A stretch of 63,148 nt of DNA, counting the filler, from Collodictyon triciliatum (lineage: Eukaryota): assembly GCA_043381765.1 (NCBI GenBank). It is 16 parts of 16 records of this genome, joined end to end, with 100 filler letters (N's around TTAATTAATTAA, not from the genome) between each part and the next. Parts side by side here need not be neighbours in the genome. Positions count along the whole stretch, not along the records: positions 56,655 to 60,395 come from JBHJMP010006940.1; positions 60,496 to 63,148 come from JBHJMP010006950.1; 14 more parts are not named here. The stretch is one strand, 5' to 3'. The translations under genes and the position numbers were made by a program. This document shows positions 1-63,148 of this stretch, piece by piece (position 1 is the first letter of the stretch; every line of letters begins with the position of its first letter). The notes under the pieces were generated by a model that was given only the letters and a program-made list of their open reading frames with translations, was not told the DNA's origin and ran no database searches.

Positions 1-11750: not shown

Positions 11751-11984
11751 CTAGAAATTAAAGTATTTCAGCCCTATCTTCAGGTGTCTCTTGTTTTCTT
11801 CGATTCCTTGCGCAGACCCCTTGGTCATGGGCCTTTCTTCTCTTTGCTGGGGTGTCTCCCTTTGCTTTATTTGTTTATTGTAAACGCGCATCTTTGCTAG
11901 TCTGCCTTCCCTTTCTTCAGGCGACTCATTTTGCCACTTGTCTTTTTCAAGACCGCTTTCTCTCCCACATCTTATTTCCTTCAT
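11751..11984 (-). pseudogene. Fragment with ESPEEREGRL / ETPQQREER repeats, of the kind seen at the N-terminus of Helitron RepHel proteins (STPR-like)
   Basis: Two E(S/T)PxxRExR units about 23 aa apart; no Rep or helicase motifs visible. Confidence 0.35.
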
Positions 11985-12349
11985 TTAGCTCTCATTTAAA
12001 GGCCGCTTTTTATTTCCTACCCAAATATTGAGAATCAACTTGATCGTTGATCATGTCCGATCGGACGCGATGAAATGACCATTAGCTAATCTTTTTGCTC
12101 CATCAAATCGATTTGAATAGGTAGGTATGCCATTCGATAGTAAAACTTAACACATATTTCGTTAGCACAAAAAGCCGCCCATAGAATACCTCAATCCTTT
12201 CAAATAACATTAAACTTATTCACTGTTTTATACGTACTTGTTTCAAACCACTTCATTGAGGGAATGTTTCACTTATTGGTCACCAGTCGTCGGTTGATTG
12301 ATTCGTATGTACCTGAACCGGGATTTGATGATTATATTAACCACTCTAA

Positions 12350-13347
12350 CCCTGCCGAGACGACCGACGATTGAATTACAATACAGCGCATATGCAATGA
12401 GGAGGGCGGGATGGCCGTGTAGTCCATAAATTAATAAATTAAACATCTGTATCTATTGGCCCAAATTCTTGCGCTATACAAATCCCCCAAAGATGCCAAC
12501 AAGTCAAATAGAACATCCTCTCATCATCGATTCATTCATGCAGGCTATCCTTGCCGGGTAAAGATGGGTAGACGGGCGATGAGCGCGGAGTTGTGGAGTT
12601 CATAGGATGGCTCCGGTGCTCCTCGCAGCCAATATCTTTCTTATCTTGGGATGGCCGAGACTTATAGCGCTCCACGGTTGGAGCCCGTCCCCGCTGAGAA
12701 CTGAACCACGAAATGAAGTCACTATGCAAACTGGTGAGGTATTTTCCAGAGATTACACGTGATGCCGTATCCTGGCTCGGTGGGGAGCAGCCTCGTGGCT
12801 TCAGCACGACTCCTGATAGTAGTGCCTATTGCGGGAAACAACGCACCCAACAGGCATGTCCCATATGCAAACTACACGCTCAAATTTCTTGTTCTTTTGT
12901 TCTGTACAGTTTCTGCATGTGGTTTGAGGAATTCCATCAAGAACAACGAAACACACACACACACNNNNNNNNNNNNNNNNNNNNNNNNNNNNNNNNNNNN
13001 NNNNNNNNNNNNNNNNNNNNNNNNNNNNNNNNNNNNNNNNNNNNNNNNNNNNNNNNNNNNNNNNNNNNNNNNNNNNNNNNNNNNNNNNNNNNNNNNNNNN
13101 NNNNNNNNNNNNNNNNNNNNNNNNNNNNNNNNNNNNNNNNNNNNNNNNNNNNNNNNNNNNNNNNNNNNNNNNNNNNNNNNNNNNNNNNNNNNTTTTTTTT
13201 TTCCCATCCCACTCAGGCACTACTGCCAGGCAACCATTGATGGACCCAAGGATAAACTGCTCCTCATTGGGGCAACGCCTTTGTACATAAAGAGTCGAGA
13301 CAAAGCTATATGTAAACCTCGGTAACGCGAAGCCTGCGTGATCAGGG
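12350..13347 (+). mobile_element. Possible internally deleted piggyBac relic
   Basis: Degenerate Cys-rich C-terminal motif SAYCGKQRTQQACPIC...CMWFEEFH (about 12820-12940); bounded by cTAA|CCCTG (12350) and CAGGG|TTAt (13347), i.e. minimal TIRs with imperfect TTAA. Confidence 0.35.
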
Positions 13348-13594
13348 TTATCCGTTTATTCAAGTTTCGTACTCCTTTTTTCGTTCTTTTCAAGCCGGGC
13401 GGCTTCGTCAGCCGATCGTCTCACGAGTGCGACACTTTTTTTTATATTTTTTTTGCAGCAGCCGGTTGGTCGCTAACAAGTCCCGGGTTGACCCAGTCAG
13501 CCATTGTCGTCTGCAACACGCAACGTTCACTCAAAGGCATACCTGCAAACATGAGATCCGAAGACTTGAAGGCTCTTCACCATGCTGGATAACG

Positions 13595-13657
13595 GCGAAG
13601 TCTGCTTCATTTTTTTATTCTTCCTTTCAACTTTTGTGCACGCGAAGTCTGCTTCAT
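13595..13657 (-). mobile_element. 31-bp 5'-truncated retro-insertion with a 16-bp target-site duplication
   Basis: GCGAAGTCTGCTTCAT at 13595-13610 and 13642-13657 flanks an insert whose minus strand ends in AATAAAAAA. Confidence 0.6.
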
Positions 13658-14096
13658 AATAGAACATGGAAGAATATGAATTCATTGCAGCGCAGATGAA
13701 AGATTCTCTCACTCTGCGTACAGGGCATGTAACACCCTCATCGCAAAAAAGGCTAAAAATAACATGAGCATTAATAGTATGAAGAATCTAGATGAAAGGC
13801 CAAAAGGAATTTGTTTTAAAGTTCCGTATTATTATAACCATAATTTATTAGTCTGGAATTTACAGCATTTTTCTTTATGTTGCATCTTAGATACCACCAT
13901 ATTTAATTATCATAATTATTGCAGCAAGAATCGTTTTATACAATACAGGGAGATATCAGACGCAGAACACCAGGCAATGTCTTGCCTTCCCAACCACCAC
14001 ACGAGCCACACAACGCACACGAGTGACACACAGCCCAATCTGTCCACCTATATATTAAGATGGCTAGATTGTCATTCAGGCGTGAGATTAGTGGGT

Positions 14097-14131
14097 CTTT
14101 GTGGGATATTTAACTTCATCCTGTCGAAATC
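14097..14131 (+). promoter_or_regulatory. Conserved upstream TATA-like block shared by the LRR-kinase paralogues (second copy 19077-19111, minus strand)
   Basis: CTTTGTGGGATATTTAACTTCATCCTGTCGAAATC vs CTTTGCGGGATATTTAAGCTCGTCTTGTCGAAATC, each about 185 bp upstream of its ATG. Confidence 0.55.
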
Positions 14132-14314
14132 AGAGCCGCCTTTTGCTCTTCCTTCCTGCCAAAGCATGTCACTCGTTCTCGATGCGCGCTCTATTTGCTT
14201 GTGTAAGTTGTTAAGTGCGGTCGCAAAGTAAGCAAACACTATGCAAAACAGTAACGCATAACCGAATCCACTCGTCTACACAGAACTCGCCCAAACCGCC
14301 CCACTTCTGTCACA

Positions 14315-15181
14315 ATGGCCGACGAAGCTGTGCTTTTGGAAGAGGTCCGAAAAATGGCCAGGGAAGACTGTGTCGCTTCTTTAAAAAGCTCTGAGGGTCT
14401 GCAACTATATGGCAAAAAATTGACATCCGTACCGCCAGGTGTTTTCTTGTTGACTAGTCTCGCAATGCATGGTGTCTATGGCAACCCGTTATGTTTTTTT
14501 TTTATATATATTTATATTCATTTGCTATTCTAGTTTTATTAATGTTGAAGAGATACAGTGACTGACAGCAATACGTGCAGATGGAGGAGCTTCCGCCAGA
14601 AATCACAGCGCTACAAATCTGAAGGCGCTCTACATAATAAACAACATTGTAAGTATTAATATAATGAAAGCGCCGAGTGGCCTCACAGCTCTTCCAGTGT
14701 GGAACAATACATCAAACGCAGACTACACGCACATTCGTGCTGTGCAGCTGTTCGACCCCGTAAGCAGACATCGCCCCAGCCTTTCCCCAAATCCCCCGCT
14801 CAACAACAGGCTTTTACATGTCATCGCCTGCCTTCACTCCAAGAAGATATCCCACTATAAACCACCGCAGCACCCAGCCGCCTGTCCCCTCAGCAAGTAC
14901 GCCGACCTGCTGAGACGGACTTTGAGAAGCGGGAGAACATCCTGTGCAGGGGCGGCTTCAGGTTGGTCTTCAAGGTGTAGCTTAAGGCAGGTCTCTTCGC
15001 TGTGAAGCATGTTGCGATCGCATCTCATCCTATAACACCCAAACATCCTGACTCTCTACAACTTTGGAGTTTGCGGACGGCGAGGAGCTCTGCTTGTTTG
15101 TCAAAAGTATGAAGCACTAGGAACTGAGCTTAGCTGACCAGACCATCAGATACGTGATGCACATCATCTACGGCCTTGTAC
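14315..15181 (+). pseudogene. LRR-kinase pseudogene, paralogue of the gene at 16987-18892
   Basis: LLEEVRKM..LTSVPPGVFLLTSL..GNP|MEELPPEITAL..KAPSGLTALPVWNN..QLFDP| followed by frameshifted kinase remnants (DFEKRENIL, HPNILTLYNFG, HIIYGLV). Confidence 0.85.
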
Positions 15182-15318
15182 GCACTCAGACACCTGGGTA
15201 TAATGTTTGGAAGCGGCTTCACAGAAAAGTGGGACAAGCTGGTCAACAATATCAAGTCCATAATCGCCTCTTGGAAAAGATTCCATCTTTCAGACATTGG
15301 AAAAGCGAGGCTATGGAA
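15182..15318 (+). mobile_element. L1/Tx1-like non-LTR retrotransposon ORF2 fragment (RT thumb and downstream) inserted into the kinase pseudogene
   Basis: RHLGIMFG...WDKLVNNIKSIIASWKRFHLSDIGKARL matches the YLGI...W...W...LS..GK..L signature of L1-clade ORF2. Confidence 0.7.
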
Positions 15319-15830
15319 NNNNNNNNNNNNNNNNNNNNNNNNNNNNNNNNNNNNNNNNNNNNTTAATTAATTAANNNNNNNNNNNNNNNNNNNNNNNNNN
15401 NNNNNNNNNNNNNNNNNNGAGAGTGCTGATTTACGAAGGCAAGAAATCCTGATAGGATGCGCAAAAGGTGAAACTGTACTTATCCCAAGGATACTTCTGA
15501 TATATTTAATATACCAGTTCCACTTACAAGGGCAGCATTTCTTCGATAATGCGTATTACATGCCCATAAACCAATTCCATGGTCCGTCATCAAAAAGGGT
15601 TGTGCAAAGCAATCTCGAAGAAACTCTCGCTTTCACCGCGGTCGTTGATAAGCCAGACGGCTGGGTATTAGGAACCTTATTTGCCCCAACATATTAGCGC
15701 TGGAAAAAAAAAAGAAAAATACTTTTAAGCAAAGTACTCTAATGTGTGATGAAGGGGTATCCAGCAAAATCTATTTTAAAGTGTTAATACAGGGTTCGGA
15801 TTTGATAAAATATGGATTGAAAAACAAGGA

Positions 15831-16075
15831 TTTTTTTTTTCCTTTATTCGATTCAAAGTGTAGCGAGGTTATGCCATACAAAGGGGCGGGATGGCAGCGC
15901 ATGGGAGAGAGCAAACGCGAGTAGGAGAAGACACTACTGTGAAGAGGCTAGCACTGGAAAGAAATCAGTGATAGCGAGTTGGTCAGGTGGGCGTCCCAAC
16001 TGGTTGATTGGTTGCGTGCGTAGCTGGGGTTGGATATGTTGTGGGAGATATCGCATGACACATTCTCACATCTCT
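15831..16075 (-). mobile_element. 3' end of a LINE family (copy A)
   Basis: Homologous to 30007-30313 (+) and 49250-49530 (-); ends CACTTTGAATCGAATAAAGG followed by A10. Confidence 0.8.
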
Positions 16076-16986
16076 TGTTGTCTTATTTTAATATATATTT
16101 GTATTATTATCATAAATTATACTTATTATTTAATTAATCGCACAAATAATAATATGTAATGATAAAATAAGTATATTCCGGATTAGGATATTTTGGATAT
16201 ATTCATTGAATTCTTTATTCTGTGTATTATGACAAAAGAAGTAAATCTCCAAAACTTTCAATTCATTGAATATAAACCAATTGGACGAAAAGTTCATGTA
16301 GTCAATTCCAAATTGGGATGGGATTTCTGTCACAATTTTCGAACCATTCAAAGAAAATTACCCAAAAAATTACACCAGATTAAGGCCAATATAGGCAATC
16401 TGTCAACTTGGCAATTATAGCGATTTTATGTAAGTCGCTTGCTATCTATACTATTTTCTTAGCGCACAAGAGAAGCCGACTTTTTTTTTCAATTGAACTG
16501 CAGCATTTTCGGGTCTGTGCAAAGGTGATTCTGTGTCGCATTTGTAATTGGAACATTCAATGACGGTGCACCATAAGTAAAATAATCATAAAGTTGGTAG
16601 TTATTGATATCTATATTAAAATATAGTAAAATAATTGATATCAATATCTATCATAATTATAAATGATCTTGTCAATTTATTATCCACTTTTGTATAAATG
16701 ACACCAATGTAACGACTTCCCGTTCCGTGAAAACGGATTTCAGTTACACGCACCACAGGCTCGCGGAAGAATCAGCTTTTTTTTCCTGCGATGCAAGCAA
16801 TCAACAAAACCAGCAAACGATTACTTTTTTCTTTTTCTCAAGAAGACGAAAGAGCGGAGCAGAGAATAGTTTTGTTTTTCCTTTATTCAGTTGCGGATGC
16901 GATAGGGATGAGTGGGGATTGGGACTAACAAAGGGTCAAGCGAATGCTACAAAACCCATGAAATGAACGAGGGAGTGGGGCGGTGA

Positions 16987-18892
16987 TTAGGTGCGGCTGG
17001 CCTCCTCGATAAGCTTCAGGGCGGTTCGTATCTGGACGTTTTTCAGGTCCGGAACAAGCTCCTTCAAGTCCGCCTCGGTCAGGGCGACAAACTCAGCGCC
17101 AGTGAGCGGGGTTTCCTGGCAAACCTGAATGAGCCTCGGATTGGCGTTTTTCTCCTCTAGATAAGCTGTCAGTCTCTGGACGTTCATATCTTTGACGGAG
17201 CCCATCCTCGGTGTGGCCGGGACAGCAGCGGGATTGGAGATGATGCCCTTGAGCACGGCCTCGACCTGCTGGGTATTGATGCGAGTCTCGTAGTCTCTTT
17301 CCCAGCACTTGTGGATAAGGGCTGCGAGGTTAGAAGGACAGGTTGTAGGGATAGAGAGAGTTTTGCCGTTGGTCACACAGGCGCCAACCTGGCCGTCCGT
17401 CATGCCCTCGTACGGATACTCACCGCTCGCCATGGACCAGAGCACCACGCCGTACGAGTAGACGTCGCTGGGCAGCCCCATGCTCTTGCCGATCTCGAAG
17501 GCCTCGGGCGGAGACCAGTTCTTGGAGCCGCCGAACTTGCTTACCGAGTTGACCGAGACGCCGCTCTTTGCAAGGCCGAAGTCGGTCAGCTTGGCGACGC
17601 CGTTCACAAGCAGGACGTTCTCGGTCTTGAGGTCGCGGTGCTGGATGGGCCTTGGCCGCGTGTGCAGGTAGACGAGGCCCTGGATGATGTGCAGCCCGTA
17701 CTTGAGGGTCAGGTCGAGGCTGAGTGCCCCTTGCTTCTTGACCAGTGAGCAGAGCTCTCCGCCGTCTGCAAACTCCATCACGAGGAGCAGGTCCCTGCCG
17801 CGGAAGCCAAAGTCGAAGAGCGTCAGGATGTTTGGGTGCTGCAGCTCGAGCATCATGTCGCCCTCCTTCTCCGGGCCGGAGCCATCAGCGGCGGTGAGCA
17901 GAGACGCGTTCCCAACAAGCTTCACGGCGAAGAGGCCTGCCTTCAGCTGCACCTTGAAGACCATCCCGAAGCCGCCCTTGCCCAGGATGTTTTCTTTCTT
18001 CTCAAAGTCCATTGTCAGGAGATCGGCGTAGTTGCCGCGGGCCAGGCGGCTGGTTGGGGCGGCGTAGATGCCCGACTGGATGTTGGGACTGGCTACGACC
18101 TGTGTTGGTGGAGGGTGTGGGTGTCAGGTAAGTCTGTTAGCTTTTCTGGTTTCAGCTGCGGTGTCGACCTACGGTTAGGTTATGTCCTGTGTTGTGTATG
18201 TGGGAGTTGGGGGTGGATGTGTGCTTACGGGGTCGTAGAGCTGCAGCTTTCGGAGCGCGTCGGCAAAGTTCAGTGTCATACCAGACCAAGGTTTCTCTGT
18301 GTTGTTCCAGCAGGGGAGATTTGAGATGCCACGCGGGGCTCTCTTTATGGTTTGTGTGCCCTCCCATTCGATGAGGAGTGTTTTCAGATTTGTGAGCGCT
18401 GTGATCTGTGCTGGAAGCTCCTCCATCTGAGTGTATTGTTGTCAGTCATTTTCTATTAAACATAAATAGTAATATAATATATGAATAATATCATACCGGA
18501 TTTCTACGAACACTAAGATATGTGAGACCAGTCAAACATGATATTTGTGCAGGTAGCGATGACAGCTGATTGCCATAAACATAAAGTTCTATGAGACCAG
18601 TCAAACACGATATCTGTGCAGGTAGTGATGACAGCTGATTCTCATAAACATAAAGTTGTATGAGACCAGTCAAACACGATATTTGTGCAGGCAGTGATGA
18701 CAACTGATTGTCATCAAGATACAACTGTTTCAGACCAGTCAACAAAAAAACACCAGGCGGCACAGATGACAGATTCTTTTCACTGAGATCCAGAGATGTG
18801 GAGCTTTTTAGAGTGGCAATTGGTTTCCTTGAGAGTTTCCGGACTTCTTCCAAAAGCGCATCCACTTGGGCAGGTGTGAGACAGTCGGACAT
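16987..18892 (-). CDS. LRR - protein kinase (TKL-like) - SAM protein; exons 18892-18497, 18426-18229, 18099-16987
   Basis: 23-aa LRRs LTGLxxLYxxxNQLSSLPAQISC; kinase motifs GKGGFG, AVK, HRDLKTEN, DFG, PPE, SDVYSYG; C-terminal SAM-like LTGAEFVALTEADLKEL; phase-0 GT-AG introns. Confidence 0.9.
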
Positions 18893-19297
18893 CTGGACGG
18901 ATTCTGGCTGTATATGTAGGTAGACTGGCTGCGTGTCAATACAATACACATCATTTATTTGTTTTATGAGTCGACTTAACAATCACACAGGACAGAACTA
19001 CTCGAGTAAGGACGGTGGGGTTGTGCACTTGGAGATCAGAAAGTACTTTGAGAGTGAATAAGAAAGAAAAGAGGAGGATTTCGACAAGACGAGCTTAAAT
19101 ATCCCGCAAAGGCCGGCGAATTTTTCCAAGAAGACGACTTGTGCAGAACTTGTGTGCTTGTGCTTCCTTGGAAATTCACCGGTTCGGGGTTGGCCACNNN
19201 NNNNNNNNNNNNNNNNNNNNNNNNNNNNNNNNNNNNNNNNNTTAATTAATTAANNNNNNNNNNNNNNNNNNNNNNNNNNNNNNNNNNNNNNNNNNNN

Positions 19298-20860
19298 AAG
19301 CGACAACGCGCATTCCAGCACAAGCCTTTGCAGTGGGTGACGCTCTCAGGGTTCTTTGCTGCTTTCTTTTTCAGCCTCGAGACCGTCTTTATGAACTCGC
19401 TAGATGATGACATCAGCACAATTCCCAACGCGGTGTGTCTGATTCAAGGTTATTTATACAAGAAAATATGATGTCTAAAATACAAGGCTCGTTATGCGTG
19501 CACCATTGCTTCATAAGGGACAGCACCGATATTTCCATCTGCTTTATTGTTTTTTTTAGGTTTGATAAAAAATGAATCGATAACTTAATAAATAATATAT
19601 ACCAAACAGCGACCGGAATACAATTTTTCTACATATCGCTATGTCTTTGGGTATCAGTCGTGGCATATTCGTCATATTTGCTTCTTATTAGAGAAGTGGA
19701 AGATGTAAGACACTTTTGTAATTTTAATATAGGATGCCTTTTTCTCCTTTTACGTTATCTTGGATACTTGATGTTTTATCGCTTTACGATTGCGATTTAA
19801 GTTTCATATACACGGATATGTGCATGAGCATGCGTGGTCTTTATTTTAGCAAGTACTATTGATGTTTATATATGTTCATAGTTAACACCGTACAATAAGT
19901 ACTTTTTTGGAATCGCTTGGGGCATTCCTGCATTTACATGCATCGCACTCGGAGCTACTGACGGCCTTGGAGAAACAGAGATATGGTATATGTGAATTTT
20001 ATTATACATTATAAACTCTTCGATACATCAAAATATAAATAGACTAACTGTAACACATGAACAAACAAACAAACAAACAAACAAACAAACAAACAAACAA
20101 ACAAACAAACAAACAAACAAACAAACAAACAAACAAATAAATAATAAATAAATGGAAAGCCATAGGCATAAGAACGGATGCTTAATATTGTCTTTGACAG
20201 GTGCTGGATAAAGAGCGATGTCGAATACTTTCGATTCCTTTTTTTCTACGGGATTCTCATGCTTGCGTGTATTTTCGACATCATCATATATGTTTTAGTA
20301 AATCGAAAGTTAAAGTCCTTGATAAGTGACAGTGTTAGTAGCTTTATTATACAAAAAAATACATATATTATCAATCAATCGAAGGTTTCTATGAGAGAGG
20401 GAGATATTATATCATCTCGTTAAGGAAATATATCAAATTTTAAGATAAAAGATAATGGATTTCGGATTGGAATAGGATGGATACTCGTCTCAATCATCAG
20501 GAACAGCCTCCGCTGCCATTCTACCTTGCAACTTCATGAACCCATATTTTTTGAAACTGTCAGTTCGTGTCTCACGAAGAATACAAATGATTATTATAAC
20601 TTTCTTGGCTTCCTGGATTTGGGGTATTATGAATCGCTTCCAGAATCTGGTTGACCCTGGTAATCCTGTTGTAAGTCTTCACCTTCATGATATGAGCTAC
20701 GACTGATTATGCCGATTCTTCAATTCATTTATTTGACTGGTATTGTTGAAAATTTGCTGCAGTTCTTCTTTTACTTGATGCACAGTATTGGTGCTCCTCT
20801 GATTGGTTTCTCGAATTGTGTTATATATGGGTGGAATCGTGATACACGCAAGAGGTTGCG
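19298..20860 (+). CDS. cAMP-receptor-like (CAR/GCR1-type) 7TM GPCR, multi-exon, 5' off contig, short last exon uncertain
   Basis: Spliced: CLIQATGIQFFYISLCLWVSVVAY..AWGIP..WCWI..FRFLFFYG..SWIWGIMNRF..PLIGFSNCVIYGWN, the typical CxxQ/QFF, WCWI and GFxNxxxYG motifs. Confidence 0.85.
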
Positions 20861-20881
20861 GTAGGCTATTGCTATTGCTAC

Positions 20882-20981
<100 letters not shown>

Positions 20982-22099
20982 TATGCCATAATTTCGAGAC
21001 TAAGTAGTGTCTTGCCATCGCTAATATATTAGACACTTGTTTTATGGAAGCTCAGACTTTGATGCATCGGTTTGTCTTGTTTTTGGAAAACATTTGTCAT
21101 GATCATTTTTATTTTATTATCGCTCATTCCGGATTATTGAAAACATATTATCTTAAAATTCTTTCTTTTCTGTAGTTAATTGTTTCTGCATAATTTCGAT
21201 GTTGAATGCCCAGCTCTGAAAAATCTGCGGCTGTGCATGCACCTTTTGAGTGAGAGCAATGTTTTATATGAGCTGGCGGGCTTGGGACTTAATGGTATCC
21301 CATTACGCTTTCACCCCTGCTCTTTGCTATTATGATATGTTTTTATGGTTCAAATAAATGTCTCGGCGTTGCCCATAAAAACAGAACAAAGATGGATATA
21401 CATAAATTCTTCTAAAGAAAAGAAGCCTTCGTCTGGAAAGGCATTACATGAAGATTCACGTGGTCACATTTTTCAATTTTATGTTATGAATTCTTCGGCT
21501 GTGTTGATGTTTCTTTTAAGTATATGCTTAATATACCCTTGATATGAGCAGTTATCTCAAAGTTTCTTTCTCTCAAAACTTTTATGCTCTTCAATCATGA
21601 TTATCGTTACCCAGAATATCATTCGATGTTGCATAGAACAATTTCATAGAAACAGATGCTTCCATTAGATTTTTATACATGAAAAATTCATCATATCTCC
21701 ACGTGGCAAAAGGTATACTCATTCTTGATTTTAATTCGGCATGGAAAATTTGTCGGATATTTGTATTCTGGTCGAAAAAGAAGAGTGTAGAATAGCAAGT
21801 CTTAAGTCACTCATATCCTAAAAAAAAAAAAAAAAAGAATCAACATCAGCATATTGATCCATTAATATGCAGTTTTAAGAAAACAAAGGCCCAGACAGCG
21901 TCGTTTTGCAGCGCATAGTGGCTTTTGAAACCCTTCCTCTTTCTTTCCCATCCGGACTCTGAAGGAAAGAATACATTTAATTTGATACGAACACAATATG
22001 TGATAATATAGGTATTACATATAGAGCTCTTCGATCAACAAAAGAATAAAATCATCTCGAGGTTTTGGAGTCAAGTATCGACACATATAATGATGGGAA

Positions 22100-22860
22100 G
22101 TATTTACTGACATAGAGTTGGGATTTTTAAAGAAACGTTCATTTTAAAAGTTTCGCCCACGTGATTTTTCCAGCCACGATAACATTTTGGAAGGGCTGAA
22201 TCAATCCGCTCGACTGTTTTCTTCGAGGTCTTTGTATTTTGTCTTCTGTCATAAGAATAAATGAAATCATGGTGAATAACACCGAACTTCTATTGAATAC
22301 TGTAAGATTACCAAATACTGAAATCATCTTCAATGTAAGGTGCAGTGTGCACAATATATATTACCGCCTTCCGGCCACTCTATCTTGCCATCTCTAGCAA
22401 CGATGTCACCACACTCCTCTTTTTTTATAGTGATTTTACCGATGGGAACTTAAGTTCGAATTCATTAGCATTAAAATACACAGTCAGCACCAACAAAGTT
22501 ATTGGGAAGCCAAATGAAGTGGCCTTCAGCTCCAAAACAGCTTGAAGTGTTAATTCGTATCCTGTAACAACCATCGCCTGCACAGAGATAGTGATGATGT
22601 TTGTCAGCAACCACTCCATTTGATATTCTGCCATGCAGGTGATTGCAAGTGATTTCGGGGAAGGATTTTAGAGCTTAAGGTTTTAGTGATTCCGCCCGTA
22701 GTTTTGTACCCTTTTATCCAACCGGGCAACCTTAAAAAAACACACTAATTCGTTCACCTGAAAGGCACTGTTTTAGGATTGTGAAAGTGCAGCAGCTCCA
22801 CCGAACCAGTCTGTCTTCTTTGATGGCATCCCAAGCCCCGAATAACAACGAAAGGTTTTT
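22100..22860 (-). pseudogene. Degenerate coding remnant, homologous to about 24880-25110; possibly Crinkler-like REase domain
   Basis: Shares ATATTCTGCCATGCAGG and AGCACCAACA at matching spacing with contig 7; minus-strand peptide LPNNFVGADCVF...SIQ*K. Confidence 0.25.
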
Positions 22861-36100: not shown

Positions 36101-37320
36101 TCTATATTTCTTGATGTTCGAATATTTCCATTCATTTTGTCTAGCTTGCATACATAGCATTCAAATTGACAGAAATCAACAAAATTTGGTCGAATAGCTG
36201 ATATCTGTTTGGAAAACAACGATACCACATCAAAGATTTTGACAGAATTTTGGCTTGAACCATGTTCCACATTGTATCTTCGAACAACAACAGAAATTTT
36301 GTCTGCATGAATACGACAAAGGACCATAAACTCGTTCCCAGAAACCAAATAATTCTCCTTCGTTTCTGCGTTAAAATCAACATTCACATGTATGAGAGCT
36401 GTGTCTTTGAAAAAATCATCTTCATACTGAACTCCGGCTTGTGCCCCTTTTGTCAAACGAAGTGCTTGAATAATGACGTTGCTTTTATCGGAGAGTTGGA
36501 TTTCGCCGTTGGTAATTATTTCTACAAGCATTTCTCCGACACAATGTGTCTCTGGTTTTTCATTCCATAACGCCTTGATGTTTTCGCAATCCCCCATCAG
36601 TGAGGGAAAGGCGATGCATTCTCTGTTGTACTTTATTCCAAGACCGAAATGGTCAAATATTGTAAGAATTGTATTGAATACCTGTTCATCTAGGTCTGTA
36701 TTCAATTCTTGTTTGATTCGGTTTTTTAGCTTGCTCAACAAAATGATGCCATTTGAATTCTTACCGATGCCTTTGAAACTGAAGACACAGCGGAAAATGT
36801 TGATGAGAAAGAGTGGGTCTAAAAAGATACGATCTCTAGCACTCGCAATATTTGAGTACCAAATGATAGAGCCAAGGTCGTGGAGGAATTCAAGAGCACT
36901 ATCACACTGATTTTCATCCATTTTGAGGGGAGCTCTGACAAAATCGTATGTGTCTTGGATACTCTCGTACTTTTTGGATTGTCCTTTTAACGCTAAGTGC
37001 CTCTTCAGTTCAATATATGACTTCGGAACATATTTGTCCATGTTATCAAGCGTCATCATTCCCTCATATATCACTCTTTTCAATTCTGATACATTTGTAC
37101 CGCTTTTGTTGCTTACTTTCAAATCTGTATTGATGAAGATGTGGCGAGTCTCTTCGTTAAATTTCTGCTCATTTTCTTTTTTGATTCTTTCAATTTCCAT
37201 CCGCATCTCCTTGCTATAAGTTTGATTTTCACAATCTTGATGAGTCCCAGCAATTATGATTTTTGAGCCAGGTGCAAAGTCATCAAGCATTTTGACCCAG
37301 CGGCTGAGGTTGTTCTTCTC
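33180..37320 (-). CDS. Roco-family protein: ROC (partial)-COR-kinase-SAM-like-LRR; exons 37320-36018, 35950-34254, 34175-34107, 33981-33430, 33359-33180; both ends incomplete
   Basis: ROC G4/G5 IIIAGTHQD..VSNKSGTNVSEL; COR VPKSYIEL..ALEFLHDLGSIIWY..IFLDPLFL; kinase AKGSFG/HEDLKADN/DFG/APE; nine or more 23-aa LRRs. Confidence 0.88.
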
Positions 37321-37431
37321 NNNNNNNNNNNNNNNNNNNNNNNNNNNNNNNNNNNNNNNNNNNNTTAATTAATTAANNNNNNNNNNNNNNNNNNNNNNNN
37401 NNNNNNNNNNNNNNNNNNNNCACACACACAG

Positions 37432-37479
<48 letters not shown>

Positions 37480-37609
37480 GCCATAGAAATAATTTCACTA
37501 CTACTGTCTTTCGATATTTAGAATATGTTTTATTTCTCGCTCCAAACGGACTGAATGTCCCGTTTTCATCGTGACTATTACATATGAATCTCATATTTTT
37601 ATGATTTAG

Positions 37610-37742
37610 GAAGCAAATACTGCCCCCATTGCGATTGCTTTTGACGGGTTCTGAGGCGGGACCAAGTTTAGTGGACATAGTCAACATCCTTGGCAAAGAG
37701 GAGACACTGCTGCGATTAAAGTCCAAAAATCCCTCATCATAA
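37610..37742 (+). CDS. Glutamyl-tRNA synthetase (bacterial/mitochondrial type) last exon, anticodon-binding domain
   Basis: After an ag acceptor: KQILPPLRLLLTGSEAGPSLVDIVNILGKEETLLRLKSKNPSS* matches PLRxALTG...GPxL...LGKEETLxRL; not in the ORF track. Confidence 0.75.
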
Positions 37743-37858
37743 ATATAAAAAGAACCACGCATCTAAGGATATTCGTGACCACCTGTTCTTCGGAGGAGGG
37801 AAGTCGCCTCTGCCGTGTGCATTAGTAATCGAGCAGACCATTATTCTATCTTTTAAAA

Positions 37859-40800
37859 CTAGAAGGAGTATACCCATCGAAAGTTTGGTAAACCTGGTGC
37901 GCTAGTATCCAGGGTCTCAACACTTTTTCCACAAAGGTCGTGAAGTGGTGAAAGCTCCCAGGAAAGACCCGGCAACCTGTTTTTTAGAGAAAGGTGTATG
38001 CATTTTCGAAGGATTAAAACAATTTTCTTGAGTATATCATTAGCCCTGTTAAAGTCCCTTGTCAAGAATACACTTTGTTTGCTTTCTAAGCGATTGCTTC
38101 ATTTACATATGAGACATCTATACACCTTCTTTAAATTTCCTTTCAGTGTCATACATTCCAGTTCTTTTTCACAGTTGCAGCACATCTTGGATGTTCTAAA
38201 TAATCTACACTAGCGGTTTCAAAACGTTTGGATAGTATTTTTCGTAATCCTTTTCTGATTGTCGACATAAAATGTTTCATCGGATATTTTCTGCTCCAGT
38301 CTCCATACGCCAGTACAACATCCTTGTCAAACACCTTTTCGATTTGGTCCATAAACAACTGTTCACTTCTTTTTGTATTAACATACTGTCTCCATTTCAT
38401 CTTTCGAAAAGTTACATCTTCATAAAATCTGAATAATTCTATCTGGTATTTTTTTCTTCTTTATTCGATGATTCTATCTGGAATCTTGATTTCATAGATA
38501 CACATTTCCGGAATTTTTCATAATCGACCGTGCATGAATTGTGTTTACTCAATTCTGTCTCTAAATCGATTAAGGATACTCTTGGTGTCTCAAACTGCTG
38601 ATTCCCATCAAAAGTCCTGGGCACCAAAAGAAACAGCACTTTGTAAACCTGTTGTCATGCATATCCCTGAAGCATTCTACTTTTCTTTCTTTCTTTCTTG
38701 CGCAAGAGTATTTCGTGATTTAAGATATTTGCTATCATGTCTTCTTTGATGTGCCGTGTAACGTAATTTCTAACTTGTCTCATCCACCATGTAAACAAAA
38801 TTAAACTTGCCTGCGTCCACTCCAACTATTTTTTATTTTTATTTTTTATTTTTTGTCGCTGTTTAAGATAACCGCTCTTCGGAAAGTTCATCTATATGAA
38901 CATATTCTTAGTTTTTTTTTAAATTGGAATTTTGAATTTGAAATACCTTTCTTTCCAAACAATAATGTCACTGCCAAGCCGTCTGTTTGTGTCATGTATT
39001 TAAAATTGTAGTGTCTTTGAAGAAAGACCCTCTTCTTCATTTAAAAATAATCCCAGGGTCTTTTTGCATCCTAATATATTCTTCAGTAATAATGTTTTAC
39101 CATTTGATGCTAATAGATCTATCAAACATGCAGTACCTAGAGTAATATGGCATGGTGTATTGTTAGTTCTTATAGATTGGTTGAAGCAGCTTGTGTCCAA
39201 TGTCCTCAAAAATGCGATTCATGTTAATCAGACATGGAATGTACTTATTTTGATTGAATTTGACGTCATATTCGATACCATTAACAATGTCGCTGGGAAT
39301 AATACGATTCAAACGGAGTATAGCCCATTCTTTATTTTGTTCCGGTATTTCGACATTCTTGAAGATGGCTTTTCTTATCTTTCGTAACTATCCTTTTTAA
39401 CAGCTTCCGTAATATCATCATATTTAGGAACTGTTTGGTTTATAAAGCGCGGTAATCTTTGTACAAAATTTTCCTTTATGTCATTATGATAAGCTGCTAA
39501 CATTTGCTTCACCAAGTTCGGTAATGCTAGAGACTGTCCGACCAACGGAAAGCGTTCTTCTCGGGTCAAAAGGAATCGAAAATCATAGAGATAAAAAGTC
39601 ATCATGTCTTTGCTCATTTCTGATTTTTTGTTTTTAAACTCGCGGGTTTAGCTTTTGAAACTACTCCGACAGTCTTCAAAGTGTACAAAAAAAACATTTC
39701 ATCGGTTGTTGTGAGTTATTACGATTTCAATATATAACGTCTTGCAGACAGATAAGTGTCGGTAACCAAATTATAATGCAATGAAACCGTATCGTTGATT
39801 TTGTCATAGTCATCCGCATTTTTTAAAATCGACTTTAAAGATGTTTTCACATTTCAATTGCCTGGTTCTACAGACCTTAGACTCTCAGACTCAAGACGTT
39901 TTCTTTTCTTCGTCTGAAAGTCTTTGTTTCACTTTTTCCTTTAGAAAACTACCGAGTTTTCAATTTAATAAAACTTTAGTCAATCAGTCAATTTAATAAG
40001 AAAAAAAATAAAAAAAAAACTACACAAAATCAATATATGTATAATTAATCATCCACCGAGACTCTCAAAATATGCACATTGTGGCAAACAAACACACTAA
40101 GTTTTTTAAATGTGATTCGAGACAAAACGCTGAGGGCCGATTCGGTGAGTTCGAAAGGACAGCCGTGTAGCCATTGCGACTGAAAGTCAACGCATCGGCT
40201 CCAAACAACATGATTACTGCCGCAAGTGTGGATACTATGCTTTTTTGAAATGTATGTTTGGTGGCAGGTTTATAGGGTGGGTTCTGTCTGAGCCAAGGCA
40301 AGGGCTTGTTTGTCATTTTTATATTATAACGCGATAATATTGCATTATTGGGAAATAAAATATGAATTGACTAGAGGAATAGAATGAGATTTTGAAGGGT
40401 TTTTAACCTTATTATATACTAATTATACTATTATATTAATCTGGTTCTTTCTTGGATTCATCAAAGCTCCTGCCTTTGTCAATCCAGGTTTAATTCGATG
40501 GTTGTCTGTGCAATAGATTGTTATATATGGTTACACTTTCGTTGTATGAAAAGTGTTGTGGCTTGAAAGCGATAAACCCAAGTTCCTCACAACCTTTGTA
40601 ATGAAGTTTATCCATTTACAGGTTATATGAGACCGAGAAAAACAAAAACAAAAAACAAAAAACAAAAAAAAAGCAAAAGCAAAGAAAGAAAATATTAAAG
40701 GAAAAAGAAAAGATAAAAAGAAAAGGAAAAAAGAAAAGGAAAAGGAAAAGGAAAAGGAAAAGGAAAAAGGAAAAAGGAAAAGGAAAAAGGAAAAGGAAAA

Positions 40801-41007
40801 AGGAAAAGGAAAAAGGAAAAGAAAAAGAAAAAGGAAAAAGGAAAAAGGAAAAGGAAAAGGAAAAAGGAAAAAGGAAAAAGGAAAAGGAAAAAGGAAAAAG
40901 GAACGGATGAATGAAACAGAGAAACTAATACTGTACACTATTTTCATACTTATCTTGGTACTCGTGGGTCGGTGGCTTGAGGTAGAGGCTTTTTTATTCC
41001 TCTTTAT
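37859..41007 (-). mobile_element. Fanzor1-carrying element, copy 2, with Helitron-like 3' end CTAG|T
   Basis: Reverse-complement homologue of 8017-10882, with a ~270-bp pyrimidine-repeat expansion at 40637-40901; 3' end ...TACTCCTTCTAG|T at 37859. Confidence 0.85.
37985..39950 (-). pseudogene. Fanzor1 nuclease pseudogene, copy 2
   Basis: IVGVDAGKFNFVYMVDE (RuvC-I D at 38815-38817), KWRQYVNTKRSEQLFMDQIEKVF..AYGDWS, RuvC-II Glu lost by a frameshift, TRDFNRANDIL. Confidence 0.92.
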
Positions 41008-41574
41008 CATTATTATCATTATTATTATTATCATTATTATTATTATCATTATTATTATTATCATTATTATTATTATCATTATTATTATTATCATTATTAT
41101 TATCATTATTATTATCATTATTATTATCATTATTATTATCATTATTATTATCATTATTATTATCANNNNNNNNNNNNNNNNNNNNNNNNNNNNNNNNNNN
41201 NNNNNNNNNTTAATTAATTAANNNNNNNNNNNNNNNNNNNNNNNNNNNNNNNNNNNNNNNNNNNNAATACAATACAATACAATACAATACAATACAATAC
41301 AATACAATACAATACAATACAATACAATACAATACAATACAATACAATACAATACAATACAATACAATACAATACAATACAATACACACACTTATAAAAA
41401 ATTAAGGCAGAAAAATAATGATACGTGTATTATACCGCGAGATATAGATGGGGTTTCGTGATTTTGTTTTAAAATTTAATCAGACTGATTAATATTTTGC
41501 TTAAACTCTATAGGGTTACATAGGGATATTAGGGCGTGATAATGTTGAACAGGTGAACTACAAAGCTGTTACTG

Positions 41575-42160
41575 CTATCGGGGATTGGAGTTGAATGTAG
41601 TTGTCTTGAACGACTCTGTAAAGTGCGAGATGCTTTGATGCGGACTCATATACGAATCTGTTTTGATTGCATGCTTAAAAGTTGGTGGTGGCTGAACAGC
41701 GATAGTTTCGGATGTCGTGGTCGAATATCTCCTTGCCTCCAGCATGACAGAATTTGGATCCAGAATCAAAGATAACGGGCACTTCACTGTTGCTTGCGCA
41801 TTATGGCTTACAGCTGGGTATATGGTGTCCTGAATCTCTGACAGATCGGCCGAGACACACTCAACATGATTTGGAAAGCTTTGCTTTTGTACAAACGAAA
41901 TGAGCGGTATGTCCATGATTGTTTCGTAGGGTCTTTTCTTTAGGTTTTTGAAGGTGGGGTTGTCTTCACCTCCTTGCGTAGACAGGCGTGATTGGCACTT
42001 TGGACGGTGATGCCAGAGAGTGGATGACCAGAAATAGCCTTCGCAAAAGACACACAATCTCTTGAGGCTGTGCCCACAGTTCTCTTGCGGACAGCGATAA
42101 GTCCCTGTGCTTTCAACCTTTGAGAGTACATACGATTTCCAGTAAGAAGGAAAGAAAAAT
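41575..42160 (-). pseudogene. Unknown zinc-finger-containing ORF with one frameshift, probably mobile-element derived
   Basis: GNRMYSQRLKAQGLIAVRKR..(fs)..LCVFCEGYFWSSTLWHHRPKC. Confidence 0.35.
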
Positions 42161-43114
42161 CATGTCTAGCTGAGTGATAATGAGATCCAATTCTGGTGTA
42201 GCTTGCGACATGAATGTGTAAGTTATATGAGGGAAGTATGTAGAATAAAGGGTTCAATAAAGTGCATACTTGCGGGCCATGTATCTTGCAGAGAAAACGA
42301 GGGATTAAAGGGTGGCCGTGCTCATTCATCGGTGCAGAGTGGATGAAAATCTGGTTGGTTGGCTGGACATTCTTCTGTGAGTCGTGTAGCGAGGTGTCTA
42401 CCTGCGCAGAAACTATCTTGTTTAACAAGTGACTGCGCCGAAAGAATCTGGATTGTATATTAAAAAAACAAGTATCTAATATTTTATACAATACACGCCA
42501 ACTGATTTTTTTTGAGAAAAAACAACAACAAAATAATATGATAGAGCCAAATCAGAGGAAGCAAATAATGTAACACTGGACAAATGATGAAGCCAAAAAG
42601 AAAGAAAAAAAGAAAGGGTTACTAACCTGACAAACTTTCTTGTGGTTTGATATGTGCGTATAGCTGAGATAAACACCACAATTCGGACATAGTTTCTTAA
42701 GTACATTGTTACATCCCTATTTTTGTTGATTACATTTTTGAAACATATTACACATTCTAAATTCATTCCAAAGAAAATGGAATAACCCAATCGTGATGGC
42801 CATGAAACAAAAATAGGTAATAAAAAAATAGAAAAGAAAATAGAAAAGAAAATAGAAAAGAAAATAGAAAAGAAAATAGAAAAGAAAATAGAAAAGAAAA
42901 TAGAAAATAAAATAGAAAATAAAATAGAAAATAAAAATAGAAAATAAAAATAGAAAATAAAAAAAGAAAATAAAAATAGAAAATAAAAATAGAAAATAAA
43001 AATAGAAAATAGAAAATAGAAAATAGAAAATAGAAAATAGAAAATAGAAAATAGAAAATAGAAAATAGAAAATAGAAAATAGAAAATAGAAAATAGAAAA
43101 GAAATAAGAATCTT

Positions 43115-43340
43115 CTGTGGTCCTTCAAGGCAAACCTCCACCGGACAGCGATGCTTATGACCCCCGAAGTTTGTGTGGCCGTGTTCGGTGCAGAGGAATC
43201 TCAGTTTGCCAGCCTTTTGCTCTTCCGCGATCTTCTCGGCCTGATCAACCAGACCCACGTCTCTTGCATACTGCAGCTGCGGACAAGGGCAATACTCGCT
43301 GTGTGATGACTCCATCCGACCCCGTGCTTCAGGAGAATGT
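43115..43340 (+). pseudogene. Possible CACTA/EnSpm transposase fragment
   Basis: WSFKANLHRTAMLMTPEVCVAVF...FASLLLFRDLLGLIN resembles the (W/F)KAxExR..L..P..L region of EnSpm transposases. Confidence 0.25.
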
Positions 43341-43609
43341 AAGTTTATTGGGTGAACAGGCACACGTCCACAAGCGCGGCACAAGGAAACTGTCAAAATA
43401 CGCTTTCGATCCATCAATCGGCGCGTGGATTTTATGAATTTATACCTCCGCAAAAAAGAATTTTTTTTGATTATTCATAAGACACAAAAGACACAAAAGA
43501 CACAAAAGACACAAAAGACACAAAAGACACAAAAGACACAAAAGACACAAAAGACACAAAAGACACAAAAGACACATCAAAATAAAGTATTCGACATAGC
43601 TGCACAGGA

Positions 43610-44349
43610 ATGAACCGCAACGCCAACACCCGCCCTTCTGCAACTGAAGAGGAGGAAGAAGAAGAGGAGGACGAGTGGAACGAGAATGGTGCCTTCTTTC
43701 CTCGAGCCAACCGCGATTCAATCCTTTCTCCACTACACCCCAGGCCTTCTCCTTCTCCTCCTTTCTCATCTTCATTCCTTTTACAACCTTTTCTTTACTC
43801 ACGAACTCCATTTTTCTTCCCTTTCACTCACTGACTCGCTCACTCACTCACTCACTCACTCACTCACTCACTCACTCACTCACTCACTCACTCACTCTTT
43901 CTCTCCTTCTCTCCTTCTCTCCTTCTCCTTCTCACTACTCACTCTATCCCTCCTTCTCTCCTCCTCTCCTTCTCCTCCATCCAGCAACCGTGAAGGAGTC
44001 TGCACTCACAGAGTGGCAGTTCCGCGTGAGCGTCTTGCAGGGCGCAGCGGCGCTTTCCACACAGACCTTCGCCTCATGGGAGCAGGCGCACTCGTATTGG
44101 CTCAAGACGCGCGAGCAGGTCCAAAGCGGACGGAGCGGCTCGTGCTGCGATGTGTTTGAGCGCGACTTCCCGCAGCGCGCGATGCTTCCGCTTCTGATTG
44201 TCGTGGCGATTCAGGACTTGACGGAGGAGCGGCGTTTGTGCGCCACGACCTGCTTCTTCTGCTCTCCCGAGTGCGCCAAACGCGCAGTGGCCGGCTTTGC
44301 CGTCGTCCACCACACTCCGAGTCGCAGAAAAAGCCGCTTTGTTGCCTGA
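43610..44349 (+). CDS. Hypothetical protein with an acidic stretch and an FCSxxC (MYM/TRASH-like) motif; intron about 43689-43984
   Basis: GC-rich exons flanking a pyrimidine-repeat GT..AG intron; ...GSCCD...CFFCSPECAK... Confidence 0.4.
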
Positions 44350-45256
44350 CGAGTTGCTTGGCGTTTTGTTTTCGCTTTTGTTTTGATTTATTGTTTTCAT
44401 TTGATTTTTTTTATTTTATGGATAATGTTTTTTTTTTGTTTTACTTTTGATGCTTCTCTTTTATTCGGCCGAAGCGAATCAGAGCGATGCTGTAAACCAT
44501 AAAACGCACTTGTTTGCTATTCAACAAGAAGTGATTGACGATGTGTGGCGTGTTGCTCAGACTTTTGTTGATTGTTTTTTTCTTATTCTTTTTCTTTTCT
44601 TTTCTTTTCTTTTCTTTTCTTTTCTTCAATGCTGAGTTGCAACTCTGTATGTGATGTATTGGGATAGAAACGCGGTTCTTTGGGTCGAGGCGTGAGAGTA
44701 CTTGCCTCGATATTTCTCAGAGCAGATGGGAAACTCCCAAAGCCGAGGTATCTGATTTTCTTTTCTTTTCCTTTTTGTTTGTTTTCTTTTTCCATCTCTT
44801 TTTGTTCGTTCGTTTGCTCGTTTGTTTGTTTGTTTGTTTGTTTTATTGTTTTTGTTTATTTTTTATTTGTTTATTTGTTTTTTTTACTTGTTTATTGTTT
44901 TTGTTTGTTTGTTTGTTTGTTTGTTTGTTTGTTTGTTTGTTTGTTTGTTTGTTTGTTTGTTTGTTTGTTTGTTTTATTGTTTTTGTTTGTTTGTTTGTTT
45001 ATTTATTTATTTATTTATTTATTTATTNNNNNNNNNNNNNNNNNNNNNNNNNNNNNNNNNNNNNNNNNNNNTTAATTAATTAANNNNNNNNNNNNNNNNN
45101 NNNNNNNNNNNNNNNNNNNNNNNNNNNACAAAAAAACAAAAAAACAAAAAAACAAAAAAACAAAAAAACAAAAAAACAAAAAAACAAAAAAACAAAAAAA
45201 CAAAAAAACAAAAAAACAAAACAAACAAACAAACTGCGAATGCAGACTCTGCTCCA

Positions 45257-47194
45257 ATGTCGAGCCTCTCCGACTTTGTCCGCTCCGCGAAGGACACAGC
45301 CGTCGACTTCTTGCGATCAGTAAGCCTGAAGGACGTCGCGATCGCGTCGGCGGGTGCGGTGGCATCATTTGCTCTGCTGGAGCAACTGCGCCTCAAGAGC
45401 AAGCGCAAGCATCTGCCCGGCCCCAGCTTCACGCCTCCATTCCTGGGCACCATTGTGGACATGGTCAAGCGCCCGTTCCAGTACTACAGCGAGCAGCAGG
45501 AATACGGCCCTCTGTCGTGGAACTGCCTTCTCGGACAGTGCGTAACACGATTCCGTCTTTTTCCTTTTTCTTTTTTCCATTTTCTCGTCTTCTCGTCTTC
45601 TCGTCTTGTCATTTTCTCTACCACATTATCGTGCGGACCGCGCTGACGCCTCGGCCCAACCAGGTTTGTGGTGTTTGTTGCGGACGCGGGGCTGTCCAAG
45701 CGGGTGTTCCAGAACTGCTCGGGGGGCACCAGCGACTACAAGCTGAGCATGACGCTGGGGGGCAACCGGATCTTCGGGCCAAACAACCTGATCTACATGC
45801 CGCAGCGGATCCACAAGGCCGTGCGCTCCCGCTTTGTCTCGCTCTTCACGCGGCGGGCGCTCAAGGTGTATCTTGCGATCCAGGAGCGCGTTGTGCTGCG
45901 GTACCTGCGCGTCTTCACGGACCCGGCGCAGCAGCCGGTGGTTGCGCGGGACATTGCGCGGGCGATGAACATCGAGACGTCCACGGAGGTCTTTGTGGGG
46001 CCGTACGTGACCGACGCGGTGCGGGCCGAGTTTGCGCAGCTCTACTTCTGCATGAACGAGGGCTTCCTTGCGCTGCCGCTCTACTGGCCCGGCACCACGC
46101 TGTGGCGGGCGGTGCGCGCCAAGGACACGCTTGTCCGCATGATCGAGGGCTTTGTCGCGCAGAGCAAGGCCAGGATGGCCACGCCCGGCACGGCCCCGGA
46201 GTGTCTGCTGGACGTGTGGATGGAGGCGGAGGCGGCCCGGGACGAGGCGGCCGAGAGCGAGGAGGACCGCATGCACCGCGACAACCACTCCATCGCCTGC
46301 CTGCTGCTCGACTTCCTCTTTGCCGCGCAGGTCTGTGCCTTTCCCTCTCTTTTTCTCTCTCTCTTTTCTCTCTCTTTTTCTCTCTCTTTTTCTCTCTCTT
46401 TTTCTCTCTCTTTTTCTCTCTCTTTTTCTCTCTCTTTTTCTCTCACTTTTTCTCCCTCTTTTTCTCCCTCTTTTTCTTTCTCACGCGCCTCATGCAACCC
46501 GCCAGGACGCATCGACGTCGTCCGTGGTCTGGGCCGTCACACTGCTGTGCGAACACCCCGACGTGCTGCGCAAGATCCGCGACGAGCAGCTGCGCCTGCG
46601 CCCCGACAACGGGCCCATCGACCCGGACATCTCAGACCAGATGACGTACACGCGGCAGGTGAGGCCCCGCATTCCCCCCGCATTCCCCCCGCATTCCCCC
46701 CGCATTCCCACCCTGTGGGCTGAACGCCGCCCGCCCAGGTCACGCGCGAGATCCTGCGCTTCCGCCCGCCCGCCACGATGGTTCCGCACCAGACGGTCCG
46801 CGACACGCCGCTCACGGCGGACTACACGATCCCGGCGGGGACCATTGTGCTGCCCTCCATCTGGGCCGCACACGCCACAGACTTTGAGGACGCCCGCTCC
46901 TTCAACCCCGACCGCTTTGCAGACCCCCCGAGAGACAGAGACTCCGCCTCTGCCGCCCGCAAGCCCAACGGCGACGCGTACGGCGCAAACTTCCTGGCCT
47001 TCGGCTTCGGCCCGCACATGTGTCCCGGCCGCGAGTACGCCATGAACCACCTGACCATGTTCCTCGCCCTCTTCTCCACAAACGTCTCCCCCGCGCGCGT
47101 CCGCACACCGGCCAGCGACAACATCATCTTCGCCCCGACCATCTACCCGGAGGACGGCTGCATCCTTCACGCCGCGCCTTTTGTCCCCGCATGA
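45257..47194 (+). CDS. ERG5: Cytochrome P450 sterol C-22 desaturase (CYP710/CYP61-type); exons 45257-45537, 45664-46330, 46506-46658, 46739-47194
   Basis: I-helix FLFAAQDASTS is characteristic of CYP710/CYP61; also EILR, FNPDRF and heme motif FGFGPHMCPGREYAMNHL. Confidence 0.92.
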
Positions 47195-47197
47195 CTT

Positions 47198-47312
47198 GCA
47201 CAAGAATCACACAAGAATCACACAAGAATCACACAAGAATCACACAAGAATCACACATGAATCACACATGAATCACACAAGAATCACACACGAATCACAC
47301 ATGAATCACACA
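47198..47312. repeat. 11-bp tandem minisatellite (CACAAGAATCA)n
   Basis: About 10 near-identical units between the CYP stop and the D2HGDH start. Confidence 0.95.
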
Positions 47313-47382
47313 CGAATAAACGCTACCTTATTGCTTCCTCTTCCGCTTGTGCCTCGCCTCGCACACGCAGAGTCCCACACAC

Positions 47383-48739
47383 ATGCAGCGCCTCCCGGCT
47401 ACGCAAGCGCTGCCGATCCACCGCACAGCCCGCTCCGTCTCCTCCGCGACTCGCGACTTTGCAGAGGCCGCCTGCATTCGCCGAGACGCGCGCTTTGCCG
47501 CGGTGCGTCCTGCTCTCCTTCCCACCTCCTCTCAAACGGTCCCTCTCTCCTCCTGCTCTCAAACGCGCCCCTCTTGTCGGCTGCAGGTCGCAGACTCGGA
47601 CGTGGGCTTCTTCCGCCGTCTGCTGGCTTCCGAGAACGGGCTGTTGGTTGGTGCGTGCGCCGCTCTGTCCTGTGCCTTTCGTGATTCGTAGAACCGCAGC
47701 CCTTTTGCTTACTCGCCGCACTCTCCGTGCTTCTTGCCCTCCAGGGAAAGCAAACGTGGGCGGCTTGAACATAGACTACATGAAAAGATTCCACGGACAA
47801 AGTAGCCTTGCTTTGAGGCCGACAAACACACGCCAGGTGGCAGACATTCTTCGATTCTGTAACGAGCGCAGGTGATATACATAGTCTCAAATACTCATTC
47901 GCCTGCTTCCCCTCTCATCATGGACTGGCTCCTTCTTTCTGTCGGACTACATCCATTGTCTTCCGCCGGCCCAAGTTCTATTTTTTTCTTTTCTTTCTTA
48001 CTTTTTTTCTTTAAACATTTAGCTAGTTAAAGCCCCACCTCCAATTCGATGTCCCTGCATGGGTCATATTTCGCACTCATTTCATTTTTCAATCAAAACT
48101 GCAGATTGGCTGTCGTCCCCCAAGGTGGGAATACAGGCTTGGTCGGTGGCAGTGTCCCGGTGCATGACGAAATCATCCTCTCAACCAGTTTGATGAACAA
48201 GATTGAATCTTTTGATCCCACCACCGGAATACTCATATGTCAAGTAATCTTTTCATTCAACATACCCAGGCAAAAAAATCTTTTATCTTTTCGTTTCTTA
48301 TTTATGATATCTTATTGTTTCTATTCTTCTTTCAATCGCATCTATTTTTTCAACAAACTAGCAAACGAATAGATATGCGATATCAGCAGTGCGTTTATCA
48401 ACACATCTTAACTCTTACCATTGTCCCAATAGGCGGGGTGCATACTACAGCATCTTATAGACTTTGCACAGCAGCATAACTGCATAGTTCCGTTAGATTT
48501 AGGTGCCAAAGGGAGGTATTATAGCCATTCATATGGTCCCTTTAATTTCGGGGGAAAAAATGATGAACCCACTCTCAGATACATACGCGCACAGCGTTTT
48601 TGATTCAAAGACTGACAGAGTGGAACAAAATTATGTAAACTTTGTCAGCTGTCAGATAGGTGGAAACTTAGCTACAAATGCGGGTGGTTTGCGATTCATG
48701 AAATATGGCTCTTTGCGCCAAAATGTCCTCGGCATAGAG
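47383..48739 (+). CDS. D2HGDH: D-2-hydroxyglutarate dehydrogenase (FAD-linked oxidase), N-terminal exons, 3' off contig
   Basis: [78 protein letters not shown]-terminus looks like a mitochondrial presequence. Confidence 0.92.
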
Positions 48740-48772
48740 GTTACACGAGTTTCGCATTTCCCTAATATTTAT

Positions 48773-48872
<100 letters not shown>

Positions 48873-49249
48873 NNNNNNNNNNNNNNNNNNNNNNNNNNNN
48901 NNNNNNNNNNNNNNNNTTAATTAATTAANNNNNNNNNNNNNNNNNNNNNNNNNNNNNNNNNNNNNNNNNNNNTCTCACTCTCTCACTCTCTCACTCTCTC
49001 ACTCTCTCACTCTCTCACTCTCTCACTCTCTCACTCTCTCACTCTCTCACTCTCTCACTCTCTAAAATAACCATCCATCAGCCATTTTCGCTTTTTAGCA
49101 AATGGGGATGTGACTGTGATTAGATTGCACGATGAGTTTCAAAGAGATTTATGAAAGAATAAAACAGAAGAATAACAGATGATTTCCTATTAAAGCCTCT
49201 ATCAAAAATACTTGTAAATCATCTGTCAATTCTAGATATTTCACATCCA

Positions 49250-49910
49250 TATTTTTTTCTGCATTAGATTCAAAGTGCAACATAGTTAAACCATATAAGG
49301 GTTGAGATATATGTGCATAGTAGAGAGAAAACTCGAGTACGAGAAGATACTATTATGGAGAGGCTACCAATGGAAAAGAAATCAGTGACAGCAATTTGGT
49401 CAGGTGGGCGGCCCAACTGGTCGATTGACTTAGTAGATAGAAAGGGTTGGATTTTTGTGCGAGATGTCTCACGACACATTCCGATCTATTTGTTTCTGGT
49501 TAGAGTAGCGAATAATGCGGGCGTGTTTCGATTAATTTTTCAAAAATGTGCTTTGTTCGAGGTTTTCTGGCCTGGTTGAATAGATTACTCGTTCTTTCGA
49601 ATTATAAGAGAGAAAGGATGCACGCAAAATCCATAAGGACCGCAGTATGTATCTCCTTGTGACTTTTTAGAGTTTTCTAGAGTCAAAGTTGATATGTAAT
49701 TGTGGGCCAAACATAACTTCGAACAGTGCGTACTTTTATGTATGTTCGAAATGCTTCTGAGTGTAATTTGCAAGCACAAAATTATAAGCAGAGCAGGCGA
49801 AACATATGGATCGAGAAATGGAGTTTTTTATTTGATTAGTTTGATGCCACATTTAGGTGTCACTGTGCATGCCAGTGCAATTCCAACACGCGTGATGAAT
49901 AGAACCGAAA
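49250..49910 (-). mobile_element. Longer, more diverged LINE 3' fragment (copy C)
   Basis: Homologous to copies A and B over about 270 bp (IQPFLSTKSIDQLGRPPDQIAVTDFF); further upstream SIHHACWNC...W resembles the ORF2 C-terminal zinc-knuckle half. Confidence 0.7.
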
Positions 49911-51938
49911 ACAAACAGAATATGATTTTATGACGTTGTTTAATCTGCTAATATTTTTTATTCATACCAGAGTAAGATATTATGTAAAATTTCAGCAAAT
50001 AAACGCTCTATTATTCAGTTTTTTACAAGCACTTATAAATTACGACGCGATGTTGTACAAAGAAACTTAATATATCTAATCATTTACACAATCATGTAAC
50101 AGAAAGCTATCGCAAATATTCAATAAAATCCATCACTGAACTCCTTTCAATCATATGTGTCGCTCAGAGTTTATAAGACATGATTCCACAAGTGCAATCG
50201 TCCGACTTTCTCCATAGCTTTGACAAATAGAGCAACCTTGTTCCATATCATTCATTTTTTGTAGGAAAAGGGTTGTTTGTTACAAAGTCCTCATATTATT
50301 TTTATTTGGCATGTTTTGAGAGTTTTCTGTCCCCTTCGGAAGCATTCAAGTGTTTATTGTGCACAGGTTTGAAAGAGGATAGATGTTTCAGCGCAAGGCC
50401 ATTATGTTTTGGATTAATTGTCCAGCAATCTTTCCTACTTTTTCTTTCGGATAAGGTCTCTTATGTCAAGTATTTGGTACTTGTTGAGATAAGTGTTTTA
50501 TAAACTGTGTTTAAAATAGAATATATGACTCATAGTGAATAACAGCCGATGAACTCTAAAAATAGTCTCATAAATATATTAGTCAGAGACCAATCCTAAA
50601 AGGAAAAAATATCGGAATTAATAACGAAAAAACTAGGTACGTGAGAGCCATGATATAGGTAATTATATTAAAGCAGAAGGATATGAAATGGAGACTGCAT
50701 ATTTCTTCATGAAGTTCGATTTGCGGGAATTTCTATCTATCTATTATAATACAAAGATGAATACTAGGCATTCTTCTATGTTGTAAGTTGCCTCATGAAT
50801 ATTGCTCCATATCAGACAAGTAACACCCAATTTTTTGTCCGTGTATTCTCGTAGTGAAGGTGCGCACTATCTGAGATTATCTGGATTCTCCCTTTAAACC
50901 ACTGATGAATAGTATTTCACTATTATAATTGGTGTGATTAATTTGCATTACTATATACTACAATCTAAAATAACTATAAAAGTTAATTTCAATCAGTCAT
51001 CAGAGAAAAATATATTTTCGCTTAAGTTAGAGGCATTAGTTTTGAGTCTATAGATAAAAATCGGTAAAGACGAGCTGAACACCGAAAGCGGTCAAGAAAA
51101 AGAAGATATTCAGTTAAATTTAACGAAACACTGTTGTTCGTCATCAAAAATAGCAAGAGCCTTATACCTATTCATATTTGACTAGGATTTTTATAAAGTT
51201 TAAAAAAAAATAGGGATTTTTCGGAATCAATCACAGAAACAGTCAATTTTACCATTTTTGCATGATGAGAGTATATTTCCCACCAACGTGATTAAATTCA
51301 GCTTTACAATAGGATATTTTTGAATCAAGTACTGGGAATTCATATAGATTTCAAATCAAAATATGATTCGGTCGCCTCGTACAATATCGGGATGCTAAAA
51401 AGTTGCAGATCGGTACCTTACAAAAAAAATATGTGCTACATCTCTATCTGAGGAGGCTGCTGTATTTTAATCCCAAATAAATCATCATTATTTGCATTCT
51501 AAAAAACTGAGCATTTCTGAGAAATAAAAATGGCCATCTACATATAAATCATTTTCAAGTCTCTTTTTTTACTCCAAAAAAATGATCAGCGTATCATGAA
51601 GCTTGGAGCATGTGAAATATCGTTTCAAAAACATAGGGTGCATTATAGACTCTGGTTATTTCGTGACTTATTAGGGATGTCATTTATATATAATTATTAA
51701 TTTAAAATTCAAAGTATGTTCTTTCCTTTTCATTGAAAAAAATGTCGACCACTTATTGTAAGTAATCTTTATAAACACATGAATATATATTACCTTGAAT
51801 TTTTAAGAATAAAAATTTTGCATCATACTAATTTTTTCAAAAAAAAAATAGAATGACTTTATCGCACTCATCGAAAGATTGTCGAATATTCAAGCTCGTG
51901 CAGTCATTAGAGTATCATCCCACTTACCCTCGCATTTG

Positions 51939-52714
51939 ATGGAAGGTACAAGCTGAGACCCACCGAAGGCTATGCAAGTTTCAGCCAGTTCTTCGGTTCC
52001 AACGCTGGTGAGGAAAAAACCCGAGCTGCATGTAAGTCAAGGAAGACCCGTGCAAGGAAGCCGCCTGCAAGTCTGTCTAAGCGGAAGTGTTTTTGCATGA
52101 TGTTAAGCAAGTCGTCTACAACGAGAACAAGGCCCAAAGACTCACAGATGCGCTCACCTCCTTCTTGAAAGCGAACAAACTTAGGGAAGAGTCCATCCAA
52201 TTGCACTTACCGGACAGCGAAGGCCTTTGCCTGATCGCCTTCCGCACTGCAGAAAACACCCGAAAGCTCCTGGAACTGAGGCAGGTAAGTTTGATCGATA
52301 TTACGATCAGCTTCAGCAGAGGTAAACCAACAGAGACCTCGGTGATGCTCTACCAACTACCGCTGGACGTGTGGCCGCAACTCCTTCGTGAGGAATTGAA
52401 GCCGTTCAGACCGACCCACGCGGAGATAAAAAAGGACAAAGGCTTCTTCACAGACAAGGCCGTGGTGAAGCTTCTTTGTCACAAGAACCAGCTCCCTGCA
52501 AAGTTTACGGTCACGTGTAAAAAATGTCCAAAGTGCAGCCTCAAAGAGCGTCCACCAGCCGAGAACAACGAACCGGAAGTAAAAGCCCCGCAAAATAATA
52601 CACCTACCAAGCAGGCAAGCAGCAACGGGGTCAAGGAAGCCAAGGCCAGGCAACAACTGAGTCCGCAAGACTCACAGCAGATACGCGCATACAGCGACAG
52701 CGACGATGACATGG
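51939..52714 (+). mobile_element. L1/Tx1-like non-LTR retrotransposon ORF1 (RRM-type), degenerate 5' part
   Basis: CLIAFRTAENTRKLL...VMLYQLPLDVWPQLLREELKPF...GFFTDKAVVKL..LPAKFTV fits the ORF1 RRM pattern; abrupt GC rise at about 51900; intronless. Confidence 0.65.
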
Positions 52715-52950
52715 NNNNNNNNNNNNNNNNNNNNNNNNNNNNNNNNNNNNNNNNNNNNTTAATTAATTAANNNNNNNNNNNNNNNNNNNNNNNNNNNNNN
52801 NNNNNNNNNNNNNNCTGTATAAGGAAAATAAGAATAACCCCGAGCTCAAAAAATCTTTTTTTTTTTTGAATAATGTTTTGCTCAGTTACTTTTCACTCTT
52901 TTTTTTTTCTCTCCTTAACTTTCTTGGCAAAAGCAGTGTTCTTTTTCTCC

Positions 52951-55900
52951 TTAGCCGCATTTCCAGATTTTCACTGTATGGTCAACGCTTCCAGATGCGA
53001 GCGTAAGAGAGTCGTTCCTACATCGGCGAATGGGGATTATGGTTTTCAAATTGCATTTTCAGTAGTTCTTGTATTCTCTTTTTCTTTTTCTTTTTCTTTT
53101 CTTTTTCTTTTTCTTTTCTTTTTCTTTTTCTTTTCTTTTTCTTTTCTTTTTCTCTTAAATGATTAGAAATGTAGGTAAGGGGACGTGAAGCCATGCAAAA
53201 AAAAAAAAAAAAACAATGAAATGCCTGAGCGCGAGTGCTGTTACAAAATGGTTGTGTGCTTCAGATACAACTGCGACACAAGTGGCCGTGGTTAAATCCC
53301 ATACTCTAATACTTTTATCATCGGATGAACTATATATTATGTGTATTGAGACGTAGCGTTGCATGCTAGACCGCAAAAGTATAGAAATTGATATTTTCCT
53401 TCGTCCGCTCATACGTTAAGTACATCGAACGAAGAGGAGAATGAGACAACGCTGAAAACCTTATCAAATGCCTTCCGTTTGGATGGAAAAGTACTGCACG
53501 GACCCAATTGTCATGCCCAACCTAAGTGAGGTAAATATACTCAATATATAAACCAACAAAGAAAAGAAACCTTTTAAAAAAAATGGTATAATAATACATC
53601 TGTTTCATCGGTCGTAAAAAAAAAAAAATTAAAGAAAACTTCGTGAGCCCTTAGAATAGCCAAACCGAAAATAATAATAATTTAAGAGGTGAAATAAAGA
53701 AATTAATTAGATTCGCAAATAGCTGATGGAATTAGTAAAAGAAAAACCACAAACCAAAGAGAACAGGCATCGACCAGTATGTACATCCCATATCTTGACT
53801 GATTTATCGCGAGACCCTGAGGCCAAATATCCCTCTGGTGCTAGATTTGAACCGCCTGTACCTCTCTTTCATTTACACATGCACATTGTTAAATAGTTTA
53901 GCAAAATGATATATTTAAATCTATGTCTAATTATATGTCTAATTATATGTCTAATTATATGTCTAATTATATGTCTAATTATATGTCTAATTATATGTCT
54001 AATTATATGTCTAATTATATGTCTAATTGTGAGCCTAATTCTGTGTTTAATTCTGTGTCTAATTCTGTGTCTAATTCTGTGTCTAATTCTGTGTCTAATT
54101 CTGTGTCTAATTCTGTGTCTAATTCTATGTGTAATCCCATGTGTTTTTATTCGTGTGTATACCGAAATATACAACAAATATTTGAGATAACCGATAGGTT
54201 TTTGTTTCGTGTGTTATTTATGTGATTTTGAGGTACCTTTGCTGCTATAAGGAGTTTATTGATGATTTCAGTAGTATTCAGATTTCCAAAGGCGATGCAC
54301 TCCACCACATGCTCGTGCTCAGATAGTGTACTATTACAAAATAGGAATTAAAAATATGAGCGATATCTTTAAAATGATCGCCTTCTGTGTATTTCTGGTT
54401 CGATTCATAAATATTTGATGGCAAGCACGCAGTATGTTAGAAAAGGTAAATGAGAAGATAGAGTTCCTCTAACGGATGATTGGAAAGAGGTATGGCCATA
54501 ATACACAAAATAAAACCTTGTGCAGGTCCCAGAGGATACATTCCATATTTTTACCGTCTATAACATAACATGATTTATTGAACTGATTCAACAAATGGCA
54601 TAGTTCCCGTCAAATATAGAGTATTATATGCAAACATGGTCAGAAGAACAGCTGGCAATCAATTTCCCTTCAGGGTGATAGATAACTCTCCGGACCCATT
54701 CTGAGTGACCACTCAATGTTTTTACACAATATCTGATTTTTATTACACATTACTTAAAAATCGAATCAATTTAAGGATACAAACAACGATCCATTTTTGT
54801 GGGGAAAGAAAAATATGAATGATGAAAACCCAGTTGAAGCCTCCCAGATCTTAATAGTTTTATCTCTGGATGCTGACGCAAGGTGCTCGCCAGAAGGTGA
54901 GAAAGTAACAGATGAAACGTTGTGCTCGTGGCCAAACATTGTTTTTATGCAATTATAATTTCCTGTTTCCCATAGCTTTATAGTGAGATCTGCCGATGAG
55001 GATGCTATGCACAATTAAATATTGATGAAAAGAAAAGTGTATCTATGAGTGTGGTTTGTATAAGTGCGACACAAGAGTACCAAATAAAAAATAGCGTGTA
55101 TAGGTATTTCAAAAAATTAACAAAGGTACCCAATAGCTTCCCAGATGGATCAAAGGCCACCTCTTGTATTGCATTTGTATGCCCTTTCAAAGTTCTTTGA
55201 ATCTCACCAAATTCTGCATCCCAGATCTTGTGATGAAAATAAATCTTGTAAACATATATGCATCCAATGATTATGTCATAGTGATGTTTTGACATGAAAA
55301 CTTCTGGGGAACGAATACCATACATAGGGGATATGATTCATAACAGCCAGTATACAATACATCAATACTCAAGAAATGATGATTTATTATCGAGTGATCC
55401 AAAGTATGTAGGGGGAAAGCATTAGATCTTCATAATGGAAGTAGGAACCTTGATTGTGGCATCTTCAGAGCATGATGCAAGTAGGTTGTGTTGTGGATGA
55501 AAAACAATATTTGTGATTGTAGTCTTGTGCTCCGACAGTGTATGAATCAGATTGGGTCGCGGAATCCCATCACTTCGACCGCCAGATTTTCCTTTCCCAG
55601 ACTTTCCATTAGCCATCTCCTCTTGGAGCTGAGAAAGCTGTGCCTCCAATTCAGTCATCTGTGAGTATTATTCCATCACCACTCGAATTCTATTCAGAGA
55701 TTACGATTCGGGCAGAAAAGAGGACCGAAAATGACACCAGATATACAAAAGAGAATTATAAGTAGAAGGGCATTGCCCGCTGTTAATCATGGCCCATTAG
55801 AGATTGAGGTAAAAGCATCTTTCACGACTTGATCAAAGTATCAGAAAGAGCTTGGTTAACTTGCTATTGATTTTTTGACTCATCATACGCGTCTCTGAAG

Positions 55901-56245
55901 ACGAACAATGGACACCCATTTTCGCTCAAGCAAATCATCTTTGGAGGCTTCGTGGACTGAGGCTTCGGATTCAAAATGGCTAGCAGTTGACGAATATCCG
56001 TTTGCTCTCAAATACCCCAGGATCGATTTATTTCTATTTGTATGTTTTATTTAGAAGGAAAATCCTTTCAAATATTAAACCAAATGGGTGTTGTTTTCAG
56101 ATAACTCAGTTCCTCACTCTGGAACGGAAAAAAAAGTTTTGGGGAGAGGTGGTGCATTAATCTCATGAAATCGAATTAATTATCCTTGTGATATGGGAAA
56201 AGCGAACACTTACAGCTCCTCTTTTTGATGAGTTGTCAATACCAT
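52951..56245 (-). CDS. LIS1: Lissencephaly-1 homologue (LisH, coiled coil, 7 WD40), multi-exon
   Basis: [109 protein letters not shown]. Confidence 0.95.
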
Positions 56246-56654
56246 TCCGGTTTTTTGAAACGATAACTACTTATACCGCCAATTTTCCAAACTATGTAAT
56301 CAAACTCTGGTGAGAACTTAAACCTTTGCCATTCTTATCTTTTCAAGCTTTTTTCTATTTGTGCAACATGAGAAGTGCTTACCAACACAGTTTATTTCTT
56401 TGATATGTCTTTGATGTTTCCTTGTCTTTTTTGTCTTTTTTTGTCTTTTTTTTGTCTTTTTTTTGTCTTTTTTTTGTCTTTTTTTGTCTTTTTTTGTCTT
56501 TTTTTGTCTTTTTTTGTCTTTTTTTGTCTTTTTTTTGTCTTTTTTTTTGTCTTTNNNNNNNNNNNNNNNNNNNNNNNNNNNNNNNNNNNNNNNNNNNNTT
56601 AATTAATTAANNNNNNNNNNNNNNNNNNNNNNNNNNNNNNNNNNNNNNNNNNNN

Positions 56655-57134
56655 AAATTCAGGAGCTTGCCCGCCGTACGCTATTTTTAACAATGCGATC
56701 TTGGCGTCAAATCGATCCATGTTGAACCTCTCCATTATATCAGCAAGTACTGCTTCACGGTTTTCGACATAAAATTTAATGTACTCATGGGGCAAATTAC
56801 GATTTTTCGCATACTGATATGCGATTGTGTAATGGCAATTTACAATATCAATGTCATGATAGTGTGCTTGACACATTGGGATTCTTATCCTACTTGAACT
56901 CATACATCCCAATGATTGACCCCGGGCTGGGTAAACCCTACCAACTCTCAGATTTTCAAAACCTTTTGCGAAATGGTAATTGACGTCCAGCAAATTCCCC
57001 TTTGTTAATTTTCGACACATTGCTGTAATTGCTTTTTTTTCTGATGCTGAGATAATTGAATCTGATTCAGCCAGAAGCATATTCGCAATGTTTACGTCAA
57101 AAAATTCGAATTTTGTGGCAAAGGTGGAGTTCAT
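56655..57134 (-). CDS. TVpol (family-A DNA polymerase-like domain of PLVs/virophages, usually fused to an SF3 helicase), truncated by contig end
   Basis: GRVYP..SLG..RIR..YHDIDIVNCHY (PolA motif A)..YVENRE..AKIALLKIAYGG (motif B, KxxxxxxxYG). Confidence 0.8.
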
Positions 57135-57212
57135 CTTGAATTATACAAGATTTTTATCTTTAAGTTCAAACGAATACGTATTTTTTTTTACAAAAATACT
57201 TTTACAAAAAAT

Positions 57213-57389
57213 TTAGTCAAATTTTACAACAATTTTACATTCTGGTAAATGTGATTTGATTTGATATTTTCTCTTTTTCTTTTTGCTTGATTTTTCCATG
57301 TTATAGACAAATTCCTGCAAATCATCAATGTTATCATACATTTCATTATGAATCACTTTATTTTTTAATGTTACAATTAGCTCATACAT
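57213..57389 (-). CDS. Small 58-aa viral hypothetical protein (below the ORF-track cutoff)
   Basis: MYELIVTLKNKVIHNEMYDNIDDLQEFVYNMEKSSKKKKRKYQIKSHLPECKIVVKFD*; preceded by the same upstream motif as the MCP gene. Confidence 0.6.
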   Translation of the reverse strand: MYELIVTLKNKVIHNEMYDNIDDLQEFVYNMEKSSKKKKRKYQIKSHLPECKIVVKFD

Positions 57390-57409
57390 AATTTTATATA
57401 GATAATAAT

Positions 57410-58132
57410 ATGAACGCTAAGCGAGTTTCAAATATAAAAATACAACCTTTGTCAAAACAAAAACCTGGCAAAAATTTGGGGATCCCCTACCCGATCCCAG
57501 ATATCTCTGTCAGAAATTTCATCTTAGGGGTTTTGGGCCCAACGGGTTCGAGTAAAACGACCCTGTACGCTAATCTGATCAGAAAACATTATTTCGAGGT
57601 ATTCAATAAAATTTATTTCTGCTCACCGAATGTGACGGATGAAGGGAAGGTATATGACAAGTCGCTGGACTCAATTGAATTCTCCGAGGAGCGTGTATTT
57701 CAGACAATAAATAATGAAATAGCAGATTATATAAAGGAGGATATAGAGTGTGACGAGGAATTTCAAAAAGAGGACTTCAGAGCGCTGCTGATAATCGATG
57801 ATTTGGCAAATGAATTGAAAAGCATCAGGCATACCAATCTAACGAAATTAATTTTAAAGTCTAGGCACTTGCATCTGTCTATAATTATGATCTCTCACAA
57901 GTTTACATATTTCCAGCGAATTCACCGGACCAATTTCACACATTTCATTATGTATCGGAGTAAATCAAAGAATGAAATAAAATCAATATATGACGACATC
58001 ATCGATTTGCCTGAAGAAAAATTCAATCAGTTCTACGAATATGCGACCGCCGAAAAATATAATTTTCTGTATATTATTTGTAACTCTAATCCACAATTAT
58101 ACTTTAAGAATTTTGAGGAAGAATTAACATGA
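57410..58132 (+). CDS. A32-like (FtsK-HerA) DNA packaging ATPase
   Basis: Walker A GPTGSSKTT (G>S variant), FNKIYFCSP, Walker B LLIIDD, Arg-finger SRH, RTN; 240 aa. Confidence 0.9.
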   Translation: MNAKRVSNIKIQPLSKQKPGKNLGIPYPIPDISVRNFILGVLGPTGSSKTTLYANLIRKHYFEVFNKIYFCSPNVTDEGKVYDKSLDSIEFSEERVFQTINNEIADYIKEDIECDEEFQKEDFRALLIIDDLANELKSIRHTNLTKLILKSRHLHLSIIMISHKFTYFQRIHRTNFTHFIMYRSKSKNEIKSIYDDIIDLPEEKFNQFYEYATAEKYNFLYIICNSNPQLYFKNFEEELT

Positions 58133-58152
58133 GTTTTTTTATATCTATATAT

Positions 58153-58563
58153 ATGGTGTTTACCAGAAGAAGTTTAAAGAAGTTTTTTAAAGGCGCAGCA
58201 AAAGTAGTCAGGAAGGGAATGAATATAGGTGAGAAAGTTATCAACGCCGTGGACAGAGGAACAGGCGGGGGACTACGGGACTTGGCTCGTACAGCAACAG
58301 GGGGATTAAGTGAGCAAGCGCTCAAGGTATACAACGCAAATAAAAAATATGTAAAAAAGGGGCTCGACCTTGCTGAAGGAAAGAAGGGGGCGACGGTTGC
58401 GAATCTCGTCGAGGGTAGCAAATTACAAAAGCCCTTCGAACAAGGTACAAAACAATTACAAAAATATGAACCAGTTATCAGAAAAGTTGGTCAACAAAAT
58501 GAATCTCTTGGAAAGGTAATCAAATCATATGACGATAATGTAAAAAATAAAATAGGTTATTGA
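58153..58563 (+). CDS. Small basic putative virion protein between ATPase and MCP
   Basis: Lys-rich amphipathic N-terminus MVFTRRSLKKFFKGAAKVVRKG, GG motifs; ATG preceded by TATCTATATA. Confidence 0.6.
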   Translation: MVFTRRSLKKFFKGAAKVVRKGMNIGEKVINAVDRGTGGGLRDLARTATGGLSEQALKVYNANKKYVKKGLDLAEGKKGATVANLVEGSKLQKPFEQGTKQLQKYEPVIRKVGQQNESLGKVIKSYDDNVKNKIGY

Positions 58564-58587
58564 AAAAATTATTTTCTATTTTAAATT

Positions 58588-60340
58588 ATGGATTCTTAAC
58601 CAGAAGAGCTACAGTTTCGAAATATCACAAGTAAAAAAAAGACCATTCTTGAAAAACAACAAAGACAAGTACTGCCAAGCAACGGCACAGAGCAGACGGC
58701 AAATTTTTCATCTGGTCCTCAAATTGTGTTTAGGATTCCAATTGACAACGAGTGGAGCATTCAAATGGACTGCTCATATCATAGCGGATTTGACTGTTAA
58801 GGGGTTGTCTACTGAAGATAGTTATGATAATCTAAAAAGGACACAAACAAATATAGATAATGCAACCAAGATTCCAATTTTGGCCCCATGTGAGAGCTAC
58901 GAGTCGTTTATTTACAGAATTGCAGTGTACTGTAACGGTTCGGAAGTTGAAAGAATCGACTCGTATAATGTACTTGAGACTTTTAAACATAATTGGTGTA
59001 ATAATCAAAATTGGGTCAATCTTATGTCAGGTGGAATGGGAGTGGGTCAATCTATTTTAGAAAAATCCAAATTACTGTTAGGTGGACTGGCTACTGATGC
59101 AACCAGTTCAAATACTATTTTAATAGGATTTCCACTTCGTCACTGTGGGTTGATGAATATAACGACACTTTTGCCGGCTTACTTACTGGGTCCCAATTCT
59201 CTTGAAATTCGTATCTGGTTGGCACCAGCCTCTGAATGTTTTACATATGGTTCTATAACCAATACTGCAAATAATAATTATCGATACATAAATTGGACAC
59301 CTAACACAGCCAACGCTATTAGCTATACTCTTTCAAATATTCATATGAATATTAACTACATTCAAACTGAGCCTAGCTATAACAATGCACTTTCCCAATA
59401 TTTGGTTTCCAACAATTTGCAGATTCCAATTGAAACTTACTTTATGACCCAATTCCCAATTAATAAAGGGCAAAATGGTTGGGTTACTCAGAATATTTCG
59501 GTTCAGTACAGTAATATAAACGCAATCTATCTTATTTTTACACGAAATACAGAGCAGGGTACTGTTGCATACCTAGGTACTGACCGCATGCATGCTATTG
59601 AGGGAATAAGTCAAGCCCGTCTAACAGTCAATGGTAAAGTTATGCCTAGTGTGCCTATTCAATTCCAAAACCCAGGGTATCTTACTTATACAACCGCAAA
59701 TTTAGGCGTTGCAAATGACTCTGGATTACTTCATTCAGGAGTTCAGGGACAAGCTTTGTGTCAACAGCCAGAGGCTCTTAACTATTTAATGAAGGCCTTG
59801 GGATACAACACAAGCGCAGAAATGCTAGGCCAGGTTAATTTCCCAGTTGTCGAGGCATCTCCTTTATTGTGTACATCTGATACCGCAGCCAATGGCAATA
59901 ATGTACAGCATATTTATAGTAAAACTGGGGCTGGTGCGTTTTATGCATCAAATAAGGCGGTTCATAATATAATGTTACAAGGTGCAGTTGTTGGTACATC
60001 TACGCCAGCAAACCGAAATTTAAATCCATTTTCAAATGAAGAAATATTTTGGAAAACTCCGACATATTTTGCACTTGGTTGGACTATGACCCGATCAGAT
60101 TACTCAGACGAGTTTGAGTTGTCAGGATATAACGCATCTTCCAATTCTGGAATTGTACAGGTAGGTCTACAGTTTGGAGCATCTTGTAATGACGCTCATA
60201 AAGTTACCGCAGCTAATGCAGCAGATACTAATGCTAAATTATCCTCAGTTACTCCCATTGATAATTACACATGTTGGGTCATCATCGAGCACACTCGTGT
60301 GTTGGATATTGGCAAAGACAATGCCCAGGTACTTTACTAA
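58588..60340 (+). pseudogene. PLV-type major capsid protein with an in-frame TAA at codon 4 and a +1 frameshift near 58780
   Basis: MDS*PEELQF..VLPSNG..QIVFRIP..SY (frameshift) IADL..FIYRIAVYCNGSEVERIDSYNVL..LEIRIWLAP..LTVNGKVMPS..HTRVLDI; about 580 aa, beta-rich, with the N-terminal PxNG/IxFxIP and ExIxxYN motifs of PLV MCPs. Confidence 0.85.
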
Positions 60341-60670
60341 ATTATTTTTTCATTAACAAAAAATAATTTATCTTCGAACTAGCTGCATGAGGTAANNNNN
60401 NNNNNNNNNNNNNNNNNNNNNNNNNNNNNNNNNNNNNNNTTAATTAATTAANNNNNNNNNNNNNNNNNNNNNNNNNNNNNNNNNNNNNNNNNNNNGTTTT
60501 TATTGTTTTTATTGTTTTTATTGTTTTTATTGTTTTTATTGTTTTTATTGTTTTTATTGTTTTTATTGTTTTTATTGTTTTTATTGTTTTTTTTTATTAT
60601 CGTTTCTATATTTCTTAAATTTAGTTCATGTAATATCTTAAAAAATATTTTGGACACTTCATTATTTCAG

Positions 60671-62985
60671 ATAAAAAGGAATGGACCCTGCTAAATCCAA
60701 GCGGGAAGAGACCGGCTCCACGACATTCACACACTGCTGTTGTATTCCAGGATTCAATGTTCATCTTTGGTGGCATTTCGCGGCAATCACAGCTATTGAA
60801 CGATATTTGCATTTATAACATCACGAGAAATCAGTGGGTTGAAAAACAGGTTTCAGGAGAAATTCCATCAGCTAGGTCAGCATTCTTGTCTCCCTTTTCT
60901 TTTCCACTATCAATCTAAAAGCCTCTTCTCACTTCCAACAAAGCACAGTGAAAAACTTTTTAACAATGTTTGTAAACAGGTGGGGCCACTCATCAGTCAT
61001 TATCGGTGACCGAATGTATGTTTTCGGAGGCCTTACCCACCGAGATGAGTACCTCTGCGATATTTATTCTTTTGCATTTGGTAAGAGAAATTCCTCACTG
61101 CAATATGAATCCCATCATTTCCGTAATTCCATGGAATAATTCAAATAATGAAAACCGAATCTTAAAGAAAATACTGAACAAAAATTTCTGGTACTTTTTT
61201 TTTATTCCTTTATTCGATTCAAGGGAATGAAGGGAAAAATTATTATCCTTGTTCTCTCCTCTTTTTCGCTCAATTTTAAAATCCCTGCATCATTTTACAG
61301 ATACGTGCGTCTGGAAAAAAGTACAAACCAGAGAACCGTCGCCTCGTCCGCGTCATTTTCACACATGCATAGCTCACAAAACTAGTTTCTTTGTATTTGG
61401 TGGTTATGGCACATCCGATGTGAAAAATGACTTCTGGGAGTTTGAAGTAGGTATGTAGTGTCCAATTTTGCCTTTAAAGTAGCAGAATCATGCTGTAGTT
61501 TCTAAATATTCTCTCTGCCTCTCTTTTCACATAGTATAATTCAGAGCAAAAAGTGTATTCTTTTTTCAAAAAAAAGATAGGGAAATTTTAATTCTCTTCC
61601 CATTAAATCTATTTTGAAACTCGTCAGATTCGGGAACATGGGTCGAGCTACCCTTGGCGCCACGAACACCATCGAATCGAAGAGGCGTTTGTTTTCATTT
61701 TCTTCAATTTTTTTTTAAAAAGAATGATAAAGTTTCTGTCATCATACTTGTGAACCATTATTCCGATTTTGTATTTATATTTTGCGTATCCATTTGGATT
61801 CATGCAGCATTCTGCTGTCAAATACGGAAATACGATGTATATTTTTGGGGGCAGAGAACAATCCATGTTGAAAGATATCTTCAAATACGATTTCGGTTGG
61901 TTGAATAATCATACAATCGATTTCCGCTTCATTTTTTCTTCTTTTTTTTTAATCGACCATTTTCCAGTTGCAACTCCGTTTACTGTAAGAAATTTATGTG
62001 TTCTCCTATCCGTATAATGAAGCGTTTCTTCCCGTTGTATGCCCAAAATCTCGCACCCTTTTTTTTTTACTTTTTTATTTGACCAACCTTGACGACATCA
62101 GTGACTGGGATATGGAATGAAGTATACCCCAAAGGGAACTTCACACCAAAGCACTTCCACTCATCGGTGGTATATGGGCACGTTATCTATGTCTTTGGTG
62201 GTGTGTCTGACAAAAGGAACTTGAGTGACTTTGACTCTCTGGACCTGGCTGAAGAGGACCAAGATTTCCCGACCCCAAGTCCTTCGCGCACTCTTTTCCC
62301 ATCCTCATTCCAATCGTCAGAGTCATTATTCAGCCAAAAAGCCGTCAGCCCTTCTGTGCTGAGCAAAGTCACCATTCATCTTCCAGATTCATTTTTTTTT
62401 ATATATGTATACAGTCTCGGGTGCTGAAAAAAGCCCAGAAAAAATGGGGATTGAAATAAGTGATCAAATCCCTTGCGTACTGAATTGTTCCCTCTATAGA
62501 TTAGGTTCAAGTGTTGCTTCGAAGGCGAGTTCAGAATCATTGCACTACCTTACAGCTCATCATTTGAGGATTTAAAAAGCCGCCTTTTATCCGAGTACCA
62601 GACAAATCTCATAATTCAATACAAGGTATTATTAGATAGAAACTATTCATTATTTTCTTAAATAAATCCAGATAAATGTTCGATCTAATAATGAAATGTC
62701 AATATTGATGGCTATAATCAAACACTGCGTGATTGAAAGAAACATTGGTTATCTCACCCAAACAATAGGACGAAGAAGGCGACATGGTTACTATTAGGAC
62801 ACAAGAAGACCTTGACGCTGCTCGTGCATCATTTGCAAGCATTCAGGGGACATTCAAAGTATTCCTTTTCTTTTTCTTATTATTATTTTTTTTTTTTGTT
62901 GAATGAGATGACTCTCCATAGTTATTCTTAAATTATTTTGCAGCTCTTTCTCACTCAAGCAAAACCTGTCATGAGTCCCTCAAGT
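60671..62985 (+). CDS. Kelch-repeat protein with a downstream PB1 domain, multi-exon, partial
   Basis: Repeats PAPRHSHTAVVFQDSMFIFGG / RWGHSSVIIGDRMYVFGG / PRPRHFHT..FVFGG; PB1 FKCCFEGEFRII..SFEDLKSRL..IQYK|DEEGDMVTIRTQEDL. Confidence 0.85.
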
Positions 62986-63080
62986 AAGCGGCATTTGAAA
63001 TTATCACCACGGCATTTCATTCATTTCGTCACACACACTTGCATATATGACTGATTTTTGTAGAAATCCTCACTCCGTTG

Positions 63081-63111
<31 letters not shown>

Positions 63112-63148
63112 CGTATTTTTTTTTTTTTAATTTTTTTAAAAATTTTTT

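What the first reader, a model, noticed from the sequence alone, without database searches (positions are those of the whole stretch)
56655..60395. Endogenous Polinton-like virus (TVpol + packaging ATPase + MCP), likely an undescribed virus of this protist
Seen: a compact intronless module with a PolA-like TVpol divergent from a morphogenesis block of A32 ATPase, basic protein and ~580-aa capsid-like protein. Known: TVpol-helicase plus A32 ATPase plus double-jelly-roll MCP is the gene set of Polinton-like viruses and some virophages, which integrate into protist genomes. Inference: part of a larger provirus. Lesions in the MCP argue for an integrated decaying copy. Unlike most contigs this one does not end in microsatellites, consistent with breakage at a multicopy element.
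Basis: partly seen in the sequence, partly recalled or inferred. Interest (0 to 1): 0.85.

Follow-up and report, generated by a model that had tools for sequence, protein, structure and literature searches.

The report
Polinton-like virus fragment on lone contig
This is a short, stand-alone assembly contig carrying part of a Polinton-like virus genome whose capsid gene is broken; the virus type is real but well known, and its integration into the host genome is not shown.

Summary
Bases 56655-60395 carry a compact, intron-free module. It has the first 160 codons of a PolA-like (TVpol)-helicase replicase on the minus strand. On the plus strand are an A32-type packaging ATPase, a 144-aa basic protein and a ~584-codon major capsid gene. 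The capsid gene has a stop at codon 4 and a 2-bp deletion after codon 61.

An AlphaFold model of an intact 94%-identical homologue matches double jelly-roll capsid proteins of giant viruses and virophages.

The context differs from what the finding implies. The window is 16 unrelated contigs joined by N44-TTAATTAATTAA-N44 linkers, and the finding is one whole 3741-bp contig. There is no host flank, junction, integrase or terminal repeat. No whole genome is held for this window.

Relatives with intact genes and the same gene order occur in metagenome contigs, and public freshwater metagenome and RNA-library runs hold near-identical pieces.

The lesions, and eight private changes at otherwise invariant capsid residues, favour a decaying integrated copy. 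A co-sequenced virus or a chimeric assembly is not excluded.

TVpol-helicase Polinton-like viruses endogenous in protists are already well described, so this is a new member of a known kind. Interest is modest.

The parts
56655..60395 (.). One complete assembly contig (3741 bp, GC 0.362), bounded on both sides by N44-TTAATTAATTAA-N44 contig linkers
56655..57134 (-). First 160 codons of a PolA-like (TVpol)-S3H helicase replicase, cut off by the contig end. Full-length relatives are 697-824 aa. The fragment holds GRVY (conserved Arg), YHDID (first palm Asp pair) and RFDAK / AYGG (RxxxK fingers motif). The second palm Asp and the helicase lie beyond the contig.
57135..57409 (.). AT-rich divergent intergenic region between the replicase and the ATPase. 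The ~30 bases before the ATPase ATG are identical in metagenome relative L002.
57410..58132 (+). Packaging ATPase, 240 aa, intact. Walker A is GPTGSSKT and Walker B is LLIIDD. Pfam Pox_A32.
   Evidence: 92% aa identity and dN/dS 0.056 against L002
58129..58563 (+). 144-aa basic protein (pI 10.1) with a hydrophobic N-terminus, intact. Its ATG overlaps the ATPase stop. Conserved in relatives; function unknown.
58588..60340 (+). Major capsid protein gene (double jelly-roll), about 584 codons, disrupted
58597..58599 (+). In-frame TAA at MCP codon 4, where the 6 relatives displayed have Leu
58770..58771 (+). Site of a 2-bp deletion relative to all relatives, shifting the MCP frame after codon 61
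   Evidence: table 4

Best explanation
The contig is a 3.7-kb piece of a Polinton-like virus genome (PLV; Preplasmiviricota, the group recently called Aquintoviricetes).

It shows the junction of two modules. The replication module is a PolA-like TVpol primase-polymerase fused, in full-length relatives, to a D5-like superfamily-3 helicase. The morphogenesis module is an A32/FtsK-type packaging ATPase, a small basic protein and a double jelly-roll major capsid protein. The two modules are transcribed divergently from a 275-bp AT-rich spacer.

In a working virus the replicase would prime and copy the genome, the MCP would build the icosahedral shell and the ATPase would pump DNA into it. This part is inferred from the families, not tested.

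This particular copy cannot make capsid protein, because the MCP has a stop at codon 4 and a frameshift after codon 61. [quoted passage not shown] It would be one of several closely related and partly recombinant copies, which would explain why the short-read contig breaks at both ends inside or just beyond viral sequence. Integration itself is inferred, not shown.
For: Virus identity:
- ATPase: Pox_A32 E 7.1e-14; PHROG terminase large subunit E 5.5e-8.
- MCP fold: 20 homologues at 94-40% identity. The AF2 model of the 94%-identical intact homologue P0001 has pLDDT 82.2 and pTM 0.84.
- Foldseek against PDB: SGIV MCP E 6.5e-16, then faustovirus, PBCV-1 Vp54, ASFV p72, mavirus (1.5e-12) and Sputnik (2.1e-12).
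- Foldseek against BFVD: best E 3.6e-21; hits include a Qinghai Lake virophage MCP and a Tetraselmis viridis virus S1 protein.

Replicase:
- 9 longer relatives were found, 8 of them with DUF5906.
- The profile matches the NrS-1 helicase region at E 4.8e-27.
- Invariant G65-R66, D94, D96, K145 and D256-G257 in 25 of 25 aligned relatives. These fit the TV-Pol features listed in PMC2579912.
- VIA-align puts family-A DNA polymerases in 12 of the first 21 rows (Z 7.4-5.2) for model residues 82-294.
- The nearest ESM Atlas clusters are Preplasmiviricota (score 0.96).

Gene order: metagenome contig L002 has the same order, with an intact MCP.

Decay:
- A nonsense codon plus a 2-bp deletion.
- 8 private and mostly radical substitutions at the 259 columns invariant in 14 relatives. 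All fall in alignment columns 143-231. The two nearest relatives have 0.
- The lesions are recent. dN/dS against L002 is 0.05-0.12 for all four genes. The 3' two-thirds of the MCP are 98-100% identical to intact P0001 in 60-column blocks.

Several variants in the source: the MCP is mosaic, with the 5' third nearest P0002 and the rest nearest P0001.
Against: - No host DNA, junction, integrase, TIR or target-site duplication is on the contig. The neighbouring sequences in the window are other contigs, and no genome is held to look for the rest.
- Pieces 100% identical over 59303-60395 occur in a freshwater metagenome, and over 59576-59962 and 60034-60304 in an RNA library. A circulating virus or another organism in the sample could therefore be the source.
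- Both lesions and all 8 private substitutions lie in about 560 bp, while the rest of the gene is near-identical to an intact relative. A stretch of poor or chimeric assembly could produce that pattern.
- P0003 and P0006 also have 7 and 8 private substitutions, although these are spread along the protein and mostly conservative.
- The replicase model is poor (pLDDT 58.7). Foldseek gave no hit at E<=0.001. The VIA Z values are below the tool's own caution line of 8.
Confidence: 0.6

Rival explanations
1. A co-sequenced free or episomal PLV, or a PLV belonging to another organism in the culture or sample, rather than an element integrated in the sequenced eukaryote. The contig would be a piece of a viral population assembled alongside the host.
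For: - The contig has no host sequence.
- Near-identical and 100%-identical pieces occur in freshwater metagenomes and metatranscriptome libraries. 20 of the 24 listed runs hold part of the stretch, across 11 studies; details are.
- All genes are under strong purifying selection against relatives.
- A mosaic MCP is expected in a mixed viral population.
Against: - A consensus assembly of a replicating virus should not carry a nonsense codon and a frameshift in its only capsid gene.
- The private radical substitutions at invariant residues point the same way.
- None of the runs laid shows these lesions where they cover the site (table 4 and loose ends at 58772).
Confidence: 0.3
2. The lesions are artefacts. 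The 5' third of the MCP in this contig would be a low-coverage or chimeric consensus of several variants, and the real element or elements have an intact capsid gene.
For: - Both lesions and all 8 private substitutions cluster between about 58597 and 59150.
- From MCP alignment column 306 onward, the 60-column blocks are 98-100% identical to intact P0001.
- The gene is mosaic between two known variants.
- The assembly is highly fragmented, with internal N runs.
Against: - A base substitution creating TAA and a 2-bp deletion outside a homopolymer are not typical short-read errors. This rests on general knowledge.
- The ATPase and the 144-aa gene on the same contig are clean.
Confidence: 0.2
3. 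It is a virophage in the taxonomic sense (Sputnik/mavirus-type MCP lineage) rather than a PLV.
For: - TVpol-S3H replicases are shared with Sputnik and other virophages (PMC4642659, PMC2579912, passages read).
- Sputnik and mavirus MCP structures are matched at E about 1e-12.
Against: - Giant-virus MCPs and unnamed BFVD entries score better than virophage MCPs.
- No Pfam or PDB sequence-level match to any virophage protein.
- No cysteine protease is seen in the 7 related loci, though these loci are short.
Confidence: 0.08

Closest known systems
[quoted passage not shown] 2015, PMC4642659), and cluster C1 PLVs of Rhodomonas lacustris and other cryptophytes (PMC12220804)
   Same: - PolA-like TVpol fused to an S3H helicase in full-length relatives.
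- A32-type packaging ATPase.
- DJR MCP.
- Compact, intron-free genes.
- Relatives occur in freshwater metagenome and RNA-library runs.
- This group is reported both free and endogenous.
   Different: - Only 3.7 kb is present.
- No minor capsid protein, integrase or TIR on the contig.
- The MCP has no sequence-level match to any named protein in the libraries searched.
- I could not compare it with those papers' sequence sets, because supplements are closed and no reference sequences were at hand.
Sputnik V13-type TV-Pol/D5 helicase replicase (Iyer et al. 2008, PMC2579912)
   Same: - The domain order inferred from relatives.
- A conserved Arg, two palm Asp sites and an RxxxK motif in the expected order.
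   Different: - No significant sequence match to any solved or named TV-Pol or PolA.
- Fold support is moderate only.
DJR major capsid proteins of Nucleocytoviricota and virophages: SGIV, PBCV-1 Vp54, ASFV p72, mavirus, Sputnik
   Same: Double jelly-roll fold (Foldseek probability 1.00, TM 0.4-0.57).
   Different: - About 10% sequence identity.
- Gene context is a small PLV-type module, not a giant virus.

Membership tests
Polinton-like viruses (minimal morphogenetic module, Yutin 2015) | Double jelly-roll major capsid protein | tested here: met
   The model of intact homologue P0001 (94% identical to the window's in-frame 522 residues) has pLDDT 82.2 and pTM 0.84. Top PDB and BFVD matches are DJR MCPs. 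The window's own copy is disrupted.
Polinton-like viruses (minimal morphogenetic module, Yutin 2015) | FtsK/HerA-type (A32) packaging ATPase | tested here: met
   Pox_A32 E 7.1e-14, above cut-off. Walker A and B present.
Polinton-like viruses (minimal morphogenetic module, Yutin 2015) | Minor capsid (penton) protein | tested here: inconclusive
   None on this contig, which ends 55 bp after the MCP stop. Relative L004 has a 291-aa ORF two genes downstream of the MCP with no Pfam match. It was not folded.
Polinton-like viruses | Genome of roughly 14-40 kb, often with terminal inverted repeats | not testable with these tools
   The contig is 3741 bp. Proteins of relatives are recorded on contigs up to 24,938 bp, but those contigs could not be fetched.
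Polinton-like viruses | MCP groups with PLV MCPs rather than with virophage or giant-virus MCPs | not tested
   No reference PLV MCP sequences were available for a tree. The fold search cannot separate these groups.
TV-Pol family (Iyer et al. 2008) | Beta-hairpin with an absolutely conserved Arg, two conserved palm Asp sites, and a fingers module with RxxxK | tested here: met
   G65-R66, D94/D96, K145 and D256-G257 are invariant in 25 of 25 relatives. R141xxxK145 is present in the window and its near relatives but R141 is not invariant. The window fragment holds GRVY, YHDID and RFDAK. Mapping these motifs onto the published features is my own reading, not a profile match. D256 lies beyond the contig end.
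TV-Pol family (Iyer et al. 2008) | Family-A polymerase-like palm and fingers fold | tested here: inconclusive
   The model of P0027 is poor (pLDDT 58.7). Foldseek gave 0 hits at E<=0.001. VIA-align put 12 family-A DNA polymerases in the first 21 rows, at Z 7.4-5.2 over residues 82-294, below the tool's caution line of Z 8.
TV-Pol family (Iyer et al. 2008) | Fusion to a D5-like superfamily-3 helicase | tested here: met
   Shown in relatives only. DUF5906 in 4 of 4 scanned. NrS-1 helicase region E 4.8e-27 and VapE-like E 1.6e-5. The window's copy ends at codon 160, before this domain.
Endogenous viral element | Physical junction between viral and host DNA | tested here: not met
   No host sequence on the contig. 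The flanks in the window are separate contigs. No genome is held. No contig of the four runs laid spans the stretch.
Endogenous viral element | Inactivating lesions or relaxed constraint | tested here: met
   Nonsense codon and 2-bp frameshift in the MCP. 8 private substitutions at invariant columns against 0 in the two nearest relatives. An assembly artefact is not excluded.

The most novel reading that the evidence does not exclude
The contig is a true endogenous copy, and so gives the first host link for a rare freshwater PLV lineage.

- The lineage's MCP family has only 32 representative clusters among 1.84 billion proteins.
- It was not found in IMG/VR by four pattern scans.
- Pieces identical to this copy sit in freshwater metagenome and RNA-library contigs.

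If so, the sequenced eukaryote would be the natural host of an element that is active in lakes now. It would carry several recombining copies, some decaying.
Probability: 0.4. Interest if true: 0.5.

Novelty: new member of a known kind. Interest (0 to 1): 0.3.

Why it matters
Most PLVs known from metagenomes have no assigned host, and host genomes that carry them are what allow such links (PMC12220804, abstract). If this contig proves to be integrated, it ties one freshwater PLV lineage to one eukaryote. It would also add a case of a recently inactivated, mosaic copy. As it stands it is a short fragment of a well-known kind of element, and its main practical lesson is that the window's apparent flanks are other contigs.

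Tried and rejected
- Whole-genome search for other pieces of the element: no genome is held for this window.
- IMG/VR viral contigs: four scans (MCP, MCP alignment, replicase alignment, ATPase) found no relatives. One scan of prokaryote genome contigs also found none. These scans use a few peptide patterns, so absence is weak.
- Sequence-profile searches of the PDB: nothing for the MCP. Nothing for the polymerase domain; only the helicase part matched.
- Pfam and PHROGs gave nothing for the MCP, the 144-aa protein or the replicase fragment. Pfam gave nothing for the ORFs downstream of the MCP in L004 or for four distant MCP relatives.
- Foldseek on the low-confidence replicase model: no hit at E<=0.001.
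- Giant-virus-type 'TCTA' late promoter upstream of the MCP. TCTA is present in the window, L001 and L002 but reads TCTT in L003-L006, so I dropped it as a claim.
- Host taxon: an ESM Atlas look-up of a kinase from another contig gave no informative taxa. Rfam gave only 3 tRNAs in the window.
- Sequencing runs: no run holds half or more of the stretch; the best share is 0.32.
- Laid contigs: the four runs laid leave most of 56655-58500 uncovered, and no record spans the whole stretch. This says nothing about expression or absence of those genes.
- Earlier findings of this scan: three look-ups returned nothing.
Full report
**What the window is.** Reading the borders of the finding shows N44-TTAATTAATTAA-N44 on both sides. 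A script found 15 such linkers, which split the window into 16 pieces. Thirteen pieces are 3.74-3.78 kb; the others are 4685, 5544 and 2653 bp, the last cut by the window end.

The window is therefore a concatenation of separate contigs of a fragmented assembly. The finding, 56655-60395, is exactly one of them (3741 bp, GC 0.362). The WD40 gene to its left and the kelch-repeat gene to its right are on other contigs and carry no linkage information. No whole genome is held for this window.

By my reading of the end strings, 4 of 16 contigs have no simple repeat at either end: 15419-19197, 26992-31676, 31777-37320 and this one.

**The genes.**
- 56655-57134 (-): 160 codons from an ATG, running off the contig.
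- 57410-58132 (+): 240 aa.
- 58129-58563 (+): 144 aa. Its ATG overlaps the preceding TGA.
- 58588-60340 (+): a capsid-like gene.

**ATPase and basic protein.** Pfam gives Pox_A32 for the 240-aa protein (E 7.1e-14, 52.3 bits, cut-off 22.8). It gives nothing above cut-off for the other three proteins. PHROGs gives a terminase-large-subunit family for the ATPase (E 5.5e-8). Walker A (GPTGSSKT) and Walker B (LLIIDD) are present. The 144-aa protein is basic (pI 10.1) with a hydrophobic N-terminus. It is conserved in relatives and has no family match.

**Capsid gene: homologues.** The big protein collection holds 20 homologues at 94-40% identity. All but one partial sequence are 573-632 aa, and none is named beyond 'hypothetical protein'. 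The six I displayed all begin MD[S/N]LPEELQF.

**Capsid gene: lesions.** In the window this start is at 58588, but codon 4 is TAA where the relatives have Leu. The frame then shifts after codon 61, because the window lacks 2 bp present in relatives. Contigs of public runs show the same 2 extra letters at 58770/58771 (table 4). From 58772 to the TAA at 60338-60340 the frame is open for 522 codons.

**Capsid gene: how rare it is.** A profile search of 1.84 billion representative proteins found only 32 at E<=0.001. The MCP family is small.

**Capsid gene: fold.** Profile-to-PDB sequence search found nothing. I folded the intact 94%-identical homologue P0001 with a 33-sequence alignment. The model has mean pLDDT 82.2 and pTM 0.84 and is strand-rich.

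Foldseek against the PDB gave 243 matches at E<=0.001. These were headed by the SGIV MCP (6.5e-16), the faustovirus MCP, PBCV-1 Vp54, ASFV p72, the EhV-201 capsid, and the mavirus (1.5e-12) and Sputnik (2.1e-12) MCPs. BFVD gave a best E of 3.6e-21 and many MCPs of giant viruses, virophages, adintovirus and Tetraselmis viridis virus S1.

**Replicase: relatives and helicase.** The 160-aa fragment has 9 longer relatives (58-88% identity over the fragment). Eight of them are 697-824 aa and carry DUF5906. DUF5906 was confirmed in 4 of 4 scanned, with a VapE-like domain above cut-off in 2 of the 4. A profile of 25 relatives matches the helicase region of the NrS-1 primase-polymerase (E 4.8e-27) and a VapE-like protein (1.6e-5). 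The C-terminal half in relatives is thus a D5-like S3H helicase.

**Replicase: polymerase domain.** No sequence-level match to any polymerase was obtained.

The 25-sequence alignment has invariant G65-R66, R84, D94, D96, N99, Y122, R126, K145, Q229 and D256-G257. This is the order of features that Iyer et al. give for TV-Pol: a hairpin Arg, two palm Asp sites, and a fingers module with RxxxK (PMC2579912, passages read). Mapping one onto the other is my own reading. The window's fragment holds GRVY, YHDID and RFDAK.

The AF2 model of P0027 is poor (pLDDT 58.7), and Foldseek gave no hit at E<=0.001. VIA-align against 48,161 chains put family-A DNA polymerases in 12 of the first 21 rows for model residues 82-294. 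These were Pol theta Z 7.4, Pol nu 7.1, Pol gamma 7.1, Klenow 7.0, T7 DNAP 6.6 and others down to 5.2, with T7-type RNA polymerases at Z 4.8. Primase-helicases matched residues 304-779. The tool warns that Z under 8 can be a common arrangement, so I count this as consistent, not decisive.

The nearest ESM Atlas clusters for residues 1-430 are viral, labelled Preplasmiviricota (score 0.96, 202 of 256 features).

Taken together, the 'PolA-like TVpol' call is probably right. The window holds only the first fifth of the gene.

**Relatives and gene order.** One metagenome scan returned 7 loci. L002 (5244 bp) has the same order: replicase (-), a 240-aa ATPase, a 144-aa protein and the MCP, with the MCP intact from its ATG.

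L004 shows what follows the MCP in a relative. There is a 170-aa Lys/Glu-rich ORF on the other strand, a 291-aa ORF and a further ORF. None has a Pfam match. The 291-aa ORF is a candidate penton protein but was not tested.

**Selection and decay.** Against L002, dN/dS is 0.056 for the ATPase, 0.053 for the 144-aa gene, 0.122 for the replicase fragment and 0.078 for the MCP (0.075 against L001). The lineage is under strong purifying selection, so the lesions are recent.

Among 15 close MCP sequences, the window has 8 substitutions at the 259 columns that are invariant in the other 14. They are L>C, L>V, N>S, S>N, Y>V, Q>L, Y>H and L>C, and all fall in alignment columns 143-231. Its two nearest relatives have none. 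P0003 and P0006 have 7 and 8, but these are spread along the protein and mostly conservative. With the 40%-identical P0020 included, the count for the window falls to 2 of 135 columns, within the range of the others.

The MCP is also mosaic. Columns 66-305 are closest to P0002, and from column 306 on the 60-column blocks are 98-100% identical to P0001.

Damage confined to about 560 bp next to a stretch almost identical to an intact relative fits two readings. One is a decaying copy that recombined or was assembled together with a fresher one. The other is a locally poor consensus.

**Occurrence elsewhere.** No public run holds half or more of the stretch. The best share is 0.32, and 20 of the 24 listed runs hold a part, across 11 studies. 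Where an organism is recorded, it is a freshwater metagenome in all but one run (wastewater); four runs carry no label. Seven of the 20 holders are recorded as RNA.

I laid four runs. In one DNA run, contigs are 100% identical over 59303-60395. In one RNA library, contigs are 100% identical over 59576-59962 and 60034-60304. Other contigs are 85-99% alike. No record spans the whole stretch, and none joins it to unrelated long sequence in a way I could read as a host junction.

The tool cautions that RNA-library contigs do not prove transcription. I say only that near-identical MCP sequence is present in such libraries from two studies.

**Verdict on identity.** The contig is a piece of a Polinton-like virus genome: a TVpol-S3H replicase divergent from an ATPase, small basic protein and DJR MCP block.

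[quoted passage not shown] It is called widespread in PLVs of freshwater and marine cryptophytes, where over a thousand complete endogenous PLVs were reported (PMC12220804, abstract and passages). PolA-helicase fusions and module mosaicism are reported as common in this virus group (bioRxiv 10.64898/2026.10.13.758929, passages). Large-scale endogenization in protists is the subject of PMC10120064, for which I saw the search listing and the start of the abstract only.

**Verdict on 'endogenous'.** Integration is not shown.
- For it: two inactivating lesions in the only capsid gene, private radical substitutions, and contig breaks consistent with several related copies.
- Against it, or neutral: no host sequence, identical pieces in environmental data, and clustering of all the damage in one short stretch.

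I put integration in the sequenced organism at about 0.6, a co-sequenced virus or foreign element at about 0.3, and the lesions being artefacts at about 0.2. The last overlaps with both of the others.

**Novelty.** This is a new member of a known kind. In the collections I could search it carries no name.

Noticed in passing
window 1-63148: The window is 16 separate contigs joined by 15 N44-TTAATTAATTAA-N44 linkers. Thirteen are 3.74-3.78 kb. Many end in microsatellites or homopolymers. Any cross-linker 'synteny' in this window is meaningless.
   Followed up: yes
window 58560-58587; L001-L006 upstream of the MCP: A conserved ATTATTTTCT lies about 10-15 nt before the MCP ATG in 7 of 7 loci, although the MCPs are only 60-86% identical to the window's. 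It is possibly a promoter or leader element. The TCTA core seen in the window is not conserved (TCTT in 4 loci).
   Followed up: partly
window 58772-60337: The MCP is mosaic. The 5' third is closest to P0002 (up to 100% in 60-column blocks) and the 3' two-thirds are 98-100% identical to P0001. This reflects either recombination between co-resident variants or a chimeric assembly.
   Followed up: partly
window 58925-59150: Eight private substitutions at residues invariant in 14 relatives cluster here, just downstream of the two lesions.
   Followed up: partly
window 31777-37320 and 15419-19197: Other contigs carry LRR-kinase and ROCO/COR-like genes and a SAM-domain kinase, in long open exons. 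Contigs differ strongly in GC (0.34-0.54). Three tRNA genes are at 7732-7804, 27112-27184 and 31487-31558.
   Followed up: no
L004 2-90: The first ~30 codons of the partial ORF at the start of this metagenome contig do not match the 144-aa protein family. They look like a junk or adapter-derived contig end; that impression is recalled and was not tested.
   Followed up: no
L004 2251-4198: Downstream of the MCP in a relative there is a 170-aa Lys/Glu-rich ORF with an (SN)n run on the other strand, a 291-aa ORF (candidate penton) and a Gly/Thr-rich ORF. None has a Pfam match.
   Followed up: partly
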